From the NCBI GenBank assembly GCA_934591705.1, contig CAKTPM010000005.1, positions 972 to 64,971 of the forward strand: a stretch of 64,000 nucleotides of DNA, read 5' to 3'. Each line of letters starts with the position of its first letter. The first letter of the stretch is position 1. Made by a program: the position numbers and the translations under genes. Below the pieces are notes generated by a model. The model was not told where the DNA came from. It was given only the letters and a program-made list of their open reading frames with translations, and ran no database searches. Below, piece by piece: positions 1 to 64,000 of the stretch. The stretch is from an uncultured Oscillospiraceae bacterium. GTDB lineage: Bacteria; Bacillota; Clostridia; Oscillospirales; Oscillospiraceae.

Positions 1-3000
1 TGGCGTCGGTCATGCTGTCATAGCGCTTGCGGATATTTACAACGCTCTGCTCCTCCGCCAGCGTGATGGGGTCGGACAGGCCGTTGATCCAACCGATCAC
101 CACCTCGGCGGACTTCTTATCCTCCTTCAGCTGCTCCAGCGTCTTTTCGGCGGCCTCCAGTGTGGTGAGGGCACCGGCGTTTTTCACCAGGTTCTGCTGG
201 CGCAGCTCCAGAGCGTCATAGGCCTGGCGGGCCGCCTTGATGGCCGCCTCACTCTTCAGTGTCACCGTACCGATGGCGTTGATCTTTTCGATTACGGCGT
301 TGGCGGCAGCCTGATCGGCAGCGGCCTGCGCGGCCTTCAGCTGATTTAGCTTGGCGCGGGCATCCAGCAGCGTCTTGGCATTTGTTACCTTGGCCTTCTG
401 CGCAACGGTCAGCGGATTATAGAGCTTTTCAGCCGCTATGATCTTCACATCGCTGCTCAGGGTAACGGGCTGGGGAATGGCCTCAATGGCCTTGATAGCG
501 GCCTGTACGGCCTCCTCATCCGCGGCTAAGACCCGGCTCTTCCACTTCTTGAAAAGGGCGTCTTGCAGGGTGTCGCCTTCGGCGGCCCCCAGCAGCGTCA
601 GCATCTCGGCCTCGGTCTTTGCGGTGCCCTTGCCGTAATTTTTAACGGCAAGACAGGTGTTCAGGTAGTATACATCCTTGCCGTAGCAGCTGTCCTTGTT
701 GATACAGGCAGCGCCGCCAACGAAGGTTTTGCCAGCTACGATGCCGATGTTGTAGCAGTCGCTGAGCTTGGGACCGCCAAGCGGGCCCGCAGCGGCGCAG
801 GAAACGATGCCGCCCACACGCATTGCGGTGGCTTCTACCCGGCCGGCATTATAGCAGTTGCTTATGCTCTGGCTGTTATGGCCGCCGCCTGCAATACCGC
901 CGACATTTTGCTTGCCGGTGACCTTCACGGCACTGTAGCAGTTTTCAATCTTGCCGCTGTAGAGGTAGCCAACGATGCCGCCGGCAAATTTCCCGGTGGT
1001 GGTCACCGTACCGGTAACGCCCAGGTTCCGGATGGTGCCGCCGTCTTTGACGAAGCTGAACAGGCCCTGCTTATTGTCGGCGTTGTCGATGCTAAGGTTG
1101 CTGACCACATGGCCGGCGCCGTCGAATACGCCCTTATATGCAGCCTCGCCGGTGGTGCTTTCCACGGTGTTGTTGCCGATGGGCGTCCAGGGGTTATTCT
1201 CCAGGTCGATATCGGCAGTCAGAATAGCGTTCAGCGCATACTGGCCTTCGTTGACGGCCTTGGCAAACCAGGCCAGCTCCGCGGCGGTGCCGATGCGGTA
1301 AGCGCCGCTTTCATCCCTGGTGGGCTCGGTGGTGGTAACGCCGTTCCAGTCCTTCACGGAGCGCAGGACGGCCAGCATCTGATCCTTGAAGGGGTGCTCC
1401 TTGGCCTCGACCATCCTTCGCAGCTCGGAGGCGGGGGCGGCGGTGCCGCGTTTCACGGTCTCATCGGGGCAAGAGCCCTCCAAATAGTAGCTGTTGGTCA
1501 CCGTGCCAGTGCCGGAGACCAGTGCGCCTACAACTTTTTTAGATTGCGAAGTAACCGCTCCCACATTATAGCAGCTATCCAGCGTGGGGCAAATGCTCGT
1601 GGTTCCTCCGCAGGAGGTGATGCCGCCCGCATAGCCGGCTGAACCGGTGGCGGAGATTCGGCCTGCGTTGTAGCAATTCTTGAGGTTGGCCTTCAATGAT
1701 TGACCGCCGCCGGCAATACCGCCTGCCCATTTACCCGCGGTGACATTCACGGCACTATAGCAATTCTCTATGCTGCTGCCATTAAACATATACCCGGCAA
1801 TGCCGCCGGCGTAGTTACCAGCGATAGACACATTGCCGGTAACAGCGAGATTACGCACCACAGCCTTGGCGGCCAAATAACTAAAGAGTCCCTGGTAGGT
1901 TTCCTTACCGGTTTTGTTGATATAGAGATCGCTGATCACATGACCGGCGCCATCAAATATGCCGGCATATTTTTTGGAATTGCTGCCGATGGGTGTCCAG
2001 TCAAAGCCCGCCAGCTCAATGTCGGCGGTCAGGACGGCATTGATGGAGATGCTCCCGCCATTAACGGCTTGCGCAAACCAGGCCAGCTCTGCGGCGGTGC
2101 CGATGAGGTAGACGCCGCTTTCGTCCTTCTGGGGCTCGGTTTTGGCCTTGCCGTCCCAGGCGTTGGCGCCGGGCTTCTTCATGGCGGCGGAAACGGTCAG
2201 GATGCCGTTCTCCACCTTGGCGGCGTCGGCGCCGCCCAGGGTGAAGCTGCCCGCGGTGCGGACATAGCCGTCCTTCGTCAGCGTATAGCTGTAGGAGCCA
2301 TAGCCGAGAGTAAAGGTGCCGTCCCCGTTGGCGGCAACGGCCTTGCCGCTGCTGTCGGTGATGGTGACGCTCACATCCTCCACGGTGCTGCCGCTCTCAT
2401 CGGTGATGAGCAGCTTCACGGCGTAGGTGACCTTGCGGTGTACCGTGACCACCGCGTCAGCGTAGTGGTTCATGTAGTAGTCGATGTTGACGGCGTTGAA
2501 GTTGGTACCCACGCCGGTATCCGTCATGCCATACAGGAAGGCAAAGGGGTTGGCGGCAGAAAACATACTGCCGTAGGTGTAGCCGTTGGTGAATACGCAG
2601 GCCGCCGTGTCCGCACCGTCGGCAAAGGTCAGCTCCTCCGGAATGGTCACGGTGACGGAGGCGTTGTCCATCCGCTGGTACTGACCCAGCGTTCCATTAA
2701 ACTTGTTCTCGCCGTTTTGATAGGTGGGGTTGAAGATGGTGGGGTTGAAGATGCCGGAAACCTTGTTAACGGCGCGGTACATACCGCTGAATGTCAGCTT
2801 CACCTGATCGCCGGGCATAATGTCCTCACCCTTGTGGCTGGCGTTCTCCGCGGTGATGGTGACCTTGGCCACCCGCACCAGACGGTAGCTGACGCCGGTT
2901 TCATCGGTCATTTTAATGATGACGGTGCCGCCCTTGGTGTTGGCGGTATTGAAACCCTTGAGGGGCACGCTGTAGCGGCCGTCCGCACCGGCGGTGACGG

Positions 3001-5877
3001 CGGTAAAGCCAGAGAGAGTGCTCTCCATAGCGGCCGTGGTGGTGACAATGGCGTACTCCACGGTGGTGCTGCCGGTGGACTTGACCGCGAAGTCCAGGGT
3101 GGGGTTCTCCTCCTTGGCCTCGTAGAACCAGGTGTCGTAGTTATAGTCCCAGTCCATGGAGCGGGTGGTGGTGACGCCGGGGGCCATGTTGAAGTCCACA
3201 TCCGCGTCGGCGGTGCCGTGCTTTACTTCAGTGCCGCCCACCACGATGACGCCCACGCGCTGGGGCTGGGTGGCGGGGAACAGGCCGCCGTGGCTGCCCA
3301 CCTTCTGCGTGCCGTCTTTGGGGTCCGCCGTGGTGACATCCACGCTGTCATAGTAGACGGTGATGACGGAATCCTTCGTGCCGGGGGTCACATCCGCCCA
3401 GTTGGCGGTGGTATTGCCGCCGTTGACGGTCTGGAGCTTGGCATCGCCGTCTCCCATCACGCTCCAGTGGAAGTCCGGCTCCACCATGATGTTGCCGGCG
3501 TCGGAGTTGATGAGCTGCCAGTGGCGGTAGGCCCGGACACGGGTGGTTCCGTCAAGGGCCTTGTAGCCGCTGGGATCCAGATTCACCTGCAGATCGGCCT
3601 CGTCGCGGGTGGCGGTCTGCGTTCCCAGCTGGCTGAAGTCGTGGGACAGGCGATCCGTCGCGGCGCTGGCGGTAAGGCTCAGCTCCTGATCCGCGTTCAG
3701 ATCGCTGAGCCATCCGGCGCTGGTCACATGACCGGGCTGGCTGAGACGCCAGGTGTAGTTGCTGTTGTTCTTGGTGATGAAGTATTCGGCGGACTTGGTA
3801 TCGCCTTTGACCGTCCAGCCGTTGCCGTCCTCCGTCACGCCCAGGGGCTCCACCTCTGTGGTGTTGAAGTTGTTCCACTGGAAATACAGTCCGAAATCTG
3901 CCGTCTTCGGCACGGTGACGGTGAGCTTCACGCCGGGATTGATGGCCAGTCCCTTGGAACTGGCGTTGGAGCTGGGTTGGAAGGTCTGGTTGATGGTCTG
4001 CGTGAAGATGTAGCCTTCAATATCGGGATAGGCATAGGCATTGTACAGGCAGGCATTGCCGCCTGCATACAGCACCGTGGGATAGTAGTCATAATCTCCC
4101 TTGGTGTAGGGCGTACCCATGACGCAGGAGGTCTTCATGATGGGGCAGTCCACCCGCACATGGTACTCAGCCGCCTTAAAATAGGTGTTGTCCGTCTTGC
4201 GGCTGCTGGTATAGACGGAGTAGCACTGGAGGTAGATGTTGGTGCCGCCGCCGGCGCCGCCGTCCACATTGCTGTCGGTGGGCAGATCCAGTGTCATACC
4301 GCCCAGGGCCACATCGTAGGCGCCGGTCTCCGCGTTCTTGGCAAAGGCGCGGTAGGCATAGCGACCGGCGGTAAGGCTAGCGTAGAACATCTGGTAGTTG
4401 TCGACCAGCTTGCCGACGGCCACATCATAGGGCTCCTCGCCCTCGGCGGGCGCATTGGTGAAGCTGCTGTAGAGGAAGCAGTTCTGCAGCTCCTCCCCCA
4501 GCACCTCGCCGCCCTGGGCGTCCGTCTTCACGCTGTAGAGCTTGATGACGGGATAGCCGCCGGTGTAGTCCTTGCCCACATAGAAGGAGAAGTTCATGAG
4601 GGGTGCATCCTCCACCGTCAGGGTCAGCGTCCAGGCATCCTGGGAGAAGTGCTTCCCATCGTGGGAGGCGCAGAAGCGATAGGTGTAGGTACCGGCCTGC
4701 TTCTCGGTGAGCTGGATGGTGGTAGCGCCGAACAACGCCTTAGGGAAGCCCTGCATGCCGCCCCATGTCTGACCGCCGTCGGTGGAGCGCTGGTAGTAGT
4801 AATTCTCATAGCTCAGCGTCTGGCCGTCCACGGGCGCGAAGATCTTGCCTGCCTGCAAATCGCTGAGCAGATACGCCATACCGGTCTTGACCGCAGCGCT
4901 GCTCTCGGCGGGATACCCCGCCTTGCGGGTGGGAACGGGCACAGCCGGCTTCTCCGGCTCGGTGGTCTGCTCCTTGGCGAAGCGCACCGCCACATCGTCA
5001 TAGGCGAAGTAGGCGGGCTGGGAGAAGCCGTGGCCGTTGTCGCTGGAGCCGGTGATATTGAACTCCACCTTGGTAACGGCGCCCAGGCCGGAGAGGTCGA
5101 ACTTCGTCCAATCCATGACGATGTTCTTGGGGCCGTTGCACAGGTAAATGGAGGCATCAGCGGTCTTTTTCTCGCCGTTATAGCCGGTGGCCGTCAGCTT
5201 GACCCAGTCGTCATCGCCGATCTTGGCGGTCAGGCCGTTGCCGTTGAGATAGCAATTCAGCGCATAGCAGATGTTGTTGACATACATGTGGTCGATCACG
5301 CGGGCGACCTCATCGCCAAAGGACAAGGACGGCAGGATCTGAGAATCCGTGTAGCCGGAGTTATCCTTGTAACCGTAGTGTACGGCAAAGTTGTTGGAGC
5401 CGTTGTGGCCGCCGCCGGTGCGGACATCGCCCTCGGCACCCACTTTATACACGGTCAGCTGTTTGTCGTAGCCGCCATTTTTAACAAAATCGCCGGAGGC
5501 ATAGTTGGACACGGCATGGCCGCCGCCCATATAGCAATACTGGTTCCAGCTCTTGGGCAGCGTATGCTTCAGCTCGGTGTTCCCGGCATCGTACCAGGTA
5601 TACGCCTTGCTATCGTCCGTGGTGCCGCTGCCGTTGGGGTACAGCAGGCTGCCGCCGTACTGAGGATCGTCGATCAGGCTCGACCAGTTGCTTCCGCCGG
5701 CAAAATTGGTGCCGCCCTTATAGTCGGTATCCTCAAATGTCAGCGTCCTGAGCTCATAGCTCTCAGAGGCGGATGGTTCTCCCTCCGCTGCGAAGGCGGT
5801 GAGCATGGTGGCATTGAACAGAGAAAGCACCATGACCAGCGCCATCAGGGCGGAGGCAAGTCGTTTTGTGATCTTCA
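1..5877 (-). CDS. Giant secreted surface protein with GLUG-motif repeats. Partial: the 3' end lies beyond the window start. The signal-peptide exon (5877..5740) is in a different frame from the body (open from 5761 downward).
   Basis: Manual reverse-complement translation: TTG start at 5877 after RBS AAAGGAG gives LKITKRLASALMALVMVLSLFNATMLTAFAAEGEPSASE (signal peptide). From 5761 a protein-like frame follows (GYELRTLTFEDTDYKGGTNFAGGSNWSSLIDDPQYGGSLLYPNGSGTTDDSKAYTWYDAGNTELKHTLPKSWNQYCYMAAGHAVSNYASGDF...). Near 1740-1800 the same frame reads IAGYMFNGSSIENCYSAVNV (GLUG-like), and near 1080-1140 AYKGVFDGAGHVVSNLSIDN. The + ORFs 563..1642 and 1700..5902 share codon boundaries with this frame and are typical GC3-driven antisense shadows. 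No minus ORF was listed because no stop occurs in-window. Confidence 0.6.
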
Positions 5878-5924
5878 ACTTTCTAACATCTCCTTTTTGT
5901 AATTTGCTTTACTCTCCCGTATAG

Positions 5925-5976
5925 AAAAAGGCCTTTCGGCAAAAAGCACTGCTCTGTGCTCCTGCCGAAAGGCCTG
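5925..5976 (-). terminator. Intrinsic terminator: 13-bp inverted repeat AGGCCTTTCGGCA..TGCCGAAAGGCCT followed by a U-run on the minus strand. Terminates the upstream operon and/or serves as the expression platform of the preceding riboswitch-like element.
   Basis: Perfect 13-nt arms with TTTTTCTAT downstream on the minus strand. Sits between the aptamer-like region and the RBS of the GLUG gene. Confidence 0.55.
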
Positions 5977-5979
5977 CAA

Positions 5980-6150
5980 TCTTCCTATTCTCCGCCATAA
6001 AGATGGCGGTTTACGGTTTCAGCGTCCCGGTACAGGCAGGAGCTGCAGCATATCCTTGGCGTATCTGACTTATCCGCTGCCCCAAGGGCGCGGCTTCACA
6101 GTGACCGACTCGCGGGGAATTTCACCCCATTCCGCTTCCGGCAGGCAAGC
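5980..6150 (-). ncRNA. Candidate cobalamin (B12) riboswitch aptamer.
   Basis: Minus-strand sequence GGAAGCGGAAUGGGGUGAAAUUCCCCGCGAGUCGGUCACUGUGAAGCC matches the cobalamin riboswitch core (GGGAA..GGUGAAAAUCC..GCGGUCCCGCCACUGU.A). A downstream CUCCUGCC resembles the ACCUGCC of the B12 box. It is followed by the terminator hairpin and then the RBS/start of the giant gene. Confidence 0.5.
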
Positions 6151-6174
6151 TGCCGGGCAGGATATCTGCTGTAT

Positions 6175-7662
6175 TTACTTGTTCTGCATCCGGACGATGG
6201 ATTGGTAGAGGGCCTGGTAGTCCAGGATGTCCACCCGGCCGTCGCCGTTGATGTCCGCGGCCCTGCGCTGCTCTTCAGGCAGGGGGCTCCGGCCGCAAAG
6301 GTGGCCGTAGAGCGCCTGGAGGTCGCCTACATCCACCGCTCCGTTCCCGTTGAGATCCAAAGGATCAGCCGCGACCCTTACGCAGGCCACCGCCGGGGCA
6401 TAGCACGCCTGGCTGGCGCCATCGTCCATTTTACCGGCGTTTTCATCCGCCGCCAGCAGGTAGTAGGTGCCCGGCTTCGTAAAGGTGAGCGTATAGCTCC
6501 CCTGGCCGTCATCCTCCATGGCGCAGGCATCCTCCGCCGGCGCCATCTCCTGCACCGATTTAGTATAAACGGACAGGGCCAAATTGTCAATAGGTTCAAA
6601 GCGCTCTGTGCCCCCGTCCGCCACGGATTGTGTGCCGTACTTCAGGGTCCTTACGGAAAGGGGTACGCCGGCCTTCGCGGCATAGCTGTCCCGGTCGAAG
6701 CAGCAAAAGGCACCCCGGGTATAGAACTGCCAGTCGGTAAACATAGCCAGGTCGATGGCGTCCCCCTCGGACAGGAGGATATAGTCCGCGGTGGAGCCCC
6801 AGCCGGGGCTTTGCAGCGGGAACATATGGTTGCGGTAGTACATGAGGTTTTCATCGTGGCCCCAGAAGTTTTTCATGTAGACACTGCAGCTGCCGCCGAT
6901 GAGCGACAGGGCGAAGGTGGTGCTGCTGTAGGCCGTGGTGCCCCACACGGTCCGCACCTCCACCGGCTCCTGATAGTCGAACAGGCCGCTCTCACCCGTG
7001 CAGCATTCCTCCTCCGGCAGGCCCATGTAGTAGCGCTCCAGCAGGTAGATGTACAGGTGCAGCAGCGTGGGGCGCTCGATGACCGTGCTGCCGGTGTAGG
7101 CGCCGCTGCCGTTTTCCGTTGCGTAGCGATAGAAATCCTTCAGGTCATAGAGCTCCAGGTCGAAGTATCGGAGGGTCACCGGCAGGCGCATAAGAGGCGT
7201 TTCTTCTTCGTCATTGCCCAGCAGGGGGATCCCGTCGCTGGAGAGGGTCACATATATGCTGACGCTCTGGGCCGGCGTCTCCTCATAGCTGTACTGCCTG
7301 GGGTCTCCCGGCGCCGCCGCCTCCACCGTGATGGGCAGGGTGAAGGTCACGCTGTCCTCCCCACAGGAGGCGGTGATCCGCGGGGCGTACTCCCCCGGTG
7401 TCCTGGAGGTAAAATAGTAGATGCCGTCCTGCAGAGGGGTGGTGGCTCCGTTGCCGGTGTTGTCCGCCACCGTGTAGTGCAGCCTGTGGCCGCTGCCATC
7501 CCGGCACACCTCCCCCAGGTCGATCTTCAGCATCCCGCCCTGCCTGACCTGGTAGGACTTCTCCGCGGCGGTGATATGACCCGCCGCGAAAACTGTCTGC
7601 GGCAGGAGCATCAGCAGGACCGTGATGAGACAGAGCACTCTTTTTTTTGCGGTTCTTTTCAT
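6175..7662 (-). CDS. Secreted protein with a C-terminal type-I dockerin and a DUF4430-like segment.
   Basis: Signal peptide MKRTAKKRVLCLITVLLMLLPQTVFAAG. C-terminus DLNGNGAVDVGDLQALYGHL...DINGDGRVDILDYQALYQSI is a duplicated Ca-binding dockerin repeat. An internal GWGSTADYILLSEGDAIDLAMFTDW stretch resembles the DUF4430 C-terminal motif. RBS GGGAGGATAAAAG precedes the ATG. Confidence 0.75.
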   Translation of the reverse strand: MKRTAKKRVLCLITVLLMLLPQTVFAAGHITAAEKSYQVRQGGMLKIDLGEVCRDGSGHRLHYTVADNTGNGATTPLQDGIYYFTSRTPGEYAPRITASCGEDSVTFTLPITVEAAAPGDPRQYSYEETPAQSVSIYVTLSSDGIPLLGNDEEETPLMRLPVTLRYFDLELYDLKDFYRYATENGSGAYTGSTVIERPTLLHLYIYLLERYYMGLPEEECCTGESGLFDYQEPVEVRTVWGTTAYSSTTFALSLIGGSCSVYMKNFWGHDENLMYYRNHMFPLQSPGWGSTADYILLSEGDAIDLAMFTDWQFYTRGAFCCFDRDSYAAKAGVPLSVRTLKYGTQSVADGGTERFEPIDNLALSVYTKSVQEMAPAEDACAMEDDGQGSYTLTFTKPGTYYLLAADENAGKMDDGASQACYAPAVACVRVAADPLDLNGNGAVDVGDLQALYGHLCGRSPLPEEQRRAADINGDGRVDILDYQALYQSIVRMQNK

Positions 7663-7665
7663 CTT

Positions 7666-8160
7666 TTATCCTCCCACTGTGTCGCCGGCATTCACATCCT
7701 TGCCCAGATCACAGGTATAGACCCACCGGACGGCATCGCCCTCCTCCAAGATATACTGCGAGCAGCCGTAGTTGGGAAATTCCCCGTTGACGCTGTACAT
7801 CCAGCCGGAGTCCTTGCCGCCGTCAAATTCATAGAGGTTGCCGATGCCCTTGACATAGGCACTTTTGTATAGGGCTGTCCAGGCAGCGTCCAGGGGGATG
7901 CCCGCCTCCCGGCAGGCTCTCTGCAGGGCGTCATAGACGCTGGTCCCCCGGGGGACCTCCAGCTCTGTCTCCGGCAGGAGCATACCGCTCTGCGGCAGAT
8001 AGGCACGCTTTTCCTCCCGGCATTGCTCCGGATTTTGGGACAGGGTCTCGCAGGAAATAGACAGCGTATAGTGTAAAGTTATTTCACTTGTCTGTTCCTC
8101 TCCGCAGGCGGTAAGCAGGAGCAGCAGAGCGGCGGCCAGCGCCAGTGCCAGCTTTCTCAT
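7666..8160 (-). CDS. DUF4430 (transcobalamin beta-domain-like) lipoprotein.
   Basis: Lipobox LLLLLTAC-GEE. SVYDALQRACREAGIPLDAAW..GNLYEFDGGKDSGWMYSVNGEFPNYGCSQYILEEGDAVRWVYT fits the DUF4430 signature. Its ATG overlaps the upstream stop (ATGA). Confidence 0.75.
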   Translation of the reverse strand: MRKLALALAAALLLLLTACGEEQTSEITLHYTLSISCETLSQNPEQCREEKRAYLPQSGMLLPETELEVPRGTSVYDALQRACREAGIPLDAAWTALYKSAYVKGIGNLYEFDGGKDSGWMYSVNGEFPNYGCSQYILEEGDAVRWVYTCDLGKDVNAGDTVGG

Positions 8161-11100
8161 TGACTGCGCCCCCCTCCTGCCCTTTTGACGGCCTCATAGA
8201 GCGCCTGGTAGTCCAGAATATCCACTTGGCCGTCCCGGTTATAGTCCGCCGCCTCCCGGTAGGCCGTCTCCCGGCCGCTGTAGTCCCCCTCAATGGCGCC
8301 GGTGGACAGATAGGTATAGAGGCATTGCAGGTCAAAGATATCCACCGCGCCGTCGCCGTTCAGGTCCCCCAGGCCGGCGGGCTCTACCCGGATGCTCAGC
8401 AGCGCGGGAACGGAGGTCACCTGGGTGCCGACGCCGTCCTCTCCGTCCTGATAGAGGGAGTAGGCGAAGTGGAGGAGAAGCTCCCCCTCGTCTTCCCGGC
8501 GCAGGGGCTCCCGGGGCCAGGTAAAGTATGCTATCTTTTTTCCGTTTACTGTCCGCTCCGCCGGCAGTGTGCGGGAAAGACCGTTTTCATAGGTGAGGGT
8601 GATCTCCATGCCGGTGGGGTCGAAGTATTCCCCGGCCACATAGGCGGTCTTGTCCGGCTGCCGGGTCACCTCCATGCTTACGATGCTGCTGGCCAGGGCC
8701 ATCAGATGGGCGGAGTCGTTTTTGAAGTAGATGGTGCCGAAGCTGTCGGCAATGGGCGAACAGATGGCATACTGCGCCTGGGCGTCCGCCGGGGTAAAGA
8801 GCACATAGGGCGTTTGATAGACCGTGGTCTTGTCCTTGTCGATAAAGCTCTCCTGAGTGGTCAGCACCGGCTTGGTCTGGCCGGGCGTGTCCTTGAGGAC
8901 CCGCAGCTTTCCGGGGGTGAAGTTGTCAAAGAAGTAGACATACACCGCGCCGTCTCCCTCGCTGTAGGCCGTGGTCAGCAGGCCGGAGGTCTGGGGATAC
9001 CCCTGGGTGGGCACGCTGTAGGCGATCTGCCAGGTCTTGAGGTCGATGACGGTGATGCTGTGGCCGGAATACTGGGTGAACTGCCCCGTGCCGGATACGC
9101 CGATATAGGCGCGGTCCTTGTAAACAACGGGGGTGCAGGTGCTCATGGCGGGCTGGGACGGCGTGCCGCCGTTTTCCAGGGCCACGGCCCGGAGGGAGTC
9201 CTTATCCAGGCGCCATATATCCCCTTGCTTTTGGGGCGCCGCCACGGAGTAGAAGTACCCGCCCTTGGAGGTAAAATAGAACCTCCCATCGGCGTAGGAG
9301 ATGTTGGAGCGGATGTCGCCCCTGAGGTTTTTGATGGAGTCCATCAGCTTTCCGGTGGCCGGGTCGATGCACAGGAGCGCGGCGGTCTCGCTGGTGCAGC
9401 CGCCGGTGCCGTCATCGGTGCCGATCAGCAGATAATCCTCGCACACATAGGCCCCTGCCCAGTAGAAGCCCCCCGGGGAGGTATAGGTCCAGCGGGGCAG
9501 CTTGCTCTCCTTTTCGGAGGCGGGATCCTCGTCCGTGATGCTCAGGCACACCAGGTTTGCCTCCCGGTCCTCCTTATTCCAGAAGCCGGTATAAATGCAG
9601 CCGTCCCAGTAGGTGATGGGACAGTTGGGCTGACCGCCCAGGGCGTCCTGGTAGAGCCAGAGGGACTTGAGGGTGGCGGCGTCAAAGGCCTGGACGCCGC
9701 CGTCGGCAAGGCCGACAAAGAGCATCCCCTGCGCAAAGGTAGCGGAGTTGATGGCAAAGCTGGAGTTGTGGTCCATCTCCCCCTCCGCCACGGTGACGCC
9801 GGAAACGGCATCCAACTTGAAGAGCTTTTTGCCGGAGTAGACGATGAGGTAGTCATAGCCGTCCTCGGTGATCAGGATCGGGCAGCCCACGGCGGCGGTG
9901 TCAAAGCCCTTGCCCAGCTTCGATGCCCAGCTCAGATAGGCGCTCTGTGCGGTAATGGGGGTCTTGTGCTCGATGACGCCGTTGGCCGCATTGTTCCCCC
10001 GGAAGGAGTCCCAGGAGGAGGTGATACCCTCCCCGCAGCGGCTCTCCGGCGCCGCCGTCATGGTGAGCCTCAGGGCGCTGGCGGCCTTCCCGGCGGTAAA
10101 GACCCGGCTCTGTCCCACATAGCCGGGGCAGGTGACCACATAGGTGTAGAGCAGCGTATCCACCAGCAGGTAGCGGCCATCCTCCCGGGGCCACACCCGC
10201 TTGCCGGTGCGGTTATCATATACGCACACCAGCGCATCCGCCAGCGGCTGCCCCGATGGATCCCGCACGGTGAAAAGGGTCTCCACAGCCGCCTTCTTAT
10301 GGAGGGTCAGCGTGTAGGTGCGGCGCTGGGCACCGGCAGGCACGCGCTCACTGCCGGGGGTGATGGAGATGACCTCTTGGTCCTTCTCCGTATCCAACGG
10401 CACGCGTACGGTGAAGCTGCCGGCGGTACCCTGCTCATCGGCCGGCGGCGCATAGCGGCGGCCGTTTACATAGACATAGTAGTTTTCTCCGTAGGGCTCC
10501 AGCGTCAGCACCGCCTCCTCCGTGCTGCGGGGCAGCGTGGCCCGGTAATCGGTGATGTCCCGGTCAAAGCCCGTGACCTCCTCTCCTGCGGTGTTTTTGT
10601 AGGAGAGGGGGGTATCTATACCCTCCGCCGTCAGGCGCAGGCCGTTGGTGTCCTTCAGGGTCAGTGTCTTGTGGAGCGTGAGGATGTAGTCCTGATACTG
10701 CTCCACCTCGCCGCCGCCGTTTTTTGTGGCCCGAAGGGTCAGCGTCTGGGTCTCATCGCCGGTGCGAAGGAAGCTCCGCAGGAATTGGCCGGTGCTCCCC
10801 GTTTCCTTTTGGTTCACGGTGTAGCCGGTCTCCAGGGCGGTGAAGGTGCAGCCAGCGTTTTGCACCCAAATATAGAGGGAGCTGCTTGCATCCGTCACGG
10901 AGACCGTATGGCTGTGGGCCGGGGCCTTGGGCACCTGTAAAAGAACGCTTTTGTTCTTTGCAACGGGCATGGAGCTGGCGGCAAGCCAAAGGCCGTCCAG
11001 TGCATCCTCCGTTTGCGGCGCGGCGGCGGCGAGGGTGAGCCCCGCCTCGGCGGTGAAGGAGCCCTTGGCGTGGTAATAGATCTCCCTATCGGTGACATAG

Positions 11101-12686
11101 GTATAGCCCTCGCCGGGAACCAGCAGGAAGACATCCTGGGTCCCGCCGGCAGAGGCGGGGCCGATCTCGGCCCCGGCGCTGTTGAAGACATGCACCTTGA
11201 CATCCGCAGCATGCTGCACGGTGACGGAGACAGCCGCCGTCTTTTCCACCGTCAGCGTATAGCGCCTGCTCTGCCCGGCATGAGCCACCTGCACCTCAAG
11301 AGCCGTCTCCGGCTCCGTAAGGGCGACGGTCATCCCCTCGCCGCTCCGGAGCGGCTCGCCGTTGACGGAAACGGCATATGCCTCATCAAAGGCAGTGGGC
11401 GTAAGGGTGATTTCATCTGCTGTCACCCGGCAGGTATAGTGCTCCCCCTCCGGCGTAAAGCCGAAATTCTGGGGGATCCCTTGGACGCTGAGCGCCAGGG
11501 CGCTGAGGGTGGGGACCCGCAGGATCTCCATGCGGTACTGCTGATAGGCCGTGTAGCCCTCCTTGGCGTACCGCGCCTCGATCACGGCGGTGCCGCCCCG
11601 GGAGGAGGCATCTAAAAAGTCCTTCAGAACGGCGTTGATGCTTGCCCAGGGGGCTCCGACCTTTTCGATCTCCGCCCCCGCCGTGTTCCGATAGAGCCCC
11701 GCCCAAGACACGGAGTCTGTGTTATAGCTGCCGCCGGTCTTAGGCAGATCTCTGCCGGCAGGGCAATAGATGTAGGCGCTTTTCACCGCGTCCGGCACAT
11801 AGTAGATGCTGCTGTTGTCCGTCCCCTCCGCAGAGGGATAGGCGTCCCCCTCCAGCTTGCCGGAGGTGCGGTGGAGAATGGGCGCTGCCAGCCATTGGGC
11901 GTCCGCCGGGAGCTTCACGGCGGATACCGTCTTGCCCTCCATTTGGACAGCCCCATCGGCCAGCACGGTCATGGTACCCCGGGCGCCGTTGAAGCCGGCG
12001 GTCACCTGAAAATCATAGCGGCCCTCCGCCAATTGGAGCTTCTCTCCGGCGGCGAAGGTAAAACCGGTGCCGTAGGCATTTTTCGCCGCAAAGGCATAGT
12101 CCGTCAGGGGACTGCCGCTCAGGTCGGTGACCGTAAGGCGCAGCGTCTTTTTCTCCGCGTCCAGAACGGCCTGATAGGCCTCCATTTTCTCCTTCAGAGC
12201 CGTGGCCGCGGCATCGTGGGCCTCCGCCGTCAGCAGCGCCGCCTCCGCGGCGGCATACTCCCCGGCGGCGTAGTTTCTCACCGGCTCCTGGGCCTCGGCA
12301 TAGTCCGCCATGGCGCACACCAGCCGGCAGTAGGCCCCGGGATCCTCGGCAGAGAGCTCGGTGAATACGAAGCAGGCGGTGTCAGCGGCGGGAGCGTTCA
12401 GATCGTAGCCGCCCCGGTCGTCAAAGCGGTTATAGTTCCCAGAAACGCCGTCGATCTCGGTGATAAAGCCGTCAACGGCCCCTGTAAAGGTATGTCCCTG
12501 CATCCCGCTGAGGACCTGCCAGACGGTTTCACCGGCGGCAGCGTTCACATACTGCGGGGCGATGACCACCCTTTCACCTGTGACGGCGGCCACCGCCAGG
12601 CGGCTCTCCTCCTCCGCCAGGGCGGCGGGAATGCCCTCCAGGAGCATGAACAGCGCCAGCAGAAGGGCGGTGATCCTCTTTTTCAT
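8157..12686 (-). CDS. Giant (~1510 aa) secreted multidomain protein: N-terminal DUF4430-like module, cadherin-like beta-sandwich repeats, PQQ-type beta-propeller, C-terminal type-I dockerin.
   Basis: Start MKKRITALLLALFMLLEGIPAALA after RBS GAAGGGAGGAAG. N-terminus VWQVLSGMQGHTFTGAVDGFITEIDGVSGNYNRF. Repeated RRYTLTVEK / QDYILTLHK / RTYTLTLHKK motifs. Propeller-type repeats (YFTSKGGYFYSV, WTYTSPGGFYWAGAYV, IGTDDGTGG). Dockerin DLNGDGAVDIFDLQCLYTYL...DYNRDGQVDILDYQALYEAV. Confidence 0.75.
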   Translation of the reverse strand: MKKRITALLLALFMLLEGIPAALAEEESRLAVAAVTGERVVIAPQYVNAAAGETVWQVLSGMQGHTFTGAVDGFITEIDGVSGNYNRFDDRGGYDLNAPAADTACFVFTELSAEDPGAYCRLVCAMADYAEAQEPVRNYAAGEYAAAEAALLTAEAHDAAATALKEKMEAYQAVLDAEKKTLRLTVTDLSGSPLTDYAFAAKNAYGTGFTFAAGEKLQLAEGRYDFQVTAGFNGARGTMTVLADGAVQMEGKTVSAVKLPADAQWLAAPILHRTSGKLEGDAYPSAEGTDNSSIYYVPDAVKSAYIYCPAGRDLPKTGGSYNTDSVSWAGLYRNTAGAEIEKVGAPWASINAVLKDFLDASSRGGTAVIEARYAKEGYTAYQQYRMEILRVPTLSALALSVQGIPQNFGFTPEGEHYTCRVTADEITLTPTAFDEAYAVSVNGEPLRSGEGMTVALTEPETALEVQVAHAGQSRRYTLTVEKTAAVSVTVQHAADVKVHVFNSAGAEIGPASAGGTQDVFLLVPGEGYTYVTDREIYYHAKGSFTAEAGLTLAAAAPQTEDALDGLWLAASSMPVAKNKSVLLQVPKAPAHSHTVSVTDASSSLYIWVQNAGCTFTALETGYTVNQKETGSTGQFLRSFLRTGDETQTLTLRATKNGGGEVEQYQDYILTLHKTLTLKDTNGLRLTAEGIDTPLSYKNTAGEEVTGFDRDITDYRATLPRSTEEAVLTLEPYGENYYVYVNGRRYAPPADEQGTAGSFTVRVPLDTEKDQEVISITPGSERVPAGAQRRTYTLTLHKKAAVETLFTVRDPSGQPLADALVCVYDNRTGKRVWPREDGRYLLVDTLLYTYVVTCPGYVGQSRVFTAGKAASALRLTMTAAPESRCGEGITSSWDSFRGNNAANGVIEHKTPITAQSAYLSWASKLGKGFDTAAVGCPILITEDGYDYLIVYSGKKLFKLDAVSGVTVAEGEMDHNSSFAINSATFAQGMLFVGLADGGVQAFDAATLKSLWLYQDALGGQPNCPITYWDGCIYTGFWNKEDREANLVCLSITDEDPASEKESKLPRWTYTSPGGFYWAGAYVCEDYLLIGTDDGTGGCTSETAALLCIDPATGKLMDSIKNLRGDIRSNISYADGRFYFTSKGGYFYSVAAPQKQGDIWRLDKDSLRAVALENGGTPSQPAMSTCTPVVYKDRAYIGVSGTGQFTQYSGHSITVIDLKTWQIAYSVPTQGYPQTSGLLTTAYSEGDGAVYVYFFDNFTPGKLRVLKDTPGQTKPVLTTQESFIDKDKTTVYQTPYVLFTPADAQAQYAICSPIADSFGTIYFKNDSAHLMALASSIVSMEVTRQPDKTAYVAGEYFDPTGMEITLTYENGLSRTLPAERTVNGKKIAYFTWPREPLRREDEGELLLHFAYSLYQDGEDGVGTQVTSVPALLSIRVEPAGLGDLNGDGAVDIFDLQCLYTYLSTGAIEGDYSGRETAYREAADYNRDGQVDILDYQALYEAVKRAGGGRSQ

Positions 12687-12702
12687 GCTTCTTCCTCCCT
12701 TC

Positions 12703-15036
12703 TCAGTACAGGCAGCAGATCCAGCGCCGATAAAACCGCTGCCAGGGGCTCCACCGGCTCTTACACACCGCAAGAGCCGTCTCGGTCTGCTCTCTCATGC
12801 GTTGGCGCTCTGCCGGGGACACATCCTCATTGCTGTAAAGTGCTTTTGCATTACAGGTAATGATATCTCTTATATTCATCGTTTCCCCTGCCCAGTCCTG
12901 CAGGGCATTCTCCAGCTGGGTAAGGGGCACATTTCGCCAGGGAACGCCGCAAAGGCGGGCCAGGCAGACCACATAGGCGCACATGGCCGCCGCCGCGGCA
13001 TTGGCATCCGGCTGGGTAAAGCGCCTGCTCCTCCTGCGGCAGATGACGCCGCGGCGTATGCAAAGGGCTCCTACGGCACCGGCCAGAAGGATGAGCAGCA
13101 CATAGAGCCAGTCCCTGGGACCCAAATGCAGACGGCTGAAGTAGTCATAGAGGCCCTCCACGAGCTCCTGGAGGTGTACTCCCGACTCCGGGGTCTCCTC
13201 CTCTACCTCATTCTGCCGCTGGGTCTGGGAGAGGGTGCCCTGGCCGTTCTCGGCGGCCGAGCCGCTCAAGAGGGCGTTTTCATCCTCCTCGAACCACAGC
13301 CACTGGGGCTGGGGCATCACATCATAATAGGCGGGCGCGGCCTCGAAGGGCACCCAGCCCACACCGTCCTCATAGTATTCCGCCCAGGCATGGGCATCCT
13401 GCCCGGTAAGGGTCAGGGTGGTCTCCCCGGTGCTGCCCGCTATGGCGGCGGGGGTGACGAGATAGCCCTCCACATAGCGGGCGGGGATGCCGAAATACCG
13501 CAGCATCACCGCCGCCGCGGTGGCGTAGTGGACATCGCAGCCCTGGGCCCCCTCCTGCAAAAGCGCCAGGACGGGGTCCTCCCCCCCGGAGAGGGCCGCG
13601 GGGGTGTCGCTATATTCCACGGCGGTCTCTAAAAACGCCGTGATGCGCCGCTTGGCCTCATAGGAGGTGATGGTCTGGGGGGCCTCCCCCAGCGCCTCCG
13701 AAAGAGCCGTTTGTATCCGGGTGGGAATGGCCAGATAGTTCTCATAGACAAACGCCCGGTAGGTATCCTCAAAGCTCAGATAGTCCTCCAGCCCCTCCTC
13801 CTGCCAGCGCTCATTGAGTCCGGCCAGCAGGGCGTAGGCCTCGGCGGTGAGGTTTTCCGACACGGTATAGGAGCAGTGCTTTTCCCCGAAAAGCCCCCGG
13901 GCAGCGGGCAGGGTATCCCGCAGCTGCGCCGGATCCGCCGCCGGGCTCTCCGGCGTCAGCTCATAGGGGGTGATGCGTCCGGCGCGGCAGGCACCCAGCA
14001 GGCGTACATCCACTGTAAGGGTGTCCTTTCCCTGCCCCAGCAGCTCGGAGAGAGCCGCCAGCTGAGAGAAGCCGTTATATCCCCGCAGGTGCCAGGCATA
14101 GAGGGACGCATGGTCCGCCGTCATGTCCCGGGCCTCGGCATCGGCCCACCCGGCGGAGGTGTAGCGCTGCCCCACAAAGCTGCGGAGATAGAGCGGCGTC
14201 GGCTCCGAGAGGGTCACCTCCAGCATGGGGGTCTCAGCATCTCTCTCCGGCAGACGGGTCAGGTCTCCCTCCGGCAGCGCCTGCCGGGCGGGCTCGTAGC
14301 GCAGGGCGTGCACCGCCCGGTGCAGGGCGTTGGCCGCTCTCTGCGTGTCCACGCTCACCCTTTGGGAAAGGGTCAGGCCCACCGCCGTGATAAGCGCCGC
14401 CAGGACGATCAGCAGTGCCAGGGCCGCGGGCTGTGCAGGCACCGGTCCCTCCTGGGCGCGCTCCTCTGTGAAGAGCAGCACGCTGCAGCCCAAAAGCAGC
14501 AGGATCAGCCAGCCGCTTCCGACGCTCCAGCGGAGGGAAAAGATGACCGCCGCCGCAAAAACTGCCCAGCTCGCCCGGGGCCGCAGCGCCGCTAAGGCGC
14601 CGAGGCAAAGCCCCAAGACCCCGCAGGCCGGCAGCTGTGCCCACAGCAGGGACACTGCCTCGCAGGCGTAAGGGGAATAGTCCAGGGCGTCGATATCCCG
14701 CCGCCAGGCGCAGAATTGATTGGCCAGCTGCAAAAAGCCGTTTGCCGCCCCATGGGAGAAAATCCCGCAGAAGCAGATGACCGCCAGGAGAAGTCCCATC
14801 GGCAGCCAGAGCAGCCGGTCCCGCCGGGCGGAAAAGAGCGCCGCTGCCGCCGCGGCCAGGGCCCCGACGCAGAGGGACGCGGGGCTTCCCAGTGGAAAGC
14901 CATCGGCCAGCAGGCCCACGGTGCCGCCGAAAAGCAGCAGTGCGCCCAGCACCCGCAGAAGGGCGCCGGGAGACAGCACGCTGCGCGCTATTGGTTTTTC
15001 CGGGGCTGCTGTGAACCCTCCGGCGGTTTTTTTCAT
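12703..15036 (-). CDS. Transglutaminase-like domain membrane protein (TgpA-like partner of DUF58/MoxR).
   Basis: Multiple N-terminal TM segments. Transglutaminase core GQCDVHYATAAAVMLRYFGIPARYVEGY. RBS GGAGTAAGAGGA before the ATG. Confidence 0.8.
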   Translation of the reverse strand: MKKTAGGFTAAPEKPIARSVLSPGALLRVLGALLLFGGTVGLLADGFPLGSPASLCVGALAAAAAALFSARRDRLLWLPMGLLLAVICFCGIFSHGAANGFLQLANQFCAWRRDIDALDYSPYACEAVSLLWAQLPACGVLGLCLGALAALRPRASWAVFAAAVIFSLRWSVGSGWLILLLLGCSVLLFTEERAQEGPVPAQPAALALLIVLAALITAVGLTLSQRVSVDTQRAANALHRAVHALRYEPARQALPEGDLTRLPERDAETPMLEVTLSEPTPLYLRSFVGQRYTSAGWADAEARDMTADHASLYAWHLRGYNGFSQLAALSELLGQGKDTLTVDVRLLGACRAGRITPYELTPESPAADPAQLRDTLPAARGLFGEKHCSYTVSENLTAEAYALLAGLNERWQEEGLEDYLSFEDTYRAFVYENYLAIPTRIQTALSEALGEAPQTITSYEAKRRITAFLETAVEYSDTPAALSGGEDPVLALLQEGAQGCDVHYATAAAVMLRYFGIPARYVEGYLVTPAAIAGSTGETTLTLTGQDAHAWAEYYEDGVGWVPFEAAPAYYDVMPQPQWLWFEEDENALLSGSAAENGQGTLSQTQRQNEVEEETPESGVHLQELVEGLYDYFSRLHLGPRDWLYVLLILLAGAVGALCIRRGVICRRRSRRFTQPDANAAAAAMCAYVVCLARLCGVPWRNVPLTQLENALQDWAGETMNIRDIITCNAKALYSNEDVSPAERQRMREQTETALAVCKSRWSPWQRFYRRWICCLY

Positions 15037-15054
15037 TCCTCTTACTCCTGCCTG

Positions 15055-16197
15055 TCAGCAAAGATCGATTTCCGCCAGCATCCCGGCGTAATGGGTCTCA
15101 TCAAAGCTGTATACGCGGCCCGCTCCGCTCTCCCCGCCGCCGCACAATAGGGACACTAAGTTCTCCTCCGGGCACAGCGCCGCCGGGGGCGGCGCCTCGG
15201 CCAGGCCCACAAAGATGACCTTGGTGTTGTTTTCCAGCCCATAGAGCCGGCGGTACATTTCCGCTGCCGTTTCCCCGCCGCAGGACGGCGAGGCGCTCAG
15301 AAGCTGCGGCAGCAGCTCATAGAATTCTTCCTTTTCCCGGGCCTCGAAGGTCACGAGCTCCCCTGCCCCGCGATCCCAGGCGGCACGGCAGCTGACCCCC
15401 TGCTCCAAAAGCTCCCGGCACAGGGTGGCCATCACCTCGGCCATGGCATCGCTCTGCCGGGGCGTGGGGCTGCCGCCCCGCTCCCAGAGGATCAGCACCG
15501 CCTGCTCCAGAGGCAGAGCCGGGTCGCGGACAATGAGCTTGTCCATTTTGGAGGACAGCTTCCAGTGGATCTGCCGGAGCCCGTCGCCCGGGACATATTC
15601 CCGGATCTGATAGGGCTCGGAGTAGTCATAGCCGGGCCGATCCGGGGCATAGCGGTCGCTTTCCCGGGAAATACCGCTGCGCTGGGGCAGCAGCAGCTCC
15701 ATGGGAAAAAGCGCCGGCTGCACGGCCAGCTGCAGACTGCAGGCCGCCTTTACCGGAAGGCGGCAGATGCCTAAGGGGTCGCAGACCTCCAGGCGCAGCA
15801 GCTGGATCGTGAATAGGCCGCACTGGGCGCTCTCCAGCGCCAGCACCGCCTCTCCCCGGCCCCTGGGCGGGAGGGAGAGAACAGCGGTGCAGTCCGCCGT
15901 CTCGCCGGTAAGCCCGTTCTCCAGCCGGCAGCAGCAGCGCACCCGGGGCAGCGGCAGGAGGGATGTATTTTCCCCCCGGAGCAGGATGACCGCCTTTTTC
16001 CCCTTCTCCGCCGCCCGGGGCAGCCGGATGTCCAGCTCCACCGCTCTGCGGGCCGGCAGGGTCAGCAGGATGCCCAGAAGCGGCACCAGCACCGTAAGGA
16101 GCGCCAGCGCCAGCGTCCATCCTCCGGGGGCGGTGACCCACAGGGCCGCTGCTGATAGGATGGTCAATAGCCAGCCGGCGGCTGCAGGGACGCTCAC
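15055..16197 (-). CDS. DUF58 family protein (von Willebrand-type partner of MoxR). GTG start overlapping the MoxR stop (GTGA).
   Basis: DUF58 motif YQIREYVPGDGLRQIHWKLSSKMDKLIVRDP. No in-frame ATG for about 200 codons after the MoxR stop; the GTG sits immediately at the stop. Confidence 0.75.
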   Translation of the reverse strand: MSVPAAAGWLLTILSAAALWVTAPGGWTLALALLTVLVPLLGILLTLPARRAVELDIRLPRAAEKGKKAVILLRGENTSLLPLPRVRCCCRLENGLTGETADCTAVLSLPPRGRGEAVLALESAQCGLFTIQLLRLEVCDPLGICRLPVKAACSLQLAVQPALFPMELLLPQRSGISRESDRYAPDRPGYDYSEPYQIREYVPGDGLRQIHWKLSSKMDKLIVRDPALPLEQAVLILWERGGSPTPRQSDAMAEVMATLCRELLEQGVSCRAAWDRGAGELVTFEAREKEEFYELLPQLLSASPSCGGETAAEMYRRLYGLENNTKVIFVGLAEAPPPAALCPEENLVSLLCGGGESGAGRVYSFDETHYAGMLAEIDLC

Positions 16198-17132
16198 AGC
16201 GCCGCCACCTGGGGGACCGCCACCTGCTCCCGGATGCGGTAGGTGATCTCCTCCGCCGTGAGCTTGCCCAGCCGGGCCTTGGCGCTGAGCACCAGGCGGT
16301 GGGCGCATACGGCGTCAAACACCTCGTAGACATCCTCCGGCGTCACAAAATCCCGGTCCCGGACAAAACCGTGGGCCTTCGCCATCCGGCACAGGGCCAG
16401 AGCCCCCCGGGGGCTGATGCCCAGGTCAATATATTCGTTGCTGCGTGTGGCGCTCACCAGCTCCACGATGTAGTCATAGATGCTCTCGGCGATATGTACC
16501 TGCCTGGCCTGCTCCGTCAGCTGCAGGAGCTCCTCTTTGGTCACCACGCCCTCCAGACGATCCAGCGGGTTTTCATGGTGGCGCTCCCGGAGGATCTCCA
16601 GCTGGCTCTGCCGGTCCGGATATCCCATGGTGGTGCGGATCATGAAGCGGTCCAGCTGGGAGGAGGGCAGCAGCTGCGTGCCCGCCGAGCCCACGGGGTT
16701 TTGCGTGGCCAGCACCACAAAGGGCTCCGGCAGCGGATAGGTTTGGCCGTCCACCGTGACCTGGTATTCCTCCATGGCCTCCAGCAGAGCCGACTGGGTC
16801 TTGCTGGAGGTGCGGTTGATCTCGTCGGCCAGGAGCAGATTGGTCATCACCGCGCCGCTTTTGAAGTCAAAGGCGCCGGTGGCCTTGTTGTAAACGGAAA
16901 AGCCGATAATGTCAGAGGGCATGGTGTCGGAGGTGAACTGCACCCGGCGGCTGTCCAGCCCCAGGGTCCTGGCAAAGGCCAGGGCCATGGTGGTCTTGCC
17001 CACGCCGGGAACATCCTCCAGGAGCACATGGCCCTGGGCCAGCACCGCCATGAGGACCTTTTCCGTTACCTCTTCCTTACCGATGACCACGGAGTTGACC
17101 TGCTGCAGGATCCTTCCGGTAGTCTCATTCAT
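16194..17132 (-). CDS. MoxR-family AAA+ ATPase.
   Basis: Walker A GVGKTT, Walker B LLADEINR, and overall MoxR pattern (VIGKEEVTEKVLMAVLAQGHVLLEDVPGVGKTTMALAFA...ILATQNP). Confidence 0.85.
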   Translation of the reverse strand: MNETTGRILQQVNSVVIGKEEVTEKVLMAVLAQGHVLLEDVPGVGKTTMALAFARTLGLDSRRVQFTSDTMPSDIIGFSVYNKATGAFDFKSGAVMTNLLLADEINRTSSKTQSALLEAMEEYQVTVDGQTYPLPEPFVVLATQNPVGSAGTQLLPSSQLDRFMIRTTMGYPDRQSQLEILRERHHENPLDRLEGVVTKEELLQLTEQARQVHIAESIYDYIVELVSATRSNEYIDLGISPRGALALCRMAKAHGFVRDRDFVTPEDVYEVFDAVCAHRLVLSAKARLGKLTAEEITYRIREQVAVPQVAAL

Positions 17133-18294
17133 GGACATCACTTCCTTTTTTCTTTCTCACGGCAAGCACGCCGCAGGTCCCTGCCGCCAGCAGGACGGCG
17201 GGGAGGATATAGACAGCCGCTCCGGGCCTTTTATCGGCGGCCGGGACCGCCTCCGCCGCTTGCTGCGTCCACTGGGGCGGCTTGGCGGCGTCCTTCATCT
17301 GAAAAAAACTGTCTTCACCGATCCGGAGGCGCCGCAGGGCCTCCAGGGCCTGCATCGCCTGCTCCGTGGCCATGGGGTCGGCGGTGTCGGTATGGGCAAA
17401 GCTGCCGTCCTCCGTGCGGAAGCGCAGCAGCGCCGCTACCGGGTCGCCGCCGGGCTTTATAAATCGTGCCTCCCGCTCCGGGTCAAGACCCAGGGCGCAA
17501 AGCGCCAGGATCACCTGGGCACTGCTCTCGGCGCTCTCCGCCCCCCAGGAGCTGAAGCCGCCGTTTTCCAGCTGCAGCGCTGAGAGGGCCGTCAAACCTC
17601 GGTCGATGGCCTCCCCATACTGATCGGCATAGGGGGCCAGGGCCTGCAGGGCCATGGCGGTGATGTCCGCGTCCGCCGGGCCGCCATCCAGGGAAAAGCC
17701 GCCGTCCGCCGCCTGGGCGGCGAGGATGGCCCCGAGCATATCCTCCCGGGTATAGACCGCACTCTCCCCGGCGGCATAGCCGCCGGAATCCACAGTCAAA
17801 AGGGCGTATATCCAGCCATTGAGTCCCTGGGCGCCGGGGCCGCCCTCCACCACGCAGTTATAGCAGCCGTCGGCAATAAGGTCGATGGGAGTGCCGTCGG
17901 AGTGCGTGCCGAAGGCGGATGCATCCCCGCCCAGGGCCGTGACAGCCAGGGCGATGCGGTGCCACTCCGTGGCCTTATAAAGGGAAAGACCTTCCCCGGC
18001 ATAAGCGCTCTCCACATAGCGCCGCAGAGCCACCAGATAGGTATCATAATCCTCGGGGATGCCGCTGCGGGCCATGGCGATAGCAAACCAATCCGCCACT
18101 GCCGAGTCCCCTGCCGGCAGGACCTCCTGCCGGGAGAGGAGGGCGCCGCCCTGGGCGTACCGGGCGCGCTGCGCCTCCGCCGCCTGCAGGATCAGTGCCG
18201 CGGGGTCCTCCTGCGGCGCCGCCCCCCGGGCCGATCCCGGCATAAGGCAGGCACACAGAAGCAGCAGCGCCAGCACTTTCAGATATTTTTTCAT
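17125..18294 (-). CDS. Secreted prenyltransferase/squalene-oxidase-repeat (alpha/alpha-toroid) protein with a C-terminal TM anchor. Transcobalamin alpha-domain-like candidate.
   Basis: Signal peptide MKKYLKVLALLLLCACLMPGSARG. Repeats DGGFSLDGGPADADITAMALQAL / ENGGFSSWGAESAESSAQVILALCALG / EDGSFAHTDTADPMATEQAMQAL. C-terminal hydrophobic stretch AVYILPAVLLAAGTCGVLAV then KKK. ATG overlaps the upstream stop (ATGA). Confidence 0.65.
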   Translation of the reverse strand: MKKYLKVLALLLLCACLMPGSARGAAPQEDPAALILQAAEAQRARYAQGGALLSRQEVLPAGDSAVADWFAIAMARSGIPEDYDTYLVALRRYVESAYAGEGLSLYKATEWHRIALAVTALGGDASAFGTHSDGTPIDLIADGCYNCVVEGGPGAQGLNGWIYALLTVDSGGYAAGESAVYTREDMLGAILAAQAADGGFSLDGGPADADITAMALQALAPYADQYGEAIDRGLTALSALQLENGGFSSWGAESAESSAQVILALCALGLDPEREARFIKPGGDPVAALLRFRTEDGSFAHTDTADPMATEQAMQALEALRRLRIGEDSFFQMKDAAKPPQWTQQAAEAVPAADKRPGAAVYILPAVLLAAGTCGVLAVRKKKGSDVHE

Positions 18295-20273
18295 GTTTCC
18301 TCTTCCTCCTCCCGGCCGCAAATGGTACACCTTCCGTCCGCATAGGTATGCTCTCCGGTCTTCGGCAGCACATCCGTCACGGTGCCGGAGACCGCCGTAC
18401 CGTCGATGGTGCCGGCGGCCCGGTAGATGATGCAGCCGTCCTGTCCGCAGGTGGGCTCCCGGCGGTCGATGACCTCCAGGGTGCATGGGATGCTCCGGTG
18501 AGCGGCGCATCGGGTGCAGGTGAACTCCGCGGTGCAGCTCTCTGCGCTCTCCCGCTGCACCGGGCCCATCTTGTAATCGTGGCCCAGGGCCGGGATGCTC
18601 CGGGTACTTATCTCGCCGCATTCCGTGCAGGTGAGGGTCATTTCCCCGGGCGCCTCGCAGGTGGGCGCCGCCGCGACCGTCTCCGCCCAGGTGTGGACAT
18701 GGGCCTCCTGCGCCTGGCCGCAGACCGCGCATTTTCCGTTTTCAAAAACATGCTGCGGCGTATAGGTGCCCCCCAGCCATGTGCCGCAGTAGAAGGGTAA
18801 GGTCCCCCGATTGCCGGCGGCCGCCGCGCCGCCGATATCCTTTCCGTAGGCCAGGGTGAACACCAAGCTCAGCACATCGCCGTCATCCAGGTAGACATTG
18901 CTCAAGCTCTGGCCGGGATAATAGCCGTTGACGGAGAACATCCAGCCGGAGCCCACGGTGTAGTCAAATTCCCCCAAGGAGTCCTTATAGGCGGCCGGGC
19001 GCTTGATCTCCCAGCCGTCCAGGGTTAGGAGATTTTTAAGCTCCGCGGGGATCTGCGCATCGGCAAAGGCGCCGCCTCCGCTGATACGCTGCAGATAATA
19101 GCCCACCTCTTTTGTGCCCTTGGCGGAAACGGTAAAGCCCATATCCTCCAAAAAGCGCGCCGCCAGATAGGAGGCCGCCTCCCCCTGGCGCACATCGTAG
19201 GTCTCGCTGTCCACGATCCCCATGCCCAGGGTGGTGAGATCCAGCCGCAGCGTGGCCGCGCCGATCACCTGACCCTCCTCGGAAAAGAGGTAGTCGATGG
19301 TGTATTTTTTATAGGAGGAGCTGCCGTTATCGTCCCAGGCGATGACCTCCACGGTGTGGCGGATGCTGTCCCCCACCGTGCCCGGCTTCAGATAGAGCGG
19401 ATACTCCACCGTGCTGCCGCCGGTATACTGGGTGATCTCCACACCGTCCAGCAGCACCCGCAGGTGATTGTGATAGATGGCGCCCCGGCTGTTATAGGCG
19501 GTGACCTGCAGGGTGAAGTTCTTGTTTCTTACGGTGTTGCCCTCGTCCCGCAGATTGGTGACGATGGTGGGGGGGTCCTCTCCCACCTGGGCATTGTCGC
19601 CATCCGCCATGGGGGCCTGGTAATGCACGGTCTTTGTAACAGTCTGCAGGAGCGTGCCGTCCTGATAGACCAGCAGGGTGAAAACATTCTTCCCCTGCTG
19701 CAGGGCGGCGGAAAACCGCCCGCCGGCGCTGCCGCTGAGCCGCCGACCCTCTAAGAGGACCCGGACAGAGGCGCCCTTCTCCGCATTTTGCAGGTAGGCA
19801 TAAAACTGCAGCTTTCCCTCCGGCAGCTCACCGTAGGGGATGGTCCTGTTCTTAAGATCCGTCACCAGCTGCATCCGGGGCTTCTCGGTGTCGGTCTTAT
19901 CCTTGTCGGCGGGGGAGCCCTCCTGCTCCTTCTTCTCCTCGCCCCCGGCGCCGCCGCCGGGCTGCTGGGTCTCGGTCTGCTGCTCCTTGGGCTCCGGCTT
20001 ATCCTGGGGCTGCTGGGACTCCCCCTCCCGGTTTTCCTCCGGGGCCTGGGTCTCCTCCGGTGCCGCGGCGTCATACCGAAGGGGCACCGGCCGCAGGTTC
20101 ACGCCGCGAAAGGCCCGATCCGCCGGGGCGGCGGGCGGCGTATGGGCAGCACCTCGCAGCAGCAGCGCTGCCGCCGCCAAAAGCGCGGCCAAGAGCACCA
20201 GCCCGGATAGCCGGAGTATATACGGTTTTTTATTTCTGCGATCGATCTTCATTCCCATTCCGGCCTTTTTCAT
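18291..20273 (-). CDS. Signal-anchored membrane protein with a disordered P/E/Q linker, a DUF4430 domain and a Cys-rich (4x CxxC) C-terminal tail.
   Basis: N-terminal KKPYILRLSGLVLLAALLAAAALLL TM segment. DUF4430-like ASYLAARFLEDMGFTVSAKG...EFDYTVGSGWMFSVNGYYPGQSLSNVYLDDGDVLSLVFT. CAVCG, CTECG, CTRC, CTICG motifs near the C-terminus. Confidence 0.7.
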   Translation of the reverse strand: MKKAGMGMKIDRRNKKPYILRLSGLVLLAALLAAAALLLRGAAHTPPAAPADRAFRGVNLRPVPLRYDAAAPEETQAPEENREGESQQPQDKPEPKEQQTETQQPGGGAGGEEKKEQEGSPADKDKTDTEKPRMQLVTDLKNRTIPYGELPEGKLQFYAYLQNAEKGASVRVLLEGRRLSGSAGGRFSAALQQGKNVFTLLVYQDGTLLQTVTKTVHYQAPMADGDNAQVGEDPPTIVTNLRDEGNTVRNKNFTLQVTAYNSRGAIYHNHLRVLLDGVEITQYTGGSTVEYPLYLKPGTVGDSIRHTVEVIAWDDNGSSSYKKYTIDYLFSEEGQVIGAATLRLDLTTLGMGIVDSETYDVRQGEAASYLAARFLEDMGFTVSAKGTKEVGYYLQRISGGGAFADAQIPAELKNLLTLDGWEIKRPAAYKDSLGEFDYTVGSGWMFSVNGYYPGQSLSNVYLDDGDVLSLVFTLAYGKDIGGAAAAGNRGTLPFYCGTWLGGTYTPQHVFENGKCAVCGQAQEAHVHTWAETVAAAPTCEAPGEMTLTCTECGEISTRSIPALGHDYKMGPVQRESAESCTAEFTCTRCAAHRSIPCTLEVIDRREPTCGQDGCIIYRAAGTIDGTAVSGTVTDVLPKTGEHTYADGRCTICGREEEEET

Positions 20274-20301
20274 CCAGTTTCTTATGTCCGGTGCTGTCTT
20301 C

Positions 20302-20570
20302 TGTAAAAAAGAACGCCGCCTTGCAAGGCAGGGCGGGCGTGCCGATCATCCTCCGAAGAAATGAGGTCGGGCGGAAGCGGCACGGCTTCATGCCGCTTCC
20401 GCCCTATGGAAAAGCTGACGGCCCTGCGTCGACCGTCCTGGCTTAGCAAAGGGGATGCAGCGCATCGTTTCACCTGACGAAAAAGGCCGACTGTCCAAGG
20501 ACAGCCGGCACCTGACACATAAAAACGGCGCTGACGAATTCGCCAGCGCACACATCTCTTTTCGTCACAA
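20302..20570 (-). terminator. Series of intrinsic-terminator-like hairpins inside the operon leader: 20536-20570, 20488-20520, 20410-20438, 20302-20337.
   Basis: Minus strand: GCGCTGGCGAATTCGTCAGCGC+CGTTTTT; GCCGGCTGTCCTTGGACAGTCGGCC+TTTTT; GACGGTCGACGCAGGGCCGTC+AGCTTTTCC; CGCCCTGCCTTGCAAGGCGGCG+TTCTTTTTT. The last one is about 30 nt before the ATG at 20273. Confidence 0.5.
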
Positions 20571-20639
20571 CGATGAAGCGCCGCTGTAAACAAGCTCTCG
20601 ACCGTGCAATTCTACTGCCCTCGCGCCATGAAACTCTCG

Positions 20640-20875
20640 TTTCTGCGTACATGACCTACCTTCTCAGAGCTTGCGCTCCAATGGCGGTATTACCCAGCGG
20701 CTCAAAGCCGTTTCGGTCACTTCCTTGCGCTCACAGTGCCGTCCGCAGTGGGTTTCGGTACCCATATTCCTTTTAGACTGCTGCCTGATGAGGTGTCATC
20801 TTTGCGGCAAACAGTCACACGGCGTCACAGAACTTTTTCGATATTCTATTGGGTGCAGAGCTCCCCTCCACACCA
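20640..20875 (-). ncRNA. Candidate second cobalamin-riboswitch-like element in the leader of the DUF4430/dockerin operon.
   Basis: Downstream of a consensus promoter, the minus-strand sequence AAAAGGAAUAUGGGUACCGAAACCCACUGCGGACGGCACUGUGAGCGCAAGGAAG contains the B12-box-like core (GGAAU..GGGU..GAAACCC..GCGGACGGCACUGUGA). It is weaker than the 5980-6150 element, but the two share the CGG(U/C)CACUGUGA core. Confidence 0.4.
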
Positions 20876-20881
20876 TGAAAA

Positions 20882-20910
20882 ACTATACACCAAATCCCGT
20901 GGTATGTCAA
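20882..20910 (-). promoter_or_regulatory. Sigma-A-type promoter TTGACA-17-TATAGT for the DUF4430/dockerin operon leader.
   Basis: Minus strand TTGACAtaccacgggatttggtgTATAGT, located immediately after the cobC stop. Confidence 0.6.
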
Positions 20911-20932
20911 GGGAGCTCCGCAAATATTCTCC

Positions 20933-21490
20933 TTATTCCGGGATGGGCGCATAGCCCACCGGCCGGCCCTCCTCGAAGGTCACGGTGTAGCCCGTGCCGG
21001 GCTTCCGGGGATAGGTAAAGCGGTCGCCGCCGAACCACTGCATCATCAGGTTGGCGATGACCCCGCCGTGGATGACGCATACGGCGTCCCCCTCCCCTGC
21101 CAGCACCTGGGCGATGGCGGCCATGTTCCGGGCCACCACCTCCGGCACGCACTCGCCGCCGGGACAGGGAAGGTGCTCGGGATCCTGGATCCACTGCAAA
21201 AAGGCCGGGTCGTCCTTCAGTTCTTCATAGGAATGCATCTCAAAGATGCCGAAGTCCATCTCCTGAAGGCCGGGGAGCCGGGTATGGGGCAGCTCCCCAT
21301 AGATGGCCCGGAAGGTCTGCTCCGTGCGCAGAAGGCCGCTGGTATAGTAGCGCGGGGCGGTGGGGAAATCCGCCGCCCGGGCGTGGAGCTCCGCCAGAGC
21401 GTCCTCTAAGGCCGGTATATCGGCCACGCCATAGTAAAGGTCGTGTAGACTGCCCTCCGTCTGCGCATGGCGCAGGATGGTCAATTTCAT
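20933..21490 (-). CDS. cobC: Histidine-phosphatase family protein; probable alpha-ribazole phosphatase.
   Basis: RHAQTE motif (LTILRHAQTEGS) of the phosphoglycerate-mutase/histidine-phosphatase fold. Last gene of the cobTUS cluster. ATG overlaps the upstream stop (ATGA). Confidence 0.7.
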   Translation of the reverse strand: MKLTILRHAQTEGSLHDLYYGVADIPALEDALAELHARAADFPTAPRYYTSGLLRTEQTFRAIYGELPHTRLPGLQEMDFGIFEMHSYEELKDDPAFLQWIQDPEHLPCPGGECVPEVVARNMAAIAQVLAGEGDAVCVIHGGVIANLMMQWFGGDRFTYPRKPGTGYTVTFEEGRPVGYAPIPE

Positions 21491-21837
21491 TTCAAAATCT
21501 CCTCCAGTCCGCAAAGAATACGCACCACCCGGCGGCTGCGGCGGGCCAGGGTCTGCAAAAAGGTGCCGTGGGCCTCCCGCCAGGACCGCTCAGCGGCATC
21601 CATCGGCACGATGCCGCCGCCCACCTCCCGGGAGACCACAACGGCCTCCTCGAAAAGCGGCAGATACCGCTCTAAGTCCGCCTCCCGGCGGCTGAGGGCC
21701 TCCAGGTGAAGGTAGCACCGCCTGCCGGGCACCGGGTCCTCCCGGGCCAGGTCGCAGATGTCCTCCGGCCGCAGGTCGTAGGTTTTTACCGCATAGGCAC
21801 ACTTTCCCTGAAAGGCGCCGCCAATGATCAAGATCAT
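21487..21837 (-). CDS. Short CobU-like protein with a degenerate P-loop (GGAFQGKC) and no central region.
   Basis: MILIIGGAFQGKCAYA resembles the CobU N-terminus (VTGGARSGKS). VVVSREVGGGIVPMDAAERSWREAHGTFLQTLA resembles the CobU C-terminus ([25 protein letters not shown]). Only 116 aa. Confidence 0.5.
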   Translation of the reverse strand: MILIIGGAFQGKCAYAVKTYDLRPEDICDLAREDPVPGRRCYLHLEALSRREADLERYLPLFEEAVVVSREVGGGIVPMDAAERSWREAHGTFLQTLARRSRRVVRILCGLEEILK

Positions 21838-21841
21838 ACTC

Positions 21842-22567
21842 TCACCTCACACATACCGCCACTAACGCCCCGGCCAGCTCTCCCAGGGTCAGGGCAAAGC
21901 CGGAGACATCACCGGACATTCCCCCCAGCTGGCGGCCGGCCCACAGAACACAAAGCCAATATACCGCTGCCGCCGCGAGGGCCGCGAAGCTGTGCCACAG
22001 AAAAAGCGGCAGCACAGCGGCCAGCGCCAGCAGCAGGGCGCTCCACACCACCGGCGCCGGCTTATGGGCCAGGGCCGCATACTGGCTGGTGCCCATAGGC
22101 CGCAGGGTCTGCACCGCCAGGGCTGCCGCCCCACGGCTGGCCACCGGGATAAAAAGCAGGGCCCCCCAGGGTACCCAGGCGCCCAGGAAGGCGCTCCATT
22201 GGCACAGGGCCAGCAGCACCATGCCGATGACGGCGAAGGCCCCGCAGCGGGAGTCCTTCAGGATGCGCTGGCGGGTCTCCAGATCCCGGCGGGAGAGCAC
22301 CGCGTCGCACACATCCATGTAGCCGTCCAGGTGGAAAAAGCCCGTGACCAGCCAGGGGGCGGCGGCGCAGAGCACAGCCCCCAGAGCTGCCGGCAGAAAG
22401 CCGCTCAGCCAGGCGCACAGCACCCAGAAGCCCCCCACGACGGCCCCGATAAAGGGCAGGGCGCAGAGCATCTGCCCCCGGGCCGCCTCATCCCAACGCT
22501 TATAGGGACAGGGCACCGCCAGAAACATGCCCCAGGCCATGAAAAAGCCCGTTATGCATTTTTTCAC
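21842..22567 (-). CDS. cobS: Adenosylcobinamide-GDP ribazoletransferase (cobalamin synthase).
   Basis: GFFHLDGYMDVCDAV matches the CobS HxDGxxDxxDA motif. Multi-TM. Probable GTG start overlapping the cobU stop (GTGA). Confidence 0.85.
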   Translation of the reverse strand: MKKCITGFFMAWGMFLAVPCPYKRWDEAARGQMLCALPFIGAVVGGFWVLCAWLSGFLPAALGAVLCAAAPWLVTGFFHLDGYMDVCDAVLSRRDLETRQRILKDSRCGAFAVIGMVLLALCQWSAFLGAWVPWGALLFIPVASRGAAALAVQTLRPMGTSQYAALAHKPAPVVWSALLLALAAVLPLFLWHSFAALAAAAVYWLCVLWAGRQLGGMSGDVSGFALTLGELAGALVAVCVR

Positions 22568-23097
22568 AAGGGCCACTCCCCTTTCCACAGATGCGGCAGA
22601 CCTCCGGACATTTCGCAGACCGCATCGAATTCCGCCGCCAGCCGCCGGGCGATGGCCGCCAGGCCCCGGACATAGACCTCCGTCCAGTCCTCGTATATCT
22701 CGCCGCCGCGGAAAATATCATCGCACACCGCCACAAAGTGCCGCACATGGCGGCTGACGGTCAAAAGCTCCTCCGCCACGATGTCCGGGGCGTTTTCTGC
22801 AAACTCCGCGCCGAACATCCGCTCGGAGAGCGCCGCCGTGACGCTGTCAAAGAGCACGCAGCCCGCCGCCTCCACCTGCTCCAGGGCCCCGGGGAGATCC
22901 CGGGGGCGCTCCACGGTGGCAAAGCCCCAGCCGTCCCGGTCGGCGATGTGCCGGGCGATGCGGGCGCGATCCTCCTCGTCACGGGGGGTCATGGTGGCCC
23001 AGTAATAAAGGGGGCCATCTCCGCCCAGGGCCCGGCACAGGTGCTGGGCCGCGGTGCTCTTTCCGCTTTTGCTGCCGCCTAACAATAAAACTCTCAT
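22564..23097 (-). CDS. cobU: Adenosylcobinamide kinase / adenosylcobinamide-phosphate guanylyltransferase.
   Basis: P-loop VLLLGGSKSGKST. Length about 177 aa. Confidence 0.85.
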   Translation of the reverse strand: MRVLLLGGSKSGKSTAAQHLCRALGGDGPLYYWATMTPRDEEDRARIARHIADRDGWGFATVERPRDLPGALEQVEAAGCVLFDSVTAALSERMFGAEFAENAPDIVAEELLTVSRHVRHFVAVCDDIFRGGEIYEDWTEVYVRGLAAIARRLAAEFDAVCEMSGGLPHLWKGEWPL

Positions 23098-24197
23098 GTT
23101 TTTTCCACCGTAAAGCTGTCGTGGGCCCGTATCTCGTCCAGATAGCCGTCCTCAATGGACGCCTGGGCGAAGGTGGCCATGCCGGCGGTCATGGCACAGG
23201 CCGCCTGCAGGATGCGGAACAGCAGCACGCAGCCGCTGCCCTCCCCCAGGCGCATATCCATGTCCAGACATGGTGTTAAGCCCAATTCCTTTACAGCGAT
23301 CTGATAGCCCACCTCATAGGAGCTATGGGAGAGGAAAAGGGCGTCCTTCACCGCGCCGCACAGGCGCACGGCGCACAGGGCCGCCACCACGGAGATAAGG
23401 CCATCGGCCACCGCCGGCAGGCGCAGCCGGGCGCAGCCCAGATAGGCACCCGTCATGGCGGCCAGGTCAAAGCCCCCCACCGCCGAGAGTACATCCGGTA
23501 CATCCGCCGGATCGGGGCGGTGCAGGGCCAGGGCCTCCTCGATGACCTTCTTTTTCAGGGCAAAGCCGTCGTCCGTCAGGCCGCCGCCGCGCCCCGTGAC
23601 CTCCCGGGCGCTGCGGCCCGTCAGGGCGGCCAGCACCGCCGAGGAGGTGGTGGTGTTGCCGATGCCCATCTCGCCGATGCCCAGAGCGTCCACGCCCGCA
23701 CGCTTGGCCCGCTCCGCTGCCTGAATACCCACAGCCACGGCCTCCAGCACCTGCTGGCGGGTCATGGCCCGCTCCCGGCGGAGATTTTTCGTGCCCGGGG
23801 CGATGCGGCAATTCAGGATGTGCTCATAGGGCAGCGGCGTGGCCACGCCCACATCCACTACCTCCACCTGGTCGCCGAAGGCGGCGGCCATGGCGGACAT
23901 CCCGGTCTTTCCCCGGGTCATGTTGATGCACTGCTGGGCGGTGACGGTGATGGGGGCGCAGGACACCCCCTCGGCCACCACGCCGTTGTCCCCGGCGAAC
24001 ACCGCCACCCGGCAGTGCTCCACCCGGGGGCAAACCGCCCCGGTGAGCCCTGCCAGGCGCACGGCCATGTCCTCCAGCTTGCCCAAGCTTCCCGGGGGCT
24101 TGGCCAGCTCCGCCTGGCGCTTTCGTGCGGCGTCCATCACCCGGCGGTCCGCCGGGGCGATGGACGCGATATAGCTTTTCAGTTCCTGCTCTGTCAT
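23094..24197 (-). CDS. cobT: Nicotinate-nucleotide--dimethylbenzimidazole phosphoribosyltransferase.
   Basis: GEMGIGNTT motif. N-terminus MTEQELKSYIASIAP...LAKPPGSLGKLEDMAVRLAG. RBS GGGAGAAGGGG before the internal ATG; the listed TTG start is upstream. Confidence 0.85.
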   Translation of the reverse strand: MTEQELKSYIASIAPADRRVMDAARKRQAELAKPPGSLGKLEDMAVRLAGLTGAVCPRVEHCRVAVFAGDNGVVAEGVSCAPITVTAQQCINMTRGKTGMSAMAAAFGDQVEVVDVGVATPLPYEHILNCRIAPGTKNLRRERAMTRQQVLEAVAVGIQAAERAKRAGVDALGIGEMGIGNTTTSSAVLAALTGRSAREVTGRGGGLTDDGFALKKKVIEEALALHRPDPADVPDVLSAVGGFDLAAMTGAYLGCARLRLPAVADGLISVVAALCAVRLCGAVKDALFLSHSSYEVGYQIAVKELGLTPCLDMDMRLGEGSGCVLLFRILQAACAMTAGMATFAQASIEDGYLDEIRAHDSFTVEKT

Positions 24198-24955
24198 AAA
24201 TACCCCTTCTCCCTGAGCCAGTCCAGGGAGGGCCGGCAATTCATGTTTTCAATGGTAAAATCCGCCGCCGGGCACTGCTCCAAAAGTGTGTCCAGCACAT
24301 GCTCCATGGGGATGCTTCCCTGCCCCAGAGGGGCGTGGAGATCCCAGTCGCCATCGTTGTTGTGGATGTGTACATGCCGCAGCCACGGGGCAAGCGGCGC
24401 GATCCACTCCCCGGGCGGCAGGGCACTGACCCGGGTGTTGGCGTGGCCCACATCCCAGCAGCAGACCAGCCGGGGGTCATCCACCGCCTCCAGCACGGCC
24501 CGCAGCAGCCGGGGGTCTTCGTCCATGACATTCTCCAGGGCCAGGGTCATGTCCGCCGGCACCTCCCGGAGAAAATCCTGCCAAAAGAGCACCGACTGCT
24601 CTATGAACCATTCCGGGAAGTAGACCATGGGCACATAGCCGTCATGGATGACGATGTGCCGAATACCCAGATGCCGGGCCACGGCCATGGTCTCCCGGTA
24701 GCGGCGGCGGGCGGTCTTTCTCACCAGCGGATCGATGGCGCAGGGGTGGAGCTCTGCAAAGGGCGCGTGGAGCCACAGGCGGTTCTGTCCGGCGGTGTCC
24801 TTCTCCGCGGCGGCCAGGGTGGGGCCGTCCGCCAGCAGGGAGGCCTGACAAAAGGCCGTGACCTCAAAGCCCAAGCCCATTTCCCGGGCAATGCCCGCCG
24901 CCTGGCCGTCGATGCCGGAGAGGCACAGCTTATCCCCCAGGGCTTTTCGCTCCAT
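24194..24955 (-). CDS. Sugar-phosphate isomerase/epimerase (xylose-isomerase-like TIM barrel) family protein.
   Basis: Start MERKALGDKLCLSGIDG after RBS AAAGGAGG. WDVGHAN and HVHIHNNDG motifs typical of the AP-endonuclease-2/xylose-isomerase TIM-barrel fold. Confidence 0.65.
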   Translation of the reverse strand: MERKALGDKLCLSGIDGQAAGIAREMGLGFEVTAFCQASLLADGPTLAAAEKDTAGQNRLWLHAPFAELHPCAIDPLVRKTARRRYRETMAVARHLGIRHIVIHDGYVPMVYFPEWFIEQSVLFWQDFLREVPADMTLALENVMDEDPRLLRAVLEAVDDPRLVCCWDVGHANTRVSALPPGEWIAPLAPWLRHVHIHNNDGDWDLHAPLGQGSIPMEHVLDTLLEQCPAADFTIENMNCRPSLDWLREKGYL

Positions 24956-25065
24956 ATCCCCGCCTCCTTTCGCCATTATCCCCGCTATTATGCCATAGCT
25001 TTTCCCATTTGACAATGGCAGATGTGGAAAAAGCGGGCCTCCCCGGGGGAGGCCCGCTTGGTGAT

Positions 25066-25938
25066 TTACTTGTCCCGCCGGACCATACTGTCCGCCAGGG
25101 CGAAGAGAAAATCGTGATCCGGCCACAGGGCCACCTCCGCCTTGGCCCGCTGGGAGCATTCCAGCACCTTGTCCTGGCAGGCGTCCATGCCCAGGAGGTC
25201 CACCATGGTGACCTTGCCCTCCTGGCGGTCCGAGCCGATGGGCTTGCCGAACACCGCCTGATCCCCCACCACATCCAAGATGTCGTCCCGGAGCTGGAAG
25301 CCCAGGCCGATATGGTCGGCATAGCTGACGGCCTGGCGGCGCATGGCGGCGTTCATCCGGGAGGCAACGCAGCCCAGCTCCGCCGCGGCGGAGATCATCA
25401 CGCCGGTCTTCAGGCGGTTGCGCTGCAGAATGCCCGGCTCCTGCGTCACGCTGCAGAGGGTGTCCAGCACCTGCCCGGCCACCATACCGTCAGCTCCGCT
25501 GGCTCTTGCCAGCACCTGCACCGCCTCGATGCGGCTCTCGGCGGTCATCATCGGTGCCTTGGCAATGAGTCGGAATGCCTCCGGCTGCAGGGCGTCTCCG
25601 GCCAGGATGGCCAGGGTCTCGCCGTATTTCTTATGGCAGGTGGGCTGGCCCCGGCGGAGGTCATCATCGTCCATGCAGGGCAGATCGTCGTGGATGAGAC
25701 TGTAGTTGTGCACCAGCTCCAGGGCGCAGGCATAGGGCAGGGCCAGGCGCCAGTCGCTGCCGCCCTGCCGGGCCATCTCCAGGGTCAGCACCGGGCGGAT
25801 GCGCTTTCCCCCCGCCAGGACGCTGTAGCGCATGGCCTCGTAGAGCCGGCCATAGCCAGTATCGCCCTGAAAGAGGCCCTGCAAATATTTCTCCACCGCC
25901 TCCTGATAGGCGGCGTATTGCTGCTTAAAATCCATCAC
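25066..25938 (-). CDS. ispA: Polyprenyl (farnesyl/geranyl) diphosphate synthase.
   Basis: First DDxxD (LIHDDLPCMDDDDLRRG) and second DDxxD (FQLRDDILD) motifs. Position after xseB. Confidence 0.85.
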   Translation of the reverse strand: MMDFKQQYAAYQEAVEKYLQGLFQGDTGYGRLYEAMRYSVLAGGKRIRPVLTLEMARQGGSDWRLALPYACALELVHNYSLIHDDLPCMDDDDLRRGQPTCHKKYGETLAILAGDALQPEAFRLIAKAPMMTAESRIEAVQVLARASGADGMVAGQVLDTLCSVTQEPGILQRNRLKTGVMISAAAELGCVASRMNAAMRRQAVSYADHIGLGFQLRDDILDVVGDQAVFGKPIGSDRQEGKVTMVDLLGMDACQDKVLECSQRAKAEVALWPDHDFLFALADSMVRRDK

Positions 25939-26171
25939 GCTTCCTCGTCTAAGAAATTGGTTTCCACCGGTGCCCCGTCGGCGCCCTTCATGAGCTTCAC
26001 CACCTGCTGCTCGGCGCTCTCCAGCTCCCGGCGGCAGTCGCCCACCAGGCCGGTGCCCTCCTCAAAGAGCTGCAAGCTCTCGCCCAGGAGGGCATCGCCC
26101 TTTTCCAGCTTGGCCACGATCTCCTCCAGACGCTTCATCTTTTCTTCAAAGGTCATGTTTCCCATATTCAT
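25935..26171 (-). CDS. xseB: Exodeoxyribonuclease VII small subunit.
   Basis: 78 aa. FEEKMKRLEEIVAKLEKGDALLGESLQLFEEG pattern. Follows xseA. Confidence 0.85.
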   Translation of the reverse strand: MNMGNMTFEEKMKRLEEIVAKLEKGDALLGESLQLFEEGTGLVGDCRRELESAEQQVVKLMKGADGAPVETNFLDEEA

Positions 26172-27373
26172 TCTCCTTTATTCTCCACGGTGCAGCCCAG
26201 GACACCCTGCCCCAGCTGCAGGCGAATGTGCTGCCCGGTCTCCACCTGGGCGGCGCTTTTGATCACAGTGCCGTCCCGGGTCTGGGCCATGGCGTAGCCC
26301 CGGGCCAGCACCTTCAGCGGTGAGAGGGCGTCCAGGGCGGCGGTAAGCTGGGCAAAGCGCCGGTGCTCTTTTTCCACCCGGCTCTGCCCCAGGAGGGCCA
26401 GGCGGCTGTGGAGCTTGTCCAGCAGCAGGCCCTTGTCCTGCAAAAAGGCGGTGGGGTCCTGGAGCACCCGCTTTTCCGAGAGCATCTGCAGGTGCTTTTG
26501 CGCCTGCACAAGGCGGCTGCGCTGTGCCTGCAGCATCCGGCCCCGGTATTGCTCCACGCTCTGGAGCACCCCGGCGCGGTCCGGCACCGCCAGCTCCGCC
26601 GCGTTGGAGGGGGTGGAGGCCCGGACATCCGCCACAAAATCGGCGATGGTCACATCCGGCTCGTGGCCCACGGCGGAGATCACCGGGATCTCAGAGTCAT
26701 AGATGGCCCGGGCCACCCGCTCGTCATTAAAGGCCCACAGATCCTCGATGGAGCCGCCGCCCCGGCCGGTGATGAGCACATCCGCCAGCTGCCAGCGGTT
26801 GGCATAGCGGATGGCGCCCACGATCTCCGGCGGTGCCTCCAGGCCCTGGACCCGCACCGGCAAAAGCAGCACCTTGGCGACGGGATACCGGGCCCGGAGA
26901 ATGCGGATCATGTCGTGGACCGCCGCGCCGGCGGAGCTGGTGACGATGGCGATGCGCCGGGGATACCGGGGCAGGGGCTTTTTATGGGCGGGATCGAAGA
27001 GGCCCTCCTGACGCAGCTTTTCCTTCAGCTGCTCAAAGGCCACATAGAGGTCGCCGATGCCGTCGGCATGGAGAGCGGTGCAGTAGAGCTGATAGGCCCC
27101 GTCCCGGGGATAGACGCTGATGCGCCCCGAGGCGATGACCTTCATGCCGCTCTCCGGACGGAAGGCAAGGCGGGCGGCGGCGCCCCGGAACATCACGCAC
27201 CGCAGAGCGCACTCGCCGTCCTTAAGGGTGAAATAGTGGTGCCCGGAGGGGTAGATCTTATAGTTGCTCAGCTCGCCGCGGATCATAATGTCCTGCAGCG
27301 GCGGCACCTCCTCTAAGAGGCCCTTGATCAGATGGTTTACTTCTGTTACGGAAAAAATATGCGGCTCATCCAC
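26168..27373 (-). CDS. xseA: Exodeoxyribonuclease VII large subunit.
   Basis: 401 aa. OB-fold N-terminus (IRGELSNYKIYPSGHHYFTLKD) and catalytic core typical of XseA. Confidence 0.9.
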   Translation of the reverse strand: MDEPHIFSVTEVNHLIKGLLEEVPPLQDIMIRGELSNYKIYPSGHHYFTLKDGECALRCVMFRGAAARLAFRPESGMKVIASGRISVYPRDGAYQLYCTALHADGIGDLYVAFEQLKEKLRQEGLFDPAHKKPLPRYPRRIAIVTSSAGAAVHDMIRILRARYPVAKVLLLPVRVQGLEAPPEIVGAIRYANRWQLADVLITGRGGGSIEDLWAFNDERVARAIYDSEIPVISAVGHEPDVTIADFVADVRASTPSNAAELAVPDRAGVLQSVEQYRGRMLQAQRSRLVQAQKHLQMLSEKRVLQDPTAFLQDKGLLLDKLHSRLALLGQSRVEKEHRRFAQLTAALDALSPLKVLARGYAMAQTRDGTVIKSAAQVETGQHIRLQLGQGVLGCTVENKGE

Positions 27374-27432
27374 GAGAGCACCTCCTTTGCATGGGAAAAA
27401 GGCAGAGCCATGGGCGGCTCTGCCTGATGGTC

Positions 27433-27882
27433 TTATTCCTTGATCTCGTCCCGCAGGAAGCTGCCGAGAATGCCGTTGATGAACTTCACCACCTCCGGCT
27501 CTTCGTACCTCTTGGCGATCTCCACGGCCTCGTTGATGGCAACGCCGTGGGGGATATCCGGCATGTACATGATCTCGAACATGGCCACCCGCATGATGGC
27601 GGCGGCCACCAGGGAGATGCGCTGGAAGCGCCAGTTCTTGGCGTATTTCTCGATGTATTCATCCAGCTCCGCCGCGTGCTCGGCTACGCCGGACACCAGC
27701 CGGCGGATATACTCCATCTGATTTTGATCGGGGAGCTCGGCATAGATGCCGCACTCCGCCGAAAGGTCGGCAAAGTTCTCCTCCGTGAGCTGCTCGCTGA
27801 GGAAGCTCTCCGTATCCAGGTCGGTGTAGCTCAGGGCATAGGCCATGTGCGTGGCGATCTCTCTTGCAGTACTGCGTGTCAT
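27433..27882 (-). CDS. nusB: Transcription antitermination factor NusB.
   Basis: 149 aa. AREIATHMAYALSY....FINGILG pattern. Synteny asp23-nusB-xseA. Confidence 0.85.
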   Translation of the reverse strand: MTRSTAREIATHMAYALSYTDLDTESFLSEQLTEENFADLSAECGIYAELPDQNQMEYIRRLVSGVAEHAAELDEYIEKYAKNWRFQRISLVAAAIMRVAMFEIMYMPDIPHGVAINEAVEIAKRYEEPEVVKFINGILGSFLRDEIKE

Positions 27883-27902
27883 TCTCTTCTTCCCCGATCT
27901 CT

Positions 27903-28271
27903 TTAGTTGAAGCTGATACCGCCCACATGGACATTGACCTTGCCGATCTTAAGTCCCGTCATGCCCTCCAGGGCGGCGTACACGGCGTTTTGCACCTTCT
28001 TGCCCACATCGCCCACATTGCAGCCATAGCGCACCAGGATGCACACGGTGAGCACGGCGGCGCCGTCCTCCCCCTTCTCCAGGCGGATGCCCTTGGCCGC
28101 CAGCTTTTTGTTTTTCACGCTCACCAGATCCGCCACATTGCCGTTGCTCAGGCCGCTGACGCCCTCGATCTCCATGGCGGCGCCGGCCGCAATAGAGCCG
28201 ACGACCTCATCGGCGATCTGGATGGAGCCCAGCTCCTCTTTATATGTCATGTATTCACGGTTATCCGCCAT
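27903..28271 (-). CDS. Asp23/Gls24 (alkaline shock protein) family protein.
   Basis: 122 aa. GSIQIADEVVGSIAAGAAMEIEGV...LKIGKVNVHVGGI is typical of Asp23. Confidence 0.8.
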   Translation of the reverse strand: MADNREYMTYKEELGSIQIADEVVGSIAAGAAMEIEGVSGLSNGNVADLVSVKNKKLAAKGIRLEKGEDGAAVLTVCILVRYGCNVGDVGKKVQNAVYAALEGMTGLKIGKVNVHVGGISFN

Positions 28272-28355
28272 AGGACATTCTCCTTATCCGTTTCATTCGT
28301 GTCGGTTTTCATTCGTACCTCACAGTATACCATTTCCTTCACGAAATTACAACCG

Positions 28356-28892
28356 TTAATTTGCCTCCATGATCTTGATCTGGTTGGGGGTATAGGCGGT
28401 TTCGCTGACCACGATGTCCTTGATGCGGGCGGCGTCCACCTCATCGAGGCCATCCGGGTCGGAGACCACCACGCTGCAGGAGTCCACACCCATAAACACC
28501 ACACAGTCGGCATAGCCCTTGGCGGTGACCAAGCTCTCGATCTGGGACTCGGCCACGGTATAGCCCGCCAGCACCTGCAGGGTGCGGGAGGCCTCGTTGA
28601 GCACATCCTCGGCGGCATTTTCGTCGGTCTCCGCCTGCTGCAGCAGGCTGATGGCGCTGTCCCGGGCCTGCTGGCGGTTGAGCCGGGCCGTGGCGAAGTA
28701 GTCGTCCTCCGGGGCAGGCGTCTGCGGGTTGGTTTCGTCCTTCACCAGGGTCGCCTCGCCCAGGATCTTGCCGCTCTCGGCCACATTGCCGGCATACCTC
28801 CAGTTGAGATACACCGATGCCCCCACCAGCACCAGCACGCCCAGCACCACGGCATGCCGTTTCCAGTTCTTCCACAATGCGATTTTTTTCAT
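28356..28892 (-). CDS. spoIIIAH: Stage III sporulation protein AH.
   Basis: N-terminal TM, then YFATARLNRQQARDSAISLLQQ...VTAKGYADCVVFMGVDSCSVVVSD...QIKIME, consistent with SpoIIIAH/YscJ-like. Last gene of the spoIIIA operon. Confidence 0.7.
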   Translation of the reverse strand: MKKIALWKNWKRHAVVLGVLVLVGASVYLNWRYAGNVAESGKILGEATLVKDETNPQTPAPEDDYFATARLNRQQARDSAISLLQQAETDENAAEDVLNEASRTLQVLAGYTVAESQIESLVTAKGYADCVVFMGVDSCSVVVSDPDGLDEVDAARIKDIVVSETAYTPNQIKIMEAN

Positions 28893-28923
28893 GTCCTTCC
28901 TCCTGCTTTATTTTTTTAATGCT

Positions 28924-29421
28924 TTATGACTGCCATTGCACAACGGTGATCCTGTCGCTGCCCAGACCCGTCAGCACCGAGACCGTTTTGACCACCTGCA
29001 GGCGCACCTGGGGATCCGCCGCCCCCTCGCAGGTGACCACGGCCCCCCGGTAGGTGGGGTAGAGCTCCTCCGTGACCACCACCTCCTGGCAGCCGCTGCC
29101 CCGGGGGAGGGTCACCACCTGGGATTGGCTCTTTTCCTCCTCCTGCCGCCGGGTATCGCTCTGGTCCCGGGCCAGCGTGAGGCGAGAGGAGCTCTGGAGT
29201 GTCAGCATCACCCGGACACGCCCCACCCCCGCCGTATGGCGCAGCAGCTCCTCCATCCGCCTCTCCGTTTGCTCGGCGGCGCAGGCGGTATTCTCCTTCT
29301 TTTCGCCGCCGGTCCCCTGGGACTTGCCGGAGGGAAGCAGCAGCAGCAAAATGCCGGCCAACAGGATCAAAAGGGCCAGCTTCCCCTTCTTCAGCGCACC
29401 GATGAGTTTTTCCCTGTTCAT
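28924..29421 (-). CDS. spoIIIAG: Stage III sporulation protein AG.
   Basis: Start MNREKLIGALKKGKLALLILLAGILLL (TM). C-terminal VVTCEGAADPQVRLQVVKTVSVLTGLGSDRITVVQWQS matches the SpoIIIAG signature. Position in the operon. Confidence 0.7.
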   Translation of the reverse strand: MNREKLIGALKKGKLALLILLAGILLLLLPSGKSQGTGGEKKENTACAAEQTERRMEELLRHTAGVGRVRVMLTLQSSSRLTLARDQSDTRRQEEEKSQSQVVTLPRGSGCQEVVVTEELYPTYRGAVVTCEGAADPQVRLQVVKTVSVLTGLGSDRITVVQWQS

Positions 29422-29423
29422 GC

Positions 29424-29897
29424 TCAGCCCCCCTGCCAGCTCTGCCGCTCCGCGGGGATGCCCAGCTCCTTCGCGATGCGCCGCGACAGGCCCGGATGAT
29501 AGGATATATCCAGTGTCACGGCATCGGGAAGGGGCAGACCGTTCTCCTCCCGGCACCGAACCTCGGCCCGGCAGGTAAGCCCCAGCTCTTCGGCTGTTTT
29601 TGCAATATATGCGCCTGCCTCCCGCTGTATGAGTTCCTCTTGAGCCAGATAGTTTTCCCGGCGATAGTCCTCCGCCCGCTCCTCCGCCGTGATGCCCGTG
29701 CCGATGCCGGCGAGATGCCCTCCCAGGGCCCGGAGCTCCCCGCCGGTCAGGGGCTGCAGGAGCACCAGCACCATGGTAAGGCCGCTGAGCAGCCGCCCCA
29801 GGGCGGCAAAGGCGCCCTGGGGCATCACGCTCTGCAGCAGGGAGATCACCAGGGCCGCCGCCAGGACTCCCAAGAGCCACATGCGAAGAGCCGTCAT
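29424..29897 (-). CDS. spoIIIAF: Stage III sporulation protein AF.
   Basis: 157 aa. Two N-terminal TM segments. Position between spoIIIAE and spoIIIAG. Confidence 0.65.
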   Translation of the reverse strand: MTALRMWLLGVLAAALVISLLQSVMPQGAFAALGRLLSGLTMVLVLLQPLTGGELRALGGHLAGIGTGITAEERAEDYRRENYLAQEELIQREAGAYIAKTAEELGLTCRAEVRCREENGLPLPDAVTLDISYHPGLSRRIAKELGIPAERQSWQGG

Positions 29898-30964
29898 GCC
29901 GTCACCACCGATACGCAGGAGGCGATGGAGATCAAAAGCAGCAGGGCGCAGCTCCCGGTCATGCCCAGCACCAGACCGAAGGCATCCCCCAGGCGGCTCA
30001 TATACTCCCGCAGCCGCTCGCCGCCCAAAAGACCGCAGAGGAAGGCCGCGGCCTTATAGAGCAGGTACTGCACCGCCATGGTAAGAAAGGGCGTAAGACA
30101 GCAGCCCAGCACCGCCAGCATCCCTGCGGCGCCCAGGGCGCCCTTCAGGAGCCCCGCGCTGTGCAGAACGCTGTCCGCCGCGTCGGATACGATGCCCCCC
30201 ACCACCGGCACCGCGGCGGAGATCGCGCTGCGGGTCAGCCGCAGAGTCAGGGAATCCGCCGAGGCAGCGCCGGCGCCGCAGAGCGTGAGATAGCCGGTAA
30301 AAAGCAGAAGAAAACCGGTCAAAAGCCAAGTCACCGCCTTTTTTACGCCCCCTGCCAGCTCCCCCAGGTGCTGCCGGGGCAGCATGGCGCCCGCCGCGGA
30401 CAGGGCGATGAAATAGTAGGTCAGGGGCAGAAGATAGCTGTTGATGAGCCAGATGAGCACATCGGAAAAGAGGATGGTAGCGGTCTCGTGGACCCCGGCG
30501 GAGAGGAGGCCGCCCCCGGCTGCCACCGCCGCTGCCAGGGTTGGCAAAAGGGCCCGGGAGAATACATGCAGCTCCTCCACGGTCCGGGCCCCCAGGCCGA
30601 TCATGCTCTCCAGCTTCTCCGCCGATACCACCGTCAGGCACAGCACGCCGGCCATGTCCACATAGTCCCGGTTGGCCGAGACCCCGGTGAAGATGCCCTC
30701 CGCGGTGGTGCACACCGCGCAGATGCCCAGCAGTACCCCGGCGCTGCGCAGGCCCCGGCGCAGATAGTCCGGCAGCAGCGCCTGCAGCTTCTCCCCTATG
30801 ATCCGCAGGCCCCGGGAAAAATCGGAGCTCTCCTCTCCCAGCTCCTCTATCACCTCCGCCGCCTCCGGGGGCAAGGCGTCAGCCACCTCTGGAGGCAGCG
30901 ACGCGCCGGCGCGGCAGGGCGCGAGCAACAACAGCAGCAGCAAAAGCAGGCAAAATCTTTTCAT
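29894..30964 (-). CDS. spoIIIAE: Stage III sporulation protein AE.
   Basis: Start MKRFCLLLLLLLLLAPCRAG (signal). Multi-TM body typical of SpoIIIAE. ATG overlaps the spoIIIAD stop (ATGA). Confidence 0.8.
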   Translation of the reverse strand: MKRFCLLLLLLLLLAPCRAGASLPPEVADALPPEAAEVIEELGEESSDFSRGLRIIGEKLQALLPDYLRRGLRSAGVLLGICAVCTTAEGIFTGVSANRDYVDMAGVLCLTVVSAEKLESMIGLGARTVEELHVFSRALLPTLAAAVAAGGGLLSAGVHETATILFSDVLIWLINSYLLPLTYYFIALSAAGAMLPRQHLGELAGGVKKAVTWLLTGFLLLFTGYLTLCGAGAASADSLTLRLTRSAISAAVPVVGGIVSDAADSVLHSAGLLKGALGAAGMLAVLGCCLTPFLTMAVQYLLYKAAAFLCGLLGGERLREYMSRLGDAFGLVLGMTGSCALLLLISIASCVSVVTA

Positions 30965-31350
30965 AGCAGTTTCGTAAAAAGCTCCCACACCTCCTGCAGC
31001 AGCGGCGCAGCCGCCATAAGCCCCGCCAGGATCCCGGCAAGCTCCGTCACCGCCGCAGGCGTTCCCGCGCCGCCGTCCCGGCAAAGCTCCGCTCCCAGGC
31101 GGCACACCAGGGCGATGAGCGCCACCTTGCACAGGGGCAAAAACCAGCTCTCCTCCAGGCCCCCTGCCGCCAAAATCCCCCGGGCCAGATCCCAGAGCTC
31201 CCCCAGGCGCCGGCCCAGCAAAAGGCCCGCCGCCAGGCACAGCCCCAGGGAGATACACAGCGCCGCGGCCGGCTCCGTTCCCTTCAAAAGCAGCGTCAGC
31301 ACGGTGCACAAAAGGCACACCGCCGCCACCTGAAACGCCCCCTCCATCAC
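30961..31350 (-). CDS. spoIIIAD: Stage III sporulation protein AD.
   Basis: 129 aa. Four hydrophobic segments. Position in the operon. Confidence 0.75.
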   Translation of the reverse strand: MMEGAFQVAAVCLLCTVLTLLLKGTEPAAALCISLGLCLAAGLLLGRRLGELWDLARGILAAGGLEESWFLPLCKVALIALVCRLGAELCRDGGAGTPAAVTELAGILAGLMAAAPLLQEVWELFTKLL

Positions 31351-31541
31351 AGGGCAAACAAGCTCTTGACCATGGAAAAGAGGTCGGCGATCTGCTGCAG
31401 GAGGATCATCAGCACCACCACCAGGCCCGCCAGCGTGGTCAAAAGCGCCTGCTCGTCCCGTCCGGAGCGGACAAGGATCAAATTCAGCACAGCCACCAGG
31501 ATCCCGATGGCCGCGATCTTAAAAATCAGTTCAACATCCAT
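31347..31541 (-). CDS. spoIIIAC: Stage III sporulation protein AC.
   Basis: 64 aa. Two TM helices (MDVELIFKIAAIGILVAVLNLIL...). Position in the operon. Confidence 0.75.
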   Translation of the reverse strand: MDVELIFKIAAIGILVAVLNLILVRSGRDEQALLTTLAGLVVVLMILLQQIADLFSMVKSLFAL

Positions 31542-31550
31542 GCTCCATCC

Positions 31551-32033
31551 TCATAGCAGCAGGATCAGCAGCACCGCCGCGCCGCTGCACACCACCGCAA
31601 GAAAGGTCTTGTCCTTTTCCTTCCGCCCCCGGCTCCGGTCCTGCCGCAGCTCCCGGAGCTCCTGAGCCGTACCCAGCAGGCTCTTGACGATGTGCTCTGC
31701 ATCCCCGGTGAGGTCCGCCCGGAGGATCACCTCACCCGCCTCCGGCTCCCAATCGCAAAACACTTGCTTCCATGCACTATGTAAAGCTATATTGCTTTCC
31801 AGCATATCACTCAATCTTTCAAACCGCCGGCCCAGGTGAGGCCGCCGGGAGAGATCCCGAAAGATGTCCGGCAGGCGCCGGCGGCGCCAGCGTATCTCCC
31901 CGGCGATGTACTCCAGGGCGGAGATCAGCGCCGTGAGCGCGGCCCGCTCCCGGGCGACGCTGGCAAAATGCTCCCATACGGTGAGCCCGGCGGCGGAGAG
32001 CACCAAGACCGTGCCCAGTATTCTTCCCATCAT
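31551..32033 (-). CDS. spoIIIAB: Stage III sporulation protein AB.
   Basis: Start MMGRILGTVLVLSAAGL. About 160 aa. ATG overlaps the spoIIIAA stop (ATGA). Confidence 0.65.
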   Translation of the reverse strand: MMGRILGTVLVLSAAGLTVWEHFASVARERAALTALISALEYIAGEIRWRRRRLPDIFRDLSRRPHLGRRFERLSDMLESNIALHSAWKQVFCDWEPEAGEVILRADLTGDAEHIVKSLLGTAQELRELRQDRSRGRKEKDKTFLAVVCSGAAVLLILLL

Positions 32034-32956
32034 GCCAGCTGCTCCACCCGGTAGCGCCGGACGCCTTCCTCCCGGGAGATGATCACCGCCCGGCTGAACA
32101 GCCGCGTCCGCAGCAGTCTGCCGAAGAGACGCTTTTGCCGCAGCTCCTCCACGGAGGCGCCGTGGACCGTGGCCAAAAGCGCCGCGCCGCAGTGGGCGGC
32201 GGCCTCCATGGCCCATATATCCGCCTGGGCGGTGATCTCGTCCACGGCGATGACCTGGGGATTCATAGACCGCATGAATATCTCCGCGGCAATGGCCTTG
32301 GGACAGCCGTCTAAAACATCCGTGTGGCTGCCCACCTCCAGCTGGGCCGTGCCCCGGTACATCCCGGCTACCTCCCCCCGCTCATCCGCCAGGGCCACCC
32401 GCAGGGCACCGTGGGCCTCCGTCCCGTCAGAGAGGCAGCGCACCAGCTCCCGCAGAAGCGTTGTTTTGCCGCCGCCGGGCGGCGAGAGGAGCAGGGTGCT
32501 GCAAAAGCGGTCCTTCTCCCAAAGCGCCGGCAGAAGGGGCCCGGCAATGCCCCGCTGCTCCCTGCCGATGCGGATGACGGCGGAGGATATCTCCCGGAGG
32601 TTGGTGCTCACGCCGCCGCTGATCACGGCGGTGCCGCACAGGCCCACCCGAAAGCCCCCGGCGGCGGTGAGATACCCCTGGGCCAGTGTCTGGGTCACGG
32701 CGTAGCGGGAATAGCCGCTGACAATGTCACAGAGCTGCTCTAACTCCCCGGGCAGCACTGTCTGCTGCGGGGCCTGGGGCATGAGGAGCCGCTCCCCCTC
32801 CGGCAGCAGCACCGTGGCCGCCCGGCCGCTGCGCAGGCGTATCTCCTCGGCAAGGGCCTTGCTGTGGTCCGGCAGCTGCCGGGCCGCCGTCTGCCACCGG
32901 CCGGGCAGCAGCCGGCAGGCCAGCTCGTAGCGTGCAATGGGCTCTACCATGTACAT
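32030..32956 (-). CDS. spoIIIAA: Stage III sporulation protein AA (secretion-ATPase-like).
   Basis: Walker A LLLSPPGGGKTTLLREL. Start MYMVEPIARYELA. First gene of spoIIIAA-AH. Confidence 0.8.
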   Translation of the reverse strand: MYMVEPIARYELACRLLPGRWQTAARQLPDHSKALAEEIRLRSGRAATVLLPEGERLLMPQAPQQTVLPGELEQLCDIVSGYSRYAVTQTLAQGYLTAAGGFRVGLCGTAVISGGVSTNLREISSAVIRIGREQRGIAGPLLPALWEKDRFCSTLLLSPPGGGKTTLLRELVRCLSDGTEAHGALRVALADERGEVAGMYRGTAQLEVGSHTDVLDGCPKAIAAEIFMRSMNPQVIAVDEITAQADIWAMEAAAHCGAALLATVHGASVEELRQKRLFGRLLRTRLFSRAVIISREEGVRRYRVEQLA

Positions 32957-33063
32957 CACATCCTTACAGACACACTCTATGAGAGGTTGTCCCGGATTAT
33001 GATAGCGTAAAAGAAGGAAATGCCCCGGCGCGGCGCGCCGGGGCATTTTGCCGATACAATTGT

Positions 33064-33591
33064 TTATCCGCCGTAGAGGGCCGCCAGAATGTCGGAGAAC
33101 ACCTTCTCGGGGTCCTTCTCGAAGCGGGCCTTCAGATCCTCGGCCATCTGCCGGGTGGCCACCATCAGCTCCAGGTTCATCAGATCCACCTGGGCGTCGC
33201 TGAGGTGCAGCTCCACGGTGTAGGTGCCGTCCTCCCGGGCGTGCACCGTGCCCTTTACCCGGGAGCGCCGCAGCAGCTCCTGGCGGAAATAGGCGATCTC
33301 CTTATCCGCCCGCAGCCGCACGGAATAGGGCAGCGACGGCTCGCAGATGCTGCTGTTGCGCAAGCCCTTGGCGGTGACGCTGTAATTCCCCTCCCCGTCC
33401 CGGAACAGGTGCTCCGTTTTCACCAGATCCGCCAGGCACACCGAGAAGTCGAAGTAGTTGACCCCGGGGTCGATCATGGTCAGCTCCTGGAGGTCCTCCC
33501 CGGACACCGGCTCATGGAGCCGGGAGGCGATATAGAGTATTAAAAAGCGTATCTCCAGCTTGTCATGGATAAAGCCGGCTGCCATAAACAT
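33064..33591 (-). CDS. DUF4364 family protein (commonly found upstream of spoIIIA in Clostridia).
   Basis: MFMAAGFIHDKLEIRFLILYIASRL N-terminus. About 175 aa. Confidence 0.55.
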   Translation of the reverse strand: MFMAAGFIHDKLEIRFLILYIASRLHEPVSGEDLQELTMIDPGVNYFDFSVCLADLVKTEHLFRDGEGNYSVTAKGLRNSSICEPSLPYSVRLRADKEIAYFRQELLRRSRVKGTVHAREDGTYTVELHLSDAQVDLMNLELMVATRQMAEDLKARFEKDPEKVFSDILAALYGG

Positions 33592-33619
33592 CTCTCCTTT
33601 CCATCTCTGAAAAGCCATT

Positions 33620-36600
33620 TCACTTTACAGCATTTTTCCTGACCACCACATTCTCCTCCCCCAGCCACAGCCGGCATTCCTCCAGAAACGCCGGGTGCGC
33701 CAGGCATTTTGCGCCCAGCAGGCGGCCGGTATCGGCGATGCGGAGCTTCAGGGTGTCCTCCCCCTCGAACATGCCCAGGACCCGCTCCAGCTGGCGGTAT
33801 TCCCTGCTGTCCACACTGGGGATCCGGAGGTACACGGTGGTTTCCGGGCCGCCGGCAGGCGCCGCCTGGGACGCCTCGGAGGCATCGCCTGCCTCCTCCC
33901 CCTTCTTCAGGGGCTCGATGTAGTCGCACATCAGCTGCGGCGGCTTATCATCCCGCAGGGACAGCCGGCCCTTTACCAGCACCGGCAGGTTCACCTGCAT
34001 ATAGGCACCGCAGCGGTCGATGACCCGGCTGAAGCACAAAAGCTCCATGGAGGCCAGCTCATCCTCCACCGTGACATAGGCCATGAGAGTATTGTTCTTG
34101 GTGGTGCGGGTGCGGGAGACGGTGATGACACCGGCGATGGTCAAAAGCTGCCCGTCACTGAAGCGGCCTCCCTGCTGCTCGGCATCCTCCAGGATGCTGT
34201 GGATGGATACGGCTCCGGCGGCCCGGGCGGCGCCCCGGTAGTCGCTCATGGGGTGGCCGCTGAGATAGAGGCCGGTGGTCTCCTTCTCCATGAACATCCG
34301 CTCCGTGGCGGAGAATTCCGGAATGTCCGGCAGGGCCACATCGTCCGCCCGCTGGCCGCCGCCTGCCATGCCGAAGAAGTCCAGCTGACCCTCCACATTG
34401 GCCCGCTGGCTGGCGGCGATGGCGTCCATGATCTTTTCGTAGACCTGGACCATCTGGGAACGGTGGGCGCCCATGCTGTCAAAGGCGCCGGCCCGGATGA
34501 GATTCTCCACCGCCCGCTTGTTCATATCCTTGGTGTCGCCCATCCGGCGGCAGAAGTCCTGGAGAGAGGTAAAGGGGCCTCCCAGCTCCCGCTGGCGCAC
34601 CACGCTCTGGATGAAGCCCCGGCCGATGTTCTTGATGGCCACCAGGCCGAAGCGGATGCCTCCCTCCTCCACGGTGAAGCCGTCAAAGGAGCGGTTCACA
34701 TCCGGCGGCAGCAGGGGTATCCTGCAGCTGCGGCACTCGGCGATATACTCCGCCACCTTGTCGGTATTGTCTAAGATGGAGGTCAAAAGCGCCGCCATGT
34801 ATTCCTTGGGATAGTGGCACTTGAACCACGCGGTCTGATAGGCCACCACCGCGTAGGAGACTGCGTGGGCCTTGTTGAAGGCGTAGTTGGCAAAGTCGTA
34901 GATCTCGTCATAGATGGACTGGGCCACGCTCTCGGGAATGCCGTTGGCCACGCAGCCCTTGATATTTCGCGCGGCGTCGCCGTGGAGAAAGGCCTCCCGC
35001 TCCTTGGCGACATCCTTGGCCTTCTTCTTGGACATGGCGCGGCGCACCATGTCCGCCTGGCCCAGGGAGTACCCCGCCAGCTCCTGAAAGACCCTGATGA
35101 CCTGCTCCTGGTAGACGATGCAGCCGTAGGTGCCCTTGAGGATGGGCTCCAGCTTGGGATGCTTGTAGCTCACCAGCTTGGGGTCGTGCTTGCAGGCGAT
35201 GAACTTGGGAATGGATTCCATGGGGCCCGGGCGGTAGAGGGCGATGATGGCGGTGATGTCCTCGATGCTCTCCGGCTGGAGGCCCAGACACACGCCGGTC
35301 ATGCCGGTGGATTCCATCTGGAACACGCCGCAGGTGCGCCCCTCCGTGAGCATGGTGAAGACATCCCGATCATCCATGGGGATATCCTCCAGGCGGAAGT
35401 CGGGCTGCTGCTTCTGCACCATCTTCACGGCATCGTCCAGCACTGTCAGGTTCCGCAGGCCCAGAAAGTCCATCTTCAGAAGCCCCAGTTCCTCCAGGGT
35501 GATCATATTGTACTGGCAGACGATGGAGTCCTCGTTCCGGGCCAAGGGCACATATTCGTACACCGGCCTTTTGGTGATGACCACGCCGGCGGCGTGGGTG
35601 GAGGCGTGCCGGGGCATCCCCTCCAGGGACTTGGCGGTGTCGATGAGCTTTTTCACCGCCTCATCGGACTCATAGAGGTCCCGGAGCTGCTTGGAGAGCT
35701 TCAGGGCCTCGTCCAGGGTGATGTGCAGGGCGCCGGGGCCGGCGGGCACCAGCTTGGCCACGGTGTCCACATCCGCATAGGGCATATTCAGCACCCGGCC
35801 CACATCCCGGATGGCGCCCCGGGCGGCCATGGTGCCGAAGGTGACGATCTGGGCCACATGGTCATCGCCGTATTTGCGGCGGACATAGTCCACCACCTCG
35901 CCCCGGCGGGTATCGCCGAAGTCCATGTCGATATCGGGCATGGACACGCGCTCCGGGTTCAGGAAGCGCTCGAAGTAGAGGTCGTACTGCATGGGGTCGA
36001 TGTCTGTGATGTGCAGGCAGTAGGCCACCATGGAGCCGGCGGCGCTGCCCCGCCCGGGTCCTACCGGGATCCCCGCGGACCGGGCATAGCGCACAAAGTC
36101 GGACACGATGAGGAAGTAATCCGTAAAGCCCATCTTTTCGATCATGGCCAGCTCGTAGTCCAGCTGCTTGTGATAAGCCCCGTTCTCCCCATAGCGGGCC
36201 ATAAAGCCCTCCTCGCAGAGCTTGCGGAGGTACTGGGAAGAGGTATAGCCCGGGGGCAGCTGAAATTCCGGCAGATGGTACTTGCCGAAGGTGAATTCCA
36301 GCTGGCAGCGGTCGGCGATGCGCTGGGTGTTCTCGACGGCCTCGGGATAGGCAGAGAAGAGCTGCTCCATCTCCTCCGTGGAGCGGAGATAGAAGTTCTG
36401 CGGCTCATAGCGCATGCGGTTTTCATCGTCCACGGTCTTGCCGGTCTGGATGCATAAGAGCACATCGTGGCTCTCGGCATCCTCCTTGCGCAGATAGTGG
36501 GCGTCGTTGGTGCACACCAAGGGGATGCCTGTTTCCTTGTGCATCCGCAGGAGGGCGCTGTTCACCTGGGCCTGCTCCCGCAGGCCGTGGTTTTGCAGCT

Positions 36601-37117
36601 CCAGGTAAAAGTTCCCCTCCCCGAAGATGCGCTGCATCTCCAGGGCATAGTCCCTGGCGCCGTCATAGTCGCCGTTGAGGATGCGCTTGGGTATCTCCCC
36701 CGCCAGGCAGGCGCTGAGGGCGATGAGGCCCCCGCTGTGGGCCCGCAGCAGCTCCAGGTCGATGCGGGGCTTGATGTAAAAGCCCTCCACATAGGCCTGG
36801 GACACCATGTAGGAGAGGTTGCGGTACCCCTCCTCATTTTGGCACAGCAGCACCAGATGCCGGGACTCGGTGTCGAATTCGTGCATCTTGTCGAAGCGGG
36901 TGCGCCGGGCCACATACACCTCGCAGCCGATGACCGGATGGATGCCCTCCGCCTTGCAGGCGCGGTAGAAGTCGATGGCGCCGTACATGGCGCCATGGTC
37001 GGTGATGGCGCAGGCGGTCTGCCCCATCTCGCGGACGCGCCGGGGCAGATCCCGGATGCGGCAGGCGCCGTCCAGGAGACTGTATTCCGTATGGACATGC
37101 AGGTGCGCAAAAGACAT
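33620..37117 (-). CDS. dnaE: DNA polymerase III alpha subunit.
   Basis: 1165 aa. PHP domain (HLHVHTEYSLLDGA), polymerase core and OB domain throughout. Confidence 0.95.
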   Translation of the reverse strand: MSFAHLHVHTEYSLLDGACRIRDLPRRVREMGQTACAITDHGAMYGAIDFYRACKAEGIHPVIGCEVYVARRTRFDKMHEFDTESRHLVLLCQNEEGYRNLSYMVSQAYVEGFYIKPRIDLELLRAHSGGLIALSACLAGEIPKRILNGDYDGARDYALEMQRIFGEGNFYLELQNHGLREQAQVNSALLRMHKETGIPLVCTNDAHYLRKEDAESHDVLLCIQTGKTVDDENRMRYEPQNFYLRSTEEMEQLFSAYPEAVENTQRIADRCQLEFTFGKYHLPEFQLPPGYTSSQYLRKLCEEGFMARYGENGAYHKQLDYELAMIEKMGFTDYFLIVSDFVRYARSAGIPVGPGRGSAAGSMVAYCLHITDIDPMQYDLYFERFLNPERVSMPDIDMDFGDTRRGEVVDYVRRKYGDDHVAQIVTFGTMAARGAIRDVGRVLNMPYADVDTVAKLVPAGPGALHITLDEALKLSKQLRDLYESDEAVKKLIDTAKSLEGMPRHASTHAAGVVITKRPVYEYVPLARNEDSIVCQYNMITLEELGLLKMDFLGLRNLTVLDDAVKMVQKQQPDFRLEDIPMDDRDVFTMLTEGRTCGVFQMESTGMTGVCLGLQPESIEDITAIIALYRPGPMESIPKFIACKHDPKLVSYKHPKLEPILKGTYGCIVYQEQVIRVFQELAGYSLGQADMVRRAMSKKKAKDVAKEREAFLHGDAARNIKGCVANGIPESVAQSIYDEIYDFANYAFNKAHAVSYAVVAYQTAWFKCHYPKEYMAALLTSILDNTDKVAEYIAECRSCRIPLLPPDVNRSFDGFTVEEGGIRFGLVAIKNIGRGFIQSVVRQRELGGPFTSLQDFCRRMGDTKDMNKRAVENLIRAGAFDSMGAHRSQMVQVYEKIMDAIAASQRANVEGQLDFFGMAGGGQRADDVALPDIPEFSATERMFMEKETTGLYLSGHPMSDYRGAARAAGAVSIHSILEDAEQQGGRFSDGQLLTIAGVITVSRTRTTKNNTLMAYVTVEDELASMELLCFSRVIDRCGAYMQVNLPVLVKGRLSLRDDKPPQLMCDYIEPLKKGEEAGDASEASQAAPAGGPETTVYLRIPSVDSREYRQLERVLGMFEGEDTLKLRIADTGRLLGAKCLAHPAFLEECRLWLGEENVVVRKNAVK

Positions 37118-37122
37118 GGTTC

Positions 37123-37572
37123 TTACTCCTGTTCCAGCTCCGCCAGATAATCGCTGAGCATATCCACGGCGGAAACGATGAGGATGGCACAGTGGCCGGT
37201 AACGCCCAATTCCCGGGCAAGGTCGGTGGGCTGCAGGTCATGGTCCTGCAAAAGCTCCCGGCAGTTTAAGTGGGTAAAGCGCCGGGTAAACCGGCGCTGG
37301 AGCTCCTGGGTCCGGAGGGTAGACGCCTTTTTCCCGGCAGCGCCGTTCTCGGCATTGTGGGGATAGCGCATGCCCAGCGCCATTACCGCGCCGCTGACGG
37401 CGCCGCAGATGCCGCCGCAGCGCACGCCGCCGCCGAAGCCGGTGGCGATACCGCAGCTCTGCGGCTCACTCAGGCCGGTGACATCGGCGAAGGATAAAAG
37501 CATGCACTGGGCACAGTTGAGGCCCTGTTCATGGGCCTTGAGGGCGATAAGCGCCCGTTCTTTTTTAGTCAT
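37123..37572 (-). CDS. C_GCAxxG_C_C family redox protein.
   Basis: LNCAQCMLL ... GFGGGVRCGGICGAVSGAV motif. 150 aa. Confidence 0.75.
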   Translation of the reverse strand: MTKKERALIALKAHEQGLNCAQCMLLSFADVTGLSEPQSCGIATGFGGGVRCGGICGAVSGAVMALGMRYPHNAENGAAGKKASTLRTQELQRRFTRRFTHLNCRELLQDHDLQPTDLARELGVTGHCAILIVSAVDMLSDYLAELEQE

Positions 37573-38474
37573 GGCTCGACCTCCTCGGATATTTCCACAA
37601 GTTTTCGTAATCTGTGATTCAAGCAGGATTTGCTCAGGGGCGGGGTATGCTTGTCCGCCAGCTGCTGCAGAGAGAGCTCCGGGTTCTCCCTGCGGAGCCG
37701 GGCCGTCTGCCGCAGCTTCTCCGGCAGGGTCTCCCACCTTCCCGCCCGGTGCAGCCGCTCGATGGCCTCCAGCTGGACCTCGGCGGCGGAAACGGTTTTG
37801 TTCACATTGGCCATGTCGCAGTTCATGGCCCGGTTGGCGCCGTTGCGGATGGACTTGTCCACCTTGGCGGTCATGATGTCCATGGCGGCTACCGGCGCGC
37901 CGATGGCCGTCAGGAAGTCCTCGATATGCTCGGACTGCTTGAAGTAGATGACGCTGCTGCCCGCCCTCTGCACGCTCCGGGGCAGAAAGCCGCACTCCTC
38001 CAGCAGCGTGGAGACCTCCCGGCTGGCCTGGATATGATTGGTGGCCAGCTCCAGGTGATAGCGCTTCTCCGGGTCGGTGACGCTGCCGCCGGCTAAAAAG
38101 GCCCCCCGCAAAAAGGACATGCGGCAGCAGTCCTCCTCCAGGATCCCGAAGTTCACATGCATTACCACGCTCTGGCGGTGGTCGTAGCCCAGGGCAGCAA
38201 TGAGCTTCTCCATCTTCTGGGGATCCGTGATCTGAAAGATCAGCTTGCCGGGCGCGTCCGGCTCCGGCAGGCGGTCAAAGCGGATGCCGAAGGCCCGCTG
38301 GAAAAGACGGGGCAGGCGGCCTGCCAGGTCGCCGCTCTCCGTGATGATGCGCACCTCATCCACATGGAAGGTGTTGCAATAGAGCAAAATACCGTAGCAC
38401 TCCGCCCGGGCGCAGCACAGCCGCTGCACCGGTGTCCGGCAAAGCTCCGCTCTTACATGAGACGCAAAGGACAT
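37569..38474 (-). CDS. whiA: Sporulation/cell-division transcription regulator WhiA.
   Basis: 301 aa. N-terminal LAGLIDADG-like repeats and C-terminal HTH (KLRQTARLRRENPELSLQQLADKH). Confidence 0.9.
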   Translation of the reverse strand: MSFASHVRAELCRTPVQRLCCARAECYGILLYCNTFHVDEVRIITESGDLAGRLPRLFQRAFGIRFDRLPEPDAPGKLIFQITDPQKMEKLIAALGYDHRQSVVMHVNFGILEEDCCRMSFLRGAFLAGGSVTDPEKRYHLELATNHIQASREVSTLLEECGFLPRSVQRAGSSVIYFKQSEHIEDFLTAIGAPVAAMDIMTAKVDKSIRNGANRAMNCDMANVNKTVSAAEVQLEAIERLHRAGRWETLPEKLRQTARLRRENPELSLQQLADKHTPPLSKSCLNHRLRKLVEISEEVEP

Positions 38475-38492
38475 GCCCTGCCCTCCTTTTTC

Positions 38493-39347
38493 TTATCTTG
38501 CCATGTCCCGGTGGCTGAGAGTCACCGGGCAGCCCGCGCCCTGCAGGCGGCGGAAGAGCTCCTCGGCCACCGCCACGCTGCGGTGGCGCCCGCCGGTGCA
38601 GCCGATGCCGATGACCAGCACGGACTTGCCCTCCCGGCGATAGCAGGGCAGCAGAAAGCCCAGAAGCTCCTCCAGCTTGTCGGCGAATTTCTCCGCCTCC
38701 GGACCGGCGAACACATAGTCCCGCACGGCCTTGTCCGTGCCGTTTTTCTCCTTGAGCTCCGGCACATAGTAGGGGTTGGGCAAAAAGCGTACATCGAAGA
38801 CCAGATCGGCCTCCTGGGGAATGCCGTATTTATAGCCGAAGGAGGCGATCACCACGCTCATGCCCTGCTGGTCTCCGGCGCCGCCGAAGAGCTCGATCAC
38901 GGCGCTGCGGAGCTTGGCCACGGAGTAGCCCGAGGTGTCAAGCACGATGTCCGCCTGCCGGCGGATGGGGGCGAGTATCCGCCGCTCCCGGGCGATGGCG
39001 TCCTCCATGGAGTCAGCCAGTGCCGCCAGCGGATGGGTCCGGCGGGTCTCCTTATAGCGGCTGATGAGCGTTTTGGTATCGCTCTCCAAAAAAAGCAGGC
39101 GGCAGCCCCCTGCCCGGCGGATGGCCGCAAGGGCCTCCGGCAGCTTTTCCGGCGGCTCGTTGGCCCGGATATCGTATACCATGGCCACCCTGTCATAGCG
39201 GTTTCCCATGGCGCAGCAGAAGTCGGCGAATTTCGCCATCATCTCCGCCGGGAGATTATCCACGATATAGTAGCCCATATCCTCCAGCACCGCGGCGGCG
39301 CGGCTCTTGCCACTGCCGCTGAGGCCGGAAATGATCAGAAATTCCAT
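38493..39347 (-). CDS. rapZ: RNase adapter protein RapZ (YvcJ).
   Basis: Start MEFLIISGLSGSGKS (P-loop). 285 aa. Confidence 0.9.
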   Translation of the reverse strand: MEFLIISGLSGSGKSRAAAVLEDMGYYIVDNLPAEMMAKFADFCCAMGNRYDRVAMVYDIRANEPPEKLPEALAAIRRAGGCRLLFLESDTKTLISRYKETRRTHPLAALADSMEDAIARERRILAPIRRQADIVLDTSGYSVAKLRSAVIELFGGAGDQQGMSVVIASFGYKYGIPQEADLVFDVRFLPNPYYVPELKEKNGTDKAVRDYVFAGPEAEKFADKLEELLGFLLPCYRREGKSVLVIGIGCTGGRHRSVAVAEELFRRLQGAGCPVTLSHRDMAR

Positions 39348-39349
39348 GC

Positions 39350-40270
39350 TCAGCCCTCCACCAGGCGCACCTCCGGCTCCAGAAGGACGCCGCTTTCCTG
39401 CAGCACCCGCTCCCGGACCTGCCGGATGAGCTCCCGGACATCCGCCGCCGCGGCGCCGCCGGTATTCACCACGAAGCCCGCGTGCTTGCACGAGACCTGG
39501 GCCCCGCCCACGGCCAGGCCCTTGCAGCCCGCCGCCTCGATGAGCCGGCCGGCAAAGTCCCCCTGGGGGCGCTTGAAGGTGCTGCCCGCGCTGGGAAGCT
39601 CCAACGGCTGTGAGGCCTTTCTCCTTGCCATCAGCTCGTCCATCTCTTTTCGTATCTCCTCCGGGTCGCCGGGCTGCAGGGTCAGCTTCACCCCCAGCAC
39701 CACCGCCTCCGGATGGTCCGTCAGCAGGCTGCGGCGGTAGGAAAAGGCCATTTCCTCCCCGGTGAGGGTCTTGACGCCCTCCTCCGGGAAGAGCACCGTG
39801 ACGGCGCTGACCACATTTTTCATCTCGCCGCCGTAGGCCCCGGCGTTCATCACGATGCCGCCGCCCACGCTGCCGGGGATGCCGTGGGCAAAGGCCAGGC
39901 CCGCAAGGCCCTTTTTCTGCGCAAAAACGGCGACATTGGCAAGTGAGGCGCCGCATTCCGCCGTGATCTCGTTTTCATCCGCGCCCTGTGCCACCCCGGT
40001 CATATCCCGGGTGCAGATCACCAGGCGCTCCAAGCCCTCATCGGGGAAAAGCACATTGGTGCCGTTGCCCAGCAAAAAGGGCCGGGCTCCTAATTCTAGC
40101 GCCCGGGCCAGCAGCAGCACCAGCTCCTCCCCGCTGCGGGGAAGGGCCATGCGCCGGGCCGGGCCGCCGATGCGGAAGGACGAATGGCGGCTCAGGGGCT
40201 CCTCCCGCAAAAGCCGCATATCCGGCAGATAGTCCTGCGCCCAATTATCCAATTCCTTTATCCAGGACAT
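39350..40270 (-). CDS. murB: UDP-N-acetylenolpyruvoylglucosamine reductase.
   Basis: FAD-binding FRIGGPA and C-terminal MurB domain. RBS GGGGGGAGG before the ATG (MSWIKEL). Confidence 0.9.
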   Translation of the reverse strand: MSWIKELDNWAQDYLPDMRLLREEPLSRHSSFRIGGPARRMALPRSGEELVLLLARALELGARPFLLGNGTNVLFPDEGLERLVICTRDMTGVAQGADENEITAECGASLANVAVFAQKKGLAGLAFAHGIPGSVGGGIVMNAGAYGGEMKNVVSAVTVLFPEEGVKTLTGEEMAFSYRRSLLTDHPEAVVLGVKLTLQPGDPEEIRKEMDELMARRKASQPLELPSAGSTFKRPQGDFAGRLIEAAGCKGLAVGGAQVSCKHAGFVVNTGGAAAADVRELIRQVRERVLQESGVLLEPEVRLVEG

Positions 40271-40286
40271 AATACCTCCCCCCAAA

Positions 40287-41264
40287 TCAAAGCCCCGCGG
40301 TGCTCTGCCGCTTTTTCTTACCCAGAAGGGCCGCGCCCAGCATACCGGCGTCAGTGCCCAGCTCCGCCTTTACGATGCGGGTGCGCTTCGTCGCCTGGCA
40401 GGGGATGCTCTCCCGGGCCACCCGCTCCCGCAGGGGCAGCAGCAGCTGGGCGTCCTCCTCATTGCTGACGCCGCCGCCGATGGCCAGGGTGTCCGGTTGG
40501 AAGATGTTCACCAGGTTCACGATGCCCGCCGTCAGGTAGTCCAGATAGTCCGCGCACACCTGCTTGCCCACCGGGCACCCGGCCCGGGCCGCCATAAAGG
40601 CGGACTGGCCGGAGACATGGTGGTCGTTCTCGGCGATGATCCCGGCCATGATGCTCTCGGGGTTTTCCTCCAAATAGCGGGTGGTCAGGCGCTTGAGGGC
40701 GCTGGCGGAGGCATAGCGCTCCCAGCAGCCCCGGCGTCCGCAGGGACAGGGCTCGCCATTCAGGGCGATGGACATGTGCCCTACCTCGCCGGCCATGCCG
40801 TTGGAGCCGTGGAAGATCTTGCCGTTGTGGATGATGCCGCCGCCGATGCCGGTGCCCAGCGTCACGGTGACGAACCGCTTGCTCCGGCGGCCGGCGCCCA
40901 GGTGATACTCCGCCAGGGCGGCGCAGTTGGCGTCGTTCTCCAGATAGAGTGGCAGTGCGGAATAGCGGTGGAACATCCGCCGCAGGGGCACATTGCGCAG
41001 GGGCAGGTTGCAGGTATAGAGGATGCTGCCGCTGCGTATCTCCACGGCGCCGGGGCAGCCCACTCCCACGGAGGCGATGTCCTCCGGGGCGCACCCTGCC
41101 TCCGCGCACATGGCCATGCACAGCTCGTAGATGATCCGGGCCAGCATGACGGCGTCCGCGATCTCCGCCACCTTCATTTTTTTGGTGGCCAGCACCTCGC
41201 CCCGCTCGGAGACGAGTCCGGCCTTCAGGTTGGTCCCACCGATATCGATCCCTACATACATCAT
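40287..41264 (-). CDS. glcK: ROK-family glucokinase.
   Basis: GIDIGGTNLKAGL N-terminus. ROK signature with CxCGxxGCxE (CPCGRRGCWE). Confidence 0.85.
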   Translation of the reverse strand: MMYVGIDIGGTNLKAGLVSERGEVLATKKMKVAEIADAVMLARIIYELCMAMCAEAGCAPEDIASVGVGCPGAVEIRSGSILYTCNLPLRNVPLRRMFHRYSALPLYLENDANCAALAEYHLGAGRRSKRFVTVTLGTGIGGGIIHNGKIFHGSNGMAGEVGHMSIALNGEPCPCGRRGCWERYASASALKRLTTRYLEENPESIMAGIIAENDHHVSGQSAFMAARAGCPVGKQVCADYLDYLTAGIVNLVNIFQPDTLAIGGGVSNEEDAQLLLPLRERVARESIPCQATKRTRIVKAELGTDAGMLGAALLGKKKRQSTAGL

Positions 41265-42220
41265 GCCTCCGCAGAGCCCTCCTTCGTCATGGCGTCGATC
41301 CGCGCGTCAAACTGCTGGGCAAAGTCCATGCCGGAGTTGACATGGTAGCGCATCTGGCGGTTTTTCATGGTGGCGATCTCCACGATGCCGGCCAGGTTCC
41401 GGCCCGGCCGCACGGGTATGGTCATAAAGGGCAGCGGCACATCCAGGATGGTGTGCTTCTCCTCCCCCAGGCCCAGGCGGTCATAGAACTTGCCGTCCTG
41501 CCACTGCTCCAATTGGATCACAAGGTCGATCTCCGTTTCAAACTGCACGGCGCCCATGCCGAAGAGCTGCTTGACATCGATGACGCCGATGCCACGGATC
41601 TCGATATAATGGCGGATCAGCTCCGGCGCCGTGCCGTAGATGCTGTCAGACACCCGCCAGATATCCACGGCATCGTCTGCCACCAGCCGGTGGCCCCGCT
41701 TTAGGAGCTCAATGGCCGTCTCGCTCTTGCCCACGCCGCTGTCGCCCAGCAGCAGAACGCCCTGGCCGTAGATGTTCATCAGAACGCCGTGGCGGGTGAT
41801 CTGGGGCGCCAGGGCCCGGTTGAGGTAGTCGATGGCCTGGGAGGTGACGGAGACGGTGTCCAGCCCCGTGCGCAGCACCGTGCGGTCGTGCTTCCGGGCC
41901 GACTCCAACAGCTCGGGAAACACGCCCATGTTCCGGGCCACGATCAGGGCCGGGATGTGGTAGGTGAAAAAGCGGTCAAAGACCTCCCGGCGCTCATGCT
42001 CCGTCATCCGCTGCAGAAACTGCATCTCCGCCATGCCCAGCACCTGCAGGCGCTTTTCATCGAAGTAGTCGAAAAAGCCCACCAGCTGCAGGGCGGGGCG
42101 GTTCAGATCCGCCACCGAGATCACGGTCTCGTCGTATTTTGTGCTGCGGTACAGCACCTCCAGCCCGCAGGCGGCGACCAATGCGCTCAGCTTGGCCGGT
42201 GTGCGTCTTACTTTCTCCAT
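41261..42220 (-). CDS. hprK: HPr kinase/phosphorylase.
   Basis: Walker A GDSGVGKSE. 319 aa. Confidence 0.9.
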   Translation of the reverse strand: MEKVRRTPAKLSALVAACGLEVLYRSTKYDETVISVADLNRPALQLVGFFDYFDEKRLQVLGMAEMQFLQRMTEHERREVFDRFFTYHIPALIVARNMGVFPELLESARKHDRTVLRTGLDTVSVTSQAIDYLNRALAPQITRHGVLMNIYGQGVLLLGDSGVGKSETAIELLKRGHRLVADDAVDIWRVSDSIYGTAPELIRHYIEIRGIGVIDVKQLFGMGAVQFETEIDLVIQLEQWQDGKFYDRLGLGEEKHTILDVPLPFMTIPVRPGRNLAGIVEIATMKNRQMRYHVNSGMDFAQQFDARIDAMTKEGSAEA

Positions 42221-42350
42221 GGTGTCCTCGCTCTCCCGCAGGGCCTGCGCCCCACCGTCTTTGGAATATACTCTTTTATTATACTATACCCCTTCGCCTT
42301 TCGCAACTTGAACGGTGCAGAAATTTTTTTGATTTTTTGTCAAATAATGC

Positions 42351-42379
42351 TTGCATTTTATTGTTACTTCTGCTATTAT
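42351..42379 (+). promoter_or_regulatory. Sigma-A-type promoter TTGCAT-17-TATTAT for rpmB. A divergent hprK promoter (TTGCGA-17-TATAAT on the minus strand near 42265-42295) shares the intergenic region.
   Basis: Hexamers seen directly in the sequence. The 5' UTR contains the palindrome TGCTTGCGATGCAAGCA. Confidence 0.4.
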
Positions 42380-42440
42380 TTCTTTTGCTTGCGATGCAAG
42401 CATAGTTTTTTGATGTTACAACAGCAAGGAGGTGCAACGG

Positions 42441-42629
42441 ATGGCTAAATGCGAATTTTGCGACAAGGGCGTGACCTTCGGCATCAAGGTTTCCCACTCT
42501 CACAGACGCTCCAATCGTCCCTGGAAGCCCAATGTCAAGCGTGTCAAGGCCCTGATCAATGGTACGCCTCGCCATGTATATGTTTGTACCCGGTGCCTGC
42601 GTTCCGGTAAAGTTACCCGCGCGATTTGA
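42441..42629 (+). CDS. rpmB: 50S ribosomal protein L28.
   Basis: MAKCEFCDKGVTFGIKVSHSHRRSNRPWKPN. RBS AAGGAGG. Confidence 0.9.
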   Translation: MAKCEFCDKGVTFGIKVSHSHRRSNRPWKPNVKRVKALINGTPRHVYVCTRCLRSGKVTRAI

Positions 42630-42644
42630 TAATAACATATGCTG

Positions 42645-42683
42645 TGCAAAAAGCTCTGTGGATTTTTCCACAGAGCTTTTTTC
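42645..42683. terminator. Bidirectional intrinsic terminator AAGCTCTGTGGAtttttCCACAGAGCTT flanked by A- and T-runs.
   Basis: Perfect 12-bp stem with TTTTTTC downstream on the + strand and an A-run upstream. Lies between the convergent rpmB and DUF2500 genes. Confidence 0.75.
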
Positions 42684-42700
42684 TATGCGCTTTTTCCTGC

Positions 42701-43156
42701 TTACCGCTCGGGGTCCCAATTCGCCTTTTTCCGGGTGCAAGCCCCTGCCGGCGGCTCCTCCGCCGGGCCCTCATAGGCCCGGCTTCCCTGCCTGTCAAAG
42801 CCCAGGTAACGGGTGCCCTGGAAGGTCAGCTCGCCGCTGTCGCCCTCCGCCAGCAGGCCGTATTCGCTGCCGCTCAGGCGCAGCTCCAGCCGCTCGCCGT
42901 TCTGAAGCTGAAAGGTCACATAGTAGGCGGTGGAGGTGGTGATATGCATCCCCCGGGCGCCGCCGCTGTGGTGGTGATGCACGCTGGTATTCTGCCGCTT
43001 GGCAACCACCACAGCCGCCGCCGTCAGCCGGGGCGCTTTGTTGTTTCTGTGCCATGCGGCGACGCCCCGCACCGCCATGACGGCAAAGGCCGCGGCCACT
43101 ATGCCGAAGATCAGATAGCATGCCCTCGTCACGAAAAGGCCGGTTTCGAATCCCAT
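42701..43156 (-). CDS. DUF2500 family membrane protein.
   Basis: N-terminal TM. YYVTFQLQNGERLELRLSGSEYGLLAEGDSGELTFQGTRYLGFDR matches the DUF2500 pattern. Confidence 0.65.
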   Translation of the reverse strand: MGFETGLFVTRACYLIFGIVAAAFAVMAVRGVAAWHRNNKAPRLTAAAVVVAKRQNTSVHHHHSGGARGMHITTSTAYYVTFQLQNGERLELRLSGSEYGLLAEGDSGELTFQGTRYLGFDRQGSRAYEGPAEEPPAGACTRKKANWDPER

Positions 43157-43187
43157 ACTGTGCCTCCCTTCTTCTATATGCTTCTTT

Positions 43188-45623
43188 TTACTTCACCGTC
43201 AAATGCTTCGCCGCGGCCTTGAGCATCAGCTTCTTTACGCCCACGCCGTCAAAGGCGATCTCGATGAGGGCGTCGCCGCCCATGGGCCGCACGGAGAGCA
43301 CCATGCCCTTGCCGAAGGCGCTGTGGGTCACGCTCTGCCCCGGCTGGATGTCGGGCAGCGGGGTCTCGGCAGCCGCCGGTGCCCTGCGGGCGGAGGCCGC
43401 CGCGGACCGGGCCGTACCGGGCCGCCGGCGCTCTGCCTGGATGTCGATGCTCCGGGCGTAGCCGCCGTCCTGGATATAGTCGTCGCTCCAGTGGCGCTCC
43501 GGACGGGGCTCGGGCTTCCCCAGCCACTCCATACACGCCTCCGGTATCTCGCTTAAAAACCGGGAGGGCATGTTGGGAGTGGTGCGGCCGAAGAGCATCC
43601 GCTGCCGGGCATTGGTCATGGTGAGCTTTTTCATGGCCCGGGTCATGGCCACATAGCACAGCCGCCGCTCCTCCTCCATCTCCTCTTCCTCCGCCATGGC
43701 GCGATTGCCGGGAAAGACCCCCTCCTCCATGCCGGAGACGAAGACCTGGGGGAACTCCAGGCCCTTGGCACTGTGGACGGTCATCATCACCACGCAGTTG
43801 TCCCCTGCCGCGGCGTCGTCCAGATCCGTATAGAGGGCCACCTCGTCCAGGAATCCGGCAAGCGTCGGATCCTCCGGGTCGTTGTCCAGAAAGGCGTGGA
43901 TGCTGGAGCTGAGCTCCTCCACATTCTCCAGCCGCCCCCGGGACTCCAGATCGTCCTTCTCCTTCAGCATGGCGGTGTAGCCGGTCTTTTCGCAGACCTT
44001 TTCATAGTAGCCCACCAGGTCGCTGTTATCCAGCTCCGCCTGCAGTTGTGCGATAAGGGCTGCAAAGGATTCCATCTTTACAGCAGCGCTCTTCAGCTCC
44101 GGGTAGCTGCCGGCATTTTTCACCACCTCGAAGAGGGAGCTCCCCTCCTCGGCGGCGATGAGCTGGGCCTTGTCCACGGAGGTCTGGCCGATCTTTCGGG
44201 CCGGGACATTGATGATGCGCCGCAGACGCAGATCGTCGGCGGGATTGTTGATGACGCACAGATAGGCCAGCATATCCTTGACCTCGGCCCGGTCGAAGTA
44301 TTTCATCCCGCCGAAGATCTTATAGGGAACGCCGTTGCGCTTGAAGGCGTATTCCAGGGCGTTGGACTGGGCGTTCATGCGGTAGAGCACCGCGTGATCC
44401 CTCCAGCTTGCCCCTCGGTTGTAGCTCATCATGATCTGGCCTACGATGTAGTTTGCCTCGTCACTCTCATTGAAGCAGGTCTTCACCGTCACAAGCTCCC
44501 CGGCGCCGTTGTCCGTCCAGAGGGTCTTGCCCTTGCGGCCCCGGTTGTTGCGGATCACCGCGTTGGCGGCGTCCAAGATGTGCTGGGTGCTGCGGTAGTT
44601 CTGCTCCAGACGGATGGTCCGGGCATGGCGGTAGTCCTTTTCAAAGCCCAGGATGTTCTCGATATTCGCCCCCCGGAAGCGGTAGATGCTCTGGTCGTCA
44701 TCGCCCACCACGCAGATGTTCTCATACTCCCCTGCCAGCAGGTGGGCCAGCAGGTATTGCAGGTGGTTGGTATCCTGGTACTCGTCAATGAGCACATAGC
44801 GGAACCGGTGCTGATAGTAGGCCAGGGTCTCGGGGCTGCTCTGCAGCAGGCGCACCGTGTGCAGGATGATGTCGTCAAAGTCCAGGGCGTTGGCGTCCCA
44901 GAGCTTTTTATTGTAAAGTGCATATACTTTACCGATCCGCTGCCTGCGCCAATCCCCCATGGTGTCCGCCTGCTTTTGATAGGCGGATGGGTCCACCATA
45001 GCGTCCTTGGCGTTGGAGATGGCGGAGAGCACCTCCCGGGGCGGAAAGGTCTTTTCCTCCAGGGACAGCTCCTTGAGGCAGTCCTTGATGAGGCGCTTGG
45101 CATCGTCGGTATCGTAGATGGTGAAATCCCGGGACAGGCCAAGCTTATCGATGTCCCGCCGCAGGATGCGCACGCAGGCGCTGTGGAAGGTGCAGGCCCA
45201 CACATCCCGGGAGACCGCCGGGCCGAGCATGCGCTCCAGGCGCTCCTTGAGCTCGTTGGCCGCCTTGTTGGTAAAGGTGATGGCCAGTATCTCCCAGGGC
45301 CGGGCGGGCTCCACCGCGCAGAGATATTCCATCAGCGGACGCATCTCCTCCCGGGGACTTTGGGCGTACTGCTCCAGCAGCTCCGCGGCATCCTCGCTGA
45401 CAGGGACCGTCAGCTCCTCCGTGTCGCTCCCCCGGCCGAAGCGCAGGAGGTTGGCAATGCGGTGGATGAGCACCGTGGTCTTGCCGGAGCCGGCGCCCGC
45501 CAGCAGCAGAAGCGGCCCCTGGGTGGCCAAAACCCCCTGCCGCTGCATGGGATTCAGGTTTTTATATTCTGCGGCAATGGCCGCCGTTCTCGCCTCTATA
45601 AATCTTTTTTCCAATTCCGTCAT
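43188..45623 (-). CDS. pcrA: ATP-dependent DNA helicase PcrA/UvrD.
   Basis: Start MTELEKRFIEARTAAIAAEYKNLNPMQRQGV. Walker A GAGSGKTTVL. UvrD helicase motifs throughout. Confidence 0.9.
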   Translation of the reverse strand: MTELEKRFIEARTAAIAAEYKNLNPMQRQGVLATQGPLLLLAGAGSGKTTVLIHRIANLLRFGRGSDTEELTVPVSEDAAELLEQYAQSPREEMRPLMEYLCAVEPARPWEILAITFTNKAANELKERLERMLGPAVSRDVWACTFHSACVRILRRDIDKLGLSRDFTIYDTDDAKRLIKDCLKELSLEEKTFPPREVLSAISNAKDAMVDPSAYQKQADTMGDWRRQRIGKVYALYNKKLWDANALDFDDIILHTVRLLQSSPETLAYYQHRFRYVLIDEYQDTNHLQYLLAHLLAGEYENICVVGDDDQSIYRFRGANIENILGFEKDYRHARTIRLEQNYRSTQHILDAANAVIRNNRGRKGKTLWTDNGAGELVTVKTCFNESDEANYIVGQIMMSYNRGASWRDHAVLYRMNAQSNALEYAFKRNGVPYKIFGGMKYFDRAEVKDMLAYLCVINNPADDLRLRRIINVPARKIGQTSVDKAQLIAAEEGSSLFEVVKNAGSYPELKSAAVKMESFAALIAQLQAELDNSDLVGYYEKVCEKTGYTAMLKEKDDLESRGRLENVEELSSSIHAFLDNDPEDPTLAGFLDEVALYTDLDDAAAGDNCVVMMTVHSAKGLEFPQVFVSGMEEGVFPGNRAMAEEEEMEEERRLCYVAMTRAMKKLTMTNARQRMLFGRTTPNMPSRFLSEIPEACMEWLGKPEPRPERHWSDDYIQDGGYARSIDIQAERRRPGTARSAAASARRAPAAAETPLPDIQPGQSVTHSAFGKGMVLSVRPMGGDALIEIAFDGVGVKKLMLKAAAKHLTVK

Positions 45624-45726
45624 GGTGATGTCCTCTACAAATTGTGGTCTTGCTTTCATTTTAATACAAAATCCTGCGCAGGTCAACACAGTTTGCAGAA
45701 ATTCGCATTTTTGTTCTATTTTTTTA

Positions 45727-45780
45727 TTGACAAGAACGCTCGTTCGATATATAATGACAGCATAAATAGAACGCTTGTTT
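45727..45780 (+). promoter_or_regulatory. Consensus promoter TTGACA-17-TATAAT with an embedded LexA (Cheo-type) SOS box AGAACGCTCGTTCG, plus a second half-site-like AGAACGCTTGTTT.
   Basis: The Gram-positive LexA box consensus is CGAACRNRYGTTCG. The box occupies the spacer between -35 (45727-45732) and -10 (45750-45755). The second box sits near the predicted transcript start. Confidence 0.6.
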
Positions 45781-45795
45781 TTAGGAGGTCATATC

Positions 45796-45909
45796 ATGTC
45801 AGCTATAACCTATATCATCATCGTTCTCGGCGCCGCCTCCGTATCCGTCAATATCATGCGCTTTGTGGAGCGGGTGCAGCAGCCCCGCCGGCGCCGCCGC
45901 ACGGTATAG
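45796..45909 (+). CDS. Small (37 aa) hydrophobic peptide with a poly-Arg tail, encoded as the first cistron of the SOS-box transcript.
   Basis: RBS TAGGAGG 7 nt upstream of the ATG. MSAITYIIIVLGAASVSVNIMRFVERVQQPRRRRRTV (one TM plus a basic C-terminus). Its stop lies 3 nt before the radical-SAM ATG, which has no RBS of its own. Confidence 0.4.
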   Translation: MSAITYIIIVLGAASVSVNIMRFVERVQQPRRRRRTV

Positions 45910-45912
45910 GCC

Positions 45913-47181
45913 ATGGACCTTTTGGAGAAGCTGGAGATCCTCTCCGACGCCGCCAAGTATGATGCGGCGTGTACCTCCAGCGGTGTGCGCCGGGGCTTCG
46001 TGCCGGGAAAGGTGGGCAATACCACCTCCTCCATCGCCGGCTGCTGCCACAGCTTTTCGGCGGACGGGCGGTGCATCACCCTGCTGAAGGTATTGATGAC
46101 CAACGCCTGCGCCTACGACTGTAGGTACTGCGTCAACCGCCGCAGCAATGACACCCGCCGGGCCGCCTTTACACCCCGGGAGCTGGCGGAGCTGACCATA
46201 CAGTTTTACCGCCGCAACTATATTGAGGGGCTTTTCCTCTCCTCCGGGGTGCTGCGCTCCCCGGACTATACCACCGAGCGGATGATCGCCGCCCTGCGGC
46301 TGCTGCGGCAGGACTACGGCTTCAACGGCTACATCCACGCCAAGACCATCCCCGGCACCGCTCCGGAGCTGGTGCGGAAGCTGGGCTATCTGGCTGACCG
46401 CCTCAGCGTGAACATCGAGCTGCCCTCGGAGGCCGCCCTCAGTGCCCTGGCCCCGGATAAGTCCAAGTCCGCCATCCTGCGGCCCATGGGGCAGATCACC
46501 CGGCAGGTGCAGGAGAACCGGCAGGAGCTGGTGAAATACAAGCACGCCCCCGCCTTCGCCCCGGCGGGGCAGAGCACCCAGCTCATCGTGGGGGCCACCG
46601 GCGACACGGACCGACACATCCTGCAGCTCACGGAGTCGCTCTATCAAAAATACCGCCTCAAGCGGGTGTTTTTCAGCGCTTATGTGCCGGTGGTGGAAAA
46701 TGCCCTGCTCCCTGCCCCGGACACCAAGCCGCCCCTCCTCCGGGAGCACCGCCTCTACCAGGCGGACTGGCTGCTGCGGTTTTACGGCTTTTCCGCCTCG
46801 GAGCTCCTCAGCGACGACCAGCCGGACTTCGATCCGCTCCTGGACCCCAAGTGCACCTGGGCCCTTCGCCATCCGGCGTTTTTCCCGGTGGAGGTCATGA
46901 CCGCCGGCTATGAGACCCTTCTGCGGGTGCCCGGCATCGGTCCCACCGGTGCAAGGCGCATCTGCGCCGCCCGGCGGCAGAGCCGCCTGCGCCCGGAGGA
47001 TTTAAAAAAGCTGGGTGTGGTGATGAAGCGGGCCCAGTTCTTCATCACCTGCGGCGGCAAAGCAGCGGAGGGCCTGCGGTTTTCCCCGGAGACCCTGCCC
47101 GGGCAGCTGGCCTACCTGGAGCGGGGCCGTCTGCCCCAGGCATTTCCGGAGCAGCTGTCCCTTTTCGATGCAGTGGGGTGA
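45913..47181 (+). CDS. Putative DNA modification/repair radical SAM protein (TIGR03916-like).
   Basis: CAYDCRYC radical-SAM CxxxCxxC motif. C-terminal helix-hairpin-helix region (LRVPGIGPTGARRI). Paired with a DUF4130 gene. Confidence 0.8.
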   Translation: MDLLEKLEILSDAAKYDAACTSSGVRRGFVPGKVGNTTSSIAGCCHSFSADGRCITLLKVLMTNACAYDCRYCVNRRSNDTRRAAFTPRELAELTIQFYRRNYIEGLFLSSGVLRSPDYTTERMIAALRLLRQDYGFNGYIHAKTIPGTAPELVRKLGYLADRLSVNIELPSEAALSALAPDKSKSAILRPMGQITRQVQENRQELVKYKHAPAFAPAGQSTQLIVGATGDTDRHILQLTESLYQKYRLKRVFFSAYVPVVENALLPAPDTKPPLLREHRLYQADWLLRFYGFSASELLSDDQPDFDPLLDPKCTWALRHPAFFPVEVMTAGYETLLRVPGIGPTGARRICAARRQSRLRPEDLKKLGVVMKRAQFFITCGGKAAEGLRFSPETLPGQLAYLERGRLPQAFPEQLSLFDAVG

Positions 47182-47185
47182 GAGC

Positions 47186-47968
47186 ATGGCATGGCGTGAA
47201 GTGGTTTTACAATACGACGGCACCTATGAGGGGTTTCTCTGCTGCGTGTTCGAGAGCTATACCCATAAAGAATTCCCCACCGCCTTTTACGACGACGAGG
47301 AATTTTTTACCCTCTACGAGGTGCGTACCGTCCAGACGGTGCCTGCCCATGCCAAGCGGGTGCAAAGCAGCATTGAGCGCGTCTCTCCCACCGCCGGGCA
47401 GCTTTTACGGCGGGCCTTTTTCACCTGTATGGACAGTAAAGAGGAGCGCCTTTACAGCTGCGTCCGGAAGCTATATGCCCAGGGAGACGGGTTCCTGAAA
47501 AACATTTCCGACCCGGTATACCTACCCATCCACCGAGCCCTGCGGCACATGGCCGGGGAGGTGGAAAAGTACCGGGGCTTTGTGCGCTTTTCGGACTATA
47601 GCGGCGTTCTGGGGGCGGAGATCGCCCCGAAAAACCGGGTGCTGCCCCTGCTGCGGCGGCACTTCTGCAGCCGTTATGCCAACGAGCGCTTTTTCATCTA
47701 CGACCGCACCCACCGGGAGATGCTGCTCTATGCCGCCGGACGCTCCCGCATTGCCCGGGTGGACGGCCTGCAGCTGGACGCCCCCGACAGCGCGGAGGTC
47801 TTTTACCGCACCCTCTGGAAGCGGTTTTTTGATTCCGTATCCATTGCCCCCCGGAAAAATCCCCGCTGCCAGAACAGCTTTCTGCCCAAGCGCTACCGGG
47901 ATGTGATGACGGAGTTTCTCCCGGCGGACGCCGGGACTACTCCCGCAATGCCTCCCGCAGAGCCGTGA
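47186..47968 (+). CDS. DUF4130 (TIGR03915, UDG-superfamily-like) DNA metabolism protein.
   Basis: About 260 aa following the radical-SAM gene. YDGTYEGFLCCVFESY N-terminus, typical of the TIGR03915 partner. Confidence 0.7.
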   Translation: MAWREVVLQYDGTYEGFLCCVFESYTHKEFPTAFYDDEEFFTLYEVRTVQTVPAHAKRVQSSIERVSPTAGQLLRRAFFTCMDSKEERLYSCVRKLYAQGDGFLKNISDPVYLPIHRALRHMAGEVEKYRGFVRFSDYSGVLGAEIAPKNRVLPLLRRHFCSRYANERFFIYDRTHREMLLYAAGRSRIARVDGLQLDAPDSAEVFYRTLWKRFFDSVSIAPRKNPRCQNSFLPKRYRDVMTEFLPADAGTTPAMPPAEP

Positions 47969-48638
47969 TGGCCCGGCGCTCCAGCCGGGACACCTGCACC
48001 TGGGAGACCCCCAGGATCCGGGCCGCCTGCTGCTGGGTCATGCCCCGGTAGTAACGCAGCACGATGGTGAGCTTCTCCCGCTCCGGCAGCGCTTCGATAG
48101 CGCTGCGCAGGGAGAGCTTTTCCAGCAAGGGCAGCTCCTGCGGCTCCGCCGCCAGGGTGGACTCCAGGGTAAAGCCCTCGGCGGTCTCCCGCTGCAGCGA
48201 CTCCGGTGCTATATTGGCAAGCTCAATGGCGGCCACCTCCTCCGGGGGCAGCTGCAGCTCCCGGGCGAGCTCGCTCAATAGCGGCTCCCGGCCCAGGGCG
48301 CCCCGCAGCCGCTCCCGGGCCGACCAGACGCTCTGCCCCTTTTCCCGCATGGTGCGGCCCACCTTGATGGCGCCGTCATCCCGGATAAACCGGCGTATCT
48401 CCCCGGCGATCTTGGGCACGGCGTATGTAGAAAATTGCGTGCCGTACTGGGTGTCGAAGCCCCGTATGGCCTTGATGAGCCCGATGCAGCCCAGCTGGAA
48501 GAGGTCCTCGGAGTCCACACCGCAGCCGTAGTAGCGCTTCACCACGGCCCAGACCAGGCCGCTGTTTTCCTCCACCACCCGCTCACAGGCGGCGTCATCC
48601 CCCTGCTGCGCCCGCTCCAGGAGGGAGGTCCGGCTCAT
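47937..48638 (-). CDS. sigF: RNA polymerase sporulation sigma factor F.
   Basis: 233 aa. Region 2 (DLFQLGCIGLIKAIRGFD) and region 4 HTH (MTQQQAARILGVSQVQVSRLERRAI). Follows spoIIAB. Confidence 0.9.
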   Translation of the reverse strand: MSRTSLLERAQQGDDAACERVVEENSGLVWAVVKRYYGCGVDSEDLFQLGCIGLIKAIRGFDTQYGTQFSTYAVPKIAGEIRRFIRDDGAIKVGRTMREKGQSVWSARERLRGALGREPLLSELARELQLPPEEVAAIELANIAPESLQRETAEGFTLESTLAAEPQELPLLEKLSLRSAIEALPEREKLTIVLRYYRGMTQQQAARILGVSQVQVSRLERRAITALREALRE

Positions 48639-49075
48639 CGCCTGCCCCGGGACACGATGCGCTTGGTCATGGACACCGTTGTCCCCTTCCCCACCTGGGA
48701 GCGCACGGTGAGCTTGTTCATAAAGCTCTCCATAATGGTAAAGCCCATGCCGCTCCTGTCCTCGCCGCCGGTGGTGAAAAGCGGCGTCCGGGCGCTTTCG
48801 ATGTCCGGGATGCCCCGGCCCCAGTCCCGCACCGTGATCTCCAGGGTATGCTCACCCACCAGCTTGAGCTTGATGACGATTTTCCCCAGGGCGTCGGGGT
48901 AGGCGTGGACAATGGCATTGGTCACCGCCTCGCTGACAGCGGTTTTGATGTCCCCCAGCTCATCCAAGGTGGGATCCAGCTGGGCGGCAAAGGCCGCGGC
49001 CGCCATCCGGGCAAAGGCCTCGTTGCAGCTGCGGCTCAAGAACTCCAGCGTCACATAGTTTTCGATTTTTCGCAT
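48635..49075 (-). CDS. spoIIAB: Anti-sigma F factor (serine kinase).
   Basis: 146 aa. GHKL ATPase motifs (NAIVHAY, GRGIPD, GMGFTIM). Confidence 0.9.
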   Translation of the reverse strand: MRKIENYVTLEFLSRSCNEAFARMAAAAFAAQLDPTLDELGDIKTAVSEAVTNAIVHAYPDALGKIVIKLKLVGEHTLEITVRDWGRGIPDIESARTPLFTTGGEDRSGMGFTIMESFMNKLTVRSQVGKGTTVSMTKRIVSRGRR

Positions 49076-49088
49076 GGTTTTTCCCTCC

Positions 49089-49394
49089 TTACAATATCGG
49101 CATCATCCGCTCCACCCCCGCCGCCCGGAACACCTTCCGGGGCTGCGGGGCTACATTTTTCAGCGTCACGGTGCCGTTCATCTCCCGCATCCGCTGCCAG
49201 GCCCGCACCGCCACGGCGATGCCGGCGCTGTCCATGAAGCCCACCCCGGCCAGATCTAAGACGAGCTCCTTGGGCAGGTGCAGCTCCAGCTCCCGCTCCA
49301 TCCGGGTGAAGAGCCCCTTGGCGCCGTGATGGTCCAGATCTCCCCGCAGGGCGATCTCCAAGGTCTGTGCCCTGCTAAGTACCGTTATTTCCAC
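49089..49394 (-). CDS. spoIIAA: Anti-sigma F factor antagonist (STAS domain).
   Basis: 101 aa. GTG start with RBS GAGGTGA. STAS pattern LDLAGVGFMDSAGIAV. Confidence 0.85.
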   Translation of the reverse strand: MEITVLSRAQTLEIALRGDLDHHGAKGLFTRMERELELHLPKELVLDLAGVGFMDSAGIAVAVRAWQRMREMNGTVTLKNVAPQPRKVFRAAGVERMMPIL

Positions 49395-49417
49395 TTTCTT
49401 TCACCTCATTTGTAAAA

Positions 49418-49451
49418 AAATAATCACCGCAGATCATCATCTGCGGTGATT
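49418..49451. terminator. Bidirectional intrinsic terminator AATCACCGCAGATcatCATCTGCGGTGATT. Terminates valS on the minus strand.
   Basis: Perfect 13-bp arms. T-run on the minus strand and A-run on the + side. Confidence 0.7.
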
Positions 49452-49505
49452 ATATGCCAATGTTCCTGTGTAACCTGTCGAATCCGGCTTGACCCGGGAA
49501 GAATA

Positions 49506-52139
49506 TCAGAAGCGCATGGCGGCTGCGGCCTCGTCCAGCTGGGCGATAAGGGCCCGGGCCTTCTCGGCCCGCTCACGCTCGGCATTCACCACATTCTCCG
49601 GTGCCCGGGCGGTGAAGCTCTCGTTGGCCAGCTTGGCCTCGATGCGCTGGAGGTTCTCCACGGCCTTCTGCCGCTCCTTGGCGATGCGCTCACGCTCGGC
49701 GGCAATGTCCACCAGCTCCGCCAGAGGCAGGTAGATGCTGGCGTCATGGGTGGCCACGCTGACCATGCCGCTCAGGTCGGCAGGGGCTTCGGTGGTCACG
49801 GTGAGCTCGCTGGCCCAGGCCATGCGGGTAATGAAGTGGCGGCCCTCCTCATAGTTTTTCGGCTGCTTGGTCACGATGATCATCTGCGCCTTCCGGGAGG
49901 GGGGCACATTCATTTCGCTGCGGCGGGCCCGGACGGCGGAGATAGCGTCCTTCACTGCCTCCATGGCGGCCTCATCCTCGGCAAAATGCAGCTTCTGGCG
50001 GTACTCCGGCCACTTGGCGGTGATGAGATAGTCCCCCTCGTGGGGCAGGGCCTGCCAGATCTCCTCGGTGATGAAGGGCATGAAGGGGTGCAGCAGCTCC
50101 AAGATCCGCAGGAGCACATAGCACAGCACATTCTCGGCGGCCAGCTTGGCGGCGGTGTCCTCGCCGTTGAGGCGGGTCTTGGTGAGCTCGATGTACCAGT
50201 CGCAATAGGTGTCCCAGATAAAGTCGTAGATCTTGGCGGAGGCCACACCCAGCTCATAGGCCTCCAGGTTCTCGGTGACCTCCCGGATGAGGGTATTGAG
50301 CTTGGAGAGCACCCACTTGTCCTCCAGCTCCAGCTTCTCGGGCAGCTCCACCTTTTGGATGGTGAGGTTCATCATCACAAAGCGGCTGGCGTTCCAGATC
50401 TTATTGGCGAAGTTGCGCATGGCCTCGCACTTCTCCACGAAAAAGCGCATATCGTTGCCGGGACTGTTGCCGGTGATGAGGTTGAAGCGCAGGGCATCGG
50501 CGCCGTATTTCTCCGCCATCTCCAGGGGGTCGATGCCGTTGCCCAGGGACTTGGACATCTTGCGGCCCTTTTCATCCCGAACCAGGCCGTGGATAAACAC
50601 GGTCTTGAAGGGCTCCTTCTTCATCTGCTCCATGCCGGAGAAGATCATCCGGGCCACCCAGAAGAAAATAATGTCGTAGCCGGTGACCATCACGGAGGTG
50701 GGATACCAGTAATTCAGGTCGGGGGCGTTCGGATCGGGCCAGCCCATGGTGGAGAAGGGCCACAGGGCGCTGCTGAACCAGGTGTCCAGCACATCCTCCT
50801 CCCGGGTCAGGCGGCTGCTGCCGCACTTCTCGCAGCAGGTGGGATCCTCGCGGCTCACATTGATGTGGCCGCAGTCATCGCAGTACCAGGCGGGGATCTG
50901 GTGGCCCCACCACAGCTGGCGGGAGATGCACCAGTCATGGACATTCTCCATCCAGTTGATATAGGTCTTGGTGAAGCGCTCCGGCACGAACTTGACGGTG
51001 CCGTCCTCCACCACCCGGATGGCCTCCTTGGCAAGGGGTGCCATCTTCACGAACCACTGGGCAGAGATCAGGGGCTCCACATCGTTGTGGCAGCGGTAGC
51101 AGGTGCCCACATTGTGGGAATAGGGCTCGGTCTTCACCAGATAGCCCTGGGCCTCCAGGTCGGCCACGATGGCCTTGCGGCACTCATAGCGGTCCATACC
51201 GTTGTACTTGCCGCCGTTTTCGTTGATGTGTCCGTCGTCGGCGATGACCCGGATGACCTCCAGGTTGTGCCGCAGGCCCACCTCAAAGTCGTTGGGGTCG
51301 TGGGCGGGGGTCATCTTCACGGCGCCGGTGCCGAAGCCGATCTCACAGTATTCATCGCCCACGATGGGGATCTCCCGGTTCATAATGGGCAGAATGCACT
51401 TTTTGCCGATGAGGTGGCGGAGCTTTTCATCCTCCGGATTCACCGCCACGCCGGTATCGCCCATCATGGTCTCCGGCCGGGTGGTGGCGATGATGATGTC
51501 GCCGCTGCCGTCCGCCAGGGGATAGCGGACATACCAGAGGCTGCCGGGCTTGTCGGTATACTCCACCTCGGCGTCGGAAAGGGCGGTGAGGCAGTGGGGG
51601 CACCAGTTGATGATGCGGCTGCCCTTATAGATAAGGCCCTTTTCATAGAGCTCGCAGAAGGTCTCGCGGACGGCCCGGGAGCAGCCCTCGTCCATGGTGA
51701 AGCGATCCCGGCTCCAGTCGCAGGAGGCGCCCATCTTCTTTTGCTGCTCCACGATGCGGTTGCCGTACTTTTCCTTCCAGGCCCACACCCGCTCCAGGAA
51801 CTTCTCGCGGCCCAGGTCATAGCGGCTGAGGCCCTCGTTGACCCGCAGGTCCTCCTCCACCTTGATCTGGGTGGCGATGCCGGCGTGGTCGCTGCCGGGG
51901 AGCCACAGCGCCTCATAGCCCTGCATCCGCTTAAAGCGGGTGAGGATGTCCTGGAGGGTGCAGTCCAGGGCGTGGCCCATGTGGAGCTGCCCGGTAACAT
52001 TGGGGGGCGGCATCACGATAGAAAAGGGCTTTTTATCGGGGTTGGGGGATGCATGGAAGCAGTCGCCGTCCATCCACATTTGGTAGATGCGGCCCTCCAC
52101 CTCCCGGGGATCATACACCTTCGGCAATTCTTTAGACAT
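49506..52139 (-). CDS. valS: Valine--tRNA ligase.
   Basis: HIGH (PNVTGQLHMGHA) and KMSKS motifs. Start MSKELPKVYDP after RBS GGAGAAACG. About 877 aa. Confidence 0.95.
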   Translation of the reverse strand: MSKELPKVYDPREVEGRIYQMWMDGDCFHASPNPDKKPFSIVMPPPNVTGQLHMGHALDCTLQDILTRFKRMQGYEALWLPGSDHAGIATQIKVEEDLRVNEGLSRYDLGREKFLERVWAWKEKYGNRIVEQQKKMGASCDWSRDRFTMDEGCSRAVRETFCELYEKGLIYKGSRIINWCPHCLTALSDAEVEYTDKPGSLWYVRYPLADGSGDIIIATTRPETMMGDTGVAVNPEDEKLRHLIGKKCILPIMNREIPIVGDEYCEIGFGTGAVKMTPAHDPNDFEVGLRHNLEVIRVIADDGHINENGGKYNGMDRYECRKAIVADLEAQGYLVKTEPYSHNVGTCYRCHNDVEPLISAQWFVKMAPLAKEAIRVVEDGTVKFVPERFTKTYINWMENVHDWCISRQLWWGHQIPAWYCDDCGHINVSREDPTCCEKCGSSRLTREEDVLDTWFSSALWPFSTMGWPDPNAPDLNYWYPTSVMVTGYDIIFFWVARMIFSGMEQMKKEPFKTVFIHGLVRDEKGRKMSKSLGNGIDPLEMAEKYGADALRFNLITGNSPGNDMRFFVEKCEAMRNFANKIWNASRFVMMNLTIQKVELPEKLELEDKWVLSKLNTLIREVTENLEAYELGVASAKIYDFIWDTYCDWYIELTKTRLNGEDTAAKLAAENVLCYVLLRILELLHPFMPFITEEIWQALPHEGDYLITAKWPEYRQKLHFAEDEAAMEAVKDAISAVRARRSEMNVPPSRKAQMIIVTKQPKNYEEGRHFITRMAWASELTVTTEAPADLSGMVSVATHDASIYLPLAELVDIAAERERIAKERQKAVENLQRIEAKLANESFTARAPENVVNAERERAEKARALIAQLDEAAAAMRF

Positions 52140-52149
52140 ATCGTTTCTC

Positions 52150-52440
52150 CTTTTTTCGGTATTCGGCAAAACAAAAACGCCCCGCTTTGCCATAGGGCAA
52201 AACAGGGCGAACCAAGGTCCGCGGTACCACCTGTATTCGGGATCGCTCCCGCACTCATGGGTGCCATAACACCCTGTCCCGCTAACGGAGGACCACCGCT
52301 GCCGCTTACTTTATCCTTTCAGCGCAAAGCTCCGGGACGACTTCGGCGTTTCTGCTGAGGAGCTTGCACCGCCCGCTCCCTCTCTTCACAGCCATCCGCG
52401 CCTACTGCTTCCCTTCATCGCCGTAAAATATTGAGGTAAG
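52150..52440 (-). ncRNA. T-box riboswitch leader of valS (with upstream promoter TTGACA-17-TATACT at about 52445-52475).
   Basis: Minus-strand T-box sequence AATACAGGTGGTACCGCGG (RC of + 52219-52240). Followed by the terminator CGCCCtgttTTGCCctatGGCAAagcgGGGCG+TTTTTGTTTTG, then the valS RBS. Confidence 0.75.
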
Positions 52441-52630
52441 TATAGTATGGGCCGCGGGAATTGTCAAGTGGTCTTTTTCAAGACCGCTTTTCTTTTTTTC
52501 AAGGCCGCTTTGCCTTATTTTCATGCCTTTCTTTACCGTTTTTTTACAATTCGCCGGGCATAGCCACTTCCCATTGGGGCGGCGGTATGGTATAGTAGCT
52601 TTACGAGAATAATAGGAGCGAGGTGTCCCT

Positions 52631-53308
52631 ATGAACATTTTTGATATGATGGGTCCCATCATGGTGGGCCCCTCCAGTTCCCACACCGCCGGCGCAGCCC
52701 GCATCGGTAAAATGGCCCGGACGCTTTTGGGGGAAAAGCCCGTCAGCGCCCGGATCCATCTCCACGGCTCCTTCGCCGAGACCGGCCGCGGCCACGGCAC
52801 CGACCGGGCCATTGTGGGCGGCCTTCTGGGCATGGAGCCGGACGATATGCGCATTCCCTTCTCCTTCGACGAGGCGAAAAAGGACGGTCTCACCTTCACC
52901 ATCGACAATGTGGAGCTCCGGGACGCCCACCCCAATACCGCCCGGATCCAGCTGGACGGGGAGCACGGCGCGCACCTGGACATACAGGCCTGCTCCATAG
53001 GCGGCGGCGCCATTGAGGTCCACAAGCTGGACGGCATCGATGTGAACTTCACCGGCAACTACAACACACTGGTGGTCCGCAACCGCGATGAAAACGGCAC
53101 CCTGGCTGCCGTGACCACCATCCTCAGCCAGCTGCGCATCAATGTGGGCAATATGAGCCTGTGCCGCCATAAGCGGGGCGGCGACGCGCTGATGGTCATT
53201 GAGACCGACCAGCACATCCGCCCCAGCCAAGTAGAGTTTCTCCGGGAGCTGCCCGGCGTCATCTCCGCGACCTATTACGACAAGGAGGACGAGAGCTATG
53301 GTGCTTAA
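52631..53308 (+). CDS. sdaAB: L-serine dehydratase, iron-sulfur-dependent, beta subunit.
   Basis: MNIFDMMGPIMVGPSSSHTAGA N-terminus and ACT-like C-terminus. Extended -10 TGgTATAGT upstream. Confidence 0.9.
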   Translation: MNIFDMMGPIMVGPSSSHTAGAARIGKMARTLLGEKPVSARIHLHGSFAETGRGHGTDRAIVGGLLGMEPDDMRIPFSFDEAKKDGLTFTIDNVELRDAHPNTARIQLDGEHGAHLDIQACSIGGGAIEVHKLDGIDVNFTGNYNTLVVRNRDENGTLAAVTTILSQLRINVGNMSLCRHKRGGDALMVIETDQHIRPSQVEFLRELPGVISATYYDKEDESYGA

Positions 53309-54173
53309 ATCCATGAGCGAGATCTATGAGGAATGCCGGCGCAGCGGCCTGCCCTTCTGGGAGGTCATCCTGCGCTACGACATGGACGACCGTCAGGTCA
53401 CCCGGGAGGAGTCCATCGGCAAGATGCTCATCACCTGGCAGGCCATGCAGGACGCCTCTGACAGCTATACCGGCACCCGCAAGAGCGTCAGCGGCATGGT
53501 GGGCGGCGAGGGCATGCGCATGAAGCAGTATAACCTCCGGGGCAACGGCCTGTGCAGCGGCTACATCGGCGAGGTCATGGCCGAGGCACTGTGCATGGCG
53601 GAGTCCAACGCCTGCATGCGCCGGATCGTGGCCTGCCCCACGGCGGGCTCCTGCGGCGTGATGCCGGCGGTGCTGCTGCCGCTGATGCGCCGGGAGGACA
53701 TCACCCAGAAACAGATCATCGAGGCCTTCTATGTGGCCTGCGGCGTGGGTATGGTCATCGCCGACCGGGCCTGCATTGCCGGCGCCACCGGCGGCTGCCA
53801 GGCGGAGATCGGCACCGCCTCCGCCATGGCGGCGGCGGCTCTGGTGAAGCTCAAGGGCGGCAGCGATGAGCTCATCGCCCAGGCGGTGTCCATCGCCCTT
53901 TCCAATCTCATGGGCCTGGTGTGCGACCCGGTGGCCGGGCTGGTGGAGGTCCCCTGTGTCAAGCGCAATGTCATCGGCGCTCTCAACGCCGTCAGCTCCG
54001 CGGACATGGCTCTGGCGGGCATCGAATCCATCATACCGGTGGACGAGGTCATCGACGCCATGGCGGAGGTGGGCCGCCGGATGCCGGTGGATTATAAGGA
54101 GACCGCCACCGGCGCCCTGGCCAACACGCCTACCGGCCGGGCCATCCGGGAGCGGATCTGGAGTAAAGAATAA
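53298..54173 (+). CDS. sdaAA: L-serine dehydratase, iron-sulfur-dependent, alpha subunit.
   Basis: 291 aa. Cys ligands (CPTAGSCGVMPAV). Overlaps the sdaAB stop. Confidence 0.9.
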   Translation: MVLKSMSEIYEECRRSGLPFWEVILRYDMDDRQVTREESIGKMLITWQAMQDASDSYTGTRKSVSGMVGGEGMRMKQYNLRGNGLCSGYIGEVMAEALCMAESNACMRRIVACPTAGSCGVMPAVLLPLMRREDITQKQIIEAFYVACGVGMVIADRACIAGATGGCQAEIGTASAMAAAALVKLKGGSDELIAQAVSIALSNLMGLVCDPVAGLVEVPCVKRNVIGALNAVSSADMALAGIESIIPVDEVIDAMAEVGRRMPVDYKETATGALANTPTGRAIRERIWSKE

Positions 54174-54196
54174 TTCCTTTACAGAGGTTATCCCAA

Positions 54197-54868
54197 TTGA
54201 AAGAAAAAAGATTTCAACTCAAAAACTACGCGCCCATTCTCCTGATGCTGGCCTGCGCCGCCGTTTTGGGCACCCTGCTGGGCACCGGGGTCATCTCCCT
54301 GGACACCATCCCGGAATTCGTGCAGGAAAAGCCCGTTTTGGCCTTCGCGGTGATCATGGCGCTGTATCTGGCCAAGGGGTTCTCCGGCGTCATTCTCTAT
54401 AACGCGCTGGTCATCGCCGTGTCCTTGATCTTCCCCATGTGGGCGGCGCTTTTGACCAACGCCCTGGGCACGGCGGTGGCCCTGTCGGTGTCCTACATCA
54501 TGGGCAGCCGCACCAACATCAGCATAGACGCCTTTTTGGATAAGCACCCCAAGATGAAAAAGTACTTCCGGGCCACCCAGCAGTTCGGCTTTGTGGCCTG
54601 CTTCGCCATCCACATGGCCGGGCTGAGCATGGAGGTGCTGGGGCTGCTCTTCGGTATCATGCACATTGGCTTTTGGCGCTATCTCATCAGCTCCTGGCTT
54701 GCCATCATCCCGGGGATGGTGTGCTTTACCATCGCGGGCAACGAGCTCTCCTTCCGCTCTCCCCTTTTCTGGATCGTGCTGGTCATCGACCTGTGCATGA
54801 TGGCCTTCGGCTTCCTCTACACCAAGAAGCACATTTTGCCCAAGGCCGGAGAAAATACCGAGAGCTGA
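54197..54868 (+). CDS. TVP38/TMEM64 (DedA/SNARE-associated) family membrane protein.
   Basis: 223 aa. Multi-TM with the DedA-like pattern. Confidence 0.7.
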   Translation: MKEKRFQLKNYAPILLMLACAAVLGTLLGTGVISLDTIPEFVQEKPVLAFAVIMALYLAKGFSGVILYNALVIAVSLIFPMWAALLTNALGTAVALSVSYIMGSRTNISIDAFLDKHPKMKKYFRATQQFGFVACFAIHMAGLSMEVLGLLFGIMHIGFWRYLISSWLAIIPGMVCFTIAGNELSFRSPLFWIVLVIDLCMMAFGFLYTKKHILPKAGENTES

Positions 54869-54889
54869 CCACTTATTTCGGATAAAACC

Positions 54890-54922
54890 GCAAAAAAAGA
54901 GCCCCTATGGGCTCTTTTTTCT
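54890..54922. terminator. Intrinsic terminator AAAAAAAGAGCCCctatGGGCTCTTTTTTC.
   Basis: Perfect GC-rich stem flanked by A- and T-runs after the DedA gene. Confidence 0.75.
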
Positions 54923-55016
54923 GTTTTGCTGTTGCATTTTTCTTCCGCTTTGGGTATGATAAGCAACACTGCAAACCGTTATATTTGATTTTAGCAGCAC
55001 TGCAAAGGAGAAACCT

Positions 55017-55889
55017 ATGGAAACTGCAAGATGCAAGGCGTTTTTGGCGGCAGCGGAGCTGGGGAGCTTTTCCCGGGCCGCGGAAAAGCTCAGCTACACC
55101 GCCTCCGGCGTCAACCAGCTCATCACGGCCATGGAGAATGACTTCGGCTTCCCACTGCTCAAGCGCTCCAACAAGGGCGTTTCCCTCACATCGGAGGGGG
55201 AGACCATGCTGCCGCTGGTGCGCGCCCTGGTACACCAGGAGAGAAAGCTCTATGAGCAGGCGGCGGAGATCAGCGGCCTTGCCATCGGCCAGATCAACAT
55301 CGCCTCCTACTCCTCCATCTCCACCCACTGGCTTCCTCCCGTCATCGCGGAATTCAAGAAAAAATATCCCGACATCCACATTGCCCTTATGGAGGGCGTG
55401 CGCCAGGAGGTACTGGGCTGGGTGGCGGAGGGCCACGCAGACATCGGCTTTTTAAGCGGCGGCGACGATATCGACTATGACTGGATCCCCCTGGCGGAGG
55501 ATGAGATGGTGGCGGTGCTGCCGCCGCTGCATCCCCTGTCCGGCGCGGCGGCCTATCCCCTCTCCCACTGCTGTGAGGAGCGCTTCATCATGCCCGCCAT
55601 GGGCAAGGACGAGGATGTGCTGGCCCTTTTCCGAAAATACGGCATTCGTCCCAACATCGTCTACTCCACCAACGAGAGCTTCTCCGCCTGGAAGATGGTG
55701 GAAAACGGCCTGGGCATCAGCATCACCAACCGGCTGATCATGCAGGATTGGCACTGCAATGTGGTGACCCTGCCGGTGGAGCCGGCGGAGAGCATCACCC
55801 TGGGGATGATCCTCCCCTCCCTGCACCACGCCTCCCCCGCCGTAAAGCGCTTTGTGAAGCTGGCGGAGACACGGCTGAAGAAGATATAG
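55017..55889 (+). CDS. LysR-family transcriptional regulator.
   Basis: N-terminal HTH (FLAAAELGSFSRAAEKLSYTASGVNQLITAME) and LysR substrate-binding domain. Confidence 0.85.
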   Translation: METARCKAFLAAAELGSFSRAAEKLSYTASGVNQLITAMENDFGFPLLKRSNKGVSLTSEGETMLPLVRALVHQERKLYEQAAEISGLAIGQINIASYSSISTHWLPPVIAEFKKKYPDIHIALMEGVRQEVLGWVAEGHADIGFLSGGDDIDYDWIPLAEDEMVAVLPPLHPLSGAAAYPLSHCCEERFIMPAMGKDEDVLALFRKYGIRPNIVYSTNESFSAWKMVENGLGISITNRLIMQDWHCNVVTLPVEPAESITLGMILPSLHHASPAVKRFVKLAETRLKKI

Positions 55890-55898
55890 GTGTAAAGC

Positions 55899-55930
55899 AC
55901 ATTTCCTATACAGCGCGGGTCAGCCCGCGC
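55899..55930. terminator. Hairpin TACAGCGCGGGtcaGCCCGCGCTGTA shared by the convergent LysR and Na/Pi genes. The loop contains the minus-strand gene's stop codon.
   Basis: 11-bp perfect stem. TTTCTG follows on the + strand. Confidence 0.5.
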
Positions 55931-57665
55931 TGTATTTCTGTCTGAAGGCGGCGTAGGCCTGGCGGTAACCCTCACTGCTGCCCCGCAGAGCCCGCTGATT
56001 TTCGTGGATGTTTATGTTGTGCTCCGCCGTGTCCAGCACGCAGCCGGAGATGTTGGAGCAGTGGTCGGCTACCCGCTCCAGATCCGTGAGCAGATCCGAC
56101 CACACGAACCCCGCGGCGGCGGAGCACTCGCCCCGCTGCAGGCGCAGGATGTGGCGGGTGCGCAGGGTCTCCTTCAAATCGTCGATGACCTGCTCCAGGG
56201 GCTCCGTCTGCCGGGCGGCGGCGGTATCCTTCTGGGAAAAAGCCAGGTAGGACAGGGTCAGAATCTCCTCCACCGCGGCCCGGAGCTTCCGGTACTCCGC
56301 CTCCGCCGGAGCGGAGAAGCGCAGCTCCTTATCCCGCAGCTCCTCCGCCGACTCCAAAATGTTCACGGCGTGGTCGGCAATGCGCTCATAGTCGCCGATG
56401 AGCTTCATATACTCCGTGGCCCGGGCACTCTCGTCCTCCCCCAGCTGGCAGCCGGTGAGCTTCACCAGGTAGCTGCCCAGGGCGTCCTCCAGGCGGTCGG
56501 TCTCGCCCTCCGCCCGGCGGATATCCTCGGCGGCGGCGCTGTCATAGGAAAGCACGCAGGCCATGCTGCGGCGCAGCGCCTCCACGGCGCACCGGGCCAT
56601 GCCCTCCAGCACCCGGCGGCACTGCTCCAGCGCCAGGGCGGGGCTGCTGAGGAGGCGCTCATCCAGCTCCTCGGTCTTTTCGGGCTGCTTGCTGTCAGGG
56701 ATTAGGCGGCAGACCATTTTCTCCAGCAGGCCGCTCATGGGCAGCATCAGGGCCGTGCAGAGGATATTGAACACCGAGTGGAACACCGCGATGCCCATGT
56801 AGTCGGCACTCTGGGTCAAAAGCACCGGGGCGAAAAGCGCCCGTATCAGGCAGAATACCGCCAGCCACACCGAAGCGCCGATGACATTGAAGCTCAGGTG
56901 CACCAAGGCCGCCCGGCGGGCGTTTTTACTGGTGCCCACGGAGGATAAAAGAGCCGTGACGCAGGTGCCGATGTTCTGCCCCATGATGATGGGCACCGCT
57001 GCGCCGTAGGTAACGGCACCGGTGGAGGCCAGCGCCTGCAGGATGCCCACAGAGGCGGAGCTGGACTGGATCACCGCCGTCAGCAGGGCGCCGGCCAAAA
57101 GGCCCAGGATGGGGTTGGAGAAGACCAGGAAAAGCTCCCGGAAGCCCGGCACATCCTGAAGCCCCGACACCGCCGCGGTCATGGTCTCCATGCCCGTCAT
57201 CAGCGTGGCAAAGCCCAGCAGGATCATGCCGCTGTCCTTTTTCTTGCTGCTTTTCCCTGCCATGTAGAGGGCAATGCCCGCCAGAGCCAGAACAGGCGTA
57301 AAGGAGGAGGGCTTGAGGAGGTTCATAAAGAAGTTGTCCCCGTCGATGCCCGCCATACTCAGAAGCCAGGCGGTGACGGTGGTGCCGATATTGGCGCCCA
57401 TGATGACATGGATGGACTGCCGCAGGGTCATGAGGCCGGAGTTCACGAAGCCCACCACCATCACCGTGGTGGCGGAGGAGCTCTGGATCACGGCCGTGAC
57501 CCCCAGGCCCGTCAGAAGTCCCGCAAGCTTATTGGTGGTCACCCGGCTCAGGAGCACCTTCAGCCCGCTGCCGGCCCGGCGCTCCAGGGCCTGACCCATC
57601 AGGGTCATGCCGAAGAGGAAAATGCACAGTCCGCCGATCATGTGTAAAAAATCAAATACGCTCAT
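55920..57665 (-). CDS. Na+/phosphate cotransporter family protein with a C-terminal PhoU-like domain.
   Basis: 581 aa. Duplicated Na/Pi-cotransporter TM repeats (IQSSSATTVMVVGFVNSG / IQSSSASVGILQALASTG) and PhoU-like helical repeats. Confidence 0.85.
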   Translation of the reverse strand: MSVFDFLHMIGGLCIFLFGMTLMGQALERRAGSGLKVLLSRVTTNKLAGLLTGLGVTAVIQSSSATTVMVVGFVNSGLMTLRQSIHVIMGANIGTTVTAWLLSMAGIDGDNFFMNLLKPSSFTPVLALAGIALYMAGKSSKKKDSGMILLGFATLMTGMETMTAAVSGLQDVPGFRELFLVFSNPILGLLAGALLTAVIQSSSASVGILQALASTGAVTYGAAVPIIMGQNIGTCVTALLSSVGTSKNARRAALVHLSFNVIGASVWLAVFCLIRALFAPVLLTQSADYMGIAVFHSVFNILCTALMLPMSGLLEKMVCRLIPDSKQPEKTEELDERLLSSPALALEQCRRVLEGMARCAVEALRRSMACVLSYDSAAAEDIRRAEGETDRLEDALGSYLVKLTGCQLGEDESARATEYMKLIGDYERIADHAVNILESAEELRDKELRFSAPAEAEYRKLRAAVEEILTLSYLAFSQKDTAAARQTEPLEQVIDDLKETLRTRHILRLQRGECSAAAGFVWSDLLTDLERVADHCSNISGCVLDTAEHNINIHENQRALRGSSEGYRQAYAAFRQKYSAG

Positions 57666-57719
57666 AGCTCTCTCCCGTTTTTCTCTCAGATTACACTCCC
57701 AGCGTACCGTTTTAATATC

Positions 57720-57750
57720 AAATGCGCCATCCTTACTTTGTAAAATCTAT
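57720..57750 (-). promoter_or_regulatory. Pho-box-like direct repeats TTTTACA-N4-TTTTACA upstream of the Na/Pi cotransporter gene.
   Basis: Minus strand GATTTTACATAGATTTTACAAAG. 11-bp periodicity as for PhoP boxes (TTHACA with N5 spacing). The same motif pair recurs at 59877-59903 upstream of the response regulator. Confidence 0.4.
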
Positions 57751-57758
57751 GTAAAATC

Positions 57759-57790
57759 GAAAAAGCGGGAGCCGCGCTCCCGCTTTTCTC
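57759..57790 (-). terminator. Intrinsic terminator GCGGGAGCgcgGCTCCCGC plus U-run after the histidine kinase gene.
   Basis: Seen on the minus strand immediately downstream of the 57801 stop. Confidence 0.65.
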
Positions 57791-57800
57791 TATTGCTTTT

Positions 57801-59144
57801 TTATCGGTTGGGCAGCGTCACGGTGAATACCGTGCCCTCCCCCACCCGGCTTTCCAGCTCGATTTTTCCCCGGTGGATCATCACGGCATGCTTGACGATG
57901 GAGAGCCCCAGGCCCGTGCCGCCCACCTCCTTGCTGCGGCTCTTATCCACCCGATAGAACCGCTCGAAGATGCGCTCTCTGTCCTCCTGGGGGATGCCGA
58001 TGCCGGTGTCCCGGACCCGCAGCACTGTGCTCTCCGGCCCGGGCTGCACGCTCAGATCCACCCGTCCCCCTACCCGGTTATACTTGATGGCATTGTCACA
58101 CAGGTCGTAGATGATGCTGTAGAGCATCTGGGGGATGCCCCGTATCGGCGCCGCCGTGCCCTGGAGGGTCAGCTTCACCTGCCGGTCCGCCGCCGCCGGC
58201 TCCAAGCTGTCCACGGCGTTTTGGGCGATGCGGTAGAGGTCACAGTCCTCCCGGGGCACATCCGCCGCACCGCCGTCGAGCTTCGTAAGGTCGATGATGT
58301 CCCCCACCAGCTGGGTCATGCGCTGGGCCTCCCGGCGGATCTTCCCGGCAAAGGGGCGCACATCCTGGGGCTCCACCATGCCGGTCTCCAGGAGCTCAGC
58401 ATAGCCGGAGATGGCGTGGAGAGGCGTTTTCAGCTCATGGGAGGCGTTGGCGGTGAACTCCTGCCGGATGCGGGAGGTCTCCTCGAGCTTAACCCGATCT
58501 CGGCGCAGCTCCACCTGCTGGGCGGCCATGCGCCGCAGAAGGGGCTCCACCTCCGCCAGCTCCTCCTTGTCCATATACGCCTCGGGCCGCTCGGGGTCGA
58601 TGGCGTTGATAGGGGCCACGATATGCTTGGAGAGCCGCGCAGCCAAAAAGAAGGAGACGCCCAGGGCCACGAAGATCACGATGGCGATGGGCTGGGCAAA
58701 GCCCAGGAGGAGCGTCCAGAGGGTGATCTGGGCCCCGGAGAGGCGCACCACCGTGCCGTCCGGCAGCCGCTGGGCGGCATAGTAGAGCTTTTCCGCCAGG
58801 GTGGCGGAGAAGCGGCTGGATTCGCCGAAGCCGCTCTCCAGGGCCTCTTGGACCTCCTGACGCTCCAGGTGGTTCTCCATGGCGGCGGAGTCCGCCTGGG
58901 TGTCATAGAGCACCCGGCCGTCGGCGGCGATCCAGGTGATGCGGTAGCGGCCGATGTCCAGGTTCCGGAGGTAGGAAAGTCCCCCCTGCTCCACGCCCCG
59001 GGCCGCCATGTGAGTCTCCACCCGCAGCTGCTGGGTCTGCACGCCGGAAAAATAGCGGTAGCTGACCCCCATGATGAAAAGGAGCGAGGCGAAAAGCACT
59101 GTCAGCGCCACCAGCCAAATGGAATGAAATATCTTTTTGCTCAT
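57801..59144 (-). CDS. Sensor histidine kinase, PhoR-like.
   Basis: Two TM segments. H-box NASHELKTPLHAISGY. N/G1/G2 boxes (DNAIKYN, DTGIGIP, GGTGLGLSIV). Confidence 0.85.
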   Translation of the reverse strand: MSKKIFHSIWLVALTVLFASLLFIMGVSYRYFSGVQTQQLRVETHMAARGVEQGGLSYLRNLDIGRYRITWIAADGRVLYDTQADSAAMENHLERQEVQEALESGFGESSRFSATLAEKLYYAAQRLPDGTVVRLSGAQITLWTLLLGFAQPIAIVIFVALGVSFFLAARLSKHIVAPINAIDPERPEAYMDKEELAEVEPLLRRMAAQQVELRRDRVKLEETSRIRQEFTANASHELKTPLHAISGYAELLETGMVEPQDVRPFAGKIRREAQRMTQLVGDIIDLTKLDGGAADVPREDCDLYRIAQNAVDSLEPAAADRQVKLTLQGTAAPIRGIPQMLYSIIYDLCDNAIKYNRVGGRVDLSVQPGPESTVLRVRDTGIGIPQEDRERIFERFYRVDKSRSKEVGGTGLGLSIVKHAVMIHRGKIELESRVGEGTVFTVTLPNR

Positions 59145-59815
59145 ACCGCCGCCTCCAGCTTATAACCCACGCCCCACACCGTGCGTATCTGCCCGCCGCA
59201 GCGGCCCAGCTTGGTTCGCAGGGTGCCGATGTGCACATCTACCGTGCGGCTCTCGCCGATGAAGTCGGCCCCCCATACGGAGGACAAAAGGGCCTCCCGG
59301 GTAAATACCTGCCCCGGCGAGCGCATCAGCAGGTGCAGCAGATCATATTCCTTCAGCGTAAGGAGCACACTCTGCCCCGCCGCCGTGACCGAGTGGCGGC
59401 CGGGGTCCAGGGTGATATCGCCGCAGTGCAGGGCCACCGGCTCCTCCGCCGGTCTTGCCCGGCGCAGCACCGCCTTGATGCGGGAGACCATCTCCATCAT
59501 GCCGAAGGGCTTGCAAAGATAATCGTCCGCCCCCAGGTCCAGGCCGGAGACCTTGTCGTACTCCGTGCCCTTGGCCGTGGCCATGATGACGGGGATGTCC
59601 CGGGTATCGGCGGCGGCCCGGAGCTTTTGCAGGACGGTGATGCCGTCCTCTCCGGGCAGCATGATGTCCAGCAGGATAAGCTCCGGCTTTTGGGTGTCCA
59701 TGGCCGCCCAAAACGCCCCGCTCTCGGCGAAGCCGCAGGCCGCAAAGCCCGCCATTTTCAATGTATACAGCATCAGCTCCCGGATGCTGCTCTCGTCCTC
59801 TACGCAATAGATCAT
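59141..59815 (-). CDS. OmpR-family response regulator, PhoP-like.
   Basis: Receiver (ELILLDIMLPGEDG) and winged-helix C-terminus (RTVWGVGYKLE). Start MIYCVEDE. Confidence 0.85.
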   Translation of the reverse strand: MIYCVEDESSIRELMLYTLKMAGFAACGFAESGAFWAAMDTQKPELILLDIMLPGEDGITVLQKLRAAADTRDIPVIMATAKGTEYDKVSGLDLGADDYLCKPFGMMEMVSRIKAVLRRARPAEEPVALHCGDITLDPGRHSVTAAGQSVLLTLKEYDLLHLLMRSPGQVFTREALLSSVWGADFIGESRTVDVHIGTLRTKLGRCGGQIRTVWGVGYKLEAAV

Positions 59816-59876
59816 TCGGGCTTTTCCCCCTTTCTTTGGCTCCATTATAAGCCGGATGTGTAAATCTGTACACCCG

Positions 59877-59903
59877 TCTTTTGTAAAATCCGTGTAAAAT
59901 CAC
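59877..59903 (-). promoter_or_regulatory. Pho-box-like direct repeats TTTTACAcggaTTTTACA upstream of a TGTACA-17-TATAAT promoter for the RR-HK operon.
   Basis: Minus strand GATTTTACACGGATTTTACAAAAG. -10 TATAAT about 25 nt downstream. Confidence 0.4.
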
Positions 59904-60171
59904 AGCATGCTCCACCGACGGTGTTTACAAAGCAAAATTTATGTGGGGCGTATCCCCCCACACATCCAGCGATATAAAAGCCCTTCGGCAGCAGTCGGGG
60001 TTTTTCTATGTGAAAGACATGCATAAGTGATCAAAATCAAGATAAGAGAAGTGAAAGGGACACCAGCCGCATTTTGCTTGCGAACCTCTCTATGACCCGC
60101 TTTGTGACTATCTAAGTATTGATAACTCAATACTTAAGTGCTATAATTTTATGTAGAAGGGTGGTGCATTT

Positions 60172-60375
60172 ATGGCGTTTTCTTATAAGCCGCTTTGGAA
60201 ACTCTTAATTGACCGGGATATGACAAAAAAACAGTTGATGCAAGAAACTTGCATTTCAAAATCAACCATGGATAAAATGGCTCAGGGCAAGCATGTTTCC
60301 ATGGATGTTTTAGATCGGATTTGTTCCTGCTTGCATTGTAAAATTGAAAGTGTAATTGAACACTCGGAAGGATAA
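60172..60375 (+). CDS. XRE-family HTH regulator preceding the methyltransferase (possible M-gene controller).
   Basis: 67 aa. HTH KKQLMQETCISKSTMDKMAQGKHVS. Upstream operator: inverted repeat AGTATTGAtaacTCAATACT overlapping a TATAAT. Confidence 0.7.
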   Translation: MAFSYKPLWKLLIDRDMTKKQLMQETCISKSTMDKMAQGKHVSMDVLDRICSCLHCKIESVIEHSEG

Positions 60376-60378
60376 ATA

Positions 60379-61209
60379 ATGGATACAAATATTTTTTTAA
60401 CTAAAAAAAGAATTGACGCGGTTTATTGCGGCGACTGTGTCGATCTTATGAAAGAGATCAAGGATAACAGCATTGATGTTGTTGTTACCTCTCCGCCTTA
60501 CGACGGGCTGAGAATGTATAACGGTTTTGCTTTCGACCTCCACAAAACCGGAGAACAAATCTATCGCGTTCTGAAACCGGGCGGTATTTGTGCTATGGTC
60601 ATTCAGGATCAAACCAAAAATTTCGGGAAATCCCTTACTTCCTTTCGTACCATAATTGATTGGTGTGACAGCTTTGGCTTCAAGCTCTTTGAAAACATAA
60701 TCTATCATAAGAATGGAACAGAGGGAGCTTGGTGGAAATCACGATTCCGCGTGGACCACGAATATATTCCCTTGTTCTTGAAAGGCGATAGGCCAGGGTA
60801 TTTTAATAAAGAACCTCTAAAAATTCCTTCAAAGCATGGCGGAAAAACAATGCGCGGAAGCGGAAACCGAAAGACGAACGGTCAAACCGGTGAAACGGTT
60901 CGCCGGGAAATCAATGCGATGAAATGCAGAGGAACGGTCTGGGATTATATGATGGCGGGAGATAAAAACCCTTTGAAGCGTAAACATCCGGCCGTTTTCC
61001 CAGATCAAATACCTGCGGATGTAATAACCTGCTTCTGCCCGGAGGATGGTATTGTTCTTGATCCATTTATGGGCTGTGGCTCAACGGCGGTTTCTGCCGT
61101 GAAGCTCGGGCGTCATTTTATTGGCTTTGACATTTCTCAGGAATATGTAGATTTGGCATATGAACGGTTGGCTGTTGACGCCGAATTTCAACAATTATCG
61201 CTTCTATAA
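60379..61209 (+). CDS. Beta-class N4-cytosine/N6-adenine DNA methyltransferase (type II R-M modification subunit).
   Basis: SPPY catalytic motif near the N-terminus (VVTSPPYDG). AdoMet motif near the C-terminus (LDPFMGCGSTAVSA). This is the N6_N4_Mtase arrangement. Confidence 0.85.
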   Translation: MDTNIFLTKKRIDAVYCGDCVDLMKEIKDNSIDVVVTSPPYDGLRMYNGFAFDLHKTGEQIYRVLKPGGICAMVIQDQTKNFGKSLTSFRTIIDWCDSFGFKLFENIIYHKNGTEGAWWKSRFRVDHEYIPLFLKGDRPGYFNKEPLKIPSKHGGKTMRGSGNRKTNGQTGETVRREINAMKCRGTVWDYMMAGDKNPLKRKHPAVFPDQIPADVITCFCPEDGIVLDPFMGCGSTAVSAVKLGRHFIGFDISQEYVDLAYERLAVDAEFQQLSLL

Positions 61210-61256
61210 GGAAAACGCGGCGGCTATGAGATCGTCATAGCCGCCGCGTTCGCGTT

Positions 61257-62321
61257 TTATCTTCTAAAATAGCCCTCTGTATCTCTGGTATACTCTATCG
61301 TGGTGCCTGCTGTAATTGCCATAGAAAAGCAATTGCTTTCAACCATGGCTTTGTAATTGTCCTGATTAAGCCGGGGCGTGGCGTCACCGCCTGAAGAGCT
61401 CATGCTCTCCTTTTTGAACTTATATAAGCTCATATTAGAAAAGCCCCATTTTTCAGAGCATGCATGCCACCCCATTAAACTGGCCATCAGCTCAATAAAT
61501 CCAAGTATTCTTGACTTTTCTTGCTCTAATATGTCGTATGTGCCGCGGGTGTTTGCTACAATGTTCGTGGGTGTTCCGTCAGACAGAGAAAGGATCATGT
61601 GGTGACCGGACCGGGATCTTTTTTTCTCCACAATACGCTGTTCATTGAAATCGTAATAACAGGTTGCGTTAAACCGATCTCTCTCCTTGAAAAACTCATT
61701 CATCTGCTCCATTACCGATGAAAAAGGAATCTCTTTGTAAAACACATTGAAGAGCAATGACGCAGGATCGCTTGCTTTTAGCCACCGAAACCACTCAAGA
61801 CAGTTTTCAGGATAACCAAACAAGTTATTGCATACGCCGTCACTAAACAAGAGCGGCACTACTGCTTCAGGAGAAATTTCAATTTCTTTTACCGTTTCTA
61901 AAAGAGACAGCAAAAAATGAATTGTTGCAAATGGATACTTTTGCCGGAAGTTGTGCTTGCAGTCGAGATCTCTCAAGTTATTCAGTTGAATACAATTATC
62001 ATAATGGTACCAATTAGCCGGCTTTTTATCCCTGTTAAAGCACACCATATGATGACCGACACTTTTGATATCCTGACAAAAAATATCAAGATCCACAAAA
62101 GTACAATCAGCTGGATCTACTCCCTTTTCACACAGCATGACTTTGCAATCGTAGTATCCAACAACTTTCGCATTGAAATAATTCATCAGAAGGAGCGAAG
62201 ACAAGAACCCGTCGCTATCCGGGCTGATGATCAATTTTTGGTTTTCTTCTTTAATCCAAGGGTATCTTTCCACTATTCGTTCCATAGTTTCGTTTGGCAT
62301 AATCGATCTCCTTTTAGACAA
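61257..62321 (-). CDS. Putative type II restriction endonuclease. No recognisable family; assigned by context.
   Basis: 354-aa low-GC ORF convergent with the MTase. Its ATG immediately follows an XRE controller-like gene (62322..62552), the classic C-R arrangement. Confidence 0.45.
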   Translation of the reverse strand: MSKRRSIMPNETMERIVERYPWIKEENQKLIISPDSDGFLSSLLLMNYFNAKVVGYYDCKVMLCEKGVDPADCTFVDLDIFCQDIKSVGHHMVCFNRDKKPANWYHYDNCIQLNNLRDLDCKHNFRQKYPFATIHFLLSLLETVKEIEISPEAVVPLLFSDGVCNNLFGYPENCLEWFRWLKASDPASLLFNVFYKEIPFSSVMEQMNEFFKERDRFNATCYYDFNEQRIVEKKRSRSGHHMILSLSDGTPTNIVANTRGTYDILEQEKSRILGFIELMASLMGWHACSEKWGFSNMSLYKFKKESMSSSGGDATPRLNQDNYKAMVESNCFSMAITAGTTIEYTRDTEGYFRR

Positions 62322-62552
62322 TTATAATCCTTCAAACAATTCACTAAGTGTGACACCCAGCCCGTCGGCAATTTTCTTGATATTGCAAACGGCGATGTTT
62401 CGCCGCCCTGCTTCGACAGAAGCAAAATATGTCCTGTCCATCTCAATTTTCAGAGCAAACTTTTCTTGGCTAAGCCCTGTCTTTTGACGAAGCTCTCTGA
62501 TTCGATTTCCCAAATCCTTTGTGATCATTTTCTTATACCTCACTATTACCAC
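62322..62552 (-). CDS. XRE-family HTH protein; candidate C (controller) protein of the R-M system.
   Basis: 76 aa. HTH LGNRIRELRQKTGLSQEKFALKIEMDRTYFASVEAG. Upstream direct repeats TTATAAACCGT x2. Confidence 0.65.
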   Translation of the reverse strand: MVIVRYKKMITKDLGNRIRELRQKTGLSQEKFALKIEMDRTYFASVEAGRRNIAVCNIKKIADGLGVTLSELFEGL

Positions 62553-62844
62553 ACTGTCACATCTACTATTGATATAGAAGCATACGGTTTATAAAGCAAC
62601 GGTTTATAAGTAACATCTTCGAATTTCTTACTTCTATGCAGTTCAAATCCTCTCTTCCTGACACTTTCTGCTTTTCTTTGCTGCGAAAAGAAAAGTTGAA
62701 AGCGCACCGCTTTTTTGTTTCCCAAAAAACTGTAAAAAAAACTGTAAATTTTGCAAAAAAATATGCCGCAGCAGTGTCAAAATAAGAACGGGGATAAAAT
62801 ATATGATACGCCCCCCAAAGCCCGCAAACCCGCAGGAATACAAG

Positions 62845-62878
62845 AAAAAGCCCTCCGGCTGTTGCCGAAGGGCTTTTC
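62845..62878 (-). terminator. Hairpin AGCCCTTCGGCaacaGCCGGAGGGCT plus U-run after tRNA-Gln.
   Basis: Seen on the minus strand directly 3' of the tRNA. One G:A mismatch in the stem. Confidence 0.55.
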
Positions 62879-62880
62879 TA

Positions 62881-62954
62881 TGGCAGCGGGAGAAGGATTC
62901 GAACCCTCACATACGGAGTCAGAGTCCGCTGTGCTACCTTTACACAATCCCGCT
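62881..62954 (-). tRNA. tRNA-Gln (anticodon CUG), CCA encoded.
   Basis: Manual fold of the minus-strand sequence AGCGGGATTGTGTAAAGGTAGCACAGCGGACTCTGACTCCGTATGTGAGGGTTCGAATCCTTCTCCCGCTGCCA. 7-bp acceptor stem. Anticodon stem GCGGA/TCCGT with loop CT-CTG-AC. T-arm GAGGG-TTCGAAT-CCTTC. Promoter GTTGACA-17-TATAAT about 25 nt upstream. Confidence 0.7.
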
Positions 62955-63066
62955 GTGTTCCTGACGAACAAAAACTATTATACACATCTCGGTGACTTTG
63001 TCAACAGTTTTCTCGCCAGGAAGCGCAATTATTTTTCCCGCAGAGGTTTACCCGCCGGGGCGGCGC

Positions 63067-63618
63067 TTACTTCTGCAGATCCTCGCCCCGCAGGTACTTG
63101 CCCATGGGCTTCCACAGCAGAGCAAAGGCCACCAGGGTGATAGCGATGTTGGGCAGCATGTAAGCCATGTTGTACAGGAAGGAGTACCACCAGGGAGAGT
63201 GCATGGTCATACCGAAGAACTCATCGGGCATATAGGCAGCCCAGATCGTAGCGCCCACGAGATAGTGCACCAGGAAGCGGGCAAAGCCGGCGATGAGGGT
63301 GCCGGTGAAGATACCGTTCTTCTTGCCGCGGACCAAGCCGGCGAAGCCCAGCACGGTAAAGGCCACCAGGTAGTCGCCCAGGATGGACTGCCAGCCGATG
63401 GCAAAGCCGCCGTCAAAGGTGAACTGCAGAACGCCGTACACAAAGCCGGCCAGCAGGCCGGAGCCCAGGCCCCAGCGCACGGCAAAGAGCACCAGGGGGA
63501 TCATGGACAGCACCACGCTGCCGCCCCAGGGCATCTCCCAGATCTTGATATAGCTCAAAACCTGGGCAATGGCCACCATGATGGCGCCCTCCACCAGTGC
63601 ACGCAATTTCTTGTTCAT
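63067..63618 (-). CDS. thiT: ECF-transporter S component for thiamine (ThiT).
   Basis: Start MNKKLRALVEGAIMVAIAQVLSYIKIWEMPWGGSV. Six TM segments. RBS GGAGG. TPP riboswitch immediately upstream. Confidence 0.8.
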   Translation of the reverse strand: MNKKLRALVEGAIMVAIAQVLSYIKIWEMPWGGSVVLSMIPLVLFAVRWGLGSGLLAGFVYGVLQFTFDGGFAIGWQSILGDYLVAFTVLGFAGLVRGKKNGIFTGTLIAGFARFLVHYLVGATIWAAYMPDEFFGMTMHSPWWYSFLYNMAYMLPNIAITLVAFALLWKPMGKYLRGEDLQK

Positions 63619-63639
63619 AATGAAATACCTCCAAATAAA

Positions 63640-63792
63640 AAATCCCCGCATGGCGAGCCACGCAGGCGTCGCAATGCGGAAACAAAAGCTGTATGATCGC
63701 ATTCCTACGCCGGCATTACCCGGATCAGGTGTGAGGGACACAAGCGGCCATTCGCTTGATCTCAGCCGGTATGCACCAGCGCCCCTTGGGTT
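63640..63792 (-). ncRNA. TPP (THI-box) riboswitch with terminator expression platform.
   Basis: Minus strand: GGGGCGC..CGGCUGAGA...CCCUCACACCUGAUCCGGGUAAUGCCGGCGUAGGAAUGCG matches the THI-box (CUGAGA ... ACCUGAUCNGGNUAAUACCNGCGNAGGGA). Terminator CCGCAT..ATGCGGGGATTTTTT at about 63640-63680, then RBS and thiT ATG. Confidence 0.75.
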
Positions 63793-64000
63793 GTGACGCT
63801 ATCTTAGCATTCTCCCCGCCGCCTGTCAAGTACTTTCTGCCGCCGTCCGCCAGTGGCGTACAGTTTTCCTTTTTTCCGGTTGCCAAAAGTTTTTCTTGTG
63901 TTATAATGGCCCTACGGGATCATCCCGAGAACGACGAGAGTTGAGGAAAACTGCGTATGAAACCCCAGGAAAAGCTGAATATGACCATGCTCTGCGACTT

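Follow-up and report, generated by a model that had tools for sequence, protein, structure and literature searches.

Small integral membrane proteins have a precedent as division inhibitors of the SOS response (PMC13396833, PMC4211646, PMC6051672). In Caulobacter crescentus, the SOS-induced inner-membrane protein SidA, with only 29 aa, inhibits division by acting on FtsW (PMC4211646). The Gram-positive SOS membrane division inhibitors are YneA (B. subtilis), SosA (S. aureus) and ChiZ (M. tuberculosis), and in YneA it is the transmembrane (TM) helix that targets the divisome (PMC13396833, PMC6851548, PMC6051672). SOS-induced membrane peptides of E. coli, in the systems TisB/IstR-1 and DinQ/AgrB, are type I toxins (PMC3567139). 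LexA also regulates an operon of a radical-SAM protein (rSAM, TIGR03916) and a DUF4130-UDG protein (TIGR03915) (bioRxiv 10.64898/2026.08.19.745780), and such control of an rSAM/DUF4130 (or UDG) operon has already been published for several phyla (PMC3765255, PMC4951493); the first-pass annotation of the DNA analysed here was silent on that work.

Almost all that is known of the SOS response in the dominant, mostly uncultured Clostridia of the gut comes from motif searches, and the literature searched describes no damage-induced membrane effector in these bacteria. Here we describe an rSAM-DUF4130 locus in which a small open reading frame (sORF) precedes the enzyme genes. From the sequence and its conservation, we put the probability at about 60% that the unit is a LexA-repressed SOS operon and that its first cistron encodes a genuine single-pass membrane micropeptide of 37 aa from an unnamed family.

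Results

Predicted SOS control of the unit

The features of the locus are collected in Table 1; the window is the whole 64-kb stretch of DNA that was analysed. The promoter of the sORF agrees with TTGACA-17-TATAAT at 12 of 12 positions and was the sole perfect site in the region in a promoter scan. In the promoter alignment, it was kept in 17 of 17 loci and also in a lineage in which the sORF stands alone (see below). A near-consensus Cheo box in the spacer of this promoter had been the starting point of the first-pass annotation, and box B is indeed present there and conserved among relatives. Its core, GAACGCTCGTTC (45734-45745), is the sole exact GAAC-N4-GTTC in the window; since 0.53 such boxes are expected by chance per 64-kb window, a lone exact box is not significant. 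Sites with one mismatch or none number nine in the whole window, and two of the nine are in the sORF promoter. Box C lies 35 nt 3' of box B, and both were kept across 17 species-level loci and in the stand-alone lineage. In most relatives, box A reads GAA(T/A)nTTTGTTC, with one mismatch. Promoters of the sORF clade have 2.9 LexA-like boxes on average, compared to 0.9 at other rSAM loci (p = 6e-10). As judged by sequence for the Cheo-box regulon of Firmicutes, the operator overlaps the promoter and is kept in orthologous promoters. The sORF-rSAM-DUF4130 unit is predicted to be an SOS operon under LexA control. A lexA gene was sought in the window via the S24 motif, and none was found.

Table 1. 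Features of the sORF-rSAM-DUF4130 locus (positions in the window).
Feature	Position	Strand	Details or basis
PcrA/UvrD-type helicase gene, divergent	43188..45623	-	TIGR01073 pcrA, 841 bits, under the curated cut-off of 911
Promoter-like site of helicase gene	45658..45686	-	TTGACC-17-TAAAAT; promoter scan
Box A, LexA-like site 5' of -35	45705..45716	.	GCATTTTTGTTC; degenerate in the window, 2 mismatches
Sigma-A-type promoter	45727..45755	+	TTGACA 45727-45732, 17-nt spacer, TATAAT 45750-45755
Box B, LexA (Cheo) box within promoter spacer	45733..45746	.	AGAACGCTCGTTCG; sequence and alignment
Box C, LexA-like, just 3' of -10	45769..45780	.	GAACGCTTGTTT; ~+8 to +19 of predicted transcript
Shine-Dalgarno (SD) AGGAGG	45783..45788	+	7 nt 5' of sORF ATG
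sORF, predicted 37-aa single-pass membrane micropeptide	45796..45909	+	encodes MSAITYIIIVLGAASVSVNIMRFVERVQQPRRRRRTV
Junction of sORF stop and rSAM ATG	45910..45915	+	3 nt GCC, no SD; putative termination-reinitiation site
Radical-SAM DNA modification/repair protein	45913..47181	+	TIGR03916, PF04055, CxxxCxxC motif, HhH motif
DUF4130/TIGR03915 partner protein	47186..47968	+	TIGR03915, PF13566
sigF-like sigma factor gene, convergent	47937..48638	-	first of sigF-spoIIAB-spoIIAA; Pfam annotation of identical locus L201

The enzyme genes belong to the TIGR03916/TIGR03915 pair: they are adjacent and both products score above the curated cut-offs, the rSAM with 624.6 bits (cut-off 343.5) and the DUF4130 protein with 188.6 bits (cut-off 112.25; PF13566 at E = 4e-41). 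The downstream radical-SAM/DUF4130 DNA-repair pair of the first-pass annotation was thereby borne out. With its alternative start at 47168, the DUF4130 gene would overlap the stop of the rSAM gene. On the right, the unit is bordered by the sigF-like gene, whose 3' end overlaps that of the DUF4130 gene by 32 nt. On the other side, the GGTCAAC element of the helicase promoter is conserved in the promoter alignment; pcrA was detected upstream in loci L001-L016 only (tblastn), a synteny with the sORF that is specific to the sORF-bearing clade.

Translation of the repair genes

The ATG of the sORF is at 45796 and not at 45797, as first annotated, and its stop is TAG (45907-45909). An excellent ribosome-binding site had been ascribed to it, and the calculated SD:anti-SD duplex energy of -10.9 kcal/mol agrees with this, compared to -3.0 kcal/mol for the rSAM gene; the means of the clade are -10.9 and -1.3 kcal/mol, respectively. 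The sORF was also said to end 3 nt before an rSAM ATG that has no ribosome-binding site, which the spacer and the weak duplex corroborate, and 45913 is the earliest possible start codon in the rSAM frame. At loci that have no sORF, the rSAM duplex energy is -7.8 kcal/mol, versus -1.3 kcal/mol within the sORF clade (p = 3e-8). Thus, the rSAM gene is without an SD of its own in every sORF-bearing locus and has one wherever the sORF is absent. The gap from the sORF stop to the rSAM ATG is 1-24 nt in ~115 loci and 4-24 nt in ~100 metagenome loci; the pattern search of metagenomes gave 120 matches, 5 of which are due to chance. Because the SD of the rSAM gene is missing exactly where the sORF is present, the translational coupling already suggested in the first-pass annotation is the natural reading, and the sORF is predicted to supply the sole ribosome-binding site for the two-gene repair operon.

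A conserved family of membrane micropeptides

The sORF was found in 17 of 17 compared loci with an rSAM that is 75-80% identical and was missing from every compared locus with a more distant rSAM. Its frame is under selection: pN/pS is 0.51 in frame but 1.12 and 1.91 in the shifted frames, the median pairwise dN is 0.43 versus a dS of 1.14, and variability at codon positions 1, 2 and 3 is 0.24, 0.15 and 0.45. Purifying selection acts on the amino acids of the TM helix and of a juxtamembrane motif. Conservation upstream of TIGR03916 homologues was the point on which the first-pass proposal was to stand or fall, and it stands because the sORF is conserved and under selection. Judged by its substitutions, the sORF is a genuine, conserved and selected coding gene. 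It is annotated as a gene in public assemblies, and the exact peptide of the window is present on 106 contigs. Carriers in culture include Brotocaccenecus cirricatena CLA-AA-H272 (locus L013).

The peptide has a hydrophobic core at residues 3 to 21, with a hydropathy (KD) of 2.04 over this stretch, and in an AF2 model residues 2 to 28 form a helix (pLDDT, 84.5). Only about two residues precede the TM helix, leaving essentially no extracellular part, and by the positive-inside rule the poly-Arg tail would place the C terminus in the cytoplasm. Members of the family have 35 to 43 aa. Their TM helix carries a conserved Asn/Gln and a small-residue G-A motif and is followed by the juxtamembrane motif M-R-[LF]-[IV]-[DE]-x-[ILV]-[DEQ]-x-P and then by the poly-Arg tail. 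The juxtamembrane motif, presumably cytoplasmic, is the best-conserved segment, so that conservation goes beyond mere hydrophobicity; the Pro-poly-Arg C terminus (P-R-R-R-R-R) is conserved in character across the family. A search with a profile built from 16 orthologues gave 281 clusters when members were grouped at 90% identity and 95 when grouped at 50%. The family has no match in Pfam, NCBIfam, PHROGs (annotated) or PADLOC, and searches of Pfam, NCBIfam and PADLOC with the peptide gave nothing even at E <= 10. Furthermore, the peptide string did not occur in the supplements, perhaps partial, of two gut small-protein catalogues. By these searches, the peptide is carried by many gut Oscillospiraceae and belongs to a previously unnamed family.

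Possible functions of the peptide

The first-pass annotation had likened the peptide to the TisB and DinQ toxins. A TisB/DinQ/Fst-like toxin would be induced in the SOS response, oligomerise in the membrane and dissipate the proton-motive force, leading to growth arrest or persistence. The LexA promoter and a product that is a small hydrophobic helix with a charged tail are consistent with such a toxin, and DinQ, a toxic single-TM peptide under SOS control, is a precedent for it (PMC3567139); several operators suggest tight repression, as for a harmful product, and the Asn/Gln and G-A motif of the helix could mediate self-association. Of the hallmarks of a type I toxin-antitoxin system, however, only the small hydrophobic membrane peptide was found, and not an antisense RNA with its promoter, a 5' UTR that hides the SD or a toxin-family sequence. 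No conserved minus-strand promoter was detected in the window, L007 or L203, either over the sORF or behind it, a search that a non-canonical sRNA could escape. The 5' UTR has an ordinary fold (z = 0.06) with the strong SD outside any unusual structure, Rfam gave no match at the locus at the gathering threshold nor at E <= 1, and the peptide is similar to no toxin family. In addition, its best-conserved part is a specific juxtamembrane motif and not hydrophobicity alone, the gene is predicted to be obligatorily co-translated with repair enzymes, and some of its homologues are genes of prophage early operons, in which a product that depolarises the host early on would presumably harm the phage. 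With neither an antisense RNA nor an occluded SD nor homology in evidence, a TisB/DinQ-type toxin has become less likely, and we consider it unlikely.

These homologues come from the divergent part of the family, of which 7 of 9 examined members are in prophage or mobile-element contexts: an early operon beside YqaJ/RecT and neighbourhoods with Lar, ParB-MTase, NikA, a relaxase or an integrase. One of them, P0163, belongs to the early operon of a prophage, where it comes two genes after a cro-like gene and directly before the YqaJ/RecT recombination module. None has an rSAM gene nearby, and their downstream genes are unrelated. Evidence for the phage link comes from metagenome contigs that resemble prophages and not from catalogued phages: a tblastn search of 50,697 GenBank phages with two family members gave no match, and in IMG/VR one scan with a degenerate pattern hit only a helicase gene, by chance; the phage homologues have no annotated PHROG match. 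The sORF gene has probably been exchanged with mobile elements, in either direction. The peptide might therefore have kept a mobile-element function (superinfection exclusion, anti-defence or host takeover) under SOS control and, for example, guard the cell when neighbouring prophages are induced. We regard this as rather improbable: neither PADLOC defence models nor annotated PHROGs are matched, and the copy on the chromosome stays fixed at a single syntenic locus throughout the clade, which looks like a host function. A mobile-element function and a brake on division are computationally indistinguishable.

The first-pass annotation had also offered a regulatory leader peptide. In that case the sORF would only be translated to set the level of rSAM-DUF4130, by its translation or by stalling at P-R-R-R-R-R, and the peptide itself would be functionless. 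The missing SD of the rSAM gene, its start within 1-24 nt of the sORF stop in every sORF locus and the conserved character of the C terminus fit a leader, but a stand-alone form of the sORF does not. In one species-level lineage that is abundant in the gut, and only there, rSAM-DUF4130 is missing (L082, L084, L128, L149 and L203-L210), as a clean two-gene deletion relative to L004, whereas the promoter, the SD, the intact sORF and a terminal hairpin are retained. The exact peptide of this form was found on 774 contigs from human-gut samples, Hadza included, and the index lists this peptide in 1273 blocks of the collection. The sites of the lineage are 9 synonymous versus 1 nonsynonymous, with 8 of the 12 contigs fetched by exact peptide identity; because that match retrieved L203-L210, their synonymous-only variation is biased and was not used as a test. 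Since the lineage keeps the sORF after losing rSAM-DUF4130, the sORF is more than a leader. Moreover, selection acts on the amino acids of the helix and juxtamembrane motif, homologues precede unrelated genes, and no conserved RNA structure joins the sORF to the rSAM start or gates it (alifold, -3.95 kcal/mol, 0 covarying pairs). A leader or uORF exists only together with the regulated gene, and its peptide sequence is dispensable or no more than an arrest motif, but this sORF stands alone in one lineage, has unrelated neighbours in mobile elements and is under selection. A mere leader is very unlikely.

That the peptide partners the enzymes, as a subunit of rSAM-DUF4130 or its tether to the membrane, or as a RiPP-like substrate of the rSAM, is hardly credible: a small peptide gene directly 5' of a radical-SAM gene is the arrangement classically seen in RiPP loci and strict co-translation would fit a subunit, but more than 60 rSAM-DUF4130 loci of other clades are without any such peptide, the peptide persists without the enzymes in the stand-alone lineage and in prophage-like contexts and is a TM helix that has no core rich in Cys, Ser or Thr, and the rSAM is a TIGR03916 protein with an HhH DNA-binding motif whose Pfam matches are confined to Radical_SAM, Fer4_12 and (weakly) HHH, with no SPASM, twitch or RRE domain among them, and which is paired with DUF4130/UDG and LexA regulated in several phyla (PMC3765255, PMC4951493).

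We thus favor a membrane effector. In view of its conservation, its prophage kinship, its LexA promoter and its place as the sole ribosome-binding site of the operon, the peptide is probably a new damage-induced membrane effector and not a mere leader. Two or three LexA-type operators overlay the promoter, in the spacer, at the transcript start and, in most relatives, 5' of -35. In the mechanism that we propose, DNA damage would remove LexA, and the operon mRNA would be made. Ribosomes would load at the SD of the sORF and produce the peptide, which would insert into the membrane N-out/C-in with its Arg tail in the cytoplasm, and terminating ribosomes would re-initiate on the rSAM ATG 3 nt downstream. 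If they re-initiate from the sORF stop, synthesis of rSAM-DUF4130 would depend on translation of the sORF. As to function, analogy leads us to propose, tentatively and at somewhat less than even odds, that the peptide is a specific modulator of a membrane protein and brakes division or growth during repair of the damage. It would act via the conserved TM helix and the R-L-I-D-x-L-E-x-P juxtamembrane face, much as SidA, SosA and YneA do in the SOS response or Kil-type genes early in phage infection; sequence similarity of the peptide to SidA, YneA, SosA or Kil was not found. A more far-reaching version is possible but doubtful: the peptide may serve a large group of gut Clostridia (Oscillospiraceae) as the effector of their SOS checkpoint, and its gene would be a Kil-like early gene captured from prophages, placed under triple LexA control and obligatorily translated before rSAM-DUF4130. 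If true, a brake on division or growth and a repair activity would be made in fixed order and ratio from one mRNA.

Discussion

A coupled peptide in an SOS repair operon was called novel in the first-pass annotation. This applies to the peptide family and to its place as the coupled first cistron, which are new, but not to the LexA control of the rSAM-DUF4130 operon, which was known. The sORF is a concrete and abundant candidate effector: its regulatory signature is clear, and the stand-alone lineage is a natural knockout of its partners in the operon. The locus suggests how an older repair operon, once its ribosome-binding site is lost, can come to have a micropeptide as the gatekeeper of its translation. 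In the species that have the sORF, expression of the pair should hinge on its translation, so that the sORF also offers a way into the rSAM-DUF4130 system, which is still uncharacterised. Furthermore, a chromosomal SOS gene is tied to unannotated small genes of prophage early operons, and therefore the role of the peptide may also explain a recurrent "dark-matter" gene of phages.

Phages have early inhibitors of host division of their own, such as Kil of lambda, KilR of Rac and gp56 of SPO1. In lambda, kil is located beside exo-bet-gam, and damage to DNA likewise turns on operons of this kind. The position of P0163 in an early operon just before YqaJ/RecT resembles that of kil, but the peptide has no sequence similarity to Kil, KilR or gp56, and Kil is a soluble protein whereas the peptide is a membrane peptide. 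With TisB and DinQ it shares a LexA-box promoter and a single TM helix in a peptide of ~30 aa. Unlike these, it has no detectable antitoxin sRNA, translationally inert primary transcript or homology, it is predicted to be co-translated with downstream enzymes, and its relatives are in prophage early operons.

The small SOS division inhibitors (SidA, YneA, SosA, ChiZ and DivS) are a functional and not a homology family, and the locus has their common features, a LexA-box gene and a small single-pass membrane protein. Like YneA, SosA and ChiZ, the peptide is the product of a (predicted) SOS gene of a Gram-positive host and has an N-terminal single TM helix. These proteins have ~77-105 aa, compared to 35-43 aa here, are not homologous to the peptide and need an extracellular domain or extension (LysM in YneA and ChiZ, a C-terminal segment in SosA), whereas the peptide ends in poly-Arg and is SidA-like in this respect. 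Like SidA, it is (by prediction) LexA controlled, tiny and single-TM, with almost nothing outside the membrane and no antisense-RNA control. It differs from SidA in sequence, phylum, the cytoplasmic R-L-I-D-x-L-E-x-P motif and the poly-Arg tail of its family, and SidA is the product of a solo gene, whereas the sORF is a first cistron and the sole ribosome entry of an operon. Finally, the enzyme genes are ordinary members of their pair, and a LexA box in their promoter is shared with many other Clostridia. Where the rSAM operon elsewhere has one box, its own SD and no peptide, the operon described here has two or three boxes, the SD of the sORF and an adjoining pcrA.

Predicted SOS promoter and gene layout

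The first-pass annotation had described, between 45727 and 47968, a promoter with a LexA box in its spacer, a Shine-Dalgarno (SD) sequence, a peptide ORF and a radical-SAM (rSAM)/DUF4130 pair, and indeed all of these elements are present. The spacer contains the LexA box AGAACGCTCGTTCG (box B), whose core is the only exact GAAC-N4-GTTC in 64 kb; since 0.53 such sites are expected by chance, the single site by itself is not significant. Nine LexA-like sites with at most one mismatch occur across the window. In the promoter alignment of the clade carrying the small ORF (sORF), the -35, the -10, box B and box C are all kept, and a further site, box A (consensus tAGAAttTTTGTTCgAT), lies immediately 5' of the -35 but is degenerate in the window copy. 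sORF-clade promoters have 2.9 boxes with at most one mismatch, compared to 0.9 at other Firmicutes rSAM promoters (p = 6e-10), which usually have a single GAACATATGTTC within the spacer. By these boxes, the sORF promoter is predicted to be SOS/LexA controlled. Box A is also close to the divergent helicase promoter and may regulate pcrA instead of, or in addition to, the sORF.

LexA control of the rSAM/DUF4130(-UDG) operon is on record for other phyla (PMC3765255, PMC4951493) and is not new. A near-identical promoter, TTTACA-AGAACATATGTTCTAT-GnTATAAT, with one perfect palindromic LexA box, was found ~30 to 60 nt 5' of rSAM in many Clostridia/Negativicutes rSAM-DUF4130 operons (loci L020, L022, L028, L039, L051 and others), and thus SOS control of the pair is well conserved.

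Features of the locus and other elements of the window
Feature	Position	Strand	Remarks
pcrA promoter	45658-45686		divergent
PcrA/UvrD-type helicase gene			upstream of sORF, divergent
Box A	45705-45716		~20 nt upstream of the -35 of the pcrA promoter
Sigma-A promoter	TTGACA 45727-45732; TATAAT 45750-45755	+	17-nt spacer; 12/12 match
Box C, GAACGCTTGTTT	45769-45780		35 nt from box B; covers predicted transcript start
SD, AGGAGG	45783-45788	+	7 nt 5' of sORF
sORF	45796-45909	+	37 codons, TAG stop
rSAM ATG	45913	+	3 nt after sORF TAG; 422-aa product; TIGR03916, 624.6 bits
DUF4130 gene		+	directly after rSAM; TIGR03915 family match
sigF-spoIIAB-spoIIAA, valS			downstream of DUF4130 gene, convergent
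DUF4130/sigF-like overlap	47937-47968	+/-	3' ends overlap by 32 nt; no terminator between
valS	49506-52193	-	
T-box leader (RF00230)	52200-52427	-	122.9 bits; immediately 5' of valS
tRNA gene	62884-62954	-	near right end
TPP riboswitch	63685-63796	-	66.3 bits; near right end

Unlike the window, relatives such as locus L004 have a strong hairpin after the DUF4130 gene.

The sORF is a conserved gene under selection

Eighty loci with rSAM relatives were taken from species-representative genomes. The sixteen with the most similar rSAM (75 to 80% identity) and an intact upstream flank (L001 to L016; uncultured Oscillospiraceae, Vescimonas, Oscillibacter sp. CAG:241 and Brotocaccenecus) were analyzed together with the window. 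A homologous ORF of 35 to 43 codons was found at the equivalent position in 17/17 loci, but was absent from every more distant rSAM locus among the 80; L017 and L076, whose contigs end upstream of rSAM, were left out as uninformative. Aligned, the peptides share the pattern MTTxGxxIxLLGAGSxAxNxMRLIDRIDxP(R)n, and Arg-tail lengths differ by whole codons. The median pairwise dN was 0.43 versus a dS of 1.14, variability at codon positions 1, 2 and 3 was 0.24, 0.15 and 0.45, and pN/pS was 0.51 in frame versus 1.12 and 1.91 in the other two frames of the same alignment. The conservation in related genomes that the first-pass annotation had asked about is therefore borne out. Gene callers had already predicted the sORF in public assemblies, and the exact window peptide is present on 106 contigs.

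One of these loci, L010 (CAVHCH010000115.1), is labelled "Bacteroidaceae bacterium" but has an Oscillospiraceae-type pcrA-sORF-rSAM locus (rSAM 77% identical) and is probably a mis-binned contig. In L033, two spacer-separated copies of a ~32-nt repeat, GTCACCTCCCTCGCGGGAGGT[GA]TGGATTGAAA, 5' of the rSAM promoter (~2740 to 2900) resemble the terminal part of a CRISPR array.

Probable coupling of the sORF to rSAM

Position 45913 is the earliest start codon in the rSAM frame, and homologues align from residue 1. The SD:anti-SD duplex energy averaged over the clade was -10.9 kcal/mol before the sORF and only -1.3 before rSAM, versus -7.8 before rSAM at sORF-less loci (p = 3e-8), in agreement with the earlier remark that rSAM has no ribosome binding site of its own. 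The gap from the sORF stop to the rSAM ATG was 1 to 24 nt in 17 genomes and ~100 metagenome loci, and never an overlap. A conserved RNA structure joining the two genes was not detected (fold z = 0.06; 0 covarying pairs). The most economical explanation is termination-reinitiation: ribosomes terminating at the sORF would re-initiate on the rSAM ATG, and the repair enzymes of the clade would be produced only via sORF translation.

A stand-alone form of the sORF

A back-translated motif scan of metagenomes gave 120 matches, ~115 of them true, and nearly all of the latter with sufficient downstream sequence had divergent pcrA, sORF, rSAM and DUF4130. In four contigs (L082, L084, L128 and L149), pcrA, all three boxes, the SD and an intact sORF are present while rSAM and DUF4130 are missing; the sORF is immediately followed by a strong hairpin (-28.5 kcal/mol) and, after it, sigF. 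The stand-alone peptide is present on 774 contigs, and the index places it in 1273 blocks of the collection; 8/8 long contigs inspected share the rSAM-less layout, and the samples include Hadza. Both flanks are 81% identical to those of L004, the closest rSAM-bearing relative, of which ~2.2 kb is replaced by ~170 nt resembling its post-DUF4130 hairpin region. The stand-alone form is a clean two-gene deletion in which promoter, sORF and terminal hairpin have stayed together as a unit. Because exact peptide identity was how these contigs were retrieved, their synonymous-only polymorphism was not counted as a test. The alternative of a regulatory leader peptide, raised in the first-pass annotation, does not fit an sORF kept intact where the pair is deleted; the peptide is more than a leader.

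Peptide family, anatomy and relatives in mobile elements

One profile search gave 281 clusters at 90% identity, and an exhaustive one against 1.84 billion representatives gave 95 at 50% identity (E <= 1e-3). Matches are 29 to 47 aa long, except for some longer products; the retrieved ones are due to upstream start miscalls, stop-loss read-through or fusion: P0141 (79 aa) derives from the stand-alone peptide by stop loss and continues into the downstream hairpin region, and P0140 (162 aa), whose C-terminal end is a perfect family peptide, is probably a miscall or assembly chimera. From N to C terminus, the family has a hydrophobic helix that contains an invariant G-A, the motif [ML]-[RK]-[LI]-[IV]-[DE]-x-[IL]-[DE]-x-P and a basic tail. 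The peptide matched no family in Pfam, NCBIfam, PHROG or PADLOC. Hydropathy peaks at 2.04 (19-residue window, residues 3 to 21), and AF2 with the family alignment predicted a single helix (residues 2 to 28, pLDDT 84.5) and a tail disordered from Q29-P30 on. By the positive-inside rule, the Arg tail and the conserved amphipathic R-L-I-D-x-L-E segment should be cytoplasmic, with about two residues outside.

Genomic context was examined for nine divergent members. P0163, which shares IGAL(T/S)VSV(Q/N)IMRLIDRLERPR almost residue for residue with the L007 peptide, is encoded in the early operon of a prophage (integrase, cI-like and cro-like HTH genes, phrog_6058, peptide, 57-aa gene, YqaJ, DUF1351, RecT, SSB) and is linked to both neighbours by ATGA overlaps. 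P0196 follows two HTH repressors in a series of small early genes, P0187 adjoins a NikA-like gene, P0179 follows siphovirus tail genes and has Lar and a relaxase in its neighbourhood, P0204 is flanked by ParB-N/D12-methylase/DUF7694 genes and a resolvase, and P0174 lies downstream of holin-like genes. P0226 adjoins an integrase, and an acidic 36-aa sORF lies ahead of it. P0168 has the pcrA, LexA boxes, sORF, rSAM arrangement once more, and the P0171 contig was too short for a call. By these contexts, the family is largely one of mobile elements, and a single branch of it has become fixed at an SOS locus of the host. Neither a search of GenBank phages nor one pattern scan of IMG/VR yielded a true family match. 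At P0226 (L213, 929 to 1152; L214, 590 to 813; beside an integrase fragment), the stop of the acidic sORF, MCLLFLSWLFGNSNQESDEELDDFLLMEMIEEEDDE, overlaps the peptide ATG (ATGA), and the two may form an acidic/basic two-peptide module.

Novelty and possible function

The LexA-regulated rSAM-DUF4130 operon and, as a general idea, SOS-induced small membrane proteins are already known. Within the libraries and literature searched, the peptide family, the position of its gene as first cistron and presumably the only entry point for ribosomes on a repair operon, the extra LexA-like operators, the natural stand-alone form and the prophage relatives are new. Gene and regulatory architecture are well supported: the membrane micropeptide is conserved and under selection, its gene has an SOS-box promoter, and it can exist on its own. 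Its function we infer. We favour a role in which it specifically modulates a membrane protein and would thereby delay division or growth during damage, because conservation is strongest in a specific motif on the cytoplasmic face and is not one of bare hydrophobicity, because neither an antisense RNA nor an occluded SD was found for the sORF, and because one of its close homologues belongs to the early genes of a prophage, and a phage would defeat its own ends by depolarizing the host early. The same three points speak against a depolarizing toxin of the TisB/DinQ type (PMC3567139), which we consider unlikely. A retained exclusion or anti-defence role is slightly less likely still. A pure leader is quite improbable, since promoter, sORF and hairpin survive deletion of rSAM-DUF4130, and an enzyme subunit or RiPP substrate is hardly to be expected. 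The functional class of modulators that delay division or growth also includes Kil-type phage genes. The favoured role would place the peptide in the functional class of SidA, SosA and YneA, described as a widespread SOS strategy (PMC13396833, PMC4211646, PMC6051672).
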